Source of the DNA: a virus
Direction: 5' to 3' (one strand)
DNA: 64,000 nucleotides
IMG/VR virus record: IMGVR_UViG_3300010885_004110
Location: 32,001-96,000 of that record
Positions 1-64,000 of the stretch are shown piece after piece (the stretch's first letter is position 1; each line of letters begins with the position of its first letter). The notes beneath the pieces were generated by a model. That model had not been told where the DNA came from. It worked only from the letters and a program-made list of their open reading frames with translations, and made no database searches. A program made the translations under genes and the position numbers.

Positions 1-3000
1 TGTTGGATACACTGTAGCTCCGGTTGTATCATAGATTCCTAGATAATTTGTATTTTCATGATGTGACCATGTAACACCGTTATAGTAATACATGTAGACT
101 CTGCCACGACCAGTAGCAGCGCCGATTTGAGGATCGCACATTGAGCCGGTAGCTGAGACTGCCATGTAATATGTTTTTCCACTAACTCCAAAAGATACCG
201 AACTACCAAATCTTTCATCAGTTGCTGGTCTTGGACTTACAAAATTATAAACGTTTTCCCATTGATCATTTTGATACTTGTACAAAGATATCATGCCTTG
301 ATTAACAAATCCAGTGCCTTGACCAATAGGCGTTGCATCAACTATTGTTGCAGGCTCCCATAGATGAGAACCAATAGTTATCCAGATAGAGGAACCATCG
401 TCTCGTTCGTCTACCGGAACTCGAGGTACATTAGTAACTGCTTTCCATAACTTACCATCGCTTAATACGATCGATCCGGTGATATACTCAGAAGCAGGGT
501 CGTACTCTCCTATATAATGTGACGGTACTGCGGTTGCCCTTGGAGATGCAATAGCCAACCATTTATAGTCTGGACTAACTGCAATAACTTCTCCAAATAC
601 TCCAGCAACTGGCGCACTAAGATCATCAACTGGTGCAACCATCTGCTTTAATCCTAATGATTGATTTACTGCTGTTCTATCAGTGTAGATCATCACATAT
701 CCAGACGCAGGCAACGATGTTGCTATTTGTTTCAACGGTTCAATATATGCAATTGCCGTTCCGGTATTTAACGGAGCAGTAATACCATAATCAACTAGAT
801 CATAAGTTTGATATTGTTTAATTTTTTCAACAACTTCCCATTTTCCCGCTTCATTTGAATCAATCCAAATCTTAGAACCAGTTGCCAACAACGCTGTTGT
901 TCTATAATCTAAGTCCTGATAAGTGTTTGCTTTTGCCTCAGTAAAAATCCCAATGACTGCTGATGCACTATCTTCAATCGCCGGATTGTCACTGCTTGTT
1001 GTTTTAACTGTAATAGTTGTTGAGGTTGCTGCTGTTATTTTGTAGAATCCTGTTAGGTTAGCAACATAGATAATACCAATAATATCACCTATTGATAAAT
1101 TATGAATTCTACTTAAAGATAAAATTACATCGGTTCCATCTTTTAATACCGAAACAATTCTTAAAGATAGTGCTTCGTTGTATCTTAGGACTGTCCATTT
1201 GTAACTATCAAATGTTACCCAAAAATGATCGTTGTCTGCAACTGATGCAATGTTGATATTTAAAATATCATCTCTAATCTTAACAACAAAATCAATGTCG
1301 TTGAGATGGACAGGTCCTGCGGAACGAGTAGCTTTATCAAAAGATGCTAACGGTGTAATGTTAGATGTAAATGGCAACGGAGCAAGTGTAAACTTAGTTG
1401 GATCAATTCTTAAATTTTGATCAACAATAACTGTAGATTTTTCAGCAACAATTAATGTAGGTTGTGGATTTATTTGTATAGACTCTTTAGAAATTTCAAA
1501 CTCAATTTCTCTTAGTTGTTCAACTCCGCCCAATTCTCCAACTTTAAATGCCCATTCTTCGTTTAACACTACACTGTCGTCTGCTGTTCTACTAAGTTTA
1601 TCAAATACTTTAGTTACAGCATTGTTTGTGCCTTTTTCTCTAATAAATCCCTGATATAATCTAAATTGACTAATTTCATCTTCTGCTAACCCTTGGAGGT
1701 ATTCTCTTGGTTGGTATCCTATTGCATGTCTTGCTAACTCACGTTGGCTAGATCCTACGCCGTCGGCTTCAACTTCATAATAGTCTTCGAATTGATTAAT
1801 TCTATAATCAAAATTAGCTACTAACCCTTTAGTAGGAGTAGAATCTAATTTTGTCCAGTTAGCGTCTATAAATTCTTGAGTACCTAATTGATTAGTTTTA
1901 CTGGTCCAATTATATGACTTGTGTGCAACAATATCACCTAATCGATAATCAGTAAATGGTTGCCATACTGCGATATTGACATTGTCAAACAAGAAACCAG
2001 GACTGGTATAATCACCATCCCAATCCACCGTACGGAACCCTCGGCTCTTAATACGTTCTTGTCGATAGCCGGTTGGCTTATCATACATTACATCATTAAA
2101 CACTGTTCTGTCATCAAATATTACAATGTGTTCTTTGAGAACAAAGTTTGCTCTTATAAAATAGATACCACGATTTGTATTAGTAGTTGATAATATTAAA
2201 TTTTTATAATCTCGACTTACATTAATATATTGCGGGCCTAGTGGTGTGCCGTCATCTTGTAGAATCTGATAATCATAAAAACTATCTAAGAAACTATCTG
2301 CAACACCTAATGAAATACTAACATTAATTTTTTGAGAGTTAGGACTTAATGTTAATAACGATCCTTCACTCCAATTGTGTTTACTCCAAAACATAAATTC
2401 TTTTGCAGAGGTAAACCAATCCATAGAAGCCTGAATTGTTGTATCATAACCATCAAATACAAATCCAATACTAATTAAGTATTCTTGATAGCCTAACATA
2501 AAGTCAACAACTTCTTGAATTGAAGTCATTAATGTACCGTAATTCAATCGATTAGTTACTAATTTATTATAATTTCTTCTTTTAAATGCTTGAACTGCTC
2601 CGGTTACAGGCAGTGCAGAAAGTTGTTTCCATTCTGCACTATCAAATGTATTGTTACTAGTATGGCTTCTAAGACTTCTAAAATAAGTCTGGCCGTACTT
2701 AACAATTACACCGTTGCCGTAAAATTTGTTGGAAGTCCATGATAAGAAATTCTCACTAACTCCGCCAACAGCTATTAACGGATCACTCTGAGAGCTAATG
2801 GGTTTAAAATATGTAAAGAACGGATCTTTAGTATCATATCCGCTGATTTTCCAACCCCGAGTTGTTTTTTCAATAATGATACCGCTGTATGCTACAGAAT
2901 ATATTGGAGAACTTACATTAAAAATAATGTCATAGTTTTCTTGAGGAACAAAAACACTACTGGTTGTGGATTTAGGATTTTTACTATCTAATACATATTT

Positions 3001-6000
3001 TTGTTGTTGTTGATCAACAAATCCCGATAATCTATTTGAAAGAGCAACATCAATGTTAGTAAGTTTATTAACTAACGTAGAGACTGGTATTGTTTTGCTC
3101 TTTAAGTAATTTACCACGTAAGAAACTAAACCAGAAACTGGTGTTGATTCAGAATTTTCAAAAATTACATCACTTAATCTAGCAAACGATTTAGAAGTTT
3201 TGTTTATTGTTTGACCTAATAAATTTAGTGCAGTTTCTGATTTATTAAATGTATCGGTGATGTATTCAAACGGTTTCAATAAACACAAGGCTAGTACTAC
3301 AGCAAAAGGCCATTCGGAACTAGCACTCCATGCAGCTTCTACAGGTCCCTTGTCGCCTAATATAAAAGTACCTTTATTATTAATAAGAGTAAAGTTACCA
3401 GCTAATCCGGAATTTAAAGGGCTTAATAAATTACCATCTCCGTCTACTGGAATGTGCTGCATTATCGACGGACGTTTGTATCTATCGCGTGTTCCGGCTC
3501 TTTCGCCCTGACGAATAACACCGTCACGCAAATCTTCCCAAAGAATTAAATTATTAGAAGTGTAAGGTGCTGGACCATATTCACTTTCCCACCATGTTGG
3601 TTTTTCTGAAAATCCTAACATTTCCCACGGACATGTATGTGGGCGATCGGTATCATAAAACCATTTGTAAACACCTCTCCAGTATCCAGGTAAATTTTTT
3701 GTCTTTGATGGATCTACCATATTAGAATACGTATAGGTAAAACTATTTTCACTATCAAAGAATGTATTATTTACATAGTCAATATTTGTATCCGCAATCC
3801 ATTTTAAAAATTCAGGGGAGGCAATATTATCAAGTTCGGATTTGCCATACTCTGCATTTCCATAATATCCGCCCAAGATTGCATCGTTATCAAAAATAGT
3901 TTCATCGTATGTTTGTTTAATATTATTGTAAATTCTTTTTTCTAATTCTAATAATATATCATCTCGGAAATCGCCATAGGCAATAGTAATGCTACCGTCG
4001 TGTCCTTGAATAACTTCTTTTGGCACAACATACGTATTATCTAAAAATTTCTTAGGTTCGTATTTTCTATACAATCCTAATTTTGTAGGAGTCGGAGGAA
4101 TAAAATTTGAAGAAGTAGAAACATATTCACGTATTTCTATCGTATCGCCTTCAACTAGCGGAATACTTAAACTAACAAATCCAAATGTTGAATTAAAACT
4201 ATAATCTCTACCAGTTAATAATTGAGTATTATTATAATAAACATATACAGCCTTAGAACTTAATGTTTGTAAATCAAATTTTTGTGATAGTGCAAATGTC
4301 TTAATACCTTCGTCTTCAACTGTGTAGTTCAATACCGAATACGCCCCGCTTCCGATCATATCTGAATCAGAAAAAGGTCTAGATGAATTTTGTGTTTTAC
4401 TAATTTCTTCTAATATAATATCTACATAATCAAGAGGTTGTTGATCATAATATAAACGATATGCAATATCAACAAATGTATTTTTAAAATCAGTATAAGA
4501 TTTTTTAGCATATTGTATAGATTTTACAATATTAATTTCTTTATCACATAGTAACACTGCTGCTAACGGAGCAATATTACTGTGTTTTAAAAATCGTCTT
4601 GCTTTATTTTCGTACCCTGAAATATTTCTAAGATTACTAGTACCCGGATATATTCCAGCAAATTCGTCTGTTACTTCAATACCTGTTAATATATGATCAG
4701 ACGCCTGACCTAAAGTAAAAGAAGTAATTTTGTCATTTAACGGATTTTTTTCTAATCCTAAAGGAATTTCATAATAGCCGGTTGTTGGATCTAAATCTGC
4801 AAATATTTTAATAGTAACAACATCCCCAACTTTAAATTTACTGCTAAATGTAAAAGTGTCTACTAATCGAGTCCATGTTTTTTTACTAATTATGCCGTTA
4901 ACATAAAATATAATTTTATTAATATCAGTTTCTAATACTGATTCCCAGTCAACGGCGGTTGAAACAATAGTGTTAGTAATTTCAGTAACTATTGTCGAAT
5001 CAATAATAGGTTGGCTAAGTGTACGATCTAAAACTTTCCATCCATTATCATAAGATACAATACCATTAAATTTATAGTATCCTGTAAAAATATTTTCTGT
5101 ATAGATAGTCTGAGCAATTTTATATGTGAATTGATCTTTATCTAAATCAAATTCAAATTGAATGTCGCCTACATTATCAATATTCAAATAAGAAAGACTA
5201 AATCCTAATTCTTTATCAATAACACTGTTGCCAATAACATAACTTAATAATTCAGTACCCTGAAATGAGCTAATTGGATATTTGTCAACATCTGATAAAC
5301 TAACTAATTCTTTATCAAATATATCAAATAACGGCGACTGATTTACTTTGGTTTTTAATTGACTTTTAATCCAAGCGGTTCCGTTAAAATGATACATTAA
5401 CCCCTTGTAATTATTACCTCTACGAATTAACGCAGATTCACCAAGTATCGATTCAGCATCATCAGCTTTTTGTAAATTAATTTGTGTGACATTATTATGT
5501 CGAATAAATCGCACAACATATATTTTATTGTTTGCTAAACTATCGGTGTCAGCGGTAACTAAAACTCGAGCACCGTCAAATAGTTGTTCACCGTCTACAA
5601 TATATCCTCTACTACCTTCAATGACTGAAAATATATCTGTTGTAAAATTGTCTATGTAATCAACTGTCTGTTTTGCAATACTACCATGATTAAATAATTG
5701 TAGATTAGATTTAAACTCAATAATAGGACGTTTTGCTCGAGAAGTCTCAGCAGCTTCAAAACTTGTACCGTTAAACGAATGTGAAAAATCTAAAGTTTCT
5801 CTGTGAAACCAACGATTATATCGACTCCATGGATTCGAGTCAATGCTTGATTTTGAAATGGTTGTATAATCTTTTAAAGCAGGATATGCACTAGCATCAT
5901 CATACGGTTGGCTGTCAAAGCCGCCATTGTCAAATAATATTTCTGGGGCAGTTGCATTTAAATTTCCAGAAACGATCAAGTCTGAAAACTTGGTTAGAGT

Positions 6001-7131
6001 AATCTGTGTACCAACACCTTCAACAAGCCATCTATCATTATTGTTACTATATCGAGTCGGCGTAACTGATCCAACAAAATATAAAAGCATACCGTTAGAT
6101 AACGATATGTTGTTACTACTAGTATACGATGCTTTGCCAATAATTTCTTTTTCTATGTCAATTTTCGTATTGGTCTCAATATTCCCAATTATAAATCTTC
6201 CAAACTTATTAACATCTGTACTACTTTGATAAAATAATACATCAGGGGCATCAAATGGTACTTCAAACGTAACTGTACCGTTTTCAATTCCGTTATTTGT
6301 TATTCCCTTGGTATAATCTAAAGAATTTGTTAACAAAATATTATCAACAAATTCCCAATCTTGATTTTCAAGATTAATTGTACTGCCGTCTCCTGAATTA
6401 ATGTTATCTTTGGCTCTCCACAATTTTTCATCAAATACAACCAATTGTCCTTTGGTATATGAAACTAAAGGATTGTATAATAGAGTACCGGTATCGATTG
6501 CAGTCTTGATTAAAAATCCATTGTTTGGAGCATTAATTTGAAATTTATAAGTTTGACCTCTATACAAGGTTAATGTTGGATTATTTGTCAATCCGTCGGG
6601 GGTAAACAAATAAACACTGCCTACTCCTAATCCAACTCTATATGTACTAGTAACAGTCTGTGATTGTCCTAAGATTTTGATAGGAGGTGGTCCTTCAGGG
6701 ACCCAATAATATTCTCTATAGTTAACAAACTTATCCCAATCGATTGGAGGATTCCAGGAATAATGTTCTTGATTTGTAGTAATTGCATCAAACTCTCCAG
6801 TATTTCCAAAGAATTTAATTTGATTTTTAAAATCAAGATAGTCGTAAAAATTCTTAATAACTCCGTCTTCTTTAATTATTACACCGGGTTCTAGCTGATA
6901 TCGACTTCTTAATGTTGCATCACTGTCCAAGTAAATATCTTTGCCATTATAAGTTTTTCCGTACCTACGTCCAATATATCCAACAGTTTTTTCCAATACG
7001 CCTGGCTGTACCAGCGGATCAACTACTGCTGATAAAAATTTAGAATTGGCTTCTGTTTGAAAAATCTGTGGTAATAACTCAACAGTTTTTCTAATTGGTA
7101 GTTGACTTTCTGGAAAAAATTCTTGTGCCAT
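1..7131 (-). CDS. Giant baseplate wedge / virion structural protein (partial, runs off left edge, >2,377 aa)
   Basis: Not in the ORF track because there is no stop in the window. ATG at 7131 reads MAQEFFPESQLPIRKTVELLPQIFQTEANSKFL...; spot-checks in the same frame give ...RELARHAIGYQPREYLQGLAEDEISQFRLYQGFIREKGT... near 1.7 kb and ...ENTNYLGIYDTTGATVYPT at position 1. Directly downstream of the gp6-like gene. Confidence 0.8.
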   Translation of the reverse strand, partial: MAQEFFPESQLPIRKTVELLPQIFQTEANSKFLSAVVDPLVQPGVLEKTVGYIGRRYGKTYNGKDIYLDSDATLRSRYQLEPGVIIKEDGVIKNFYDYLDFKNQIKFFGNTGEFDAITTNQEHYSWNPPIDWDKFVNYREYYWVPEGPPPIKILGQSQTVTSTYRVGLGVGSVYLFTPDGLTNNPTLTLYRGQTYKFQINAPNNGFLIKTAIDTGTLLYNPLVSYTKGQLVVFDEKLWRAKDNINSGDGSTINLENQDWEFVDNILLTNSLDYTKGITNNGIENGTVTFEVPFDAPDVLFYQSSTDVNKFGRFIIGNIETNTKIDIEKEIIGKASYTSSNNISLSNGMLLYFVGSVTPTRYSNNNDRWLVEGVGTQITLTKFSDLIVSGNLNATAPEILFDNGGFDSQPYDDASAYPALKDYTTISKSSIDSNPWSRYNRWFHRETLDFSHSFNGTSFEAAETSRAKRPIIEFKSNLQLFNHGSIAKQTVDYIDNFTTDIFSVIEGSRGYIVDGEQLFDGARVLVTADTDSLANNKIYVVRFIRHNNVTQINLQKADDAESILGESALIRRGNNYKGLMYHFNGTAWIKSQLKTKVNQSPLFDIFDKELVSLSDVDKYPISSFQGTELLSYVIGNSVIDKELGFSLSYLNIDNVGDIQFEFDLDKDQFTYKIAQTIYTENIFTGYYKFNGIVSYDNGWKVLDRTLSQPIIDSTIVTEITNTIVSTAVDWESVLETDINKIIFYVNGIISKKTWTRLVDTFTFSSKFKVGDVVTIKIFADLDPTTGYYEIPLGLEKNPLNDKITSFTLGQASDHILTGIEVTDEFAGIYPGTSNLRNISGYENKARRFLKHSNIAPLAAVLLCDKEINIVKSIQYAKKSYTDFKNTFVDIAYRLYYDQQPLDYVDIILEEISKTQNSSRPFSDSDMIGSGAYSVLNYTVEDEGIKTFALSQKFDLQTLSSKAVYVYYNNTQLLTGRDYSFNSTFGFVSLSIPLVEGDTIEIREYVSTSSNFIPPTPTKLGLYRKYEPKKFLDNTYVVPKEVIQGHDGSITIAYGDFRDDILLELEKRIYNNIKQTYDETIFDNDAILGGYYGNAEYGKSELDNIASPEFLKWIADTNIDYVNNTFFDSENSFTYTYSNMVDPSKTKNLPGYWRGVYKWFYDTDRPHTCPWEMLGFSEKPTWWESEYGPAPYTSNNLILWEDLRDGVIRQGERAGTRDRYKRPSIMQHIPVDGDGNLLSPLNSGLAGNFTLINNKGTFILGDKGPVEAAWSASSEWPFAVVLALCLLKPFEYITDTFNKSETALNLLGQTINKTSKSFARLSDVIFENSESTPVSGLVSYVVNYLKSKTIPVSTLVNKLTNIDVALSNRLSGFVDQQQQKYVLDSKNPKSTTSSVFVPQENYDIIFNVSSPIYSVAYSGIIIEKTTRGWKISGYDTKDPFFTYFKPISSQSDPLIAVGGVSENFLSWTSNKFYGNGVIVKYGQTYFRSLRSHTSNNTFDSAEWKQLSALPVTGAVQAFKRRNYNKLVTNRLNYGTLMTSIQEVVDFMLGYQEYLISIGFVFDGYDTTIQASMDWFTSAKEFMFWSKHNWSEGSLLTLSPNSQKINVSISLGVADSFLDSFYDYQILQDDGTPLGPQYINVSRDYKNLILSTTNTNRGIYFIRANFVLKEHIVIFDDRTVFNDVMYDKPTGYRQERIKSRGFRTVDWDGDYTSPGFLFDNVNIAVWQPFTDYRLGDIVAHKSYNWTSKTNQLGTQEFIDANWTKLDSTPTKGLVANFDYRINQFEDYYEVEADGVGSSQRELARHAIGYQPREYLQGLAEDEISQFRLYQGFIREKGTNNAVTKVFDKLSRTADDSVVLNEEWAFKVGELGGVEQLREIEFEISKESIQINPQPTLIVAEKSTVIVDQNLRIDPTKFTLAPLPFTSNITPLASFDKATRSAGPVHLNDIDFVVKIRDDILNINIASVADNDHFWVTFDSYKWTVLRYNEALSLRIVSVLKDGTDVILSLSRIHNLSIGDIIGIIYVANLTGFYKITAATSTTITVKTTSSDNPAIEDSASAVIGIFTEAKANTYQDLDYRTTALLATGSKIWIDSNEAGKWEVVEKIKQYQTYDLVDYGITAPLNTGTAIAYIEPLKQIATSLPASGYVMIYTDRTAVNQSLGLKQMVAPVDDLSAPVAGVFGEVIAVSPDYKWLAIASPRATAVPSHYIGEYDPASEYITGSIVLSDGKLWKAVTNVPRVPVDERDDGSSIWITIGSHLWEPATIVDATPIGQGTGFVNQGMISLYKYQNDQWENVYNFVSPRPATDERFGSSVSFGVSGKTYYMAVSATGSMCDPQIGAATGRGRVYMYYYNGVTWSHHENTNYLGIYDTTGATVYPT

Positions 7132-7132
7132 A

Positions 7133-10100
7133 TTAATTTGTACTTGTAATTATTGTGTTACTTGCTGCTCTAATTTCTGTAGCAGAAATTGCAGATACTA
7201 TTTCTATATCGTCTACAGTTGCACCGCTAACGAATATTTCGTCTACTCTACTTTGAATTTCAAACAAACTTCCAAAACTTTGAGTAGCTTGTCTAGGCAC
7301 TAACACCATGTTTGAAATGTCCGGAGATACGGAATTAATAACATACGTAATCATTTCACTAATATAAAATCTATCACCAAAATCCCAATTATTAACATCA
7401 AAAAATAGATTAATTGCACCAATAATTCTAACTTTTAAATCATTATCATTGATCAATTTATTTGTATTTTTAACTACTTTAAATTTTGCTTGAAGTTTTA
7501 CATTGGCAGTTGCGCCGAATAAAACTTTATATGTTACTGGATGATAAATTATTTCATCGCTGATAGTTTTAATTTGTCCTAACTTAGTACCAAAACTAAT
7601 TCTTAAACTATCACTGTTAGGTGCAGCTGGTTCAAGCAAAATTGCTCCTGCAAGATAATTTCTAAAATTAGTATCATAACTTCTTGTTAAAATATAAACG
7701 TCAATAATATTGCTAGCACTAGGATCGATTCTACGATCAACATTGGCATTATGAATATATTGAAATTTTAAATTTGAACGTCCATAATTTGCAAAATATG
7801 TAGGTTCTAAAATTAATGTATTCGTAGTCCTCGATACACGCTTTACTTGATCTTCATCGCTATTATAAAAATAAATTAACGCACCGTCGGCATAATTATT
7901 AACGTTAACTAAACTTTCTTTTTGTATAACGTCGATATGTCCATCGGTATTATCAATATATTGTTTAATTTTATTGCCTAAAGAATCGTTAATTTCTTTA
8001 AAGAAAATAAATTTCTTTTTATCTTGTTCTGTTAATATCTGATCGTTACCAACTAACATTTCAAATGCTTCGGGATTATCGATAACTCCGTCATCGTCGT
8101 TATCGAAAAATGCTATTTTAATATTATCAATACTTTGATAACCGTCGTCGTATCTAATAGTATCGCTAATTTCAAATTTAATATCTTGTTTTAAAGGTAA
8201 AATTAATTCACTGTTGGTATTTACTCCAAGTATTTTAATTTGATCTTTAACTACTTTTCCTGTTTTTCCATTGTATGTTTTAGACTTTGAATCAAAATAA
8301 AATCTATTTTGCTCAAGACTTCCAAAAATATAATCTAATCCTCTAATTCTTAAAATATATTCATCTGCTTCTTTTACAAATGCTAATACCCAAGATGCAT
8401 CTAAACTACTATTTGTAACATCACCAGATTTACCTAAACTAAAATTACTCAATAGATTTAAATTAGAACTTGTGATTAGTTTCCAGTCGCCGTCAATAAC
8501 GCTATATCGTAATCCAAAATTTAAATTACTAAACATTTGATTGGTTATTTCAGATTCTAATGCTGTTGATAAATTTGTAGAAAACTTAGGAACAATTCTA
8601 CTTGCAATAGCCCCCGTAGGAACAACATCACTAAACTGTATTGCACCTAGTCCAGAAGTTAAAATGCCAACTCCGGCATTTGTACCATCTCCGGTAATTT
8701 TAATAGCCTTGGTCCATATCCTATCATATTGATCAGGATCAGAAGAATTTGTTACTACTATCGATCCTTTCTTAAAACTATAACCGGCCGGTGGAACAAA
8801 CTTTACCAATGATCCCACCGCAACATATTTTAATGTGCTAGTAGTGTAGGTTCCTACTTTTAAGATTAAGTTTGTATCGTTTGCATTAATAAAATAACCA
8901 GTTGATAAATTAACATCTGTAGTAACTGTAACCCAGGACACTGGTTCAGTAAAAGTAATTTTATCGAATTTTGTTACAAAATAATTATAAACATCGGTAT
9001 TGTTGATTGTTGGTTCAACAGTGTTCCTAATAAAATTTAAAATTTCAACTCTATTTGTGTACTTGAAAGATGCCGAACGTTCGATTTCTTCTTTATAAAT
9101 TAAGCCGTCGTCGGCAAATACATTAACTGCACTATATTTTCCTGTAGCGTCAATAATTTCAAAATTTCTACTGATACCGCTAGATGTTCGATTAATTGCA
9201 TTTATTTTTAATATATCTTGAGAAGTAGTTAATGGTGCTAAATTATAATCTTCACCTGTAACCATTCTATTTTGAGTGTAATATTGTGCAGGGGCATTGG
9301 CTCTGATAGAATCAATTGACTCAGTTGGTGATGAACTACTTACTGTATATTTTAAACCAAGAGTAATTGTTAACGTATGACTAATGCCTTGACGGTTAAC
9401 GTACGGAACAGAAATAGTAATGCCTCGCATTTCATTTGGAGCAATCTGATAAGCTAGGCCGTTACTAGTTCGATAAAATACTCTAAAACTACCTTGTGGT
9501 AAATTACCATATACCCCATCGGCAAATGCTAAATCAACTCTGTCATTTTGTTTAGTAATTACAGAATATATATTTCGTATGCTCGATGTGACACTGTTAT
9601 AAGCAATGTTGTTTCCTACTAGAGCTGATACTTTTGTCCACTCGTCTTGTTGTGCGCCGTTAGCGTTTAAACTAAACAGCCAAAGATCATCATTATTAAT
9701 GTTATCACTGTCTACTGCTATAATTTCATTAGAAGAAGGCACATTTATCGAAAAGTCGGCAAGCTCTAAATTTCCTTGTTTAAACATTAAGAAGAAACCA
9801 GTATTCGAACTTGTGCCGCCACGTCCGTCATTTTTATAGACAAATCCTAATTGATTTCCAGGAACCGGCGGCTCTTCGTAGATCTCTTCTTTTCCTTTGA
9901 ATGCAGTACTAATTAACTCAAAAGTCATTTGGCGTCCAGAAACAATTTTACTAAAAGTAAAAACAGGAACATCAGTAGATGCTGTTCTAAATCTATATTG
10001 ATCAGTTTGAATCCCTTCGATTGTTGAAGTTCCTTGGCTGCGACCAAACTCAGTATTGTCTGCCATTGCTGCATTTAATACCGCTATAAATTGTTCTGAC

Positions 10101-10555
10101 CAGTTTTGATTTGTTGGATCATTCCATACAATTGTTTGTTGTGAAAGATTTTTACCGTTGCTGTCTAATACACTTTCTGTTGTGCTTACAGTATCAAATT
10201 TCAATAATCCCTTGGCGGCGATATTTCGTTTGGCATTATAACTTAACATCTTTGCCAAACGTAATACGCTTTCTTTACGCTCTGCTAGTTCAATAAAGTT
10301 TTCTCTACTGGCTAAATCAATACGGAATGACAAACTTTGTCCAAGAAAAGCAATGGCGTCGATTAATGCTAGGTACTCCGAACTTTCAATATAGTCGTTA
10401 AAATCTTCGGGATAGTTTTCACGGAAATAAGAAATTACAACTCTGCGAAGATTTTCAAAATCGTAAGATTTGAAGTCAGCAGTTTTAAACGTCTGGTATA
10501 TTCTTGTCCAATCCTCATTTAAAATAAGGTTGTTTTGTCTCGATGTAGTTGTCAT
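7133..10555 (-). CDS. gp6: Baseplate wedge subunit, T4 gp6-like
   Basis: N-terminal DFKSYDFENLRR...DFNDYIESSE...LAKMLSYN, plus FADGVYGNLP and ESIDSIRANAPAQYYTQNRMVTGEDY motifs typical of the gp6/baseplate-J family; context next to gp25. Confidence 0.85.
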   Translation of the reverse strand: MTTTSRQNNLILNEDWTRIYQTFKTADFKSYDFENLRRVVISYFRENYPEDFNDYIESSEYLALIDAIAFLGQSLSFRIDLASRENFIELAERKESVLRLAKMLSYNAKRNIAAKGLLKFDTVSTTESVLDSNGKNLSQQTIVWNDPTNQNWSEQFIAVLNAAMADNTEFGRSQGTSTIEGIQTDQYRFRTASTDVPVFTFSKIVSGRQMTFELISTAFKGKEEIYEEPPVPGNQLGFVYKNDGRGGTSSNTGFFLMFKQGNLELADFSINVPSSNEIIAVDSDNINNDDLWLFSLNANGAQQDEWTKVSALVGNNIAYNSVTSSIRNIYSVITKQNDRVDLAFADGVYGNLPQGSFRVFYRTSNGLAYQIAPNEMRGITISVPYVNRQGISHTLTITLGLKYTVSSSSPTESIDSIRANAPAQYYTQNRMVTGEDYNLAPLTTSQDILKINAINRTSSGISRNFEIIDATGKYSAVNVFADDGLIYKEEIERSASFKYTNRVEILNFIRNTVEPTINNTDVYNYFVTKFDKITFTEPVSWVTVTTDVNLSTGYFINANDTNLILKVGTYTTSTLKYVAVGSLVKFVPPAGYSFKKGSIVVTNSSDPDQYDRIWTKAIKITGDGTNAGVGILTSGLGAIQFSDVVPTGAIASRIVPKFSTNLSTALESEITNQMFSNLNFGLRYSVIDGDWKLITSSNLNLLSNFSLGKSGDVTNSSLDASWVLAFVKEADEYILRIRGLDYIFGSLEQNRFYFDSKSKTYNGKTGKVVKDQIKILGVNTNSELILPLKQDIKFEISDTIRYDDGYQSIDNIKIAFFDNDDDGVIDNPEAFEMLVGNDQILTEQDKKKFIFFKEINDSLGNKIKQYIDNTDGHIDVIQKESLVNVNNYADGALIYFYNSDEDQVKRVSRTTNTLILEPTYFANYGRSNLKFQYIHNANVDRRIDPSASNIIDVYILTRSYDTNFRNYLAGAILLEPAAPNSDSLRISFGTKLGQIKTISDEIIYHPVTYKVLFGATANVKLQAKFKVVKNTNKLINDNDLKVRIIGAINLFFDVNNWDFGDRFYISEMITYVINSVSPDISNMVLVPRQATQSFGSLFEIQSRVDEIFVSGATVDDIEIVSAISATEIRAASNTIITSTN

Positions 10556-10574
10556 AGATCCTAGTCCTGTACTG

Positions 10575-10580
10575 TATTTA
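10575..10580 (-). promoter_or_regulatory. Late promoter box TAAATA upstream of the gp6-like gene
   Basis: tattta on + strand, 20 nt upstream of ATG 10555; matches the core of the T4 gp55 consensus TATAAATA. Confidence 0.55.
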
Positions 10581-10598
10581 CCGGAGAAAATAAAGTGC

Positions 10599-11033
10599 TT
10601 AGTTTATAATATTATTTTGTTTATCAAAATCAAACGTCATGCGTTCATTGATATTAAAGGGCAAATATGTGATGTCTGCTTCGATTCTAATACCCATGTC
10701 GGTGCTGTCTATAACAACTCCATTAATGGCAATCCTAGGATCATAATTAATAATCTGCTCAACATCTTTTGTTATTAGTTGTTTAACTTCTTCAGTAAAG
10801 GGTTCAAATAATAAATCCCATATAATTGTTCCAAAATCAGGATTCATAAGTTTTTCACCTTTACGAATATAAAAGTGATTAATTAAATCTTGTTTTACTA
10901 AATCAATATCGTTTAACTTAAAGGTATTAGATGTTTCTTTACTGCTAAATCCTTTATAGGTAAATGATTGCTGACTGTCACTTACGCTTGCTGTGAAGGA
11001 TGCTACTGATTTTTTATTGTAAATTTTAGCCAT
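10599..11033 (-). CDS. gp25: Baseplate wedge subunit, gp25-like
   Basis: DLVKQDLINHFYIRKGEKLMNPDFGTIIWDLLFEP...YDPRI is the gp25/GPW signature. Likely start MAKIY at 11033, abutting the upstream gene's stop. Confidence 0.88.
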   Translation of the reverse strand: MAKIYNKKSVASFTASVSDSQQSFTYKGFSSKETSNTFKLNDIDLVKQDLINHFYIRKGEKLMNPDFGTIIWDLLFEPFTEEVKQLITKDVEQIINYDPRIAINGVVIDSTDMGIRIEADITYLPFNINERMTFDFDKQNNIIN

Positions 11034-11034
11034 T

Positions 11035-12594
11035 TTATGCGTCCCTATCTGTATTTGTTGGTGTAAAGAAATCAGGTGCCTGATTCTCATGTAGTGCCCA
11101 CGGTTCGTGCATTGGTATACGTTTCATTATGCTTTTTAATGGTTTACTAACTGCATATCTATTTTTGCCGTCCCATTTTTCTGTTGAGCTAGTTACAACA
11201 TTTTCGTGTGTTTGTAACAACTCTGTTAACGCTGCATCTGCTGCTGCGGGAGCGGCAGGACCGTTAAGATTAATATTGCCACCTGAAATTGTTGTGTTTG
11301 TAGCACCGACTGAAAAATCTCCACCGGCAGTGATTTTTGCTGCGCCTCCACTTTTAATATCAAGTGTGCCAGCAGATGTAATTTTATTATTTCCTGTAGT
11401 GTTTATATCTACATTTCCAGTAGTAGTTATAAGCCCATCTTTACCGACTACTATTTCTAAATTTGTTGCAATGTCAGCGTGTAGTCTACCTTCTTCTGCT
11501 CTTAAATTTAAATTTCTTCCTGCTTCAAAATTGATATCTCTATCGGCTCTAAAATTTAAATCATTTTCGCTGTGTATACTAATGCTATCTTCGGCATAGA
11601 TATCGATCTTACCATTGCTAGTCATTTCAATCCAAGTTGTTCCCCTAGCGTTTCCTATATAGATTAAATCTTCGCTATTGTGTAATAGTATCTGGTGCCC
11701 TGTTCTTGTACGAACTCTAAAGTATTCATTGTAGGGAATATTAGGATCACCTTTTTCGTTATTTAAAGTGTCGGCATAATCCATTGATCCGGTGCTTGCA
11801 GGTTTTTTACGTTGATATTGATCGTCACCATCGTCAAATACCATTGTTGTTCCACCAAGTCTACTAACAGGAACAGTGCTTGGACTCTTTGTTTGTTTCT
11901 TTCCAATAAATTGTTTTTTAGCGCCACTTCCTCTATCAAACGGACCGGGGGTGCTAATTCCAAATACTGTATTAGGTATACTACGTCTACTAGTCGATGT
12001 AGTGACTCCCCTAACATCGTCTTCTAATAAACCTTGTTCTAAAAATCTATCAGCAATGGGATGAACAGCTTTTTTAATCTTACCCATTTCTAATTTTTTT
12101 TCTAGATTATTAGTTTTTCTATTAACTTCCCCCACTGGCAGAGGTTGAGTAGTATCATACTTTTTCTTTTGATCAGCAGTTAGTTCAACTTCTGTTGACC
12201 CTGCAATTGCCGGGATCATATGATTTGCAAAGCGTCCGGGTACACAGGCAAACCAATATCCTTCCGATGGTTTACCATCTACAAATGCACACAACACTGT
12301 AGTGCCAATTTCCGGTGTAGGAAACCACATTCCGTAACTTTTTTGAGTGTCATTAAAGTCATCTTTGTTTAACCCTTGATACTCATAGGCAGTTACACCA
12401 TAGAAGGGACTAGCATATTTTAAATTATATGTTTGTCCAATATCTCCTATTTCATTTCCGTTATCTCTTGTAATTGCTGCTTCAACTCCACCCATAAATG
12501 AAGGATCCAAATATCCAACTACCTTGGCCATCATGACCCCAGTACCCATTTTACCGGATGCTTCACTAACGGCTGTTCTTTTTTCTGTTGACAT
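11035..12594 (-). CDS. gp5: Baseplate hub/spike protein, gp5/VgrG-like (no lysozyme domain visible)
   Basis: OB-fold-like N-terminus (SYGMWFPTPEIGTTVLCAF), RTRTGHQILLHNSEDLIYI and beta-helix-type repeats (GKIDIYAEDSISIHSENDLNFRADRDINFEAGRN). Confidence 0.78.
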   Translation of the reverse strand: MSTEKRTAVSEASGKMGTGVMMAKVVGYLDPSFMGGVEAAITRDNGNEIGDIGQTYNLKYASPFYGVTAYEYQGLNKDDFNDTQKSYGMWFPTPEIGTTVLCAFVDGKPSEGYWFACVPGRFANHMIPAIAGSTEVELTADQKKKYDTTQPLPVGEVNRKTNNLEKKLEMGKIKKAVHPIADRFLEQGLLEDDVRGVTTSTSRRSIPNTVFGISTPGPFDRGSGAKKQFIGKKQTKSPSTVPVSRLGGTTMVFDDGDDQYQRKKPASTGSMDYADTLNNEKGDPNIPYNEYFRVRTRTGHQILLHNSEDLIYIGNARGTTWIEMTSNGKIDIYAEDSISIHSENDLNFRADRDINFEAGRNLNLRAEEGRLHADIATNLEIVVGKDGLITTTGNVDINTTGNNKITSAGTLDIKSGGAAKITAGGDFSVGATNTTISGGNINLNGPAAPAAADAALTELLQTHENVVTSSTEKWDGKNRYAVSKPLKSIMKRIPMHEPWALHENQAPDFFTPTNTDRDA

Positions 12595-12597
12595 TTG

Positions 12598-14925
12598 TTA
12601 TCCCATAAAGTCGCCAAGTGCGGCGTTGTTTGCTGCTATGTCTTCATCTGTTGGTCCGGACCTTGGAGGCTCAGGTGTAGTTGTATCGTATAACATCTGT
12701 GTTTGTTTGCTAATTGCTTCAGAACCGTCAATGTAATCGTTACCTTGGCCTTGTAATCTCATTAGTTCAAGAGTTTGCTGGAAGGATCCGCCGGAAAATT
12801 TGCTGTTGACATAGTTGACTTTGTAAATTCCGCTGAACGGACTAATCCATTCTCCCTTAGGAAAATTGTATAATCCACCTTCACCTGTAACTCCTAAATT
12901 AGGTTCTATAGGACTTCTCCAAGATATAAAAACATAAATTTCGCTAGCTTCCCAATTCATACTAGCATCTGTAGTGACTTGTGGATTACTACTTTCTTCT
13001 GCAAAATAATTAGAATTAATTCCGCTGTCAGATATAAAAAACGGATCTCCTAAAATATCAATGTTGACATTTGCTAAATCTTTAGAGCCGTTTAAGAATG
13101 CATGATTAAATGCATCAGCAATCACTTGTTCAACTGTTTTATCTCCAGAGGCAGTTCCTGTTTTAATACTGTAATCAGGCTTAATTGCGGCTCCTCCAGC
13201 TAGTGAAGTAACACCACTAGAAGCTTCGCCTTTTTGTATAATTGCTTGATTTTTTTGTTCATCGGTGCCTGCTTGAATATCTTTATTAGCAACACTACCG
13301 TGCTGATTAGGTGGAGTTGGCATTTGTCCTTGGAACCACAAAGCATTTAATTGTATATCAAACTTTAATAAATCATTATTTGTTCCTGTATAGATATAAT
13401 CATATTTTTTTGCAATAATCTTTTGTAGTGCTCCTCGACCTGGAGGTGCTGCATTAGGATTTTTAAATACTGCAGAATCGACTTTGTAAGGAACTATACG
13501 ATAAACGTATTTTTTTGCCCTTACATTTCGTAATGGATCATATTCTAATAGTTGTATTTGACAATCAATTCTATACCAATTAATTGCATTATCTACAATT
13601 GCCGTAGGTTTGATTGCATTTTCGGCAAACTTAGAACTTAAAATAATTCTATTAATAATTTGACTTATTTTTTCTCCTTGTGGAAAAGTAAATAATCTTA
13701 AATTAGTATCAATAGACATTTTTTCTTTAATTACTTTTTGACCCTTTTCATCTACAACATCGCTTTCTGATTTGAAAACATAATTACCACCGGAGGTTGC
13801 ATCAAATCCCATAGTGTTAACATCACTACCTATTGCTCCACTGCCGAAGTCAACATCACTATCGTCTTCAGAAGTACCGAGATTTATAGGAATCTGAGCA
13901 TTGGGGTCGGCGGTGGCTCTAAGACTATCTGTGGATGTTGACTTATCCTCTGTCCCCACCGGATCTGAAGCACTTACCGGAAATACTATCTGATACACGT
14001 CTGGATATGTTTGTTGTTTTTTAGCCACACGTTCTCGTTGAATTCTATTTAAAGTAGTGCATAAACTTCTTGCACCTGACGACAATACACTCTTACAAGT
14101 TTCGCCGGTGATTGATATTTCGTTAGGAACAACATTAACAAGATCACTAAATCCAGAATAGTGCAGTGGCATTGCTGTTACTTTGTATTTGCTTCCACCT
14201 TCATCTACTTTAAATTCTATTTGATTAATACGAACAGTAAAATATCTAGTTAGGTCGTCAGTTGATGAAAAGATTGCGCCGTTGTCTTTGAAACCTTTAA
14301 ATTCTAACATTAACAAATATGGTGTTACTTCTAGATAACTAGGATATCCTGCATTAACTGCGGCAGTTTTCATACTCTGTAAAAATAATCCCATACTGTA
14401 AGGTTCGAATACATCAAAGGTAATGTTAAAATTATTTGTGTTACCTTCTTTAGCACCTGGAGCAACATTGTGCTTCATTTGTACGTTGTCTATAAAATAC
14501 TCAGGGGCGCCGTTTACTGTATTTGCACGTTTGTCGTCAAACCTACCGGCCGATGATAAAATTACATTGTTTAGTGCTGATGGATTATTCCTATATAATT
14601 TAGGATTGTTAAATTGATTTGGTTCTAAACAGGCCAGTGTCCATAGAGGAGCATAAGAAGCAAATTGTTCTAATACGTTTTCATACGGGGGGCCGCCGGC
14701 AGGCGAGTTTACAAAAGCAGTTAACAATGGAGCAATTTTAGCAGGATCAGGTTCATAGTTTTGACCTTGTCCTGGAGTCATTGTTGCTCCACCGACAACG
14801 GCATTAGTCAATTGTCTTGCAGATCCAACCGCTAGATTAATTGCCGCTGCTACATTAAGAACCGGGTTGCCATCGGGTCTTAATACATTTCCTAGAGCTT
14901 GCCCGATATCACGAAAATCTGGCAT
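12598..14925 (-). CDS. Putative baseplate hub protein
   Basis: 775-aa ORF between gp53-like and gp5-like genes; C-terminal ILGDPFFI...SGIYKVNYVNSKFSGGSFQQTLELMR resembles gp27/hub-type proteins. Confidence 0.55.
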   Translation of the reverse strand: MPDFRDIGQALGNVLRPDGNPVLNVAAAINLAVGSARQLTNAVVGGATMTPGQGQNYEPDPAKIAPLLTAFVNSPAGGPPYENVLEQFASYAPLWTLACLEPNQFNNPKLYRNNPSALNNVILSSAGRFDDKRANTVNGAPEYFIDNVQMKHNVAPGAKEGNTNNFNITFDVFEPYSMGLFLQSMKTAAVNAGYPSYLEVTPYLLMLEFKGFKDNGAIFSSTDDLTRYFTVRINQIEFKVDEGGSKYKVTAMPLHYSGFSDLVNVVPNEISITGETCKSVLSSGARSLCTTLNRIQRERVAKKQQTYPDVYQIVFPVSASDPVGTEDKSTSTDSLRATADPNAQIPINLGTSEDDSDVDFGSGAIGSDVNTMGFDATSGGNYVFKSESDVVDEKGQKVIKEKMSIDTNLRLFTFPQGEKISQIINRIILSSKFAENAIKPTAIVDNAINWYRIDCQIQLLEYDPLRNVRAKKYVYRIVPYKVDSAVFKNPNAAPPGRGALQKIIAKKYDYIYTGTNNDLLKFDIQLNALWFQGQMPTPPNQHGSVANKDIQAGTDEQKNQAIIQKGEASSGVTSLAGGAAIKPDYSIKTGTASGDKTVEQVIADAFNHAFLNGSKDLANVNIDILGDPFFISDSGINSNYFAEESSNPQVTTDASMNWEASEIYVFISWRSPIEPNLGVTGEGGLYNFPKGEWISPFSGIYKVNYVNSKFSGGSFQQTLELMRLQGQGNDYIDGSEAISKQTQMLYDTTTPEPPRSGPTDEDIAANNAALGDFMG

Positions 14926-14926
14926 G

Positions 14927-15226
14927 TTAAACCCCTATGTACTTTTCTATATTAGATTTTTTAGGACAATAGATTTGTGTGCCCGGGGAAAAATCATATA
15001 TAGGATCTTTGAGAATGCTCATGTTACGCTGCACAAATACCCACCATAGTTTTGGATTACCGTATAAATCATAAGCTAATAAATCCGGTCTATTCTTATA
15101 CTGAGTTTCAATTGTATATAAGAAATCATCTGCTTCTGCAGGAACTGGTCTAATTGTTATTAACTCTAGATAAAGATTATTTTGCTTAGAGTTATAATAT
15201 GGTGATGCTCGATTGTAAGTTGCCAT
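14927..15226 (-). CDS. gp53: Baseplate wedge protein, gp53/LysM-like
   Basis: RPDLLAYDLYGNPKLWWVF...N...DPIYDF..G..IYCP motif. Confidence 0.75.
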   Translation of the reverse strand: MATYNRASPYYNSKQNNLYLELITIRPVPAEADDFLYTIETQYKNRPDLLAYDLYGNPKLWWVFVQRNMSILKDPIYDFSPGTQIYCPKKSNIEKYIGV

Positions 15227-15227
15227 T

Positions 15228-16361
15228 TTAGATGTATCCCGTTAGTTTGCCGCCGGCATAATCTTTTAAATTAAATTGTCTTAATCGTGTTCTATTATAG
15301 ATAGGCGATACAGTAACGCTGATAGTTGACATGATCGGAACCCATGTCGGTGCCCCGCCACTAGCAGGTGTATATTTCATGTAGTTTACATCGTCTTTAA
15401 AGTCTACGCTAAAACTTTTTACAATCACAGGAACATTATTAAAAATTCTTGCACCATATCCTGTTAAATTACAAACTACAGGAGGATTACCAACATGTTC
15501 GCCTTGTCCGAAAAACATTTTTGTTGAAGTTTTTAAGAATGTAGTCCCTTGTATCCAATATTCTGCATCCATTTCGTTTTCTACAGAAAACTCTCCACTA
15601 ATTTGAATATCGTCTACCTGACTATTTTTATAAGCATAGAACGGTTGAATATTGTGTATCGGATCTATCTGCGAGTAGTTAGCTTTTGATGCTACTGTGA
15701 TGCTTGGCAAATAGGGCCAAACAAATCCACCAGTTTCAGATAGTCGACTAAATGCGCCTCCAAATAAACCAAAGTTGCAATTTAATTTAACACGCCAGTC
15801 AGCTTCTGACCCCGCTTTTAACTCAACAAATGCTCCCTGTTGCTTAAATAATTCTGCACCACTAGGTAGATTCTTTCCTCTTGTCATACTGAGAAGATTG
15901 TTTAACATTCCAGCTGCCGATGAAATTTGTCCAGCTGCTGCTGCTAGACCACCGCCTAGTCCACCACTGGCTAACCCTAATTTGTTTAAACTTGCACCAA
16001 TAGCTGCACTAGCATTACTGATTGCACCGGCGGCGCCGCCTAATGCACCCGCAGCACCCGCTAATGCTCCTTGTGCATTTGAAACCATACTTTGTATAGG
16101 GTTTCCAATGTTACCAAGTGCTGAAGCTGCTCCACCTAGCGCACCACCTGTCTTGCCAATTAACTCGCTGGCTGCAGATGTTGCTCCGTTCAACCCGCTA
16201 CCTAGTTCGCCAGCTAGACTGCCAATTTTAGAATCCAATCCTGCTTTAAGAGATGCAAAATTTGTGCTGGCTATTGCACCGCTTGCTGCGGCAGAGGCAG
16301 AGTTTACCTGCGCTGACACAGAAGAAACTAACTTAGCCAAAGGATTTGTAGATAATGCCAT
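15228..16361 (-). CDS. Tail-tube initiator / baseplate-tube junction protein (gp48/gp54-like) with Gly/Ala-rich N-terminus
   Basis: C-terminal half has a tube-like signature (FVWPYLPSITV...YKNSQVDDIQISGEF...PPVVCNLTGYG...VPVIVKSFSVDF); first gene of the baseplate operon. Confidence 0.6.
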   Translation of the reverse strand: MALSTNPLAKLVSSVSAQVNSASAAASGAIASTNFASLKAGLDSKIGSLAGELGSGLNGATSAASELIGKTGGALGGAASALGNIGNPIQSMVSNAQGALAGAAGALGGAAGAISNASAAIGASLNKLGLASGGLGGGLAAAAGQISSAAGMLNNLLSMTRGKNLPSGAELFKQQGAFVELKAGSEADWRVKLNCNFGLFGGAFSRLSETGGFVWPYLPSITVASKANYSQIDPIHNIQPFYAYKNSQVDDIQISGEFSVENEMDAEYWIQGTTFLKTSTKMFFGQGEHVGNPPVVCNLTGYGARIFNNVPVIVKSFSVDFKDDVNYMKYTPASGGAPTWVPIMSTISVTVSPIYNRTRLRQFNLKDYAGGKLTGYI

Positions 16362-16387
16362 TTTGAATGAATTTTCCTATTATTCAG

Positions 16388-16394
16388 TATTTAT
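16388..16394 (-). promoter_or_regulatory. Late promoter box ATAAATA for the baseplate operon
   Basis: tatttat on + strand, ~27 nt upstream of ATG 16361. Confidence 0.6.
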
Positions 16395-16407
16395 TCTTGA
16401 CAAAATG

Positions 16408-16416
16408 TGCTATTAT
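16408..16416 (+). promoter_or_regulatory. Possible extended -10 host-sigma promoter (TGcTATTAT) for gp55
   Basis: TG-n-TATTAT followed by GGAG at 16427 and ATG at 16443. Confidence 0.35.
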
Positions 16417-16424
16417 ATTAACTA

Positions 16425-17294
16425 ATGGAGAAACCACCGTCAATGACACCTATACCTAAAGTAAAATATCTAACGAACAAGGATCTACTAAAAGAAATAC
16501 ATTTAAGCAAAAATACATATTGTTCATATGTAGATCCTAGCTATGGAGATTATGATATTATTCTCCCTAGTCTAGAAAAACTTAATATTAGAACTGTAGC
16601 AGAAGCCAAAAGAAATAAAGCAATTAAAATGAGCAAGAAAGCTCACGAGATAGCGCAATCGGGAGGAAAGAAATTTCCTGCCAAAGACTACGAAGTAGAT
16701 TATAAAAAAATTCAGAAAACAGACGTAGTATTTCGTATTATGACGTTTGAACATGTGCCATTGGCGCCCGGTCGTAAAAAGACTCTCAAGAATACTGCTG
16801 ACAGTCATGAAAAAGTAAATTTTCCTCCATTCCAACATTGGAAATACGACGACAATGATAATTTGATCTTAGTCGGCAAGAGTCATTGGAAGGGAGACTT
16901 TGTTACTGGAACGTTTAATAAAGAACACGGAAAGATGACTAACAATCTTGCACGTATGTTTTTAAAACTTTGTGAGCGTTATGCTACTAGAGGTAATGTT
17001 CGTGGATACACCTACAACGATGAAATGCGTGGGCAGGCTATTCTTCAACTAACTCAAATAGGACTTCAATTCGATGAAAGCAAATCTGACAATCCTTTTG
17101 CTTATTATACTGCTGCTGTTACAAATAGTTTTGTGCGTATCATTAACATCGAGAAACGAAATCAAAATATCAGAGACGATATTCTCGAAATGAATGGTAT
17201 GAATCCTAGTTGGACTAGACAGAATGCCAGTGGAGGTAGTCAATATAACGGCCCTGCTGCTGCTGGAGACGGCGGTGGTAGCGATTGGGATTGA
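16425..17294 (+). CDS. gp55: Late-transcription sigma factor, T4 gp55-like (probable start MTPIPK at 16443)
   Basis: YLTNKDLLKEI...LCERYATRGNVRGYTYNDEMRGQAILQL...FDESKSDNPFAYYT...NSFVRIINIEKR; canonical gp55-gp47-gp46 synteny. Confidence 0.88.
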   Translation: MEKPPSMTPIPKVKYLTNKDLLKEIHLSKNTYCSYVDPSYGDYDIILPSLEKLNIRTVAEAKRNKAIKMSKKAHEIAQSGGKKFPAKDYEVDYKKIQKTDVVFRIMTFEHVPLAPGRKKTLKNTADSHEKVNFPPFQHWKYDDNDNLILVGKSHWKGDFVTGTFNKEHGKMTNNLARMFLKLCERYATRGNVRGYTYNDEMRGQAILQLTQIGLQFDESKSDNPFAYYTAAVTNSFVRIINIEKRNQNIRDDILEMNGMNPSWTRQNASGGSQYNGPAAAGDGGGSDWD

Positions 17295-17319
17295 CCCGTG
17301 TGTTGTAAAATAGTACAAT
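17291..17319 (+). promoter_or_regulatory. Sigma70-type promoter for gp47/gp46
   Basis: TTGACC - 17 nt - TACAAT, followed by AAGGAG RBS and ATG at 17335. Confidence 0.7.
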
Positions 17320-17334
17320 ACTAAAGGAGAATCT

Positions 17335-18345
17335 ATGTCATTATTTAAAAAAGTAGCGTGTTTTACTGATATCCATTTTGGTCTTAAATCAGGAAGTCGT
17401 ACACATAATCAAGATTGCGAAGATTTTGTAACTTGGTTTTGTGAAACTGCCAAGGCAGCAGGTGCAGAAACTTGCATCTTCCTTGGCGACTGGCATCATA
17501 ATCGCAGTACTACAGATGTTAGTACTATGAATTATACCGTTTCAAACTTAGAGAAGCTTAATAATAACTTTGAAAAAGTATATCTTATCATGGGTAATCA
17601 TGATGAGTTTTATAAAGACAAACGTGAAATCCATAGTCTAGAATTTGCTAGACTGTTCCCTAATATTCAAGTTGTTAATAAAACACACACTGACGGTGAT
17701 GTTACTATTATGCCGTGGTTAGTTGGGGACGAATGGAAAACTATTCCAAATATTAAAAGCAAATACATATTTGGACATTTAGAACTACCTAGCTTCTACA
17801 TGAATGCCATGGTACAGATGCCGGATCACGGGCAGGTACAGAGTAGTCATTTTGTTAATCAAGAATATGTATTCACTGGTCATTTTCACAAAAGACAAAA
17901 TTCTCAAAACATATGGTATATGGGTAATGCATTCCCACACAACTACGCCGATGCAGGTGACGATGATCGAGGTATGATGTTATTAGAATGGGGCAACAAA
18001 CCTGAATTTAAAACTTGGCCTGGGCAACCAATTTATAGAACTTATAAACTTAGTCAAATTATTGATACCCCTGATGCTCTACTCAGAGAAAAAATGCATT
18101 GTCGTGTTACTATCGACTTGCCTATTAGTTTTGAAGAAGCAAACTTTATCAAAGAACAATTTATTCCACAATACAACTTGCGTGAACTAATGCTAATACC
18201 GGAAAAGGTAGAAGTAGAATCAAATTCAGTTCCTATAGATATTAATTTTGAAAGCGTAGATACAATAGTCATGAATCAAATTAATGCTATTGAGAGCGAT
18301 AGTTATAACAAAGCAATGTTGTTAGACATTTACAAAGACCTATGA
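17335..18345 (+). CDS. gp47: Recombination nuclease subunit, gp47 (Mre11/SbcD)
   Basis: Metallophosphoesterase motifs DIHFG, GDWHH, GNHD, GHLE, GHFH. Confidence 0.93.
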   Translation: MSLFKKVACFTDIHFGLKSGSRTHNQDCEDFVTWFCETAKAAGAETCIFLGDWHHNRSTTDVSTMNYTVSNLEKLNNNFEKVYLIMGNHDEFYKDKREIHSLEFARLFPNIQVVNKTHTDGDVTIMPWLVGDEWKTIPNIKSKYIFGHLELPSFYMNAMVQMPDHGQVQSSHFVNQEYVFTGHFHKRQNSQNIWYMGNAFPHNYADAGDDDRGMMLLEWGNKPEFKTWPGQPIYRTYKLSQIIDTPDALLREKMHCRVTIDLPISFEEANFIKEQFIPQYNLRELMLIPEKVEVESNSVPIDINFESVDTIVMNQINAIESDSYNKAMLLDIYKDL

Positions 18346-20120
18346 TAAAAATTAAAAATTTAACAGTACGTAATTTTATGAGTGTTGGCGCACAAACTCA
18401 AGCTATTGGGTTTGACAAAGGAAATCTAACATTGGTGTTAGGTGAAAATTTAGATTTAGGTGGAGACGATAGTGGAGCTCGTAATGGTACTGGCAAAACA
18501 ACTATTATTAACGGACTCAGTTATGCTATTTTTGGCACAGCATTAACAAACATTAAAAAAGATAACCTCATTAATAAAATTAACGGCAAGGGAATGTTGT
18601 GTACTGTTAGTTTTGAGAAAGACGGTGTTGATTATCATATTGAAAGAGGTCGCAAGCCTAACCTATTGAAGTTTAGTATTAACGGACAAGAACAAGAATC
18701 TACAGATCGAGACGAAAGTCAAGGTGATAGTAGAGAAACACAGAAAGCCATCGATGAGTTATTCGGTCTAAGTCATGATATGTTTAAAAATATCATAGCA
18801 TTGAACACTTACACTGAACCGTTTTTGTCTATGAAATCTTCTGATCAAAGAAATATTATTGAGCAATTGTTAGGTATTACACAGTTGTCTGAAAAAGCAG
18901 AAGCATTGAAGGAACAAATTAAATTATCCAAAGATGCTATTGTAACAGAGAATACAAAAATTGAAACAATTAAAATTTCAAATGAAAAAATACAACAAAG
19001 TATTGATGCTCTAGAACGTAAACAACGCATGTGGGAAGAACAGCATGAAACTAATGTTACTAATCTAGCAAAAGCCATTGACAAACTATTGCATATTAAC
19101 ATCGACGATGAAATTCTGGCGCATCGAGCATTAGATGCACACAACGTAAAACGTAAAACTATTAACGATCTTAATAGTTGGATTAAGCGATGTGAATTAG
19201 ATGAAACTAGAGAACAAAAACTAATTGACACTCTTAAGATAGAAATTGCTAGTTTAGAAAATCATACATGTCATAGTTGTGGACAGTCATTTCATGACGA
19301 CAAACAAGTTATATTGCTAGAAAAGAAGAAAAAAGATCTACAAGAAGCTGCATTACAGGCATTAGCTACTAACGGTCAATTACTCGAACACTCCGAGGCG
19401 CTTGCAACTCTAGGAGAGTTAGATGCTATGCCAGAAGTAACTTACGATAATCTAGAACAAGCGTTAAATCACAAAAATACATTGAGTAGTCTAGAACGTG
19501 ATTTAGAAGTTAAATGTTCAGAAAGCAATCCTTATCTTGAACAAATTAACGAACTTAAAAATACCGCTGTACAAGACATCAACTGGGATTCAGTAAATCA
19601 ACTGGTTAAACTTAAAGATCATCAAGAGTTTTTATACAAGTTATTAACAAATAAAGATAGTTTTGTTCGTAAACGAATAATTGATCAGAACCTAGCCTTC
19701 TTAAATCAACGATTAACCTACTATCTTGATAAGATTGGATTACCACACATTGTAGAATTTCAGAACGATTTAACGGTGATTATTACACAACTTGGGCAGG
19801 ACTTAGACTTCGATAATCTCAGTAGAGGTGAACGAAATAGACTCATATTGAGCATGAGTTGGGCGTTCCGTGATGTGTGGGAAAACCTATATACTTCTAT
19901 TAATTTGTTGTTTATTGACGAATTAGTAGATAGCGGCATGGATTCTAGTGGTGTTGAATCCAGCATTGCGGTATTAAAACGCATGAGTCGAGAGCGTGAT
20001 AAGAATATTTTCTTAATTTCACATCGAGACGATTTAGCTAGCCGTGTAAATCATGTACTTAAAGTTATTAAAGAGAATGGATTTACTAGCTATTCAAATG
20101 ACGTGGAGATTGTTGCTTGA
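18342..20120 (+). CDS. gp46: Recombination ATPase subunit, gp46 (Rad50/SbcC)
   Basis: Walker A NGTGKTT, coiled coil with Zn-hook CHSC, signature LSRGE, Walker B LLFIDE, H-loop ISH. Confidence 0.95.
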   Translation: MIKIKNLTVRNFMSVGAQTQAIGFDKGNLTLVLGENLDLGGDDSGARNGTGKTTIINGLSYAIFGTALTNIKKDNLINKINGKGMLCTVSFEKDGVDYHIERGRKPNLLKFSINGQEQESTDRDESQGDSRETQKAIDELFGLSHDMFKNIIALNTYTEPFLSMKSSDQRNIIEQLLGITQLSEKAEALKEQIKLSKDAIVTENTKIETIKISNEKIQQSIDALERKQRMWEEQHETNVTNLAKAIDKLLHINIDDEILAHRALDAHNVKRKTINDLNSWIKRCELDETREQKLIDTLKIEIASLENHTCHSCGQSFHDDKQVILLEKKKKDLQEAALQALATNGQLLEHSEALATLGELDAMPEVTYDNLEQALNHKNTLSSLERDLEVKCSESNPYLEQINELKNTAVQDINWDSVNQLVKLKDHQEFLYKLLTNKDSFVRKRIIDQNLAFLNQRLTYYLDKIGLPHIVEFQNDLTVIITQLGQDLDFDNLSRGERNRLILSMSWAFRDVWENLYTSINLLFIDELVDSGMDSSGVESSIAVLKRMSRERDKNIFLISHRDDLASRVNHVLKVIKENGFTSYSNDVEIVA

Positions 20121-20347
20121 GTACAGATTCGCATGATAACATGATTCATGCATTTCAAGAATATTTTAAATGGCAGACCCGTTTTGAATACACAGGTGTA
20201 GACGAAGCGGGAATTAAGGCACGATATTGGTTATCAGAAATTAGAAACGAAGCAAGCATTAGGCGAACAGAAATCCAAAATAAGCGAAAAGATAGGCGAA
20301 CAGCCAGAAATGGCAAAACAGGAAGGCCACGTAAACTAATTACGTGA
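20117..20347 (+). CDS. Small basic hypothetical protein
   Basis: 76-aa ORF overlapping both neighbours by 4 nt (translational coupling); TTG start. Confidence 0.6.
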   Translation: MSTDSHDNMIHAFQEYFKWQTRFEYTGVDEAGIKARYWLSEIRNEASIRRTEIQNKRKDRRTARNGKTGRPRKLIT

Positions 20348-20781
20348 TGACATGGACTTATAAGAAGAAAGAAGTTACTGAAATCTCTGAAGATTACCTT
20401 GGTTTCGTATATCTTATTACTAATGTTGTCTCTGGTCGCAAGTATATAGGCAAAAAACTAGCTAAGTTTGCAAAGACAACTTATAAAACGGTTACTTTGA
20501 AGAACGGCAAAAAGAAGAAAAAGAAAATTAGAGGCAAGATCGAAAGCGACTGGAAGGACTATTATGGTTCTAGCGATGCGTTAACAGCAGATATACAGGC
20601 ATTAGGCAAAGACAATTTCACCAGAGAAATACTATTCTACTGCAAAAACAAATCAGAATGCAGTTATATTGAGGCAAGAGAACAATTCAAACATAAAGTT
20701 CTAGAATCAACTGACTGGTACAACGGTCATATACAAGTTCGAGTTCACGGCTCACACATTATTAAGAATAAGCTACCGTAG
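20344..20781 (+). CDS. Stand-alone GIY-YIG nuclease domain protein
   Basis: GFVYLITN...GRKYIGKK, YYGSS, conserved Glu (YIEAREQF) and YN; no appended DNA-binding domain. Confidence 0.85.
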   Translation: MMTWTYKKKEVTEISEDYLGFVYLITNVVSGRKYIGKKLAKFAKTTYKTVTLKNGKKKKKKIRGKIESDWKDYYGSSDALTADIQALGKDNFTREILFYCKNKSECSYIEAREQFKHKVLESTDWYNGHIQVRVHGSHIIKNKLP

Positions 20782-21280
20782 GCACATAGTAGGCTCAATA
20801 AATTTAGGCAAGTTATCGCCAAACAAGCCCGCACAGGCGATTATATTGTGCCCAAAATCCGTTCTGATGTGTGACGGTAAGGAATCTCTTATTGGCGAAG
20901 AGTAGCAAATCACTATCCTTAACAGGACGACGATCGGATATGCCTTTCATAAAACCGGTTTGATTTGTAAGAGAATTCAGTAGACAAGGCTAAAAGAAGG
21001 GAGAAAAACCCTTAGACTAATGTATGTGTTAGCGTATGTATGTTAGTCCACCGTCAGTAATAAGACAAAGCTCGTGGTACCGGCTGACCGCCACTGTAAT
21101 GCTTTAACGCTAAGTGTATTGTGCAACTCACATAATGCTAACTTTACCCTGCTCGGGTAAAGTGTGACTGAACAATCTACATAATACTTAAACTGCTTCG
21201 CAGTAAAATATCTCATCATTAAAGAAGAAAAAATTCGTTGAGCGTTAAGCGAAAACGAATACGAGCGTTAGCTCGTAAAT
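20782..21280 (+). ncRNA. Candidate large structured non-coding RNA (or structured origin) downstream of the GIY-YIG gene
   Basis: ~500 nt without an ORF in a gene-dense genome; more than ten local and long-range helices found by eye, several using G-U pairs on the + strand (see finding). Confidence 0.55.
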
Positions 21281-21283
21281 ACA

Positions 21284-21290
21284 ATAAATA
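21284..21290 (+). promoter_or_regulatory. Late promoter box ATAAATA
   Basis: Upstream of the 638-aa ORF; a second TAAATA lies at 21276-21281. Confidence 0.55.
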
Positions 21291-21307
21291 ACACATATAT
21301 CTTTAGG

Positions 21308-23224
21308 TTGAGCATGAGAATACAACAATTATCTACTAGTAAGCATTATCTCTATGAAGGACTGGACTATAGTAATAGAAAAACTATGGTTTTATGGGAA
21401 AGTGCTGGCTTACAATTAAAAGAAGCAGCTCTAACAGCTGATCAAATACAAAGTCTATTTGCTGAGATTGAGAAATCAGCAACAGATGCTGGGGGTAATC
21501 GTACAGCCCTAGGTATTGGCAAAGATGCAATGTCTGCTGTTAATAAAGCATGGGAAGATCTAAAAACAAAGATTCAAGATAGTGGTCCGATTAAAGCTGT
21601 TGATCAGAAATATGATGATGTTGTTGGGAAGATCGAAAAAGGTTTAGGTGGCCCAGACAATGCTGTTAATCAAGTAATTCAAAAATATCGTCAATTTGCT
21701 AAAGATCATCCTATTGCACAGGGTCTAATCTATTCAGCACTAATTGCTGCTGCTGGTATTAGTGGTGCAGGTCTAGGTGGAGCAGCAGTATTAGGACTGC
21801 TCAAGATGACAGACAAGCTGCTACAAGGTGAAAAATTTAGTAGTGCTGCATATGCTGGCGGTAAAACTGGTGCTATGGCCTACGGTGCAAGTAAAATTGG
21901 AGATTATGTCAAGGGCAAAATGGCAGACAAAGATGCCTATGATGCCATGGGTGATGCACAGGATCTAAGACAACAACTAGGCGATCCTAATGGCGAATTG
22001 CCTGGCGCTAGTTTAAAAGTAGGCCAAGAACTTCCGGACGGCGAAACTATTACTGGATTAGATTCAAGTAACCCAAATGCAGGTGTTACTATTACAAAAC
22101 CAGATGGCGGAACATATACAGTTAGTCGAGACACTGCCCAGTCAATGACAGGTCAAACTGGTATTAGTCCTCAATCAACTGGCCCTGTTTCAACAGGTGC
22201 TGCTAGTGATCCTTCTGCAGGTGTTACTGACACTGTAGCCAAGCGTGGTAATTCGGGTTGGGACACAATGAAGGCAAATACAAATCCTGATGGTAGTCCA
22301 TTGACAGTAGATCAAATAAATGCTGCTAAGGCTTCGTTACGTGCAGGTAATGCAACTGATATGTCCACCCCGACAGATGCTGGATCAACAGTTGCATCTA
22401 AAGCAGCAGATGTTGCTGTTGGTGCTGGTAGTCCGCCACCGGCCGGAGCAGCATTTAATTCTGCCTATCTACAACAGGTAGTAGATGCAGAAGGTAAAAG
22501 CGGTATAAGATTTAAAATTAGTCCCGAGGATGCACAAAAAGCTCTAGATTGGCAAGACTCAAATGGCGGACAACTTGTACAGGCTGCTAGTACCGCAGGC
22601 AAAGCTGCCTCTGGATATAGTAAAGACTACTTAGAAAAAGTCTTAAGTGGTGATCATCCACGCCCAATGATTTCAAAAGAAAAAGCTGCTGCCTTATTGA
22701 AGAGTATGGAAAGCGTTAATCGTAGTGGAAAACGATTAAGTGAAGGTCAGATTTATCTAGTTTTTAATCGTGTCTGTACTGTTAACAATTATATGTTATC
22801 AGAAGGTCGATTAGTTGAAGGTCCTATGGATTGGGCTAAAGGACTTGCAGGTAAAGCAATAGGTAAAGCTAAGACAGTTGGACATAATTTAACAACTAAA
22901 GTCACTGCCGACAAATTAAACTCAGCTTGGCAAAAAGCTGGAAGTCCAATGGACAGTGCCAAACTTAAGGCATTCTTAACACAGCAAGGTGTTTCACCGG
23001 AAGTAGTAGACACTGTATATTCATCTATGAAAATAACAGATGCACCAGCCGATCAACAAGGACAAGCAGTTGACTTTGAACAAGTTAAAGCAATGATTGC
23101 TAAATTACCTTTAGATAGAAAAGAAAGATTATTAAAATATATACAAAAGAATTCAGGATCTGCTGCGCCAGCAGCACCGAATAGAGATGCCGGAGACGGC
23201 CGCATAGAACCAACACTCGCATAA
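21308..23224 (+). CDS. Putative internal head / ejection protein (probable start MRIQQL at 21314)
   Basis: Late promoter; several L-x-E motifs resembling gp21 cleavage sites; Gly/Ala hydrophobic segment IAQGLIYSALIAAAGISGAGLGGAAVLGLL. Confidence 0.5.
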   Translation: MSMRIQQLSTSKHYLYEGLDYSNRKTMVLWESAGLQLKEAALTADQIQSLFAEIEKSATDAGGNRTALGIGKDAMSAVNKAWEDLKTKIQDSGPIKAVDQKYDDVVGKIEKGLGGPDNAVNQVIQKYRQFAKDHPIAQGLIYSALIAAAGISGAGLGGAAVLGLLKMTDKLLQGEKFSSAAYAGGKTGAMAYGASKIGDYVKGKMADKDAYDAMGDAQDLRQQLGDPNGELPGASLKVGQELPDGETITGLDSSNPNAGVTITKPDGGTYTVSRDTAQSMTGQTGISPQSTGPVSTGAASDPSAGVTDTVAKRGNSGWDTMKANTNPDGSPLTVDQINAAKASLRAGNATDMSTPTDAGSTVASKAADVAVGAGSPPPAGAAFNSAYLQQVVDAEGKSGIRFKISPEDAQKALDWQDSNGGQLVQAASTAGKAASGYSKDYLEKVLSGDHPRPMISKEKAAALLKSMESVNRSGKRLSEGQIYLVFNRVCTVNNYMLSEGRLVEGPMDWAKGLAGKAIGKAKTVGHNLTTKVTADKLNSAWQKAGSPMDSAKLKAFLTQQGVSPEVVDTVYSSMKITDAPADQQGQAVDFEQVKAMIAKLPLDRKERLLKYIQKNSGSAAPAAPNRDAGDGRIEPTLA

Positions 23225-23235
23225 GGAATAACACC

Positions 23236-24378
23236 ATGAGAATTAATGAATTTTTAACCGAATCGGAATTGCAAGAAGGCCCAATTCTAAATAAAATAGG
23301 AGCAGGCATCGGCAAAGCTGTTGGAACAGCAGCCAAGGGAGTCGGAGCAGTTGCTGGCGGAGTTGCGGGATTAGGTCGTGCAATCAAAAAAGGTTTTACG
23401 GCAGGTAGAGACACAGTCGGTGGAGCAGGCGACGATGAAGCAGATGCAGCACCAGCAGGAGGAGGTGCCTCAGCAGCACCAGCAGCACCAGCAGGTAATG
23501 CACCAGCAGGTAATGCACCAGCAGCGCCAACAGCACCAGCAGGTAATGCGCCAGCAGCACCAGCAGGTAATGCACCAGCAGGTAATGCACCAGCAGCGCC
23601 AGCAGCACCAGCAGCACCAGCAGCACCAGCAGGTAATGCACCAGCAGCGCCGGCAGCACCTAAATCACAATTTGGAAAATTATCAGCAGCAGCAAATGGC
23701 GAACCCGCAGCACCGGCAGCTAATCCTAAAGCAGATACAGCATATGCTCAAGCGCAAAAAGCAATTGCAGGATTAGATTCTAAACAAAAAGGTGAGTTAG
23801 TTGCAATGTTGCAGAAAGAAGTTAGTAAAAAACCGCCTGCTGCTCCGAAGACAAAAGCTGATCCAGGTGCAGGAGCAATGGGTAACATGGCAGGACAGTT
23901 AGCTAAAGGTGGAGCAGCAAAACCAAACACAATGGCTAATGCTCCAGTGAGCAAAACAAATACTGCCAAGCCCGGTAATCCAAATGCAGCACCAGCCGGT
24001 AACTACAATGGAAATACCGGAGCACCGGTATCAGGTAAAGCTAAAGCAGATGCAGAATTTGATGCTAGTCCAGAAGGTCAAGCAATGCAAGCTAAAGTTG
24101 ATGCAATGGGAACTACTCCAACAAAACCAAAAAGAGCATCAAGAGCTAAAGCGCCAGCAGCAGCGCCTGTAGATCCTACAGCAGCACCAGGTGCTGAGCC
24201 AACAACTCCAAAGAAGAAAGGTGGACGTAAGAAGCCAGCAGCACCAAGTCAAGCAGAGATTGATGCAGACAGAGATCGTATCATGGGTAACTTTACCGAC
24301 AGCGTTAATCGATATAAGAAAGTTATAGCAGAAAATGCTATTAGGTCCGGAGAGATTAGTATTTTTAGAAAGCGTTAA
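23236..24378 (+). CDS. Pro/Ala-rich putative internal head protein
   Basis: AAGGA RBS; N-terminus MRINEFLTESELQEG resembles T4-type capsid-targeting/propeptide sequences; low-complexity APAGN/APA repeats. Confidence 0.6.
   Translation: MRINEFLTESELQEGPILNKIGAGIGKAVGTAAKGVGAVAGGVAGLGRAIKKGFTAGRDTVGGAGDDEADAAPAGGGASAAPAAPAGNAPAGNAPAAPTAPAGNAPAAPAGNAPAGNAPAAPAAPAAPAAPAGNAPAAPAAPKSQFGKLSAAANGEPAAPAANPKADTAYAQAQKAIAGLDSKQKGELVAMLQKEVSKKPPAAPKTKADPGAGAMGNMAGQLAKGGAAKPNTMANAPVSKTNTAKPGNPNAAPAGNYNGNTGAPVSGKAKADAEFDASPEGQAMQAKVDAMGTTPTKPKRASRAKAPAAAPVDPTAAPGAEPTTPKKKGGRKKPAAPSQAEIDADRDRIMGNFTDSVNRYKKVIAENAIRSGEISIFRKR
23471..23660 (+). repeat. Coding tandem repeats (GCACCAGCA 9-mer and GCACCAGCAGGTAAT 15-mer units)
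   Basis: Directly visible; encode APA/APAGN. Confidence 0.9.
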
Positions 24379-24380
24379 AC

Positions 24381-24406
24381 AAAAAGGGCTCTAAGAGCCC
24401 TTTTTT
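24381..24406. terminator. Bidirectional rho-independent terminator
   Basis: AAAAAGGGCTC-TAA-GAGCCCTTTTTT between convergent genes. Confidence 0.9.
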
Positions 24407-24407
24407 A

Positions 24408-24641
24408 TTAGAAGAACGGTAGTCCCGACTTTTTAGTTGTTTCAAGATTGTCTTTGATGATTTCACCAACTATACCACGTTCCTCACTACTGAGCATTAA
24501 TGCATCCCAGTAATTCATGCCACGCATGTACCAGCATATCTTCAAGATATCTTTTTTAATTTCCTTAGCCTCTTTTTCGAGATGCTGCACATACAGTAGG
24601 ATCTCCGGCTGAGGAAGAATTAAGAGCCTACCCCGAAAAAA
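24408..24641 (-). CDS. C-terminal (T-like) part of the tail assembly chaperone, probably reached by -1 frameshift
   Basis: The -1 frame is open from the slippery TTTTTTC (24641-24635) into the annotated 60-aa ORF: FRGRLLILPQPEILLYVQHLEKEAKEIKKDILKICWYMRGMNYWDALMLSSEER... Confidence 0.65.
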   Translation of the reverse strand, partial: FFRGRLLILPQPEILLYVQHLEKEAKEIKKDILKICWYMRGMNYWDALMLSSEERGIVGEIIKDNLETTKKSGLPFF

Positions 24642-25477
24642 TTTGTTTGATCCATTGTAAGCTCAACGTTAAATTCGTGCTCACATTCTAGACATTTAAC
24701 ATTTTGAGATTTTAATGACATTAAATCTTTCATTTCGGAAATACGTTCGTTTACCATGTTGAATACTTGACTTGATGTATTCTCCATAAACTCTTTAATC
24801 ATACCTTTGTCATTAACAATCCCTTCGGGAGTTTCAATACTAGCAATACAATTGACAACAATATCAACAGTAAGTTCTGTTAATTTTACAAAACTCTCAC
24901 CAAACTTTTCAACTTTTTCTTCTTCTGATAAGTTTTCATCTGTTACCACTGCAATTAACTTTTGTTGTTCAAACGTCTTGATAGCAGCTTTGGTAATTTC
25001 TTTATAGTTGTAAGGTCTTAGATTAATAATCAATCCGTTGACCTCTAATCGACTATCATAATGGAACTCGGCAGCATGATCTAAATATTTTAATAAATCT
25101 AAATCGTATTCATTTCGATGCTCGCATGCAGGACAGTCTGTTGATACTTCCATGCTTTCACCATAACTGGCAATACGGATAGCAATTAACACAGTGTCCA
25201 AATCAATGCTGGGCATAAGCCAAGGATTTTTAATAGCCGGAATGCAACTTTTAATAACCTCAACAGTTGCTTGCCCGTTCATTAATGCATCCGGAGTCTT
25301 AAACATTAATTCGTCTTTAGCTGTCATTGCATACACAGCATATTCGTCGTTTTGACTTACATCTAACGATCCTTCTTTATAATACTCACCGTGACTAGGC
25401 AATCGAATAAACAATTTTGGTTGTCTAAAATAATTGGCTAGAGGGTTGCCAATAGGCTTATTAACTTGATCTGACAT
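24620..25477 (-). CDS. gp26: Baseplate hub / tail assembly chaperone, gp26-like
   Basis: YFRQPKLFIRLPS...MTAKDELMFKTPDAL...DLDTVLIAIRIASYGE, two CxxC motifs (CPAC, CLEC), C-terminal NFF. Confidence 0.72.
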   Translation of the reverse strand: MSDQVNKPIGNPLANYFRQPKLFIRLPSHGEYYKEGSLDVSQNDEYAVYAMTAKDELMFKTPDALMNGQATVEVIKSCIPAIKNPWLMPSIDLDTVLIAIRIASYGESMEVSTDCPACEHRNEYDLDLLKYLDHAAEFHYDSRLEVNGLIINLRPYNYKEITKAAIKTFEQQKLIAVVTDENLSEEEKVEKFGESFVKLTELTVDIVVNCIASIETPEGIVNDKGMIKEFMENTSSQVFNMVNERISEMKDLMSLKSQNVKCLECEHEFNVELTMDQTNFFGVGS

Positions 25478-25488
25478 TTTTTTCTCCG

Positions 25489-25495
25489 ATAAATA
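25489..25495 (+). promoter_or_regulatory. Late promoter box ATAAATA for the tape-measure/head operon
   Basis: ~50 nt upstream of ATG 25544. Confidence 0.55.
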
Positions 25496-25510
25496 CTTTA
25501 TCTACTCGTG

Positions 25511-25518
25511 TATTTATA
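25511..25518 (-). promoter_or_regulatory. Exact T4 late promoter TATAAATA for the gp26-like gene
   Basis: tatttata on + strand; GGAG RBS before ATG 25477. Confidence 0.7.
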
Positions 25519-25543
25519 TGCGTAGTTTTTGGGGTTTTATTAA

Positions 25544-28500
25544 ATGGCAGAAGTAACCGGTGATTTTGGCGGACAGCCAATACAATTAAACAACGCAGCT
25601 ACTGAAGCAACGTTGAAGCAACTTCTTGCGGCAATGCTGGCCAGTGTGGCGCAGCAGGGTAAGAATACCAAAAAAGATATTAAAATACAGCAAGACCTAG
25701 AAGCAGAATTACGAAAGATAGCCAAAGGCGCACAGGATTTTAAGAAAGCACAAGCCGATGCCGCTGCTGCTACTAAAGATAATACTAAGAAAATAGATGA
25801 TGCTGCTGAAGCCACGAAGAAAAATACCAAAGCAACAGCAGATGCAAAGAAAGCACAAGAAGAATACAAAAAGAAACTAGAAGAAAACATTGCAATGATC
25901 GGAGCATTAAGCTCTGCCATTGAAAACGGTGTTGGACAAATTAACAAAATAACTAGTAGCTTTACCAACATGGGTAGCAGTGTTACGGCAGCAGCAGCGT
26001 CGTTAAGCGCAATACCAGTAGTTGGTAATATGCTTGCCGGAGTGTTTGGTACAGTTGCCGGAGCAGCTGAAAAGAGTTACAAAGCCTTTCAGCAATCTGC
26101 TAGTGTTGGTGCAAACTTTGGCGGTAGTATTAATGACATGATTCGTGCATCTAGTGATGCAGGATTAACCTTTGATCAGTTTAGTGGAGTTGTTGCAAAG
26201 AACGGTGAAGCATTAGCTTTACTAGGTGGAAGCACTAGAGATGGCGCAAAACGACTAGCAGAACTAGGTAAAGAAATTAAAAAGTCTCCATTAATGGGAG
26301 AACTTGCAGGACTTGGCTACAGCACAGAAGAAGTTAATTCTGGTATGGCCAAATACTCAAGTATGTTGGCCAAGACAGGTCAGTTGGAAGGAAAAACAAA
26401 TGCACAATTAGTTGCTGGCAGTGCAGAATATCTTAAGAATTTAGATCAACTATCTCGACTAACTGGACAGAGCAAAGATGCATTACAAGCCCAACAAGAT
26501 GCGCTAATGGCCGATGCTCAGTTTCGTTCAAGATTGCAAGGCATGGACGAAGCCGGACAAGCACGATTGAATAAATTAATGTTGAGTTTGCCTGCTAGTC
26601 TACAAAAAGGTGCTAAGGAATTTATAGCCTTCGGTGGTGCCACTACTGATGCTGGTAGAGAATTTGCAACATTCATGCAGAAAGGTGCAGGAGCATCTAA
26701 TGCAGCATTTAGAGAAATTGAACAAAGTGGTACGTTGTCACAGAAAGGTGCCGATGCTGTATACAGTGCTATTAAAGAAGATGCCGATGCACTTAAGAAA
26801 AGCGGTACCGGTAAATTAATTGCCAACGTTGGTAATGGTGCGCAACAGGCCATTGCATTAGATGCAATGAATCTTTCCGCAAGAAAAACTACAACATCAC
26901 AAATACAAAAGCAACAAGAAGAAGAATTAGCAGCACAAAAAGAAAGAACTAAGAAAGCTCAGGAAGGAATGAATCCTGAGGCAATGATGAAATTCCAACA
27001 GTTGATTGCTGAAACAAGTAATCGATTTACAGAGATGGTTGGTAATCATTTACCTCAACTACAAAGTATGTTTACAAAGCTAGCAGGCTTTGTCGAGTCG
27101 TATGTACTACCAGCATTTTCTTTAATTGCAAAACACATTGAAATTGTTGTTGCTGGTATGATTGCACTAAAAGTAGCACAGCTGGCTTATAAAGCTGCAA
27201 TGTTTGTTGAGAAGATGAAAGAAGGTAAACGTCCAGCAGGTACCTCGGCTGATCCAATTCATACTACCGATGGTGGCAAAGGTGGTGGACTTGACGGCGG
27301 TAATGGTAAGGGCGGTAAGAAAGGTGGCAAAGCAGGTGGAATGAAAGGTGCAGGCGGCCTCGTAAAAGGGGTAGCAGTGCTTGGTGCAGTAACAGCACTA
27401 GTTGGTTTGTATGATGATATCAAAGATGTTAATAAAGAAGTTGATTCTGGAGATATCACCGAACGTGAAGGAACTGTAAAGAAAGGTGAAGCTGTTGGTA
27501 CCGCTGCAGGTACCGCAGGGGGAGCATGGGCCGGAGCAGCCGCAGGAGCAGCTATTGGTTCAGTAGTACCTATTGTTGGTACAGTTGTAGGCGGCTTAAT
27601 TGGCGGAGCCATTGGTGGTTGGTTGGGTGGAAAAGGTGGTGCAATGATTGGTAGTAGTGTAACAGAAGCTGTTACAGAATTATCAATGGACGATCTCAAG
27701 AAAGATAAAAATCTTTATAAACAATATCTAGACAAGTATAATGAATCGCTAAACCGCAATTTAAAATTAGGTAAATCCAAAGAAGAAGCAGATAAACTTG
27801 CAATAGCAGAAGCCAATAAAGCCCTCAATGTTAAGAAAGAAGAAATAAAAGTCACCAAAGCCAAAATTGAAGCAGATGCAAAAGCAGCAGATGCAGCAAA
27901 AACAGCAGCAGCAACACCAGCCGAACCTGCGCCAGAATTAGATTTTGGTGATCCACAAAAACTATTTGATTCATTTAAGAAGCGCCAAGATGCACTATCC
28001 GGACAACCGCAAGTTGCACCTCCTGCCGGCAACGTTCCTGCTCCGGCAGCAGTAGTACCACCGGGCGGCGCTGTTGCTACTCCTCCACCACTTAAGCAAG
28101 ATCAAACTAAAAATATGGAGTTGATTAAAGCAGCTCTACAAAAACAAGGAATAACAGATCCTAAGTACATTGCAGCAACACTTGGCAATGTTATGAAAGA
28201 GACTGGCGGTCAAAGTAAGTCGGAAAATTTAGATTACTCTAAAACTAGTAATGATAGAATTAAATCAGTATTTGGTTCTAGAGCAGCAGGCAAGACTGAT
28301 CAAGAATTAAATCAAATAAAATCAGACCCTAAACAAATGGGTGAGATGATGTATGGCGCAAGTACTAAAATGGGCCAACAGATGGGCAACACTGAACCGG
28401 GCGACGGTTGGAAATATCGAGGTCGTGGCTTTATTCAACTTACTGGTAAAAGCAATTATGCACAGGCATCTAAGGCAATTTATGGTGACGACAGGTTAGT

Positions 28501-30118
28501 TCAAAACCCAGACTTGGTAAATGACCCAGCAGTAGCAGCTGAAGTTAGTGCTTGGTACATGAAGAAAGGCAAGTCAGCAATGGCTGCTAAAATGGGCATA
28601 GACGAAAAGAATATGTCTCAAGGTGATGCTAACTTATTAGCAACTAGTCAAATTGCAGGTGGTGATGTCCGCAAAAAAGGTAGTTACCTAGCCGGCGAAG
28701 TAATGAATAAAGTTACTGCATATTCTGGACAAATGGCTGGTATTGCCGGAACAGCCCCAAGTGCAGAAGCAGCAACAGCGTTAGCAGCTAATAAAAAATT
28801 ACCAGCAGCAGCACCGGTTGTTGCGGCAGCAGCACCGGTCGTTGCAGCAGCACCTCCAACAGATAAAAAATTACCAGCAGCAGCACCGGTTGTTGCGGCA
28901 GCACTGCCGACAGATAAAAATAAGACAGATGCAGCTAACCCAATGGCTAAAGATCCATCACAACAAGTAGCCACAGCACAACCAACAGATAAGAATAAGA
29001 AAGATACTGCACTAGCACAGCCAGTTGGACAGCAGACTGCTCCCGGTAATAATAACTATGATTTTGGAATGTCAGTTGCAATTGCCGGACAAACATTCCA
29101 GGCAGCGGTATTAAAAAGTGCTCAACTAATTGATACTACTTTTGGAAAATTTAGTGCTTCTTTTGATAAAACAAAATCAGTATCGCCTAATGAAACAAAT
29201 GCAAAAGTAGCAAATGAGAATTTGCAGAAAAGTATTGATAGTACTTTTGGAAAATTTAGTACTGATGTTACATCAATGTCAACTGATGCAACAATGGCCA
29301 ATGCCGCAAATCAAAACTTACAGAAAAGTATTGATAGTACTTTTGGAAATTTTAGTACTGATTTTGCAAAGATGTCATCAACTTCAACAATGGCCAATGC
29401 GGCAAATGAAAATTTACAGAAGAGTATTGATGCCACTCTTGGAAATTTTAGCACTGATTTTGCAACTATATCATCTGATAAAACACCGGCCGACACGGGA
29501 CCTAGTAATCTACAAAAAATTATAGATAGTATTGTTGGAAATTTTAGTTCGTTGTTTGATAACACAAAAGTAGAATCACCTGATATAAATCTAGCAAATG
29601 AAAATTTACAGAAAAGTATGGATACTGCTTTTGGAAATTTTAGTTCGTTGTTTGATAACACAAAAGTAGAACAGCCTGACACAACAGCATTATCAGATAA
29701 TACAAAAGAATTATTAACAAGTGCTCAGATGATTGATACTACTTTTGGAAAAGTTGGATCACTATTTGAAAAAACACAATTATCTTCACCGGACGCATCA
29801 ACTGCAACCGCAACAGTTTCAGCAGATACAACAAAAGCATTAATAGAAAAAATGTTTGCAGACAGCCAAACACAATTAGCCCAACTACAAACAATAAAAG
29901 ACTCAAAAGCAAGTGATACTGAAACTAAACCTGGACCAGGAACAGGAGCTCCGGGTGCCGGTGGAGTTTCAACTCTTAATGAAGTGGTAGCTAGTTTAGA
30001 AATGTTAAATAAACAGATAGGACAATTAATTGGTATAAGTAGAACTACCGCCGATTTAAATGAAAGTCAGCTACGTGTACAAAAGAACATGGGTGGTGAC
30101 ATGTTCTTATCAGCTTAA
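25544..30118 (+). CDS. Tape-measure-like tail protein with an internal GH19 (chitinase/lysozyme-like) domain
   Basis: Long Ala/Lys helical N-terminal half and Gly-rich hydrophobic segment; GH19 motifs MKETGG...ENLDYS...[25 protein letters not shown]...LVQNPDLV; adjacent to the chaperone gene. Confidence 0.78.
   Translation: [1524 protein letters not shown]
28790..28920 (+). repeat. Short coding duplication ([13 protein letters not shown] x2)
   Basis: aaaaaattaccagcagcagcaccggttgttgcggcagca occurs twice. Confidence 0.8.
29125..29760 (+). repeat. 96-nt (32-aa) tandem repeats in the tape-measure C-terminus
   Basis: Units start at about 29211, 29307, 29403, 29499 and 29595 ([17 protein letters not shown]...), with degenerate flanking copies. 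Confidence 0.85.
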
Positions 30119-30129
30119 CGGAATAACGC

Positions 30130-31830
30130 ATGTCTTGGAAAAAATATTTTACACCAGTAAACGTCGATAACCAAAGGGGCAACATAAGCCCAATTGGCAG
30201 TGGCGGCCGCCCCGGCCCTGCTAGATCAAACTATTCTAGCTTTTTACCCGATGTATATGCCGGAGCACCGAATCGTGTTGACAAATATATGCAATACGAC
30301 ACTATGGATATGGACAGTGAGGTTAATGCTGCTCTAGACATTCTTGCAGAATTCTGTACACAAAAAGACAAAGAAAACTCAACAGCCTTTCATATTTTCT
30401 TTAGAGGACAACCAACTTCAACTGAAGTTAAATTAATCAAAGAAAGTCTTCAAAAGTGGAGTAAACAACAAAAATTTGAAACTAGGATTTTCCGTATTGT
30501 ACGCAATGCATTCAAATACGGAGACTGTTTCTTTATTCGTGATCCACAGACTCTAAAATGGTTATTTGTTGATGCAGCTAAAGTTAGCAAAATTATTGTT
30601 AATGAAAGTGAAGGTAAAGTTCCCGAACAATATGTAGTTAGAGATATAAACTTTAATTTCAAAGAGTTAATCGCAGTAACGCCACACGGTACTACCAATA
30701 CAGCACCCAGTGGTACTAGTTCTTACACTAGTGGAGGAGGAGGCGGTAGAGGTATGGTAGGTTCGGCAGCACAGCCTCCAGGCACTCGTTTTAGTAATCA
30801 AACTAACGAAGTTACAGTTGATGCTAAAAATGTTGTACATATTAGTCTAAGCGAAGGGTTAGATAACAATTATCCGTTTGGTAATTCGTTATTAGAATCA
30901 GTATTCAAAGTCTACAAGCAGAAAGAATTGCTTGAAGATGCTATTATTATCTATCGTATACAACGTGCTCCGGAACGTAGAATCTTCTATATTGACGTAG
31001 GTAATATGCCAGCACACATGGCTATGAGTTTTGTAGAACGTGTTAAAAATGAAATACATCAACGCAGAATTCCTAGTTCAACAGGTGGTGGCACTAATAT
31101 GGTTGATGCTAGCTACAACCCACTGTCAGCATCGGAAGATTACTTTTTCCCGCAAACAGCAGAAGGCCGTGGATCAAAAGTTGATACATTACCGGGCGGC
31201 ACTAATCTAGGTGAAATTACAGACTTACGTTATTTTACCAATAAGTTATTCCGTGCGTTACGCATCCCTAGTAGCTACTTGCCAACGTCAGTTGATGATG
31301 CAAGTAACACAGTAGCTGACGGAAAAGTTGGAACAGCTTATATTCAAGAGCTACGTTTTAACAAATACTGCGAACGTTTACAATCAATGGTTGTAGAAAC
31401 ATTCGACGAAGAATTTAAATATTGGTTAGTAAACAATGGTATTAACATTGATAACAGCATATTTGAATTAAAGTTTAATCCACCACAGAATTTTGCGGCT
31501 TATCGTCAAAGCGAGTTAGATACTACTCGTGCAGCTACGTTTGCTACTTTACAAGAAATACCGCATTTAAGTAAACGATTTGCATTAAAACGATACTTAG
31601 GATTAACCGAAGAAGAGATTAAAGAAAACGAAAAATTATGGCGTGAAGAAAACGGCAAAAATCTTAAACCTACAATAGATGCTAGTGGGCAAATGAGAAG
31701 TGTTGGTATTACGCCCGGTGGAATGGAAGCTGAAGTAGGCGGTCAAGATGCCGAAGCAGACATGGAAGCACCCCCAGAAACAGGGGAGCAGCCAGCTGAA
31801 GCAGCGACCCCAGATCAAGTAGTACAGTAA
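30130..31830 (+). CDS. gp20: Portal vertex protein, gp20
   Basis: LLEDAIIIYRIQRAPERRIFYIDVGNMP, EDYFFP, LPGGTNLGEITDLRYF, ALRIPSSYL. Confidence 0.96.
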   Translation: MSWKKYFTPVNVDNQRGNISPIGSGGRPGPARSNYSSFLPDVYAGAPNRVDKYMQYDTMDMDSEVNAALDILAEFCTQKDKENSTAFHIFFRGQPTSTEVKLIKESLQKWSKQQKFETRIFRIVRNAFKYGDCFFIRDPQTLKWLFVDAAKVSKIIVNESEGKVPEQYVVRDINFNFKELIAVTPHGTTNTAPSGTSSYTSGGGGGRGMVGSAAQPPGTRFSNQTNEVTVDAKNVVHISLSEGLDNNYPFGNSLLESVFKVYKQKELLEDAIIIYRIQRAPERRIFYIDVGNMPAHMAMSFVERVKNEIHQRRIPSSTGGGTNMVDASYNPLSASEDYFFPQTAEGRGSKVDTLPGGTNLGEITDLRYFTNKLFRALRIPSSYLPTSVDDASNTVADGKVGTAYIQELRFNKYCERLQSMVVETFDEEFKYWLVNNGINIDNSIFELKFNPPQNFAAYRQSELDTTRAATFATLQEIPHLSKRFALKRYLGLTEEEIKENEKLWREENGKNLKPTIDASGQMRSVGITPGGMEAEVGGQDAEADMEAPPETGEQPAEAATPDQVVQ

Positions 31831-31836
31831 TAAATA
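31830..31836 (+). promoter_or_regulatory. Late promoter box ATAAATA (leaderless context)
   Basis: Only 4 nt before ATG 31841; no SD sequence. Confidence 0.5.
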
Positions 31837-31840
31837 CATT

Positions 31841-32092
31841 ATGCTTCTACTAGAGTTCCTTTATTTTAATGATAACAACAACGACTTTGCAGTTGATCGT
31901 CGCTACGACAACGCCAATGATAGATCTGTGGTTAAGAAAAGCGACACCAGAAAAATTCGCTTGACTTTAAGACAACTAAATCAATTGAGAATGCAAAGCG
32001 AAGCACATGAATATGAGCAAGAAAGTGAGCTAGGCTTTGTAGGACAAATGTACGGGGCCCAAGCAAGTGCAGAAGAACAACCAGCAGCATAA
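31841..32092 (+). CDS. Small head-module hypothetical protein
   Basis: 83-aa ORF between the portal and core genes (DTRKIRLTLRQLNQLR...QMYG). Confidence 0.7.
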   Translation: MLLLEFLYFNDNNNDFAVDRRYDNANDRSVVKKSDTRKIRLTLRQLNQLRMQSEAHEYEQESELGFVGQMYGAQASAEEQPAA

Positions 32093-32711
32093 TCCAGCAT
32101 TTGTGTTGGGGAATGGTACTAGTAGAGCTAATTTAAACCATCAGCTATTGTTAGACAAAGGCATTGTTTATGCCTGTAATGCAATGTATCGAGAGTTTGA
32201 ACCGCATTATTTAATAGCTGTAGATGTTAAAATGGTTAATGAAATCATAGCTAGCGGCTATCATAAAACACATGCGGTATGGACAAACCCTAATAAAGGG
32301 GTTTCTACAAAACACCATATAAACATTTTTAATCCACATAAAGGTTGGAGCTCGGGTCCAACAGCACTGAACTTTTCAGCATCTCATAGCCACAAATTAA
32401 TATACATATTTGGTTTTGACTATCAAGGTGTAAATGGAAAATTTAACAATGTATATGCAGATACATTTAACTACAAGAAAAGCACAGATTCTGCAACATT
32501 TCACGGTAACTGGCTAAGTCAAACAGAAAAAACAATTCGAGATTTTAGGCATACTAATTTTGTTAGAGTTATTAATTCTGGAGATTTTATACCAGATCAA
32601 TTACATCAACAGCATTTACCTAATCTACGACACATGACTTATGAAGAATTTGGAAAAATATATCCGGAATGTATTTACAATGCCGAAACTCTTCAAAAAA
32701 GTACCATTTAA
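32067..32711 (+). CDS. DUF115/Maf-like or sialyltransferase-like Rossmann-fold protein
   Basis: AFVLGNGTSR, YACNAMYR, PHYLIAVD, SSGPTAL, IYIFGFD motif series. Confidence 0.55.
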   Translation: MQKNNQQHNPAFVLGNGTSRANLNHQLLLDKGIVYACNAMYREFEPHYLIAVDVKMVNEIIASGYHKTHAVWTNPNKGVSTKHHINIFNPHKGWSSGPTALNFSASHSHKLIYIFGFDYQGVNGKFNNVYADTFNYKKSTDSATFHGNWLSQTEKTIRDFRHTNFVRVINSGDFIPDQLHQQHLPNLRHMTYEEFGKIYPECIYNAETLQKSTI

Positions 32712-32733
32712 CCATAGATTGTAATCATAGTGT

Positions 32734-32739
32734 TAAATA
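32734..32739 (+). promoter_or_regulatory. Late promoter box TAAATA
   Basis: Upstream of AAGGAG RBS and ATG 32776. Confidence 0.55.
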
Positions 32740-32775
32740 AAGACACAGCCTAACCATCTTGAAGGAGATTATAGC

Positions 32776-33675
32776 ATGGCAGACAAATCATTATTAGAAC
32801 AAATGCTTGAACGTTTAGTAAACGACGATCAAGCTAAAGCAGAAGAATTATTCCACGAGTACGTAGTAGCAAAGTCACGTGAAATCTATGAAAATCTTAT
32901 CGAAGCCGAAATGACCGGCGATGAAGATGATACAGGTGAAGCAGACGATACAGACGTTGATGAGAATTTTGAAAATGCTGCATTTGAAGGCGACGACGAA
33001 GACACTGACGACTTTGGTGGTCCAAGCGGTGACATGGGCGACGATCTAGAAGGCGAGTTAGACGGCGAAGGCGACCTAGGCGATAAAGAGCCAGGCGAAT
33101 TATTTCAAGACCTAAGTGCTATTGTAGATGAACTACAAGCTAAGTTTGATGCACAAGGCATGGGCGGCGATCACAGCGAGCCTGATATGGACAATATGGG
33201 TGGACCAAGTGACCACGATGCAGACAATGAAAATTTTGACTTAGCAACAGTACGTGAGTATGTTGACAAAGTTCCAGGTGGCCACGGTGCTGAGAAGAAA
33301 GGACAAGCTGAAGGTCAATTCAGCGGTACAGGTTCACTAAGCGACAAGCCAAGTGTAAACACTAAGCCAATCGTTGCAGGTAAAAACGACATGGGCGGCA
33401 CAGCAGGTAATATTGCTCAGAGCAAAGAAGAAGCTGCAAAGTTTGCCGGTGCAGGTGGCGGACAACTAAGCGGTTCTAGCTTATTCAAAGGCACACCAAA
33501 AGAAAATAACGCAGGTAATATCAATGTTCCAGGCGGCAAGGCAGGTTCAGCTTTCTCTAAGAAAGAACCAGGTCACGGCGCTGAGAAAAAAGGTCAAGGT
33601 GAAGGTCAGTTCAGCGGTAAAGGCGGATCTGCAGGCAGCACCGAGACTACAAGTCTTTTCCGTGGTCGTAGATAA
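32776..33675 (+). CDS. Acidic prohead core protein (gp67/gp68-like position)
   Basis: Very acidic N-terminal half, low-complexity C-terminal half, located between portal and protease. Confidence 0.6.
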   Translation: MADKSLLEQMLERLVNDDQAKAEELFHEYVVAKSREIYENLIEAEMTGDEDDTGEADDTDVDENFENAAFEGDDEDTDDFGGPSGDMGDDLEGELDGEGDLGDKEPGELFQDLSAIVDELQAKFDAQGMGGDHSEPDMDNMGGPSDHDADNENFDLATVREYVDKVPGGHGAEKKGQAEGQFSGTGSLSDKPSVNTKPIVAGKNDMGGTAGNIAQSKEEAAKFAGAGGGQLSGSSLFKGTPKENNAGNINVPGGKAGSAFSKKEPGHGAEKKGQGEGQFSGKGGSAGSTETTSLFRGRR

Positions 33676-33687
33676 TAGGACGCAGAG

Positions 33688-34314
33688 GTGAAAAATTACC
33701 TAAGCGAACATTTGAATTTCGACCAAGCCAAGATTGTTTTGGAGAGCGAAGGTGAGGGCGACGTAAAGTCGCTACACATGAATGGTATCTGTATCCAGGG
33801 TGATATCCGAAATCAGAACCAGCGTGTTTATTCTTCTCAAGAAATTGGCAGGGCTGTCAAGACGCTCAACGAACAGATCGAAGGTGGATATTCAGTTTGC
33901 GGGGAATTAGATCATCCGGCGGATTTAAAAATAAATCTAGATCGTGTTAGTCATATGATTACCAAGATGTGGATGGACGGTCCTAACGGCTACGGAAAAC
34001 TTAAAATAATCCCGACTCCAATGGGTCAATTAGTGACCACAATGTTGCAGTCGGGTGTTAAGTTAGGTGTATCAAGCAGGGGTTCTGGTGAAGTAGACGG
34101 CGATGGTAATGTCAAAGGTTTTGAGATTATCACTGTTGATATTGTAGCGCAACCTTCCGCCCCGGGAGCATACCCAACACCAGTATACGAACATTTAATG
34201 AATACATTAGGTGGAAATAAGGCATATAAAATAGCACAAGAAGTTCAAGGCGACCCTAAGGCACAGAAATACCTAGCAGAGAGTCTGATGAGAATCATCA
34301 GAGGTCTCAAATAA
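33688..34314 (+). CDS. gp21: Prohead protease, gp21
   Basis: NQNQRVY, GELDHP, VSHMI, GVSSRGSG, DIVAQPSAPGAY. Confidence 0.95.
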   Translation: MKNYLSEHLNFDQAKIVLESEGEGDVKSLHMNGICIQGDIRNQNQRVYSSQEIGRAVKTLNEQIEGGYSVCGELDHPADLKINLDRVSHMITKMWMDGPNGYGKLKIIPTPMGQLVTTMLQSGVKLGVSSRGSGEVDGDGNVKGFEIITVDIVAQPSAPGAYPTPVYEHLMNTLGGNKAYKIAQEVQGDPKAQKYLAESLMRIIRGLK

Positions 34315-34329
34315 CAGTAGGAGAATCAC

Positions 34330-35421
34330 ATGCTAGACATCGTAAAACAATTGTTTGAGAACAATGTGATTTCCGAAGAAATCAAATCGGAAATTGAAAA
34401 CAGCTGGTCACAGCGAATTCAAGAAAACCGTGAACAAGTCACAGCAACACTTCGTGAAGAATTTGCTCAGAAGTATGAGCACGATAAAAATACAATGGTC
34501 GAAGCCGTAGAATCCATGTTAACAGACCGCTTACAAGCGGAGTTAGGTGAATTGGCTGAAGATCGTCAAACTTTAATCGACGCAAAAGCACGTTACGCAG
34601 CTAAGATGGGTCAAGATTCCACCGCAATGGAATCTTTTATCTTGAATAATCTACGTAAAGAACTTAGCGAACTACACGAAGATCGTAAGGCAGTTGCAAA
34701 TAATGTTGCAAAATTAGAATCTTTTATTGTGGATGCACTAGCGAAAGAAATCGCAGAATTCCACTCTGACAAACAAGACTTAGCTGAAACTAAAGTCAAA
34801 TTGGTTCGCGAAAGCAGAGCCAAGTTTGAAACAATTAAGAAAGATTTTATTCAGCGTTCAGCAAAAATCGTTCAGGAAACAGTCGCAAAAGGACTTAAAT
34901 CTGAAATGGTTCAGCTACGTGAAGACATTGATGCTGCCCGTAGAAACGACTTTGGTCGCAGAATTTTTGAATCGTTTGCTAGCGAATACGCTGCAAGTCA
35001 TCTCAATGAGAAATCAGAAACAGTTAAACTTATAAAAGCATTTGCCGTAAAAGAGCAAGAGCTTGAGCAAGCTGCAAAGATTGTTGCAGAGTCACAAAAG
35101 TTAGTAGAAAGTAAGAATGCAGAATTACGCATCGCAAGAGATATGGCAACTCGCAAGGAAGTTATGGGCGAATTGTTAGGGCCATTGGGCGGCGACAAGC
35201 GTGTAGTAATGAAAGAATTACTAGAAAGTGTTCAGACAGAAAAATTACGTAATGCTTACGACAAGTATCTACCATCAGTAATGAATGGTGCGGCACCGGC
35301 GAAGAAAGCACTTACAGAAGGCAAAGAAATTACAGGCGATAAGAAGGCACAACAACTCAGTGGTGAGGAAAAAACCGCTGAAATTTTTGACATCCGCAGG
35401 CTTGCGGGACTTAAAGTTTAA
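34330..35421 (+). CDS. gp22: Prohead scaffolding protein, gp22-like
   Basis: Coiled-coil, Glu-rich, FGRRIFESFASEY motif; between gp21 and gp23. Confidence 0.82.
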   Translation: MLDIVKQLFENNVISEEIKSEIENSWSQRIQENREQVTATLREEFAQKYEHDKNTMVEAVESMLTDRLQAELGELAEDRQTLIDAKARYAAKMGQDSTAMESFILNNLRKELSELHEDRKAVANNVAKLESFIVDALAKEIAEFHSDKQDLAETKVKLVRESRAKFETIKKDFIQRSAKIVQETVAKGLKSEMVQLREDIDAARRNDFGRRIFESFASEYAASHLNEKSETVKLIKAFAVKEQELEQAAKIVAESQKLVESKNAELRIARDMATRKEVMGELLGPLGGDKRVVMKELLESVQTEKLRNAYDKYLPSVMNGAAPAKKALTEGKEITGDKKAQQLSGEEKTAEIFDIRRLAGLKV

Positions 35422-35432
35422 GGAGAACTACA

Positions 35433-36605
35433 ATGTCACAACTACTCGAGTCACGCTGGTCGGAAACCAAAGAGGCACTATTAGAAGGCCTAAATGGTAA
35501 CAAGCGTACAGTTATGGCTACTACTCTGGAAAATACCCGCAAGTATTTGGCAGAAAGTGCTACTGCTGGAGCTACATCCGCCGGCAACGTTGCAACACTT
35601 AACCGTGTTATTCTACCCGTCATCCGACGTGTAATGCCAACCGTTATCGCTAACGAGTTGGTAGGTGTCCAGCCTATGACTGGACCAGTTGGTCAAATTC
35701 ACACTCTACGTGTACGCTATGCAGATAGCTTCACAGGTAGCGCAGGTGGATCTGCCACTGCAGGTGAAGAAGCATTAAGCCCATTCAAAATCGCAGAAGG
35801 CTATTCTGGTAACACAAGCGGCAAAGCTGACGCTACTGCTGCTAAAGAAGGCGCTGCTGGTAACAGAATGAGCATCCAAATCTTGAAACAAACCGTCGAA
35901 GCTAAGACACGTAAATTGTCTGCTCGTTGGACTTTCGAGGCTGCTCAAGATGCACAAGCCCAACAAGGCATTGACATCGAAGCAGAAATTATGGCTGCTT
36001 TGGCACAAGAAATTACTGCTGAAATCGACCAAGAAGTTCTACGTAGCTTGGCTACATTAGCTTCTGGTGCTGGTAACACAGTAGCATACGATCAGACAGC
36101 AGTGTCTGGTACAGCTACATTCGTTGGTGACGAGCATGCCGCATTGGCAGTTGCTATCAACCGTGTATCTAACACAATCGCTCAACGCACACGTCGTGGT
36201 GCAGGTAACTGGGCAGTTGTTTCCCCAACAGCATTGACAATTCTACAAAGTGCTACAACTTCTGCGTTCGCAAGAACAACAGAAGGTACATTCGAAGCAC
36301 CTACAAACACTAAGTTTGTTGGTACATTGAATAGCGCAATGAAGATCTATGTTAACACATATGCTGATGATGATACAGTTCTAGTTGGTTTCAAAGGCTC
36401 TTCTGAGTCTGATGCAGCAGCATTCTATTGCCCATACATTCCATTGATGAGCAGTGGTGTTGTTCTTGATCCATCTACTTTCGAACCAGTCGTTTCATTC
36501 ATGACACGTTATGGTTATGTTGAGTTAACAAACACAGCATCTTCTCTAGGTAACGCAGCTGACTACCTAGGTCGCGTAACAGTAGCAGGTGCATCATTTA
36601 CCTAA
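35433..36605 (+). CDS. gp23: Major capsid protein, gp23
   Basis: LVGVQPMTGPVGQIHTLR, VEAKTRKLSARWTFEAAQD, EITAEIDQE, FYCPYIPL, FMTRYG. Confidence 0.97.
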   Translation: MSQLLESRWSETKEALLEGLNGNKRTVMATTLENTRKYLAESATAGATSAGNVATLNRVILPVIRRVMPTVIANELVGVQPMTGPVGQIHTLRVRYADSFTGSAGGSATAGEEALSPFKIAEGYSGNTSGKADATAAKEGAAGNRMSIQILKQTVEAKTRKLSARWTFEAAQDAQAQQGIDIEAEIMAALAQEITAEIDQEVLRSLATLASGAGNTVAYDQTAVSGTATFVGDEHAALAVAINRVSNTIAQRTRRGAGNWAVVSPTALTILQSATTSAFARTTEGTFEAPTNTKFVGTLNSAMKIYVNTYADDDTVLVGFKGSSESDAAAFYCPYIPLMSSGVVLDPSTFEPVVSFMTRYGYVELTNTASSLGNAADYLGRVTVAGASFT

Positions 36606-36626
36606 TCTAAAAATTAGGTTAAAGTC

Positions 36627-36650
36627 AAAAAGGACCTTCGGGTCCTTTTT
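36627..36650 (+). terminator. Rho-independent terminator after gp23
   Basis: AAAAAGGACC-TTCG-GGTCCTTTTT (cUUCGg tetraloop). Confidence 0.92.
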
Positions 36651-36672
36651 GTTTGACTTAAATATCTAAGTT

Positions 36673-36942
36673 ATGCAAATAGAAAGCGATAAAGATTTTC
36701 AACAACTACGTAATCAATTTAATGCGTGGCGTAGTCGATTTCCTATGTTTACTCATGATGTACGTCAAATTGAAAAAATTATAGATTTTCACATACAACA
36801 GCACAGTAAAATTATGGTGTTGTATAGACAAACACACAACAAAAGTTATCTAGAAAAAGCCCAATTAGAAATAGATGCTATCAATCAAGTTATAGCTACA
36901 GTGGAAAAATTGGAGTTAGTGGCTATGCTGAGTCGCGGATAA
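36673..36942 (+). CDS. Hypothetical protein (89 aa)
   Basis: ORF preceded by TAAATA at 36659-36664. Confidence 0.65.
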   Translation: MQIESDKDFQQLRNQFNAWRSRFPMFTHDVRQIEKIIDFHIQQHSKIMVLYRQTHNKSYLEKAQLEIDAINQVIATVEKLELVAMLSRG

Positions 36943-37016
36943 ATAAAGTATCTAGAAATGATTGCGCGGCGCCACCGTGCAGGACCTAGAACGTCACTCA
37001 ACCAGGAGAAAATCAA
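36939..37016 (+). promoter_or_regulatory. Late promoter plus structured 5' leader
   Basis: ATAAATA at 36939-36945; nested stems TCTAG/CTAGA and TGCGCGG/CCGTGCA; AGGAG RBS. Confidence 0.5.
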
Positions 37017-37532
37017 ATGGCAAATAAAGTAAATAACCGATATTTCGGTCAAACAGGCTCAGCAGCAACACCTACAATCCCAATCAGAGTCTACAACGGT
37101 TCTGCAAAAGAAGGTTATATTGTAGATCAAAAAGGCGCACGTAGATTTAAATGCGCAGACGATACAACAGTTAACGACGAAGATATGGTCGTTGGAGCAC
37201 AGTATGTTATTGTATCAGCAGGTAATACTGATTGGGCAGCATGCGGAGCAGTAGATAACAAAGTTGGTAGAATATTCACAGCTACCGCAGCAGGCAGCGG
37301 AACTGGTACTGCATATCGGGTCATCACAGCTAAACTAGTACAAGGTACTAACAGCGATCCAACAGTGGCTAATACAGCTACCCTAGTTGGTATTAGTAGA
37401 AATGGAACCGGTGATCCTGTAGTTTTAAGAAAATTAAATTATAGAACAGCGTCTGACTTTAACGGCAATCGTTACAAGTGGACACTAAGCGACGACTCTA
37501 CACAAACTTTGATTCTTTTAACAGCAATCTAA
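37017..37532 (+). CDS. Putative virion structural protein (head decoration/fibre-associated)
   Basis: Late promoter, strong RBS; YVIVSAGNTDWAACGA...IFTATAAGSGTG module typical of virion fibre proteins. Confidence 0.55.
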   Translation: MANKVNNRYFGQTGSAATPTIPIRVYNGSAKEGYIVDQKGARRFKCADDTTVNDEDMVVGAQYVIVSAGNTDWAACGAVDNKVGRIFTATAAGSGTGTAYRVITAKLVQGTNSDPTVANTATLVGISRNGTGDPVVLRKLNYRTASDFNGNRYKWTLSDDSTQTLILLTAI

Positions 37533-37546
37533 TCTAGGATTTTAGC

Positions 37547-38560
37547 ATGGGACAGTTTTTTCAAGTAAATGGTGATTACAACATCAAGACTAGTGAAGGG
37601 TCGACAATTACCCTTGACACGGGTCCAGGTGTTGGTAATACCAGAGTCACTGGAAATTTAGTAGTCGAAGGTGATACTTTATATGTCTCAGTTGAAAATT
37701 TAAATGTAGACGATAACATAATTACAGTTAACTATGGTGAAAGCCCAACACATGCTGGGGTAACTTTACGTTACTCTGGCATTGAAGTTGAGAGAGGTTC
37801 GTTAACTAATGTATCGCTATTGTGGGACGAGAATGATGCTAGTTGGAATTTTAAAGAAGGTGACGGCTATGCTTCAAGTCGATTACGAATAACAGAAATT
37901 TTAACAAGTTCCGATACTCCAAATCCAATAACAAGTCGAGAAGGTGATCTAACCCTCATCGGCACCGGTTCTGGAGTTGTGTCAGTTAAAGGTACTACAG
38001 CCTATGAATTGCAAGTAACAGACGATGACGATATTCCAAATAAAGCCTATGTTGATAATGCTATTCAAACAAATCCTACGTTTCAAATTTTAAGAAGCAA
38101 CACTAGAACTGTTGCTTTTGATATTGACAATCCAGTTGATCCTGGATTATTCCCAGTCGGTCCGTACTTTGTACAACCACCTGAAAGTTTAGTAGCTATA
38201 GTTGTTAATGATTCAATCATAAGTCAATTTTATAACAATAGAGTGCAGATCGGGCAATTTATTTTCCAAGGAGAGGACCCTACTCCTGTAAATCCTTTAA
38301 TCCCAGATGCAGCAGTAATTCAAACATTAAATACTAATGCTAACATTAAGTTAGAAACTAACGGTACTGGAAAAGTAGAAATTACTTATGCCCTCCAACT
38401 TAACAATAATGGATCAACTCCAGCCAGTGTTGCTGGTAGTAGCTTAGTCTATGGGGGCACTGTAGGAGTAGGCACAACTGGATTGTATGTTGCAAATACT
38501 TCAAAAACAGACGAACTAATAAGTAAAAACAAGGCTCTTGTTTTTAGCATGATATTTTAA
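37547..38560 (+). CDS. Virion fibre-associated structural protein
   Basis: VTGNLVVEG...LNVDDNIITVN...SGIEVERG and DIPNKAYVD fibre motifs. Confidence 0.6.
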   Translation: MGQFFQVNGDYNIKTSEGSTITLDTGPGVGNTRVTGNLVVEGDTLYVSVENLNVDDNIITVNYGESPTHAGVTLRYSGIEVERGSLTNVSLLWDENDASWNFKEGDGYASSRLRITEILTSSDTPNPITSREGDLTLIGTGSGVVSVKGTTAYELQVTDDDDIPNKAYVDNAIQTNPTFQILRSNTRTVAFDIDNPVDPGLFPVGPYFVQPPESLVAIVVNDSIISQFYNNRVQIGQFIFQGEDPTPVNPLIPDAAVIQTLNTNANIKLETNGTGKVEITYALQLNNNGSTPASVAGSSLVYGGTVGVGTTGLYVANTSKTDELISKNKALVFSMIF

Positions 38561-38570
38561 GAGATAAACG

Positions 38571-38954
38571 ATGATATACAGCACACGACTAACAACTTCA
38601 GGAGACACGTTAGTGTTCACTAGCACTAGTACAGGAGCACCAGTTGGCGCTGGCGTTACTGCACAAGACAATGCAATTACAAATATTATTGTATGTAATA
38701 CTGGAACCCCTGACCTAACAGATGAAACTGTTAATAGTTGCACACTAACATTAAATTTAGTAGCAGCCGGCGCAGTAAGCTCAGCTACAAATACCATTGT
38801 TAAAAATTTAATTGTACCAGCTGGCGAAACTGTATTTTTTAGCGACGAACGAATCGTACTAAAAGGTGCATCTGGATATGGAACTGATTCTATACGTGCC
38901 ACTGCCAGCACTAGCAATCTTTTAAGTATTACTGTGAGTGCATTGCAGGTATGA
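38571..38954 (+). CDS. Small beta-rich structural/adaptor protein (paralog of 41753 and 56287)
   Basis: IIVCN...IVKNLIVPAGET...ERIVL pattern shared with the two other ~110-aa ORFs. Confidence 0.6.
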   Translation: MIYSTRLTTSGDTLVFTSTSTGAPVGAGVTAQDNAITNIIVCNTGTPDLTDETVNSCTLTLNLVAAGAVSSATNTIVKNLIVPAGETVFFSDERIVLKGASGYGTDSIRATASTSNLLSITVSALQV

Positions 38955-39454
38955 GATTCCTAAAACAGAAAACTCTCAGCAAGTATAGTCCCAGTGACAA
39001 TGCTCTGTTTACCAATCATTATGGCCGTGCTGTAATGGATCTTACTGGAGGTCTTCGACTTCCTAAAGGCACAACAGCAGAACGTCCACAGGCTGCAGGT
39101 GTACGAAATCCAAACGGTGCTAACGGATTTATTAGATATAACACCACTACAAAATCTATAGAAGCATTGATAGATGGAGTGTGGGAAGTAGTAAGAGCAC
39201 CTGGCGCAACAGCCATTACAAAAGAAACATGGGGTCCAGGAAACGATGTAGAAACAACGTTCGGACCTTTGATAAAAATTCCTAGTTCCGAAAATAACAT
39301 AATTGTATTAGTTGAAAACGTGATGCAAATTTCTGATACCAACTTTAATTTAGTTTATGATTATCTAGGTACACCTGGTGATACTAGGATTGTATTCACT
39401 AGTGCTGTTCCTACAGATAAAAATGTAACTATATTTTACGGTTATGCTGATTAA
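38951..39454 (+). CDS. Virion structural protein
   Basis: LRLPKGTTAERP...GFIRYNTTTKSIE...GVW module, also present in 39457 and 40691. Confidence 0.6.
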   Translation: MRFLKQKTLSKYSPSDNALFTNHYGRAVMDLTGGLRLPKGTTAERPQAAGVRNPNGANGFIRYNTTTKSIEALIDGVWEVVRAPGATAITKETWGPGNDVETTFGPLIKIPSSENNIIVLVENVMQISDTNFNLVYDYLGTPGDTRIVFTSAVPTDKNVTIFYGYAD

Positions 39455-39456
39455 TT

Positions 39457-40533
39457 ATGAGTCAACTAGGAAGAATCTCAGGACCGTTATTAACTAATAA
39501 CTTAGTTAGAAATGGATCACCACTAACATTTCGCAACGGACCTTTAGATGCTGATCTGTTATTCATCGGAGTAACTAACGATAGAATTGGTGTTAATACT
39601 ACCGGTCCTGCGTATTCGTTACACGTTAACGGTGATACTAGTATAAACGGTGGTGTAATTATCAACGGTATTTCTGCCAAGGTAGGAAATGTAATTTTTA
39701 ATACTAACGGCACAGTATCTAGTCAAGTTGGCCCGATTATTATTGAGCCAACTGGCGCCGATGCATATATTCAATACGGAAAAGTTTTAAATACCGCATT
39801 AGAAATTAAAGACAATTACATTAAATCAACTACTTTAAATACTGACATTGTACTAGATGCAAATGCCGCAGGCAAAGTGTCATTTTTATCAGATACTACT
39901 GTAACAAACGGTCTACAAGTTAATGGTAACATAGGAGTGGATGGAGATGTTAGACTTGATGGAATGTTTTATGTTGGAGACAATCCATTAGATACTGTAG
40001 TTATTGCACCGGATTTTACGCAGTCAATTATTCCAGGCCAGAATAACACTTACAATTTAGGTAAGACTGATAAAAAATGGGCAGAAGTAAATGTCCAAGC
40101 AATCGGTTCTTCGACAAATTTGTTAACAACTACCTTGCTAGTTAGCTATCAAACTTCGTATTCTGGTAATACAATTACAACGGTACAGAGTAACGAAGAG
40201 TTATCAATAACATCTAATAGTGGATCAGTTCAAATAGAAAGATTAACTATTAATCAAAGTACTATTGAGAATCTCAATAACACTCCGTTAACAATAACAC
40301 ATAACGGAAACGGACATTTAAAAATAAATGATTCTAATGGAATGGTTATTCCAGTGGGCAATACTAGTCAACGAGTTGGATCTGAAATTGGAGAAACTCG
40401 ATGGAACAACCAAATTGGATATATGGAATGTTTCGACGGAACTGTGTGGCAAGTGGCCACCGGCGGTGGTATTGTTGTTACGGCAGCAGTCATGGAAGAA
40501 CTTGGCAACGTTTATGCCCTCATGTTCGGCTAA
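39457..40533 (+). CDS. Fibre-like virion structural protein
   Basis: RIGVNTTGPAYSLHVNG fibre motif; paralog of 40691. Confidence 0.65.
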   Translation: MSQLGRISGPLLTNNLVRNGSPLTFRNGPLDADLLFIGVTNDRIGVNTTGPAYSLHVNGDTSINGGVIINGISAKVGNVIFNTNGTVSSQVGPIIIEPTGADAYIQYGKVLNTALEIKDNYIKSTTLNTDIVLDANAAGKVSFLSDTTVTNGLQVNGNIGVDGDVRLDGMFYVGDNPLDTVVIAPDFTQSIIPGQNNTYNLGKTDKKWAEVNVQAIGSSTNLLTTTLLVSYQTSYSGNTITTVQSNEELSITSNSGSVQIERLTINQSTIENLNNTPLTITHNGNGHLKINDSNGMVIPVGNTSQRVGSEIGETRWNNQIGYMECFDGTVWQVATGGGIVVTAAVMEELGNVYALMFG

Positions 40534-40547
40534 ATCTCCAAAAAGAC

Positions 40548-40690
40548 TAAATACTAATGATTACAGAAGATGACCAATTTTCTGTATGGTTAAACTGTGG
40601 TAAACCCGCAAAGAGCCTAAATAAAACTTAGGATGCGCACATAGGTGCAAAGGTGGTTAACCGTGAAACACGGGGTATTTAGGAGAGCAA
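40548..40690 (+). promoter_or_regulatory. Late promoter plus multi-helix structured leader (candidate cis-regulatory RNA)
   Basis: TAAATA at 40548-40553, then five hairpins/multiloop before AGGAG and ATG 40691. Confidence 0.5.
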
Positions 40691-41743
40691 ATGGCTATTG
40701 GTCGCATTTCAGGTCCGCTCTTAAAGAATAATCTTATCAGAGATGGTATAGATTTAGCCTTTGAGACCGACCTTCTTTATTTGGACGTCAACAACTCCAG
40801 AATTGGCATCAACACGGCCGCTCCCCAATACGCACTAGATGTAGTAGGCACTACACGTTCGTCAAATTTAGATATTTCCGTAGACTTAACAGTTGGTAAT
40901 TTTTTACTTTCTGGAAATACAATCTCTAGTAATTTACCAACTATCAATTTTATAGCATCAGGCGGCGAAGCTACAGCTTATCATTCACGTTTAATAGTCA
41001 ACGACATAGAATTAAACGGTAACGTAATTTCAACAACCTCTTCTAATGCAGATTTAGAATTAAATCCCAACGGCACTGGAAAGGTAAACATTCAGGCTCC
41101 TGCAGAAATTAATGGCACATTAAATGTTACCGGCAATATTAATGCTACTGGAAATATCACAATAGGTGGTAATTTAACTATTGGAGATTCGCTATCTGAT
41201 ACTATCACTATTAATGCTAGTATTCGCAGCGATTTGATTCCAGAAACTACTAATGTTTGGGATTTAGGATCATCTGCATATAAATGGGGAACTGTGTATG
41301 CATCAACAGTAAATGCAGATACATTAAATATTGCAGATTTTAATGTTGGTAATTTACATCTGTACGATAACACAATTACAACAACCACCGGTAATTTAAT
41401 TTTAGATGCTAACGGAACAGGGCACGTTCGCATTGGTAATTTAACATTTAAAGATAATCAGATAACCAATGTAGTTACTGATTCGGTTACTGAAATAACA
41501 CAAAGCGGTACTGGATATTTTAAAATTACTGGTACAAATGGATTTATTCCTCCTAAAGGTAACACATCACAAAGACCGTTGTTTATAAACGCAGTCGAAG
41601 GTATGACTCGATATAATACAGACTCCAAAGCATTAGAGATTTGGGACGGTACAGTATGGGCAAGTCCGGCAGGTACAATCGGTGCAGTATCAGAAGCAAC
41701 AGCTAACGAAATTGCTATTAAATATGCTTTGACACTAGGATAA
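40691..41743 (+). CDS. Fibre-like virion structural protein
   Basis: MAIGRISGPLL; RIGINTAAPQYALDVVG; repeated NADLELNPNGTGKV-type units; PKGNTSQRP...GMTRYNT. Confidence 0.65.
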   Translation: MAIGRISGPLLKNNLIRDGIDLAFETDLLYLDVNNSRIGINTAAPQYALDVVGTTRSSNLDISVDLTVGNFLLSGNTISSNLPTINFIASGGEATAYHSRLIVNDIELNGNVISTTSSNADLELNPNGTGKVNIQAPAEINGTLNVTGNINATGNITIGGNLTIGDSLSDTITINASIRSDLIPETTNVWDLGSSAYKWGTVYASTVNADTLNIADFNVGNLHLYDNTITTTTGNLILDANGTGHVRIGNLTFKDNQITNVVTDSVTEITQSGTGYFKITGTNGFIPPKGNTSQRPLFINAVEGMTRYNTDSKALEIWDGTVWASPAGTIGAVSEATANEIAIKYALTLG

Positions 41744-41752
41744 AAGAAGAAC

Positions 41753-42085
41753 ATGCCAACAACATTTAAAAACACAGTTAACACAAATATAGGTACAACA
41801 CCTATTGATGTTATACAAATGCCTGTGGGATTTAGAGCAACTATTATCGGTTGCAATCTTGCTAACACAACAGATTACGATACAATTAATGTTGACGTAT
41901 ATGTAATTGGTGAAGATAGCATTGCAGGGTATTATGTTAAGGGACTAACAATACCTCCTAACTCGGCAGTAAAAATTATTACCAACGGTGAAAAATTAAT
42001 TTTACCAGAATATGCAGGATTACGAATTGTCAGCGATACCGCAGCTAGCGTTGATGCTGTTATTAGTTACGTAGAAATATCTTAA
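41753..42085 (+). CDS. Small beta-rich structural/adaptor protein
   Basis: IIGCNLAN...YYVKGLTIPPN...EKLIL; paralog of 38571 and 56287. Confidence 0.6.
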   Translation: MPTTFKNTVNTNIGTTPIDVIQMPVGFRATIIGCNLANTTDYDTINVDVYVIGEDSIAGYYVKGLTIPPNSAVKIITNGEKLILPEYAGLRIVSDTAASVDAVISYVEIS

Positions 42086-42095
42086 GGAATACATT

Positions 42096-42461
42096 ATGAA
42101 TAGCAATTACTATTTAGGCAATGACCCGCAATCACTATTAGGAGATACTCCTAGATTTTTCTACGGATTACGAAGAGGTCAAGACGGTTCTTTATACTTG
42201 ATGAGAAGTGATCAAATTCGCGGAGACGATGCAATTCAACTTAACGATCCAGGCGAAGAAGCCGGAAATTACACTGAGTTCGAAGTAGGAATAGACTTCT
42301 TCGAAGGACGAGATGTTTATCATAATAAAGTTTTTGAAAATTTAAGATACGAACAATACCGCTGGGATGATCGTGCAATGTTTTATTATATTGATGATGA
42401 CGGACAATTAGTTGTAAGAATTAATAACGGCTATCCATACGAAGAATTAACAGCACCTTAA
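42096..42461 (+). CDS. Hypothetical structural protein
   Basis: 121-aa ORF with AAGGA RBS inside the fibre operon. Confidence 0.65.
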   Translation: MNSNYYLGNDPQSLLGDTPRFFYGLRRGQDGSLYLMRSDQIRGDDAIQLNDPGEEAGNYTEFEVGIDFFEGRDVYHNKVFENLRYEQYRWDDRAMFYYIDDDGQLVVRINNGYPYEELTAP

Positions 42462-42478
42462 TATTGGAATTATAAAAA

Positions 42479-45400
42479 ATGGCAGATTTTAAATTAGGTA
42501 GGATTAGATATAAATGGCAGGGAGCATGGACTTCTGCTAGAGATTATATCCCTGATGATATTATTGAATATCATGGAAAATCATACGTATGCTTGGTACA
42601 ACATACTTCAGCGACAGATTTTTATACAGACATTAACTTTTTAAATAATGATGTTCCACCAGCAGCTGAGCCTAAGTGGCTTTTAATGATGGACGGATAT
42701 GTATGGGAAGGCAACTGGGAAACTAACACATACTATGTTAAAGGTAACATAGTTAAGTATGCAGCTAATGTATACCAGTGTATTGAACCACATACTTCAG
42801 CATTAACAGAACAAGGATTTGTAGCAGATATTGTATCCTATTGGATACTGTATAGTCCGAGTAACATCTGGAAAACAGAGTGGGCTCCAGCAACGTATTA
42901 TAAACTAAATGATATTGTAAAGTATTTTGGTATAATTTATAGATGTAAAGTCGCACACACATCGGCCGCTGACTTTGATTTAGGTATCGATTCTGCGTTA
43001 TTATTAAACAAGTGGGAAATAGTAAGTTTAGCGCAGCAATGGCGCGGAGATTGGACTGTAACTACAAGATATCGAATTAATGACATTATTAAATATAACG
43101 GAATTGTGTATCGATGTCTAGCAGGACATACTTCTTCTAATGCAGTTTCTGGATTAGAAGTTGACAGCAATAAATGGGAGTTTGTTCGTGTAGGCATAGA
43201 ATTCAAAGGAACATGGTCTCCGCAGGTATTATCCCCAGCATCTCCTGGAACTCGATATCGAGAAAACGATGTAGTTAAGTACGGAGCCGATCTATGGATT
43301 TGTGCAACTGCTCATACTTCGTCTACAAGTTTTAATACCGCACAATGGGAACTATATACTTCTGGATTTGAATACGAATATACCTGGAGTCCTACAACAG
43401 CGTATCAACCAGGCGATGTAGTTCAATACGGTGGATATTTGTTTGTTGCTAATTTACACAACACTAATGTAACTCCTTCACAAAATCTACTAACATGGTC
43501 TTACTTATATTTAGGTACTAGAATTAGAGGTGAGTGGTCAATTTCAACCCCTTACTTTGTTGGAGATCTAGTACGTCGACAAGGACAACTTTATGTTGCT
43601 ATTGCAGATGGAGTTGGCCAAGATACTGATCTATTAGGTGACGGTAGTACCATTAATTCTAATTATTGGGATTTAGTAATTCCTGGCGAAAAATGGCAAG
43701 GTGTTTGGCAACCAACAACTCAATATGTTATTGGCGATGTTGTAAACTGGATTGCGCACACGTATCGATGTGTAGCAATTCATACTTCGGCAACATTGAC
43801 TCGACCAGATAACGATACTGGAAATACATATTGGGTATTATATACCTATGGTACTAATAGCAATAGATTAAAAAATCCAGGCGATTTAAAAACCTATGGA
43901 TATGATGCTGAAACATCAACTATTAGAACTAAAGCATTAGCAGTTGGTACAGGCGGCAAATTACTTAAATCTCTAAACGGAGAAGTATCATGGAACCCAT
44001 TTTGGGAATCTGACAAAGTTTACTATGTTGGATCCGACGGAGTTGATGATGCAACACACGGTACTACTTTAAACTCACCGTGGAAAACTATTAGATATGC
44101 CTGCGAAAACATAACAGGAACAGCTACGGTATTTGTTAAACATGGTACTTACAATGAAGTGTTGCCAATTAGAGTGCCGGCATTTGTTTCAATTGTTGGA
44201 GACGAATTACGCGGTACTGTTGTACAACCTGCTACTACTTTAATTCCAGCAGCTGATGCAGCAAAAACTGTATCAGCGTTAACCTATATTACAGTTAGTA
44301 TCATCGGTAATGTTATTAGTCATATTCCAGTTCTTGTTCTATATTCTAATGTTCAACAAGTTATATCTGGCAATGCAGGTAGCAATTCAGCAAAATTATT
44401 AGCAATGGATTTATTTGATAGTATTGCTGCAATTATTGAAACTCCGGAAACCGTACCGACCATTGTTGGTACTAATTCAGCTACACTTGACGCGGGAACT
44501 TTAGATACATTAATTAATATTGAAAATAATAGAGAATTTATTATTCAAGAAACTATTGCCTATATGCTTGCGTCTTATCCGTTATATAGTTTTAATACAG
44601 AGACATGCGCAAGAGATTTAAATCGATTCATTGATGCTGTTAAGTACGATTTGTTGTATCCAGGAAATTGGAAGTCAGTAGAAGCTGCAAATTATTATGC
44701 AAATGCTGCTGATGGTGCAAGAAATGCTCTTCAAAATATGTTCTTACTAAGAGACGGCACTGGTTTAAGAAATATGACATTAAAAGGTCTCAGCGGAGAA
44801 TTCACAGAACCGGATCTTACTTTAATCAAACGTGTAACCGCAGGAGCATTTGCATCTCTTGATCCAGGATGGGGGCCAAACGACTCTACTGCATGGGTAG
44901 GTACAAAGTCTCCATACATTCAAAACGTCACAACATTTGGTACAAAGTGTGTCGGATTAAAAGTTGACGGTGCATTGCACAATGGCGGCAATCAAACTGT
45001 TGTGTGTAATGACTTTACACAAATTTTAAGTGATGGCATTGGATTTTGGGCTAACAATAATGGCAAATCAGAACTAGTTTCTGTGTTTACATATTATAAT
45101 TATATTGGATATTTGGCTGAAAATGGCTCCAGAGTACGTTCAACTAACGGTAATAATTCTTATGGCACATTTGGTTGTATAGCAAAGGGATCATCGTTAA
45201 CTGAAACTCCGATGACTGCATATGTTGAAAATCAGTATTACCAAGCACAGATATCACAAGTTTTATTGAATAACGGCAGTGTTATGAAACTGTTCTTTTC
45301 AAACGCAGGAGTTAATTATTCCAGTGTAAACTATACAGTAACTGGATCTGGTGTTGGAGCAGTATTAACAGGCGACGAATTTAGAGACAACGGTGTATAC

Positions 45401-47899
45401 GAAGCTAGGGTAGTTGATAGAGGAGACTCTACCGCATTGGGTGGTCTTAGATATCTATTCAATACTAATAATGCTCAACAAGGTGATACTGACGTAATTC
45501 GATTGTCTGCATCAGATAATTTTACTGCTGCCAAATACGAAGGCATGCGAATTTTTCTACAAGAAGGTACCGGCACTGGTCAGTACGGATATATTGCAAC
45601 ATTTGATTTTATCAGTAAAGATGTAACAGTTGGTAGTGAGGAAGATGTACCTATTTCTGTAACAGCAACTATCGGATCCAGTAATCTTATAACAGTTGGT
45701 AGTACTGTTACTCTAGCAGTTAACGAAAAAGTTGTATTATCGGGAACTGCATTTGGTAATATAGCTTATGGTCAGATTTATTACATTAAACAAGTCTTTA
45801 GTTTAACGCAAATAACATTATCTGAAACATTGGGAGGAGCAGTATTAGACGTTATCGACGGTACTGGATCAATGACATTACATCATGTTGGATGGCACCA
45901 TGTTAGTGAGGGAACTACTATCGAGTCAACTCTTGATACTAGCACAGTTTATTATATCGAACCAAGAGTACAATTTAGTAGTCCTGGATTTACAACCAGT
46001 TCTGGAACTGTTTCTGCAACGGCTGCTTGGAAATCAACAGCATACGGTAATGATATATTTGTAGCAGTTGCTACAAATATTGTAGCAACTAGCCCCGACG
46101 GACTAATATGGACCACTGGCACAATCCCAACAGGCAACTGGAGATCTGTAGCATACGGTAACGGCAGATTTGTTGTTGTTGCAGCATTGGGAACAACTGC
46201 ACTATACTCTACCGACGGATTAAGCTGGACATCTGTAACTATTCCTTCTGGCGAATACAGATCAGTTGTTTACGGTAATGCTGTTAGTGCATGGGTAACT
46301 GTATCTGCAAATACTAATAAGGGAGCAGTTTCTCTAGATAACGGAGCAACATGGACTCAAACTACTCTAGGTGAGGGCGCAGAATGGAATAGTGTGGCAT
46401 TTGGTAACGGTAAATTTGTTGCAGTTAGTTTAAGTGATTCGACCTTAACTCAAACAGCATATTCTGCAGATGGTACTACATGGAGTACAGGTTCATACAT
46501 CGGCGGCTGTGAAGCAGTTACATTCGGTAGTGGTAGATTTGTAGCCATTGATGGAACTAGTTCTACTAGTTCGTTTATTAGCACCAACGGTATTGATTGG
46601 GTTGCTGGAACATTACCGGGAGCTGCTGCGAGTTGGAAAACTATTACCTACGGCGGCGGCGTGTTCTTAGCAACAGTTACCGGATCATCAAGAGCTGCAT
46701 TATCAGATGATGGTATTCACTGGACTTCACAGACATTAACATCTAGCAGTGATTGGAGTGCAGGCGCATACGGCAATGGAAAATTTGTAGTTATTGCTGG
46801 AAATTCTGCTCCAAGCAATACAACAAGAATTATTACTACCGGCGCCACTACAAAAGCTAGAGCAGTTGTTGTTGGAGGTAAAATTTCCAGCATTATAATT
46901 TGGGAACCTGGATCTGGATATTCTGCTACTCCTGTTATTTCTATTACTGACCCTAATGCAACAGCAGCAGTGTCTATTGAAGTAAGAACAGGCAGCGGTA
47001 TACTTGCTACCCCAACATTAACTAATCCTGGTTTATATTATGTAACTATTGACGTAAATTTAAACGGCGACGGATACAAAGACGAGTATCAACTAGGTAA
47101 GTATCTTGTTGTTAACTCGTTGTCTAGAGTTCCCCGCCCAGGCGATAATTTGTTTATTAGCGGCATTAACGATTATACCTATAGAGTTTTACAATCTGAA
47201 GTTTTAGAAGGAGTTGTTCCTAATATTACTGCAAAGTTAACAATTGCAAAAACTCTAGGAAGGGCAGAAAGTCCGAATCACGGTACCTCGGTGACAATTA
47301 GACAAAACTATAGTCAAATTCGTATCACTGGACATGACTTTTTAGATATTGGATTAGGAAATTTTGCTCAAACAAATTATCCTAATACTTTAAATCCAGA
47401 AGGTACTGTATTAGCACCGGAAAATGAGTACGCAGAATTTAGCGGTGGTCGTGTGTTCTATACATCAACTGACCAAGATGGTAACTTTAGAGTTGGTGAG
47501 TTGTTTGCTGTAGAGCAGGCCTCAGGAACAGTTACCTTGAGTGCAGATTTCTTCCAACTAGACGGTCTTGAAGAATTGCAACTTGGTGGTATTTCCGTAG
47601 GCGGCACTGGGACAGTTATTAGAGAATTTTCAACAGACGGTACATTTGCTGCTGATTCAAATAATGTTGTTCCTACACAGCGAGCTATCAAAGCCTATGT
47701 GTCAGCTAGAGTATCAGGTGGCGGATCGGATGCTAGAACCGGTACAGCAGTATCTGGTTTAGTTAGCGTTGGGCCTAATAGTATTACAACAACAACACTT
47801 ACTCAAATTGATATACCGGTTCGAGTTAAATTTAACAAGGGCGTAGATGGTTCTATGCTAGCACTGGCATATTTTATGGACGGTGGAGGTGGTCAGTAA
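42479..47899 (+). CDS. Giant fibre/appendage protein (1,806 aa): CBM5/12-like repeats, beta-helix, helical CxRD domain, beta-propeller-type repeats
   Basis: N-terminal W-x5-Y-x2-(G/N)D(I/V)V-x-Y-x-G-x2-Y-x-C-x3-HTS repeats; YVGSDGVD...PWKTIRYA...GTYNEVLPI...IVGDELRGT beta-helix entry; W-x-SVAYGNGRFV...SxDGxxW repeats. Confidence 0.75.
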   Translation: MADFKLGRIRYKWQGAWTSARDYIPDDIIEYHGKSYVCLVQHTSATDFYTDINFLNNDVPPAAEPKWLLMMDGYVWEGNWETNTYYVKGNIVKYAANVYQCIEPHTSALTEQGFVADIVSYWILYSPSNIWKTEWAPATYYKLNDIVKYFGIIYRCKVAHTSAADFDLGIDSALLLNKWEIVSLAQQWRGDWTVTTRYRINDIIKYNGIVYRCLAGHTSSNAVSGLEVDSNKWEFVRVGIEFKGTWSPQVLSPASPGTRYRENDVVKYGADLWICATAHTSSTSFNTAQWELYTSGFEYEYTWSPTTAYQPGDVVQYGGYLFVANLHNTNVTPSQNLLTWSYLYLGTRIRGEWSISTPYFVGDLVRRQGQLYVAIADGVGQDTDLLGDGSTINSNYWDLVIPGEKWQGVWQPTTQYVIGDVVNWIAHTYRCVAIHTSATLTRPDNDTGNTYWVLYTYGTNSNRLKNPGDLKTYGYDAETSTIRTKALAVGTGGKLLKSLNGEVSWNPFWESDKVYYVGSDGVDDATHGTTLNSPWKTIRYACENITGTATVFVKHGTYNEVLPIRVPAFVSIVGDELRGTVVQPATTLIPAADAAKTVSALTYITVSIIGNVISHIPVLVLYSNVQQVISGNAGSNSAKLLAMDLFDSIAAIIETPETVPTIVGTNSATLDAGTLDTLINIENNREFIIQETIAYMLASYPLYSFNTETCARDLNRFIDAVKYDLLYPGNWKSVEAANYYANAADGARNALQNMFLLRDGTGLRNMTLKGLSGEFTEPDLTLIKRVTAGAFASLDPGWGPNDSTAWVGTKSPYIQNVTTFGTKCVGLKVDGALHNGGNQTVVCNDFTQILSDGIGFWANNNGKSELVSVFTYYNYIGYLAENGSRVRSTNGNNSYGTFGCIAKGSSLTETPMTAYVENQYYQAQISQVLLNNGSVMKLFFSNAGVNYSSVNYTVTGSGVGAVLTGDEFRDNGVYEARVVDRGDSTALGGLRYLFNTNNAQQGDTDVIRLSASDNFTAAKYEGMRIFLQEGTGTGQYGYIATFDFISKDVTVGSEEDVPISVTATIGSSNLITVGSTVTLAVNEKVVLSGTAFGNIAYGQIYYIKQVFSLTQITLSETLGGAVLDVIDGTGSMTLHHVGWHHVSEGTTIESTLDTSTVYYIEPRVQFSSPGFTTSSGTVSATAAWKSTAYGNDIFVAVATNIVATSPDGLIWTTGTIPTGNWRSVAYGNGRFVVVAALGTTALYSTDGLSWTSVTIPSGEYRSVVYGNAVSAWVTVSANTNKGAVSLDNGATWTQTTLGEGAEWNSVAFGNGKFVAVSLSDSTLTQTAYSADGTTWSTGSYIGGCEAVTFGSGRFVAIDGTSSTSSFISTNGIDWVAGTLPGAAASWKTITYGGGVFLATVTGSSRAALSDDGIHWTSQTLTSSSDWSAGAYGNGKFVVIAGNSAPSNTTRIITTGATTKARAVVVGGKISSIIIWEPGSGYSATPVISITDPNATAAVSIEVRTGSGILATPTLTNPGLYYVTIDVNLNGDGYKDEYQLGKYLVVNSLSRVPRPGDNLFISGINDYTYRVLQSEVLEGVVPNITAKLTIAKTLGRAESPNHGTSVTIRQNYSQIRITGHDFLDIGLGNFAQTNYPNTLNPEGTVLAPENEYAEFSGGRVFYTSTDQDGNFRVGELFAVEQASGTVTLSADFFQLDGLEELQLGGISVGGTGTVIREFSTDGTFAADSNNVVPTQRAIKAYVSARVSGGGSDARTGTAVSGLVSVGPNSITTTTLTQIDIPVRVKFNKGVDGSMLALAYFMDGGGGQ

Positions 47900-47935
47900 T
47901 AATGACTACTACAAAAACAATATCTGAAAAAGATA

Positions 47936-47942
47936 ATAAATA
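47936..47942 (+). promoter_or_regulatory. Late promoter box ATAAATA
   Basis: Upstream of GGAG and ATG 47969. Confidence 0.55.
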
Positions 47943-47968
47943 TATAAACTGCACAAATGGAGTTATAG

Positions 47969-50900
47969 ATGGCTGAATTTAAATTAGGTAGAATAAGATT
48001 TGTATGGCAAGATGCTTGGAATACCGGGCATACTTATTATAAAGACGACATTGTTAGATATGGCGGAAAAACATATCTATGCGTGATGGGTCACGTAGCA
48101 AATATTGACTTCTATGACGATCTTGATAATAGTCCAACACGTTGGAATCAAGTTACTGATGGACAAGAATGGAAAAGTAACTGGGTTCCTTCTAGATTTT
48201 ACAAAGAAAACGATATAGTTAAGCATGGCGGCAATCTATACATATGCGTTAACGGTCATACATCGGCAATTGATGAGAGTTTAGGCCTACAAGCCAATCT
48301 AAGTGATTGGAACATTTATGCAGAATCATTCGATTGGAAAACTGAATGGGAAATTAACACCGTTTATAAAATAAATGATGTTGTTAAGTATGGCGGAAAT
48401 AGTTATGTCTGTAATGAAGATCACACATCAGCTTCAAGTCCAGCAGACGGCCTAGAACTTAATCTTTCTAAATGGGATATTTACACCGAAGGATTTGATT
48501 GGCTTGGTAATTGGAATATCAGTACTCGATATAAAATTAATGATGTTGTAACATACGGTGGTACAACATACGTCTGTAATCAAGGGCATACTTCTGCAGG
48601 TACAATTACTGGTGGTCTAGAAGCTAATCAAGGTTTATGGGATTACATGAACCGGGGAACTGATTATAAAAATAATTGGAGTTCTAGTAACGTTCGATAC
48701 AAAATTAATGACTTGGTAAAATATGGTGCAGGTGTTTGGATCTGTACACAATACCATACTTCAAGTGCTTCTCGGACATTTAAACAAGACGAAACATCCG
48801 GTTACTGGGCACAATATGTTGAAGGTTTAGAATTTGAAAATACATGGCTCAGCGGAACTGTTTATCAACCAGGCGACATTGTTGCCTACGGTGGTTATTC
48901 TTATCAAGCAATAACTAATCATACAGCATCTTCGGGTACACCTCCGTCGACAAATACCACTGACTGGAGTTTGTTTACCACAGGATTAAAATTCCAAGGC
49001 GACTGGAGTGCATTAACTTCTTACAGAGTCGGTGATGTTATTAGACTTAGAGGCTACACATACGTAGCTGTTCAAGACAGTTTAAATCAAAGTCCTCCTA
49101 ACTTAACAAAGTGGGAAAGATTAAACAGCGGCATTCGTTGGCAAGGCCAATGGCTAGATGATGTTAACTATGTGTTAGGTGATGCAGTGCGTTACGGTAA
49201 CAATAGTTATATTTGTATTCTAGCTCACTTATCAGAAGGCGACGACGGTTCCACACTCACTCCAGGTCAGGTTAATAGTCGTCCAGATCAAGATATTTCC
49301 GGAACATACTGGAATTTATTATCAGGCGGTCCGGAAGAAAGCGTACTAACAACCACAGGCGATTTAGTTTACTACGGTGGCGCAGGCCCAACACGTTTAT
49401 CAATCGGTGAAGCTGGGCAAATATTGCAGGTTAGTGATGCTGGAGTACCAGAGTGGGGGTATTACGGTGTTGTTTCTAATTTAGTTTATGTAGCACCACA
49501 TGGAATCGATACTCCTGCACCCGGATACGGTCTAACATTAGATCGTCCGTGGGCAACAATTCGTTATGCCTGCGAACAAATTGAAAAAGGATACGAAAAT
49601 CCACAAGCCGCTGTTCTATTAAAGAACAATCGTGCATTCATTCAGTCAGAGATTGCAGAATGGGTAGATCGTCAAATTATCATAGGCACAGGAATCTGGG
49701 CTAGTTTTACCAATGATAGCAAAGCCTTATGTACACGTGACATGGGATTGTTAGTAGATGCCATGCTCTATGATATTACACACGGCGGTAATGCTAAAAC
49801 ACGTGAAGCAGCTCTAACATATTTTGATCCAATTACTGGAATTGTAATTGCATCATTAAATGATGAACAGGCTCAAGGTGTTGCAGCAATTAATTACGGC
49901 CTAACTTTGATTAATTATGTATTACTCAATGACGCTCCAGCTGTAAATTATCAAGTACTAAATGGTATTGGTAGTCCTGTATTACAATACACCACTGGAG
50001 TTGATGCTGAAGCTGGAGTAATGGCCACTATTACTTCATTGGCTTCAATTGTTACTACCGCACTTGCTGCTGGTGTTAGCACAGGCATTCCTGTAGAAAA
50101 TCGTCCAGCATGGACTGTTACTATTAAAACAGGACAGTATAACGAAGTTCTTCCTATTATTGTTCCGGCAAGAACTGGTCTAGTAGGAGACGAGCTACGT
50201 GGTACACGAGTAAGCCCTGCAGGAAAATTAATTGCCACAACTGACAAAGCAAAAACTGTAGCAACATTACAGTATCTGCAGACAATCACCGACGAAGTTG
50301 TTACAAAAACAACAGTATCTCCTAAGAAAGGCACAGGAACACAAGTTGTTTCGATGAAAGCTGGAAACACTGGTAGTACAACTGCTGTAGCATCTGCCGT
50401 AGCAAATGTAACTGAAATGATTGACATTGTTAACAATGGTCTAGGCGCAGTCAATGCATTTGTTTATCCAACACCAACAGGCGGAACCGGTAATGCATTT
50501 ACAGCAGGCTATTTAAATGCTGCAAGATTGATTCTTGCAAACAAGGCATTCTTACAAGCTGAAGTTAGTGCATGGATTGATGCACAAATTGCTGGTAGTA
50601 TTAGTCCGTTCGTTGGATTTGTATACGCAGGCACCGGCCGTACTAAGTGCGAACGAGACGTTGGCTATATTGTTGACGCATTAGTGTATGATACTACCTA
50701 CGGTGGAAATTTAGAAACTGCTGTAGCTGCTCGTTCTTATTATTCGCTTGGTGTGTTTGTTGAAACTGGCGAAAAGCAACAGGCTCTAGCAGTACAACTT
50801 CGTATTAAAGATATTATTGACAATATTGCCACTGGTAATACTGCTGGCTGGACAAAAACTCCAGCTAACGCATTGACTCAAGACGTCAGCGGAACAGCAG

Positions 50901-53900
50901 GTAGCGCACCGGCAGCAACATTTGCTCAAGCACGTATCCAAGAAATGTATGACACAATTAATACTGGAACTACTCCAACTACAATTGCTCCAGATACATC
51001 TTGGGTAAATGCTACATTATTAGATGTTAACGTTCGTTTACAGGCTGCTAAAACTACTATTCAAAGCGATGCCGTACAACACGTTAAGAAAACATTCCCA
51101 ACATTGGTGTTCAACGAAACACTATGTTCACGTGATGTTGGATATATTGTTGATGCACTAGGCTATGATATAATGTTTGCTAGTAATTATAGAAGCATCA
51201 AAGCTGCTATGAGCTATTACAGATCATTAACATCTACAGCAGTAGTACTAGGTGCACAAAAAGCTGCTCAACTAAGCATACTAGCATATATTCTTGCTAG
51301 AGTTAAGCCAATAGTAGCCGCAGGATCTGTTGTAGCAGCTGACCTATTATGGACTGAAGTTATTAGTTACATTAATACAGGAACAGAACCACAAATTATT
51401 GGCACTAACAGAGCCACTGACGACATTGATATTCACAACGGCGCAATCTTATTAGAACTTAATAAAGATTTCCTTGCTGCTGAAGCAACAGGCTACATTA
51501 CTACCACTTATCGGGCTACAGCAACAGCAACTAATGCTGGTACAGATGCAATTACAGTGTCAACAACTGCTTGGATGGTAGTAAACGATCCGATTACATT
51601 CTCAGGAACTGTATTTGGTAATATTGTTTCGGGCACTGTTTACTATATCAAGACTATTGGCGCTGGTGTAATTACTATTAGTGCAACATTAGGCGGTGCA
51701 ACATTTGATCTAGCTGCTGGCACTGGCTCAATGACATTGAACTATAATTACGATACCACATCATGTGAACGTGATGTACGTACAATTATTGAAGCAATGG
51801 CTTATGATCTACGTTACCCAGGTAACTATAAGTCACTTTATGCTGCACGTTACTATAGAAATGCATTAACTGGTTCAAAACTAGAAAACATGTATTTGGT
51901 ACGTAATGGTTGTGGTGTTCGAAATATGACTCTAACAGAGTTAGATGGAACATCTGATGGAAATACAGCAGGCGCTGGTGTTGCATCTGGATTAAGCTCA
52001 GCTAATGAATTTGGCACAAGTCGTCCAATAGCTGGTTCTTATGTATCTTTAGATCCAGGTTGGGGACCAAACGACAATCGTGTTTGGACCACAGACAAGT
52101 CTACATATGTACAAAACGTAACAACATTTGGTACAGCATGTATTGGACAGAAAATTGACGGCTCATTACACAATGGTGGTAACGATTCTATAGTATCAAA
52201 CGACTTTACACAGGTATTATCAGACGGTATCGGTGCATGGGTAACTAACTTGGGTCGTGCAGAACTTGTTTCTGTATTCTCATATTATAATCATATTGGC
52301 TACTTGGCTGAAAATGGTGGTAAGATTCGTGCTACTAACGGAAATAACTCTTATGGTACATACGGTGCCATAGCAGAAGGTATTGACATTACTGAAACTG
52401 CGGTTACTGGTACAGTCAATAACAGAAGTACTGAAGCCCAAGTTGGTAACGTCTTTGTTGACGGCGATGCAATTTTAGCAATGGAATATACCAATGCTGG
52501 TGTAAATTATTCATCGGGCGCTTACACAATTAGTGGACCAGGATCAAATGCAGCGGCAGTCGGTGACGACATTAGACACGGTGGTGTTTATCAAATACGA
52601 CTAACTGATCCAGGTGATTCATCAGGACCTGGCGGTGTCGGATATATTACCAGTTCTAATCTAGCTCAAGCAGGTAATACAACACAAATTACATTGGCTA
52701 ACACAGAAACAGCAACTAGTATTGCCTATGTTGGAATGAGCATTTATCTAACAACTGGTACAGGTGCCGGTCAGTATGGTGTTATTGCAACATACAGTGC
52801 TCCAACTAAGATCGCTACTATTAATAAAGAAAGTACTGGTACTTCTGGTTGGGATCATGTTATTCCTGGAACAGCAATTGAAGCTGCGCTAGATGTTACA
52901 ACTGCGTATACAATCAGTCCAAGACTATCTCTAACTGCACCGACCTACACAACTACTACTGCTTCAGTACTTCCAAGTTCAGATGCATGGAGTGCAGGGG
53001 CTTATGGTAATGCTGAAGGTTCCTACGCTTCTGTTGCAAGTACATCGGGAGATGGCGGTTCATTAGCAGCATTTAATGTTGCTCGCAGAGACGGAGTCTA
53101 TACAGTTACTCTACAAACCGCCGGTATTAATTATGCAGTAGGCGATACACTAACTATTCTAGGTACAAATCTAGGTGGAGCAACAACTGCAAATGATGTT
53201 ACAGTAACAGTTACCGGAGTTGACTCAACTAACGCAAACTCGATTACTTCATTCTCATATACTGGTACTGCTATTGGCGCACAGTTTGTTGCAGTACCGT
53301 CGTCAGGCACAGCAGCAGCATATTCTACAAACGGTACAACGTGGACTGCATCAACATTACCGAGCGGGTCTTGGTCTAGTGTAGCATATGGATTGATCAG
53401 CGGCATCGGAATGTATGTAGCAGTTTCTAGTACAGGTGGCACAGCGGCTAGCTCTTTAGATGGCATTACTTGGACTTCACGTACACTGCCAACTACTTCT
53501 GCGTGGTCTAGCGTTACTTATGGAAATGGTAGATTTGTAGCAGTGGCTAGTGGTAGTAATGATGCTGCATATTCTATAACTGGTACATCTTGGGTATCGA
53601 TGGGGGTGTTACCAGGATCAAATGCACTATGGAAATCTATAACTTATGGTAAAGGATTGTATGTTGCAGTGGCCAGCGGCGGCACACAAGCTGCTAGTTC
53701 AGCAAATGGAACTACTTGGACAACTAGAACATTGTCTGCAAGTGCTACCTGGACCAGTGTTACCTACGGTAAAAACCGTTTTGTAGCAGTAGCCAGCGGT
53801 GGAACAGCAGCAGCTTATTCTTTAAATGGTACAACATGGACAAATTCTAGTGCATTACCAGCTAGCGCCACATGGAATAACGTCAGCTACGGAAACGGTA

Positions 53901-56272
53901 TTTACTATGCAGTAGCAACTGGTTCAGTTGGAGCAACATCTGAAGATGGTATTACCTGGACTTCACGCAGCACAGCATTTGCAACACCAACTATTACTGC
54001 AACATCTAAAGATATCATTGGATCATTTACTGCGTCAACTTTGCCACAAACAGGCTACTGGACTAATGTATTATGGACTGGTTCAAAGTTTGTAGCAGTT
54101 GGACACAATAACGTTGATACAGGTTATGCAGCAAGTTCTACCGATGGTGCAACTTGGACCAACGTAACAATACCGTCACCTGGCGGATTATACGAATATA
54201 CTGCTATTGCATACAATGGATCTAACAAATATGTTGCATTTATCAATAGCAGCAGAAATATTGTAACATCAACAGATGGAGTATCTTGGACTGCACAAAC
54301 TACAAACGGTACTAACAATTTGCCAACAGCTAGAGCATGGACTGATGCAGTGTTCGGCGGCACTAGATTTGTTGTAGTTGGATCAGGCGGTGCTAATCCA
54401 ATAGCATATAGCACCGACGGCACAACATGGACTACAGGTACACTTGCTAATACAACGTGGACCAGTGTTGCCTATGGACAACCTAGTGCAACTGCATACT
54501 TTGTTGCAGTATCCGCAACACAAGCAGCATCGTATTCAATAGACGGCATTACTTGGACTACTGGTAATACTCTACCAAGCAGCGATGTTTGGAGCTCAGT
54601 GGCATTTGGTAATACACGGTTTGTAACAGTTGCTGGCGACACTGCAACAGCTACTACAAAAGCAGCATATTCAACAGATGGCACAACTTGGACTGCGGCT
54701 ACAATGCCGGGAGCTGCTGCTAAATGGATTAGTGTAAGCTACGGTGGCGGCACATTTATGGCATTTGCCTATGGTAGCACAAGAACAGCAGTTTCCACAA
54801 ACGGCAGTACATGGGTCGAAGGTCCAACAATTGCGTCTGGTAACTGGAATACTAGTGCTTATGGTAGCAATAATTTTGTTGCTCTAAGAACAGGTGGATC
54901 TACAGCCGGTTCATACATTAATTACATTTTAAACACCAACTACTTGACAACTTCAAGCACATCAGCATTGTCGGCAGGTGATAGAATTATATTTAATGCA
55001 ACAACATTCGGTGGAATGATTGCTGGAACTGTTTACTATGTACGCACTGTTGATTCAGCAACAACATTTACAATTTCAGAAACCAGCGGCGGTGGAGTGT
55101 TTACACTAAGCACTGGTTCCGGTACAATGACTTCTACTGTAAGTAAAAATTATGTAGCTGCTGTTTACAGTATTGGTAAATGGTTAGTTCTATCACCAAA
55201 CAACACACGTATATTAACAACATCGTTTGGTGCACAGGCTCGCGCAAGATCTTATGTTAGTGATAATAAGATTACTGAAATTTGGATTCAAAGTCCGGGC
55301 GGTGGCTATACTGTAGCACCGACTCTAACTATTACTGATCCAAATAATACAGGATCAGATGCATCAACTACTGTACGTATTGGAGACGGAGTGCTGGCTA
55401 GCCCATCATTTACAAATCGTGGTACTGGTTATTCGTCATCGACAGCACAGGTTACTGGTAATGGATATGCAGATAGCTATCAAATAGGCACATTTGTTTA
55501 CATGAATAATCTAACAGGTCGCCCATACGAAGGTTCCAATTTGCAAATTGCAGGTATCGACGATGTTTACTACAGAGTTGTACAGGTAACACAATTTACC
55601 GGAGCAATATCTGGAGAGTACTCTGCTAGATTACAGATTAGTCCTGCGGTTGCAGCATTAGAATCGCCAGAACACGCTGCTGCGGTAACTCTGCGTAGAC
55701 GTTATTCACAGGTTCGATTAACAGGACACGACTTCTTAAGCATTGGTACTGGTAATAAAACGTTAACAAACTATCCAGGCTTACCATTACAAGAAGCACA
55801 ACCTGCAAACGAAACTGTTGATTCCGCAGGTGGTCGTGTATTCTACACATCAACTGATCAAGACGGTAACTTTAGAGTTGGCGGATTGTTCAATGTTGAA
55901 CAAGCAACTGGTGTAGCTACCTTAAATGCTGATGCATTTAACCTAGCTGGATTGAACGAATTGCAACTTGGTTCTGTTGCACTCGGTGGCGCAGGAGCAA
56001 ATATTTCTGAATTCAGTACAGATCCTTTCTTTACAGCAGATTCAGACAATATTGTACCAACACAAAGGGCTATTAAAGCATACATCAGTTCACAAATTGG
56101 TGGTGGCGGATCTAGTTTGAACGTAAATAGCTTGACAGCAGGTGTTATTTACATTGCAGGAAACAGCATAACTACTACAACAGAAGTTGGAATAGACATA
56201 AATACAAAGGTAAATTTCCTTGGTGGTGTTGATGGTAGTCCAGTAGCACTAAACTACTTTTTACTAGGATAA
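47969..56272 (+). CDS. Giant fibre/appendage protein (2,767 aa), paralog of the 1,806-aa protein
   Basis: Same domain order and shared N-terminal (MAxFKLGRIR) and C-terminal (GHDFL.IG.GN...GGRVFYTSTDQDGNFRVG) blocks; has four CxRD helical domains and expanded propeller-type repeats. Confidence 0.78.
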   Translation: MAEFKLGRIRFVWQDAWNTGHTYYKDDIVRYGGKTYLCVMGHVANIDFYDDLDNSPTRWNQVTDGQEWKSNWVPSRFYKENDIVKHGGNLYICVNGHTSAIDESLGLQANLSDWNIYAESFDWKTEWEINTVYKINDVVKYGGNSYVCNEDHTSASSPADGLELNLSKWDIYTEGFDWLGNWNISTRYKINDVVTYGGTTYVCNQGHTSAGTITGGLEANQGLWDYMNRGTDYKNNWSSSNVRYKINDLVKYGAGVWICTQYHTSSASRTFKQDETSGYWAQYVEGLEFENTWLSGTVYQPGDIVAYGGYSYQAITNHTASSGTPPSTNTTDWSLFTTGLKFQGDWSALTSYRVGDVIRLRGYTYVAVQDSLNQSPPNLTKWERLNSGIRWQGQWLDDVNYVLGDAVRYGNNSYICILAHLSEGDDGSTLTPGQVNSRPDQDISGTYWNLLSGGPEESVLTTTGDLVYYGGAGPTRLSIGEAGQILQVSDAGVPEWGYYGVVSNLVYVAPHGIDTPAPGYGLTLDRPWATIRYACEQIEKGYENPQAAVLLKNNRAFIQSEIAEWVDRQIIIGTGIWASFTNDSKALCTRDMGLLVDAMLYDITHGGNAKTREAALTYFDPITGIVIASLNDEQAQGVAAINYGLTLINYVLLNDAPAVNYQVLNGIGSPVLQYTTGVDAEAGVMATITSLASIVTTALAAGVSTGIPVENRPAWTVTIKTGQYNEVLPIIVPARTGLVGDELRGTRVSPAGKLIATTDKAKTVATLQYLQTITDEVVTKTTVSPKKGTGTQVVSMKAGNTGSTTAVASAVANVTEMIDIVNNGLGAVNAFVYPTPTGGTGNAFTAGYLNAARLILANKAFLQAEVSAWIDAQIAGSISPFVGFVYAGTGRTKCERDVGYIVDALVYDTTYGGNLETAVAARSYYSLGVFVETGEKQQALAVQLRIKDIIDNIATGNTAGWTKTPANALTQDVSGTAGSAPAATFAQARIQEMYDTINTGTTPTTIAPDTSWVNATLLDVNVRLQAAKTTIQSDAVQHVKKTFPTLVFNETLCSRDVGYIVDALGYDIMFASNYRSIKAAMSYYRSLTSTAVVLGAQKAAQLSILAYILARVKPIVAAGSVVAADLLWTEVISYINTGTEPQIIGTNRATDDIDIHNGAILLELNKDFLAAEATGYITTTYRATATATNAGTDAITVSTTAWMVVNDPITFSGTVFGNIVSGTVYYIKTIGAGVITISATLGGATFDLAAGTGSMTLNYNYDTTSCERDVRTIIEAMAYDLRYPGNYKSLYAARYYRNALTGSKLENMYLVRNGCGVRNMTLTELDGTSDGNTAGAGVASGLSSANEFGTSRPIAGSYVSLDPGWGPNDNRVWTTDKSTYVQNVTTFGTACIGQKIDGSLHNGGNDSIVSNDFTQVLSDGIGAWVTNLGRAELVSVFSYYNHIGYLAENGGKIRATNGNNSYGTYGAIAEGIDITETAVTGTVNNRSTEAQVGNVFVDGDAILAMEYTNAGVNYSSGAYTISGPGSNAAAVGDDIRHGGVYQIRLTDPGDSSGPGGVGYITSSNLAQAGNTTQITLANTETATSIAYVGMSIYLTTGTGAGQYGVIATYSAPTKIATINKESTGTSGWDHVIPGTAIEAALDVTTAYTISPRLSLTAPTYTTTTASVLPSSDAWSAGAYGNAEGSYASVASTSGDGGSLAAFNVARRDGVYTVTLQTAGINYAVGDTLTILGTNLGGATTANDVTVTVTGVDSTNANSITSFSYTGTAIGAQFVAVPSSGTAAAYSTNGTTWTASTLPSGSWSSVAYGLISGIGMYVAVSSTGGTAASSLDGITWTSRTLPTTSAWSSVTYGNGRFVAVASGSNDAAYSITGTSWVSMGVLPGSNALWKSITYGKGLYVAVASGGTQAASSANGTTWTTRTLSASATWTSVTYGKNRFVAVASGGTAAAYSLNGTTWTNSSALPASATWNNVSYGNGIYYAVATGSVGATSEDGITWTSRSTAFATPTITATSKDIIGSFTASTLPQTGYWTNVLWTGSKFVAVGHNNVDTGYAASSTDGATWTNVTIPSPGGLYEYTAIAYNGSNKYVAFINSSRNIVTSTDGVSWTAQTTNGTNNLPTARAWTDAVFGGTRFVVVGSGGANPIAYSTDGTTWTTGTLANTTWTSVAYGQPSATAYFVAVSATQAASYSIDGITWTTGNTLPSSDVWSSVAFGNTRFVTVAGDTATATTKAAYSTDGTTWTAATMPGAAAKWISVSYGGGTFMAFAYGSTRTAVSTNGSTWVEGPTIASGNWNTSAYGSNNFVALRTGGSTAGSYINYILNTNYLTTSSTSALSAGDRIIFNATTFGGMIAGTVYYVRTVDSATTFTISETSGGGVFTLSTGSGTMTSTVSKNYVAAVYSIGKWLVLSPNNTRILTTSFGAQARARSYVSDNKITEIWIQSPGGGYTVAPTLTITDPNNTGSDASTTVRIGDGVLASPSFTNRGTGYSSSTAQVTGNGYADSYQIGTFVYMNNLTGRPYEGSNLQIAGIDDVYYRVVQVTQFTGAISGEYSARLQISPAVAALESPEHAAAVTLRRRYSQVRLTGHDFLSIGTGNKTLTNYPGLPLQEAQPANETVDSAGGRVFYTSTDQDGNFRVGGLFNVEQATGVATLNADAFNLAGLNELQLGSVALGGAGANISEFSTDPFFTADSDNIVPTQRAIKAYISSQIGGGGSSLNVNSLTAGVIYIAGNSITTTTEVGIDINTKVNFLGGVDGSPVALNYFLLG

Positions 56273-56286
56273 TGGAGAAATAAAAA

Positions 56287-56607
56287 ATGGCAACAGGAAG
56301 ATTAGGAATAGCTGATTTATCAGCAGCAACCAATACTACAGTATATACATGCCCTAGTGACAAGTTCACAGTTGCAAGTATATCAGTATGCAACAGAGGC
56401 ACACAGCCTACTACTATTAGACTAGCGGTTGCTAGTTTAACTACACCAACCAATGCAGAATATATCGAATACGACACTGAATTATTACCAAAGAACGTTT
56501 TAGAACGTACTGGTATTATGTTATCGGCAGATCAAAAGTTGGTAATTCGATCAACAACAGCAACGGTAAGTGCCGTTGCATTTGGGATTGAGACCTCAGT
56601 GGCTTAA
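56287..56607 (+). CDS. Small beta-rich structural/adaptor protein
   Basis: ISVCNRG...EYIEYDTELLP...ERTGIML; paralog of 38571 and 41753. Confidence 0.62.
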   Translation: MATGRLGIADLSAATNTTVYTCPSDKFTVASISVCNRGTQPTTIRLAVASLTTPTNAEYIEYDTELLPKNVLERTGIMLSADQKLVIRSTTATVSAVAFGIETSVA

Positions 56608-56620
56608 CCTGCGATACTAC

Positions 56621-56627
56621 ATAAATA
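56621..56627 (+). promoter_or_regulatory. Late promoter box ATAAATA
   Basis: Upstream of AAGGA and ATG 56644. Confidence 0.55.
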
Positions 56628-56643
56628 ACAAAAGGACAATGAA

Positions 56644-56970
56644 ATGCCAAGATATATATCAACTACACTATCATACGCAACTGTAACGGTAACAACCGCA
56701 ATATCGTATGCTGCTGCTATTAACGATCGAGTATTGTGTACAGCAGGTGGAATTACAATCACATTACCGGTTTCTACTAGCTTAACGGTAGGTGACACAG
56801 TACAAATCATCGACGTTGCAGGAGCATCCGGCGGAAGCAATATTACTGTTGCTCGAAACGGTGCTAACATTCAAGGTCAAGCACAAGATTTAACAATCGA
56901 CTCCAACAATGCTTCACCAGTACTAATTTACACTGGTGCAACATACGGTTGGGTAATAGCAGGAAGCTAA
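56644..56970 (+). CDS. Small fibre-related protein
   Basis: ITITLP...VGDTVQIIDV...NITVARNGANIQG...LIY...GW module common in T4-like fibre/baseplate proteins. Confidence 0.6.
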   Translation: MPRYISTTLSYATVTVTTAISYAAAINDRVLCTAGGITITLPVSTSLTVGDTVQIIDVAGASGGSNITVARNGANIQGQAQDLTIDSNNASPVLIYTGATYGWVIAGS

Positions 56971-56971
56971 T

Positions 56972-57739
56972 ATGCCAATCAGTCTAAAATCACTTCAAAG
57001 TTCTTTAGCACCTACTGGTATCGGCCAAGTAACGTCAGTATTTTGGATAGGATCAACGCAAGGTACAAACGCGGCAAACAACGACGGCTGTTGCTGTCTA
57101 TGGACAGTCCCTGCTAGCATCCGAAGTGTAACTTTTGAAGTTTGGGGTGCCGGCGGCGACGGCGGCGGCGGATGCTGCTGCCACTCAACAGCAATTGGTT
57201 CTGTAGGCGGGTCCTATGCAGTTACTACAGTAGATACAGTTGCCGGTAGACAGTTTAGAATTTGTTCAGCACCTTCGGGTTGCTGTACAGCAAGCTGTAA
57301 CGGCCTAGGTACTAACGGTGCTCCATCTTATGTCTTTGACGTAAACGCTAGTGCGGTGATTGTTTGTGCATGTGGCGGCCAAGGTGCTAATATGCAGCCT
57401 ACATTTACTGGCAGTGGAGAAGGATATACCTGCTGCTGGGGTCGTCTAGGCACTGGAGGATATGCATCATGCGGATATGTAATATGCGGCACGGGTGGCA
57501 CGGGATTTAGAAATGTATTCTGCCACAGCGATCAATATCAAATGGTTGCCGGCGGATTTTCTTCAGCAGGTAGACTCAGCCCAGATAGGTGCTCAATTTG
57601 GGCTTGCCAAGGATGTGCTATTATGAAAAGTAATCCATCGTGGCCCAGCGGCAGCGGTGCAGACGGCAATGCCTGCGGCGGCGGATATTGTAGCGGACAA
57701 TGGGGCGCACCTGGCTCAGTTAAAGTAACATTTAAATAA
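56972..57739 (+). CDS. Cys/Gly-rich adhesin-like protein 1
   Basis: WTVP...EVWGAGGDGGG...GGSY glycine-rich domain; ~22 Cys by manual count. Confidence 0.65.
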   Translation: MPISLKSLQSSLAPTGIGQVTSVFWIGSTQGTNAANNDGCCCLWTVPASIRSVTFEVWGAGGDGGGGCCCHSTAIGSVGGSYAVTTVDTVAGRQFRICSAPSGCCTASCNGLGTNGAPSYVFDVNASAVIVCACGGQGANMQPTFTGSGEGYTCCWGRLGTGGYASCGYVICGTGGTGFRNVFCHSDQYQMVAGGFSSAGRLSPDRCSIWACQGCAIMKSNPSWPSGSGADGNACGGGYCSGQWGAPGSVKVTFK

Positions 57740-57753
57740 TAAGGAAAAGTAAA

Positions 57754-58407
57754 ATGCCAACGCCAATTACAAACGTAACAAAACAATTAACGTATAAAAC
57801 ACCTAACACGCAGTGGGGTACTGACGACTCACTAGGTAAAACTGCAACAGTGACCTATACCGGTCCCGATAAACTTTGGGTTTTTATTGATAATGACACT
57901 AAAAAAATAAGCCCTCCTTTTTATAATACCGCAAATGATGGTGATAGTATTCCGGTTCCTCCAGGGATGACTAGGGTAATGCTAACTGCCGAAGTTCAGA
58001 CTGATTTAAAAGTTATGGCAATGTTGCAAAATTATCTAGTAACTGAGCCCGTGGGATTTACGTCAACAGAAGTAGCACTACCTAACGGCACTATTTGGTT
58101 AGATAGGTCCCCGTTGTTTGTTAGTGACATACACGATGTAGATACAGTAACATATAACTTAGAAACAAGTACTTGGAATTTTGGTTACAGAATAAGTCCA
58201 GTAACATGGGAAGATATCATTAATGCTAGAAATGCAAAATTAACAGCCAGCGATGGAAGAATTTCCCCAGACATGCCGGAAGCACTAAAGGCACAATGGA
58301 CAGAGTATCGAGCAGCACTGAGAAATTTCCCAGTAACAATGGGTCGTGGAACAGGCAACGAAGTTGAAGCTTGGAAATGTCAATTACCTAACCCTCCGGT
58401 GGTATAA
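57754..58407 (+). CDS. Tail-fibre assembly chaperone-like protein
   Basis: WEDIINARNAKLTASD...WTEYRAALRNFP motif of phage tail-fibre assembly chaperones. Confidence 0.65.
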   Translation: MPTPITNVTKQLTYKTPNTQWGTDDSLGKTATVTYTGPDKLWVFIDNDTKKISPPFYNTANDGDSIPVPPGMTRVMLTAEVQTDLKVMAMLQNYLVTEPVGFTSTEVALPNGTIWLDRSPLFVSDIHDVDTVTYNLETSTWNFGYRISPVTWEDIINARNAKLTASDGRISPDMPEALKAQWTEYRAALRNFPVTMGRGTGNEVEAWKCQLPNPPVV

Positions 58408-58409
58408 AA

Positions 58410-59171
58410 ATGGCTGGATTAAGATCACTTTTACAATATACAAACACCATTGTTGGTGGAAGTAGTACCATTAACTATGACGAGATGGTAGTTTATAACA
58501 CCAACATTGACACAATGTCTAATGGTGGCAGATGCTGTTTATGGACCGTTCCCTCAGGTGTCACATGGGTATATGCAGAAATGTGGGGTGGCGGCGGCGC
58601 TGGCGCTGGTGCATGTTGCTGCTTTGGCGGCTGGCCAGGCGGCAGCGGATCATATTCTAGAAAAATTATTACCGGTCTAAGTGCCGGTGCTACACTTACA
58701 ATGTGTGCAGCTGGTTCTACTAGTTGCGTTGGAGTATGTTGCGGTGAAACTGGGTTTCCTAGCTATATCACAAATTCTGGTAGCACAACGTTAATCTGTG
58801 CTAGCGGCGGTAGTTATGGTGGAGCAAGATGTTTCTTCAACATTGGTTGCAGCTACAGTGGTTGCCAACAATATCAATGTGGCAGCTTTTGCGGAACATT
58901 TGGAATCTGTGGTGTTACTGGCAGTGCCAAAGGCAGCGCATATTGCTCGGGCAATAGCTATCAGTATATGCCATCTGCTCCATTCATGGGTCACAATAGA
59001 CCAACCAAAGATGGATGTTCTGGCTACTGTGGCGGATGCTGCGTAGGAGGTTATGCACACTTCCCAGGCGGTGGCGGAGCCAGTACACACTCGCACACTA
59101 ATCCAGGCGGCTATTGCGGCCAAAGTGGTGCCGGCGGACTAATACAGATATTCTGGGGCGCGGTTGTCTAA
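58410..59171 (+). CDS. Cys/Gly-rich adhesin-like protein 2
   Basis: GGRCCLWTVP...EMWGGGGAGAGACCC...FPGGGG...GAGGLI; ~22 Cys. Confidence 0.65.
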   Translation: MAGLRSLLQYTNTIVGGSSTINYDEMVVYNTNIDTMSNGGRCCLWTVPSGVTWVYAEMWGGGGAGAGACCCFGGWPGGSGSYSRKIITGLSAGATLTMCAAGSTSCVGVCCGETGFPSYITNSGSTTLICASGGSYGGARCFFNIGCSYSGCQQYQCGSFCGTFGICGVTGSAKGSAYCSGNSYQYMPSAPFMGHNRPTKDGCSGYCGGCCVGGYAHFPGGGGASTHSHTNPGGYCGQSGAGGLIQIFWGAVV

Positions 59172-59186
59172 AATGGAGAAAAATTA

Positions 59187-59930
59187 ATGCCAATAAGTTT
59201 AAAAAATTACGTCTACGGATTAGGCAGCGGTGCTGTTATTACCCCTGGTGAATTTACTGTATACAATACTAGTACAGATCAAGCATACAATGGTGGCAGA
59301 TGCTGTTTATGGACAGTGCCACAAAATATAACCAAAGCTGTATTTGAAATATGGAGTGGTGGCGGAAGTGGTGGCGGTGGCTGCTGCTGTATGCAAGGTG
59401 GCGGAGCCGGAAATGGCGGATATGCAGTTAAAACTTGTACTGTGACTGCTGGACAGACAATTCAAATCTGTGCAGCAGGTTCAATGTGCTGTGGCGATTA
59501 TTACACTGGAAATACTGGTTGTCCAAGTTGGGTTTGTGCAACTAGCGGAAGTACATGGTTAACCTGTGTTACTGGCGGTTATGGTACTGCTCGATGTGTA
59601 ACTTGCAACTACTTCGCAGGCTGCTATACCTGCTGCTCAAGTTGCTGGTGCTGTGGTGGTATTGCTACTAATGCTGATTACTTTATTCCAGGAACAAGCA
59701 TGACTGGACACAGTTCACAATACTGCTTTGATCAAGGCCATCAATATTCAGGAAATTCCTACGGAGTACCGGGTCCGAGACTTGGACCAAACGGTTGCTG
59801 TGCTCAAGGCGGCGGAACCCACTGCGGTATGTTCCCAGGCGGTGGTGGTCTAGCTGCTCAAGTCTACGGCGGCGGTTGTTGCTGTGGTGGATTCGGCGCA
59901 GGTGGTATGGTATATGTACTGTTTATGTAA
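59187..59930 (+). CDS. Cys/Gly-rich adhesin-like protein 3
   Basis: GGRCCLWTVP...EIWSGGGSGGGGCCC...FPGGGG...GAGGMV; ~27 Cys. Confidence 0.65.
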   Translation: MPISLKNYVYGLGSGAVITPGEFTVYNTSTDQAYNGGRCCLWTVPQNITKAVFEIWSGGGSGGGGCCCMQGGGAGNGGYAVKTCTVTAGQTIQICAAGSMCCGDYYTGNTGCPSWVCATSGSTWLTCVTGGYGTARCVTCNYFAGCYTCCSSCWCCGGIATNADYFIPGTSMTGHSSQYCFDQGHQYSGNSYGVPGPRLGPNGCCAQGGGTHCGMFPGGGGLAAQVYGGGCCCGGFGAGGMVYVLFM

Positions 59931-59943
59931 CTAGGAACCAATT

Positions 59944-60837
59944 ATGGAAAACGAAATTAGAGTACAATTTACATATGATATTGCTGATGATCAGTATCAT
60001 ACTACAAACAATTTAAAACAAACAGCTACAGCTGAATATGTAGGCCCTGCGAAACAATATTGGCAGATCGATGTTGTAACGGATCAATGGACAGGCGCCC
60101 ATATACCTTATGAATTACATCAAACCTATAACGAAAGATTAGATGATGGATATTATTCTGTAGAATTAGACTGCGCAACAAACCCGTTATTGTGTAGTCT
60201 TGCAGCTACTGGTTATCTTGATAGAGACAACTGGCCAACTTCCTCAGAAGAGATTCCAGAAAGCGATCCATATGTAAGAGATAATCCTGCTACTCCTGAT
60301 CATACATATGAGAAAAGTCAAATTTTTTACAATAAAGAAAAAGGCGAATTTAAACCATTAGAATGGAAACTATCCAGTCAAGACTGGGATGTTAGATTAA
60401 AGCATAGAGATAATCAACTTGCATTAGCCGACAAGAATCTATCAGAAGATTTGCCACAGGCGTTATACAACAAAATGGTAGAATATAAACAATACCTAAG
60501 AGATTTTACTACAATTTTTGGAGTATCTTGGTTTGTGACTATTGACAATGGTGGTAGTGGTTATGCAATCGGTGATAGATTAGCCATAAGTGATCCTCGT
60601 TTAAAAGACGGAGAAGCCACTGATGATGTAATGGTTACTGTTACAGCAGTTAATAATGGTAGTATCACTGCTGTTAAAACTTCAGGTAGCAGAGCATTTC
60701 ATATTAAAGAAGCAATTTCTATAAGAGATGTTTACTTTACTACTAATGGTAGTGGTGTAGGTGCAAGGTTTACTGCATCCAAAAATAAGTTAATTGATCC
60801 TTGGAAAATAACTCTAAAATCAAACCCCCTAGCTTGA
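59944..60837 (+). CDS. Tail-fibre assembly chaperone-like protein with an inserted fibre-type beta domain
   Basis: RLKHRDNQLALAD...EYKQYLRDF motif; paralog of 57754. Confidence 0.6.
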   Translation: MENEIRVQFTYDIADDQYHTTNNLKQTATAEYVGPAKQYWQIDVVTDQWTGAHIPYELHQTYNERLDDGYYSVELDCATNPLLCSLAATGYLDRDNWPTSSEEIPESDPYVRDNPATPDHTYEKSQIFYNKEKGEFKPLEWKLSSQDWDVRLKHRDNQLALADKNLSEDLPQALYNKMVEYKQYLRDFTTIFGVSWFVTIDNGGSGYAIGDRLAISDPRLKDGEATDDVMVTVTAVNNGSITAVKTSGSRAFHIKEAISIRDVYFTTNGSGVGARFTASKNKLIDPWKITLKSNPLA

Positions 60838-60853
60838 TTTTTAACTAACTAAC

Positions 60854-60884
60854 AAAAAAGCATCGTTTATCGATGCTTTTTTTT
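60854..60884 (+). terminator. Rho-independent terminator closing the fibre operon
   Basis: AAAAAAGCATCG-TTTAT-CGATGCTTTTTTTT. Confidence 0.88.
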
Positions 60885-60917
60885 GACTCAACTTTATTCT
60901 TGGTACAGACATACATT

Positions 60918-60925
60918 TATAAATA
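60918..60925 (+). promoter_or_regulatory. Exact T4 late promoter TATAAATA
   Basis: Between the terminator and AGGA RBS / ATG 60972. Confidence 0.68.
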
Positions 60926-60971
60926 TCCTGTAATCATTAAACTAGTGGTTAATTACTTAATAGGAATATAC

Positions 60972-61916
60972 ATGTCTAGAGACACAGCCTTTTTTATCAA
61001 CGGCGGCGCTGGCCGAGTTGTTTGCTCAATACCTGCATTAGAAAAATTTCAAGAAGAAAATCCCGACAATAACTTTATAATTGTGTGTGAAGGCGGTACT
61101 GATTTTTTCAAAGGACACCCTAAGCTACATGCCAAAACATACGATCATTGGCACAAGAACTTGTTTGAAGACAAATTAAAAGATATGGATATTGTAAGCC
61201 CGGAACCCTATAGAGTTTGGGAATATTATAATCAAAAAGCAAGTTTATCACAAGCATATGATATAGCTATTAATAATAAGGGTGTAAGAGAACTGTCTAG
61301 ACCAACTATTAAATTAAGCAAAGGCGAACAGCTTTCTGGTTTACAGGTAATCAATGAAGTAAAAGAAAAAACTAAAAAAGAAAAAATTATTGTTTTCCAA
61401 CCATTTGGCCGAGGCGTTTTTGAAGATAAAGGAATGGTAACAGATTTTAGTGGAAGAAGCTTTGAAGCGAGCAGTGTTGTTAATATTATCAAAGAATTGA
61501 ATAAAGATTACGGTATTATCTTTATGGGAGAACTCGCAATAGACTTCACAAAACACGGAATATCAACTCCAGTGGCTGTGCCTAAAAATACAGATTTAAG
61601 AACATGGGCTGCAATTATTGCTAAAGCTGATCATTTTTTAGGCTGTGATAGCGTGGGACAACATCTTGCCTACGCATTTAATAAGACTGCTACTATTGTA
61701 GTGGGCAGTACATTTGCAGAAAATGTATCGTATCCTAACTGTACAGATTTTACAATATTTGACATGGGAGAAGATGCTAGAGTGTATAGCCCTATTAGAA
61801 TTACCATAGATGAACTTGCAGACAGAACCAACGAAGGCGTTATGGTAATGAATGATAAAATTGAACAAGTTATAGTTGAAGATGTTTGCAAAAGAGTAGA
61901 AGGAACTGTAAAATAA
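60972..61916 (+). CDS. GT-B glycosyltransferase, GT9/heptosyltransferase-like
   Basis: INGGAGRVVCSIPAL, IIVFQPFG, LRTWAAIIAKADHFLGCDSVGQHLAYAF (DS-x-x-x-H motif). Start reassigned to MSRDT because the longer ORF begins inside the terminator. Confidence 0.7.
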   Translation: MSRDTAFFINGGAGRVVCSIPALEKFQEENPDNNFIIVCEGGTDFFKGHPKLHAKTYDHWHKNLFEDKLKDMDIVSPEPYRVWEYYNQKASLSQAYDIAINNKGVRELSRPTIKLSKGEQLSGLQVINEVKEKTKKEKIIVFQPFGRGVFEDKGMVTDFSGRSFEASSVVNIIKELNKDYGIIFMGELAIDFTKHGISTPVAVPKNTDLRTWAAIIAKADHFLGCDSVGQHLAYAFNKTATIVVGSTFAENVSYPNCTDFTIFDMGEDARVYSPIRITIDELADRTNEGVMVMNDKIEQVIVEDVCKRVEGTVK

Positions 61917-62821
61917 TGAAAAGACTGTTTACTTTTGGCTGTAGTTTTACAAGATACGGATGGCCTACATGGGCAGATTTTTTAGGGTTAGAAGTAGATT
62001 ATTTTGAAAACTGGGGGCAACACGGAGTCGGTAATGTTGCAATAGCAAACAGGGTAGCTGAATGCCATTCAAAAAACAAATTCACTAAAGATGATGTGGT
62101 TATAATACAATGGTCGTCACATATAAGGAATGATTTTCATAATTTTAGATCTGCACCAAAAGGTAGAAACTCAATGGGTTGGAAAACTAAAGGTAGTATT
62201 TTTAACTATTTCAATGAAGAAACATACGATAAAGATTGGCAAATGAAATTCTTTGATGAACGATCATATATCATGTATTCTTTAAATTCTATGGTACTTG
62301 TAAAGAATCTTTTAGATAACAGCGGATGTACTTATAGAATGACTAGTATTGGTGATTTTAGTAAACTAGGTAGTGATATGGAAACTCCAAACGGATATGC
62401 TGAAAACATCGGAGATGAAAAAGATCTTTGGACAGGACAAGGCTTGGCTCCTCTAAGAATTGGTAATACCCTTCAGACAATTGACTTTAATCACTATAAA
62501 CAATCAATTGGATTCGATGATTGGATTGAACCAATAGGTAGTTATGCATGGAAAAATCATGATAAACAATATACATGGAAAGATCCTAGAGATATTAAAT
62601 CATGGATGGATCCACACCCGTCAACTGAGAATCATGTTGGTTGGTTAGACAACGTGCTAAAACCTAGTTTAAAACTAGATGCTGTAGATACTATTAATAG
62701 AAAACTATGGTTGGATACAGTCCAACAGGTAAAACAAGAAATAAACGAATTAGATAAATTTGAAAGTGTTTTAGAAAACCGTCAATTACCAAATTGGCAA
62801 AATTATTATATAGGATATTAA
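61916..62821 (+). CDS. SGNH/GDSL-hydrolase-like protein
   Basis: FGCSFT (block I), NWGQHGVGN, VIIQWS, DPHPS (DxHP); ATG overlaps the upstream stop. Confidence 0.6.
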   Translation: MKRLFTFGCSFTRYGWPTWADFLGLEVDYFENWGQHGVGNVAIANRVAECHSKNKFTKDDVVIIQWSSHIRNDFHNFRSAPKGRNSMGWKTKGSIFNYFNEETYDKDWQMKFFDERSYIMYSLNSMVLVKNLLDNSGCTYRMTSIGDFSKLGSDMETPNGYAENIGDEKDLWTGQGLAPLRIGNTLQTIDFNHYKQSIGFDDWIEPIGSYAWKNHDKQYTWKDPRDIKSWMDPHPSTENHVGWLDNVLKPSLKLDAVDTINRKLWLDTVQQVKQEINELDKFESVLENRQLPNWQNYYIGY

Positions 62822-62823
62822 GA

Positions 62824-64000
62824 ATGAGCAATAAACCATTATGGATTGCAGGTATAGCAAGAGGACATAATGCAGGTGTGTGTCTATTAAAAGATGGAAA
62901 AGTTGTATTTTCTATCGAAGAAGAACGTCTAACACGTAGAAAGTACGACGGCGGACCATTAGCTAGTATGTTAAAAATATTGGAATATACTAACAAACTA
63001 GATTTTTTAGTTGTAGCACATACCCAAACACTGCAAGAAGTTGCTGGTAAATTAGAATACTCTGGAGAAGATGTTTATACAGGGCTTGCTAGAAAGTTGG
63101 GACTAATTGAAGAAAATCGTCAGCCTGGTCCTCACCCGCAGGTAATCGATATGGCCATGATACATCATAAGATGCATGCTGCTGCTGCATTTTATAGAAG
63201 TGGATTTGAAGATGCTGTTGCTGTAATTATTGACGGTGCTGGAACATTCTTTAATATGCGTATAAACGACGATCACTTGACTGCATGGGAAACTGAAAGT
63301 ATCTATCTGTGTGAGTATCCCGCTAGCATCAAAACATTGCATAAGACACTAGGCACACGAAATATGGTAGTAGCTGCCTACTTAAAAAATTGGGAAGCAG
63401 GCGATTGGGAACCCGGTGCTTCCTATGATATCTTGTTATCTGATCGTGCAGGTATTGTTAAGGCATATGAAGCAGTTACAGAGTATTGTGGATTTAGCTC
63501 AATTGAAGCTGGAAAAACCATGGGACTATTTCCTTACGGTAAGAAGAATGATGCAATTACAAATATAATTGATAAAAATGATTTGCCAGTACCAACAACA
63601 AATAGAAATTTAATAGTTCCAAGATATCCTAACGGTGCTGTGGTTAATTCTGCTATGTATGAGTTTTTAAATCAGCACAATGCCGATGATGTGACCTATC
63701 TTGAAAATAGAAGGGACCTAGCATATGCTATTCAGACACAGTCACAACAGGCAGCAGCTGATATTATCAAACATGCTGTAACAATATCTGGTTGCAATAA
63801 TGTAGTTATTAGTGGCGGATATGGTCTAAATTGTGTTGCTAACTATTTTTATCTAGATGAGCTTAAGGATCTAGGAATTAACATCTATGTTGAGCCAGTA
63901 TCAAATGATGCAGGCACAGCTATGGGAGCTGCGTATCTGTGGCATCATAACGTAACTAATGATATCACCGTAAGATCTCGTGCTGACGATGTGTATCTTG
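62824..64000 (+). CDS. O-carbamoyltransferase (NodU/CmcH/TobZ family), partial
   Basis: Not in the ORF track (runs off the right edge). GIARGHNAGVCLLKDG...EEERLTRRK, HHKMHAAAAFYRS, IIDGAG, GKTMGL, SGGYGLNCVAN, VEPVSNDAGTAMGAA. Confidence 0.88.
   Translation, partial: MSNKPLWIAGIARGHNAGVCLLKDGKVVFSIEEERLTRRKYDGGPLASMLKILEYTNKLDFLVVAHTQTLQEVAGKLEYSGEDVYTGLARKLGLIEENRQPGPHPQVIDMAMIHHKMHAAAAFYRSGFEDAVAVIIDGAGTFFNMRINDDHLTAWETESIYLCEYPASIKTLHKTLGTRNMVVAAYLKNWEAGDWEPGASYDILLSDRAGIVKAYEAVTEYCGFSSIEAGKTMGLFPYGKKNDAITNIIDKNDLPVPTTNRNLIVPRYPNGAVVNSAMYEFLNQHNADDVTYLENRRDLAYAIQTQSQQAAADIIKHAVTISGCNNVVISGGYGLNCVANYFYLDELKDLGINIYVEPVSNDAGTAMGAAYLWHHNVTNDITVRSRADDVYL

What the first reader, a model, noticed from the sequence alone, without database searches (positions are those of the whole stretch)
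20782..21230. Large ornate non-coding RNA candidate immediately downstream of a stand-alone GIY-YIG nuclease
Seen: the longest intergenic stretch in the window, packed with pairings. Local helices: ATCGCC/GGCGAT (20815/20836); CTCTT/AAGAG; TCCT/AGGA; GCCTT/AAGGC (20942/20986); a GACTAA...TTAGTC hairpin (21015-21048) with several G-U pairs that favour the + strand; AAAGC[GTGG..CGG-CTGA-CCG-CCAC]GCTTT; and TAAGT-G-TATTGTG/CATAATACTTA enclosing ACTTTACCC/GGGTAAAGT. Long-range pairs: ATCCG/CGGAT (20857/20935), GCAAATCA/TGATTTGT (20905/20961) and TGACGGT/ACCGTCA (20872/21050). The last two cross the first, implying pseudoknots. No terminator separates the region from the GIY-YIG gene, and that nuclease lacks the DNA-binding domain homing endonucleases normally carry. 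Established: HEARO/omega RNAs pair with compact nucleases, and phages carry giant RNAs such as GOLLD and ROOL. Inference: an undescribed large ncRNA, possibly the RNA partner or guide of the minimal GIY-YIG protein, or a structured replication origin next to gp46/47.
Basis: partly seen in the sequence, partly recalled or inferred. Interest (0 to 1): 0.75.

Follow-up and report, generated by a model that had tools for sequence, protein, structure and literature searches.

The report
Full-length twin-box Polynucleobacter-1 phage RNA
The gene-free 526 bases behind a small nuclease gene of this uncultured freshwater T4-like phage encode a real, knotted non-coding RNA of about 455 bases whose first third is an orphan motif catalogued in 2010 and whose uncatalogued rest carries one short word twice, for a reader that is still unknown.

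Summary
Real feature, partly known. Window 20823-21277 (+) is a ~455-nt structured RNA. Its 5' third (20826-20970) is a full-length match to Rfam RF01718, Polynucleobacter-1 (77.3 bits, cut-off 37). The remaining ~300 nt match nothing in Rfam 15, but are conserved with it in 122 fetched viral contigs.

On a MAFFT alignment of 64 distinct RNAs, 94 pairs in 21 helices, including three pseudoknots, are 90.8% paired. Shuffles give 77.9% and slid partners 34-43%.

His three long-range pairs except GCAAATCA/TGATTTGT do not.

The 3' core carries CTC+7-mer and TCT+the same 7-mer, identical in 104 of 104 distinct RNAs, with 16 different words.

The RNA follows a 145-aa GIY-YIG gene in 103 of 122 loci, or a PD-(D/E)XK gene in 5. 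However, three cultured phages with the GIY-YIG homologue have no such RNA. Diverged bacterial copies sit by short integrases instead.

Function is unknown, and a guide role is not shown. This scan has found the same family before on other genomes.

The parts
20344..20781 (+). 145-aa GIY-YIG nuclease gene, catalytic domain only (PHROG 447, mis-named 'NAD synthetase'). Its stop lies 41 nt before the RNA.
   Evidence: Pfam SegE_GIY-YIG E = 6e-34, covering residues 4-130. PHROG 447. Conserved G20 F21 V22 Y23, Y34, G36, R94, E95, E110, N127 in 88 distinct homologues. AlphaFold2 pLDDT 89.5, nearest meaningful fold the I-TevI catalytic domain.
20823..21277 (+). Whole structured RNA (extent of the family profile plus the last hairpin). 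True 5' and 3' ends are not mapped.
   Evidence: nhmmer profile hit at positions 3-441 of 443. 94 pairs are 90.8% paired with covariation. Strand from 609 G.U against 133 A.C cells.
20826..20970 (+). 5' domain, Rfam RF01718 Polynucleobacter-1. Helices: P1 20831-35/20847-51, P2 20859-61/20875-77, P3 20886-90/20898-902, P4 20905-12/20961-68, P5 20916-18/20925-27, P6 20932-37/20955-60.
   Evidence: cmscan 77.3 bits against a gathering score of 37, model positions 1-141 of 141. Helices 2-8.
20826..20839 (+). Pseudoknot PK0: leader 20826-29 pairs with the P1 loop 20836-39.
   Evidence: Helix 1: 87% paired, and 2 of 4 pairs show changes on both sides (GC 48 / AU 12 at columns 6-17).
20998..21012 (+). 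P7 hairpin (AGGG/CCCT), preceded by the conserved AAGGCTAAAAGA.
   Evidence: Helix 9. A hairpin in 64 of 64 sequences.
21015..21048 (+).
   Evidence: A hairpin of 8 bp or more in 64 of 64 sequences although the sequence varies. Helix 10.
21029..21113 (+). Pseudoknot PKa: 21029-35 (TTAGCGT) pairs with 21107-13 (ACGCTAA).
   Evidence: Helix 11: 96.8% paired, and 7 of 7 pairs show changes on both sides.
21053..21088 (+). Pseudoknot PKb: 21053-57 (GTCAG) pairs with 21084-88 (CTGAC) inside the invariant GGTACCGG...ACCGCC.
   Evidence: Helix 12: 99.7% paired, and 3 of 5 pairs show changes on both sides (UA 38 / CG 26, among others).
21068..21104 (+). P9 (21068-71/21101-04) enclosing P10 (21074-78/21090-94).
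   Evidence: Helices 13 and 14: 97.7% and 97.8% paired. 4 of 4 pairs in P9 and 2 of 5 in P10 show changes on both sides.
21127..21136 (+). Twin box 1: CTC followed by the word ACATAAT. Its T-C-A pairs with TGA at 21165-67.
   Evidence: Helix 16 is 100% paired.
21142..21162 (+). P11 hairpin between the two boxes (CTTTACCC/GGGTAAAG), followed by the conserved TGTGAC.
   Evidence: Helix 17 (87% paired, 3 pairs with changes on both sides).
21176..21185 (+). Twin box 2: TCT followed by the same word ACATAAT.
   Evidence: The word is identical to that of box 1 in 104 of 104 distinct RNAs, with 16 different words. CTC and TCT are invariant in 104 of 104.
21193..21203 (+). P12 small hairpin in a linker of variable length. 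Not universal.
   Evidence: A hairpin in 31 of 64 sequences. Helix 19 is 78% paired.
21234..21277 (+). Two terminal hairpins: P13 (21234-39/21254-59, loop GAGCG..AGCGAA) and P14 (21260-66/21271-77). Probable 3' end.
   Evidence: P13 is a hairpin in 64 of 64 sequences. P14 is helix 21: 100% paired, and 5 of 6 pairs show changes on both sides. There is no T-run on the + strand.

Best explanation
**Shown.** Window 20823-21277 (+) is a full-length member of a large family of pseudoknotted non-coding RNAs. Family members are 405-621 nt long, mostly 415-470 nt. They occur in uncultured freshwater T4-like phages. Diverged copies occur in small genomes of the order that holds locus L195.

- The 5' third is the orphan Rfam motif Polynucleobacter-1.
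- The 3' two thirds are the more widely kept core. Phage contigs whose 5' domain is a different, non-Rfam one still keep it.
- The core shows the same 7-letter word twice, 49 nt apart. One copy follows CTC and the other follows TCT.

**Inferred.**

- The RNA is made on the + strand as the tail of the nuclease operon's transcript, or from a start just behind the nuclease gene. It ends at the two terminal hairpins.
- It acts in trans as a folded RNA. It offers two largely unpaired copies of one word to a two-fold partner: a dimer, or two copies of a nucleic acid. That partner is not part of the RNA itself.
- It is not a 5' leader of the next gene.
- It is not an obligate cofactor of the GIY-YIG enzyme. 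It shares with that enzyme a conserved place at the end of the DNA-metabolism module.
For: **Identity**
- RF01718 match at 77.3 bits against a cut-off of 37, full length.

**Family and extent**
- A profile of the whole element hits 122 of 348 held loci, all of them viral contigs. 77 hits are full length.
- 12 of 12 'group B' loci tested have no Rfam hit but keep the 3' core.

**Structure**
- 94 pairs are 90.8% paired, against 77.9% for shuffles (0 of 500 reach the observed value) and 34-43% for slid partners.
- 64 pairs show changes on both sides.
- P7, P8 and P13 fold as hairpins in 64 of 64 sequences.

**Strand**
- 609 G.U cells against 133 A.C cells.
- The RNA is on the same strand as the upstream nuclease ORF in 103 of 103 loci.

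**Twin boxes**
- The word is identical in 104 of 104 distinct RNAs, with 16 words.
- The variable box letters share full mutual information only with their twin letter.
- There are 11 words among the 64 aligned RNAs, so at least 10 changes. Parsimony on a FastTree tree gives 34.

**Not a leader of the next gene**
- The next ORF is on the - strand in 55, on the + strand in 47, and absent in 7 of 109 loci. These ORFs fall in 22 protein clusters.

**Not obligate for the enzyme**
- Model R1 of the core scores 147.5 bits on its own genome. It finds nothing at E<=1 in three whole cultured-phage genomes that encode the homologue.

**Weak hint of transcription**
- Contigs of RNA libraries, which may hold DNA, lie on 20604-20861. 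That spans the end of the gene and the start of the RNA. Others lie on 21122-21282.
Against: - No transcript ends are mapped. The RNA-library data are contigs that cannot show transcription.
- No partner for the boxes was found. The RNA's own word and its complement are not enriched within about 10 kb: 89 against 83.4 +/- 9.6, 74 against 63.5 +/- 7.4, and 25 against 21.2.
- The tight linkage to a nuclease gene speaks for a functional tie that this explanation plays down. Starting from the protein, 64 of 70 loci have the RNA downstream. It persists across 15 different genes upstream and 22 downstream.
- The single-sequence folding z-score is only -2.1.
- P14 has no T-run, so the 3' end is a guess.
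Confidence: 0.6

Rival explanations
1. The RNA is the specificity module of the neighbouring catalytic-core-only DNA enzymes: GIY-YIG, PD-(D/E)XK, and in bacteria a short tyrosine recombinase. In this reading the twin boxes are two guide segments that read the same short word in two DNA or RNA partners.
For: - A GIY-YIG ORF lies upstream on the same strand in 103 of 122 loci.
- In 5 of the 8 loci that lack it, a PDDEXK_15 ORF takes its place. Cluster membership is by blastp, and one member was scanned in Pfam.
- Starting from the protein, 64 of 70 loci have the RNA downstream.
- The pair is kept across 15 different upstream and 22 different downstream gene clusters.
- In 2 of 3 bacterial loci a Phage_integrase ORF lies downstream: 212 aa whose Pfam catalytic domain spans residues 30-202, or 150 aa cut by the contig end.
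- All three enzymes lack a separate DNA-binding domain.
- The word varies between elements.
Against: - Homologues of 41-52% identity occur in 505 cultured phage records. Three whole genomes searched have no RNA core.
- 9 loci have another ORF between the gene and the RNA, and one locus has the RNA upstream on the other strand.
- Only 16 words occur, differing mainly by A/G at two places. That is far less variety than a guide would show, and 7 nt is short.
- No complementary sites are enriched in the flanks.
- There is no Rfam match to HEARO or other guide RNAs.
Confidence: 0.07
2. It is a cis-acting 3' element of the nuclease operon's mRNA. It would act as a stabiliser, processing site or terminator that sets the level of the upstream genes.
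For: - The RNA always lies directly 3' of a + strand ORF. The median gap is 17 nt.
- No terminator lies between them.
- It ends in two conserved hairpins.
- An RNA-library contig bridges the end of the gene and the start of the RNA (weak).
Against: - 450 nt with three pseudoknots, invariant joining strands and twin boxes is far more than a stabiliser needs.
- The same RNA follows three different kinds of ORF: GIY-YIG, PDDEXK, and inserted ORFs of 235-296 aa.
- In bacteria it follows no ORF at all. The upstream gene there is divergent.
Confidence: 0.12
3. It is a cis-regulatory leader or riboswitch for the downstream gene. This is the 2010 reading of Polynucleobacter-1 ('cis-reg? y, switch? ?').
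For: - Table 1 of PMC2864571 (passages read).
- In the window and in 47 of 109 loci the next ORF is on the same strand, starting a median of 37 nt after the RNA.
- In bacterial loci same-strand ORFs follow the RNA.
Against: - In 55 of 109 phage loci the next ORF is on the opposite strand. The downstream ORFs belong to 22 unrelated clusters.
- The RNA ends in a strong conserved hairpin.
- A late-promoter-like CAATAAATA (a recalled motif) lies between the RNA and the next gene at 21282-21290.
Confidence: 0.06
4. It is a DNA-level element such as a replication origin. The twin boxes would be iteron-like direct repeats for a DNA-binding protein, possibly with the transcript acting as an R-loop primer.
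For: - The element lies next to gp46/gp47, at the border between the replication and structural modules.
- Direct repeats that change in step are what iteron-initiator pairs do. This parallel is recalled, not tested.
- Three loci without GIY-YIG carry arrays of TAGGCAC repeats just upstream.
Against: - Helices are kept through G.U pairs on one strand only: 609 against 133, or 90.8% against 82.6% paired. That fits an RNA, not duplex DNA.
- Most of the conservation lies in paired and joining regions of a fold, not in repeats.
- No skew analysis was done.
Confidence: 0.06

Closest known systems
Polynucleobacter-1 RNA motif (Rfam RF01718; Weinberg et al. 2010, Genome Biol 11:R31, PMC2864571)
   Same: Window 20826-20970 matches the whole 141-position model at 77.3 bits. 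The helices P1-P6 are the same and covary. The habitat is the same (fresh water). The motif is also found in 4 of 151 genomes of the order holding L195, 3 of them above the cut-off.
   Different: The Rfam model covers only the first third. The element goes on for about 300 nt more, with two further pseudoknots, the twin boxes and two terminal hairpins.

The leader also pairs with the P1 loop (PK0), which the Rfam structure line leaves unpaired.

The 2010 table rates the motif as probably cis-regulatory. In phages the next gene is on the other strand in 55 of 109 loci.

The paper's additional files, which hold its description and flanking genes, could not be read.
HEARO / omega RNAs of IscB and TnpB (nuclease-associated guide RNAs)
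   Same: A large structured RNA sits next to a compact nuclease gene in a mobile genome. The RNA lies directly 3' of the ORF, as with TnpB (recalled).
   Different: - There is no Rfam match to these families.
- The nuclease fold is GIY-YIG or PD-(D/E)XK, not RuvC/HNH.
- There is no hypervariable terminal guide. The variable part is a 7-letter word present twice, with only 16 variants.
- The protein family exists without the RNA.
IS110 bridge RNA (recalled: two loops that read target and donor DNA for a recombinase)
   Same: One folded RNA carries two separate short specificity segments. In bacteria it lies beside a small recombinase gene.
   Different: - The recombinase here is a tyrosine recombinase (Pfam Phage_integrase), not DEDD.
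- The phage copies sit beside nucleases in lytic-type T4-like genomes.
- The two segments are identical rather than independent.
- Nothing was tested about DNA pairing.
GOLLD and ROOL (large orphan RNAs often found in phages and prophages; recalled)
   Same: A large, intricately folded, phage-borne RNA of unknown function, found by comparative genomics.
   Different: There is no Rfam match to either. This RNA is smaller (about 450 nt), has a different architecture, a fixed position behind a nuclease gene, and the twin boxes.

Membership tests
Rfam RF01718 Polynucleobacter-1 | Score at or above the curated gathering score, over the whole model | tested here: met
   77.3 bits against 37, model positions 1-141 of 141, E = 1.2e-14 on the whole window.
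Rfam RF01718 Polynucleobacter-1 | Helices of the model are kept by compensatory changes in relatives | tested here: met
   Helices 2-8 (P1-P6) are 81-98% paired, with changes on both sides in 22 of 30 pairs.
Rfam RF01718 Polynucleobacter-1 | Cis-regulatory position in the 5' UTR of a downstream gene (the 2010 rating 'probably') | tested here: not met
   The next ORF is on the opposite strand in 55 of 109 phage loci. This is a functional guess of the authors, not a membership criterion of Rfam.
Guide RNAs of compact nucleases (HEARO, omega RNA) | Match to the family's covariance model | tested here: not met
   No such family appears at gathering score on the window, or at E<=10 on 20600-21500.
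Guide RNAs of compact nucleases (HEARO, omega RNA) | Constant linkage of the RNA with its nuclease family | tested here: inconclusive
   For: 103 of 122 loci, and 64 of 70 when starting from the protein. Against: homologues in three cultured phages have no RNA core in the genome, and bacterial copies have no GIY-YIG.
Guide RNAs of compact nucleases (HEARO, omega RNA) | A variable guide segment with matching targets | tested here: not met
   The only co-ordinately variable segment is the 7-letter twin word (16 variants). Its complement is not enriched in about 0.86 Mb of flanks. Host genomes were not testable.
   No Intron_gpI hit at E<=10. The ORFs for gp46, the 76-aa protein and GIY-YIG abut or overlap, leaving no room.
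GIY-YIG nuclease superfamily (the neighbouring protein) | Domain match and conserved catalytic-type residues. The Tyr, Tyr, Arg, Glu, Asn pattern is recalled. | tested here: met
   PF19835 E = 6e-34. Y23, Y34, R94, E110 and N127 are kept in at least 97% of 88 homologues. Foldseek gives probability 0.97 to the I-TevI catalytic domain, but with E = 0.08-0.14. No PDB hit by sequence.
Intrinsic terminator (for the 3' end) | GC-rich hairpin followed by a T-run on the transcribed strand | tested here: not met
   P14 is a conserved hairpin, but the scan finds no + strand terminator-like site in 20000-21600. The - strand reading of P14 does score.

The most novel reading that the evidence does not exclude
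The RNA is a programmable recognition module for DNA enzymes that consist of a catalytic core only. Three unrelated folds lie beside the same RNA family: GIY-YIG, PD-(D/E)XK and a short tyrosine recombinase. The two identical words would then read one short sequence in two nucleic-acid partners. Examples are the two sites that are cut, or the two sites that are joined. That would be a new kind of RNA-directed DNA cleavage or recombination in phages and genomic islands.
Probability: 0.05. Interest if true: 0.95.

Novelty: new variant of a known kind. Interest (0 to 1): 0.6.

Why it matters
Polynucleobacter-1 has been an orphan entry since 2010, described as a 141-nt, probably cis-regulatory motif. 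The data here change that picture in three ways:
- It is the head of a ~450-nt, multiply knotted RNA.
- It is chiefly a phage RNA. In 55 of 109 phage loci it is not a leader of the next gene.
- Its most widely conserved part is an uncatalogued core with two always-identical copies of a short word that keeps changing.

An RNA of this size and conservation is expected to do something mechanistically specific. Most of the known large bacterial RNAs are ribozymes, RNP scaffolds or guides.

Its steady place beside minimal DNA enzymes gives a concrete, testable lead.

The family is common in lake viromes. That makes it a good target for transcript mapping, structure determination and genetics, once a cultured host-phage pair is found.

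Tried and rejected
- **Similarity to cultured phages.** blastn (distant mode) of 20700-21320 against 50,697 phage records gave no match. No cultured carrier is known, and only three whole genomes were searched with the covariance model.
- **Cellular genomes by pattern.** The 15-base pattern gave 120 loci in genome contigs. None matched the RNA profile, so they are chance hits.
- **tRNA or tmRNA.** None in the window.
- **T4 endonuclease II idea for the protein.** There is no sequence match to any PDB chain at a meaningful E-value. The fold search points to I-TevI instead. Idea dropped.
- **A partner for the twin word inside the RNA.** No column other than the twin letter shares more than part of the information.
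- **A partner in the flanks.** Neither the RNA's own word (sense or antisense) nor its complement followed by three purines is enriched. The antisense count, 74 against 63.5 +/- 7.4, is not significant.
- **Other ideas for the word, considered by eye only and left.**
  - Anticodon-loop complement: position 37 would be a pyrimidine.
  - CsrA GGA site: 57 of 104 words begin AGA.
  - C/D box.
  - Promoter -10 mimic.
  - Stop-codon mimic: U-R-A is not kept in bacterial and some group B copies.
- **TTAGGCA before the RNA as a general promoter word.** 7 matches in the window against 11.1 expected. Rejected.
- **Helix Pc (TAAGT/ACTTA).** Only 3 pairs at 86% on A1, and under 50% on A2. It was left out of the model.
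- **RNA-library contigs.** These are Logan contigs, not reads. They cannot show transcription, ends or strand. Stretches of the RNA without cover in these four runs mean nothing.
- **Not attempted.** No complex prediction, because no protein-protein claim is made. No GC-skew profile was run. The additional files of PMC2864571 could not be read and may hold the authors' list of flanking genes.
- **Rows dropped.** 6 of 70 distinct full-length RNAs, those with insertions that made them longer than 500 nt, were left out of alignment A1. A2 used 43 of 89 available core sequences, chosen for length (185 nt or less) and diversity.
Full report
**What is there**

The window is part of a 122.6-kb IMG/VR virus record with T4-type genes on the + strand:
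- a gp55-like late sigma factor (PHROG 12791)
- gp47 (Metallophos) and gp46 (AAA_23/SMC_N)
- a 76-aa ORF
- a 145-aa GIY-YIG ORF at 20344-20781 (Pfam SegE_GIY-YIG, E = 6e-34, residues 4-130)

After that ORF come 526 nt without any ORF of 60 aa or more. This is by far the longest such gap in the window; the next is 157 nt. Two low-complexity proteins without family matches follow, and then a gp26-type baseplate gene on the other strand.

**Known part**

cmscan of the whole window against Rfam 15 gives one match over the gathering score: RF01718, Polynucleobacter-1, at 20826-20970 (+). It scores 77.3 bits against a cut-off of 37 and covers the model from end to end.
- A permissive scan of 20600-21500 adds only two chance-level rows.
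- The motif comes from Weinberg et al. 2010 (PMC2864571).
- I read Table 1 and its legend in passages. It is rated 'RNA? y, cis-reg? y, switch? ?', with taxa 'Burkholderiales, fresh water/estuary'.
- It is the only paper in the held library that contains the name.
- A second search on GIY-YIG, noncoding RNA, T4-like and covariation brought nothing relevant by title or abstract.
- The paper's additional files could not be read.

**The element is three times longer than the Rfam motif**

- A 15-base pattern from the motif fetched 119 viral loci. The window's motif sequence found a relative in 44 of them.
- Aligning the motif with 420 nt of downstream sequence showed that the whole gap is conserved.
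- A pattern from the downstream part (GGTACCGGNNNACCGCC) fetched 120 further stretches.
- A profile of the whole element then hit 122 of the 348 loci held. All hits are viral contigs. None of the 120 pattern loci from cellular genomes hit, and none of the three cultured phage loci did.
- 77 hits are full length, and 70 of those are less than 95% identical to each other. Lengths run from 405 to 621 nt.
- About 25 loci match only the 3' 230 nt. 12 of 12 of these tested have no Rfam hit, and their 5' part is a different conserved sequence.
- So the uncatalogued 3' core is the more widely kept part.

**Is it a folded RNA**

The single sequence gives little signal: MFE z = -2.14 on the + strand and -1.84 on the - strand. 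The comparative evidence is strong.

On a MAFFT alignment that was not fitted to any structure (A1: 64 of the 70 distinct RNAs; the 6 with large insertions were dropped), I wrote a structure of 94 pairs in 21 helices. It came from an unbiased scan for complementary covarying columns, together with RNAalifold. The counts on it are:
- 90.8% of 5801 cells are standard pairs.
- Shuffles give 77.9% (0 of 500 reach the observed value).
- Sliding the 3' partner by 1-3 columns gives 34-43%.
- 64 of 94 pairs have changes on both sides.
- The covariation score is 0.383, against 0.169 for shuffles and 0.05-0.09 for slid partners.

Three pseudoknots covary:
- PK0 (20826-29 with 20836-39)
- PKa (21029-35 with 21107-13): 7 of 7 pairs show double changes
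- PKb (21053-57 with 21084-88): 99.7% paired

Three hairpins whose sequences are too variable for MAFFT still fold as single hairpins in 64 of 64 sequences: P7, P8 and P13. P12 does so in only 31 of 64.

G.U cells outnumber A.C cells 609 to 133. The fold therefore works on the + strand (90.8% paired) better than on the - strand (82.6%).

Supported:
- CTCTT/AAGAG
- TCC/GGA
- GCAAATCA/TGATTTGT
- the GACTAA...TTAGTC hairpin
- AAAGC/GCTTT with GTGG/CCAC
- ACTTTACCC/GGGTAAAGT

Not supported:
- ATCCG/CGGAT: 51% paired
- TGACGGT/ACCGTCA: 63%
- GCCTT/AAGGC: 63%
- TATTGTG/CATAAT: 53%
- TAAGT/ACTTA: 74%

His CGG-CTGA-CCG hairpin is invariant. Its 'loop' in fact pairs with GTCAG upstream (PKb).

**Twin boxes**

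In the 3' core, CTC plus a 7-mer (21127-36) is followed 49 nt later by TCT plus the same 7-mer (21176-85).
- The two 7-mers are identical in 104 of 104 distinct RNAs with a complete core. There are 16 different words, and CTC and TCT are invariant.
- The window has ACATAAT, seen once among the 104.
- The letters that vary share all their information with the twin letter and little with any other column.
- Among the 64 aligned RNAs there are 11 words, so at least 10 changes. Parsimony on a FastTree tree built without the box columns gives 34. That is close to shuffled labels (39.2), and the tree's resolution is uncertain.
- Box 1's U-C-x pairs with UGA of the conserved GUGUGAC (100% paired). 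Box 2's U-x-y pairs with the three bases that follow (91%). This leaves the rest of both words unpaired in the model.
- I found no reader for the word. Its own word, its complement, and its complement plus three purines are not enriched in 0.86 Mb of flanks.

**Neighbourhood**

- A homologue of the GIY-YIG ORF lies upstream on the same strand in 103 of 122 loci. 11 loci have too little upstream sequence to tell, and 8 have at least 600 nt upstream and no homologue.
- In 5 of those 8, the ORF directly before the RNA belongs to one blastp cluster. The member of that cluster that I scanned is Pfam PDDEXK_15, E = 7e-27.
- 9 loci have another ORF between the GIY-YIG gene and the RNA.
- The gene before GIY-YIG falls in 15 clusters, and the ORF after the RNA in 22. 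That ORF is on the - strand in 55, on the + strand in 47, and missing in 7 of 109 loci.
- Starting from the protein instead (80 best loci of 596 confirmed), 70 loci have at least 700 nt downstream:
  - 63 show the RNA by profile.
  - 1 more shows it with covariance model R1.
  - 1 has it upstream on the other strand.
  - 5 have none.

**The protein**

- 88 distinct homologues are 45-92% identical to the window's protein. They keep G20 F21 V22 Y23, Y34-x-G36, R94, E95, E110 and N127.
- The AlphaFold2 model is confident (pLDDT 89.5).
- Foldseek finds nothing at E<=0.001. It gives probability 0.97 to the I-TevI catalytic domain (1mk0, 1ln0; E = 0.08-0.14).
- A lysine-rich beta hairpin (residues 41-67) is inserted in the domain.
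- PHROG 447, to which the protein belongs, is labelled 'NAD synthetase'. The Pfam match shows that label to be a mis-name.
- tblastn finds the family in 505 cultured phage records, all under 60% identity, mostly cyanophages.
- In Melnitz-3, cyanophage ACG-2014f_Syn7803US26 and phiN3, protein genes follow the homologue directly or after 148 nt.
- Model R1 of the 3' core scores 147.5 bits on its own genome. It finds nothing at E<=1 in those three whole genomes.
- So the enzyme family does not need this RNA.

**Cellular copies**

- RF01718 matches 4 of 151 genomes drawn from the order of the genome that holds L195 (record title 'uncultured beta proteobacterium'). 3 of the 4 are over the cut-off, and all four genomes are 1.7-1.9 Mb.
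- In the three loci over the cut-off (L351, L353, L355), the profile finds both the 5' and the 3' part.
- Two of them show twin words, GGCGAAA and AGCGAAA.
- No GIY-YIG lies beside them.
- In 2 of 3, a short Phage_integrase ORF follows on the same strand: 212 aa with the catalytic domain at residues 30-202, or 150 aa cut by the contig end.
- In 2 of 3, a DUF6641 gene lies divergently upstream.

**Expression**

20 runs hold part of the stretch, and 6 of them are on record as RNA. I laid four RNA runs. All are contigs, which may come from DNA in the library and cannot show ends or strand.
- Pieces at least 85% alike lie on 20604-20861, which spans the end of the gene and the start of the RNA.
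- Other pieces lie on 20907-20946, 21122-21282 and 21190-21335.
- This is a weak hint at most.

**Reading**

- Shown: a real, large, pseudoknotted RNA family on the + strand. It is a member and an extension of RF01718. It is chiefly phage-borne, it has a twin-word core, and it sits behind a minimal nuclease gene.
- Inferred: it is transcribed with or just behind the nuclease operon, ends at P13/P14, and acts in trans by offering two copies of a word to a two-fold partner.
- The guide-RNA reading stays open at about 5-7%. It is attractive because three unrelated catalytic-core-only DNA enzymes neighbour the same RNA. It is weakened by enzyme homologues that occur without the RNA, by the small variety of words, and by the lack of any matching target.

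**Earlier notes of this scan**

At least eight earlier notes describe the same family on other genomes. They name the same closest known family and the same twin boxes. One reports the link to DNA-cutting or DNA-joining enzymes in bacterial islands. My own calls reproduce these points on this window. I did not take their conclusions as evidence.

Noticed in passing
L282, L328, L247, L337, L275, L268, L263, L273, L306, L269, L257, L284 (about 215 nt between the GIY-YIG stop and the 3' core): A second class of the RNA ('group B'). It has the same 3' twin-box core but a different conserved 5' domain that matches no Rfam family. L120 and L059 look intermediate.
   Followed up: partly
L308, L267, L254 (upstream of the RNA): Three loci without a GIY-YIG gene carry arrays of TAGGCAC-like repeats just before the RNA. 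A single (T)AGGCA also sits about 20 nt before the RNA in many other loci, including window 20805-20810. The word is not enriched in the window as a whole (7 matches against 11.1 expected).
   Followed up: partly
L389:2033-2216 (-), with GIY-YIG at 2501-2923 (+): One locus has the RNA core upstream of the nuclease gene and on the opposite strand. This is the only inverted arrangement seen.
   Followed up: no
L353 (G051:C4), L351, L355: Bacterial copies of the RNA have twin words GGCGAAA or AGCGAAA. They lie between a divergent DUF6641 gene and a short, catalytic-domain-only tyrosine recombinase (or a YbjN-like ORF). A GNAT acetyltransferase gene is nearby in L353.
   Followed up: partly
window 20344-20781, and 505 phage records: The GIY-YIG family PHROG 447 is annotated 'NAD synthetase' in many GenBank phage records. 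Pfam and the fold say it is a GIY-YIG nuclease, so the name looks like a propagated error. The model shows a lysine-rich beta hairpin (residues 41-67) inserted in the domain.
   Followed up: partly
window 21308-23224 and 23236-24378: Two Ala/Gly/Pro-rich low-complexity proteins (638 and 380 aa) have no Pfam or PHROG match. ORFs at this position differ from phage to phage (clusters C6, C8, C9, C18, C23, C25, C26, C31).
   Followed up: no
window 16425-17294: The late sigma factor (gp55-like, PHROG 12791) is 289 aa. That is much longer than the 181-position profile of PHROG 234, which matches only residues 141-268. It ends in a Gly-rich tail.
   Followed up: no
window 21282-21290: CAATAAATA lies between the last RNA hairpin and the next gene. 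It resembles the T4 late promoter TATAAATA (recalled). Similar words stand there in relatives whose next gene is on the + strand.
   Followed up: no
L048, L008, L279, L104 and others (upstream of GIY-YIG): Radical SAM/SPASM proteins (336-525 aa) often precede the GIY-YIG gene in place of gp46 and the small ORF.
   Followed up: no
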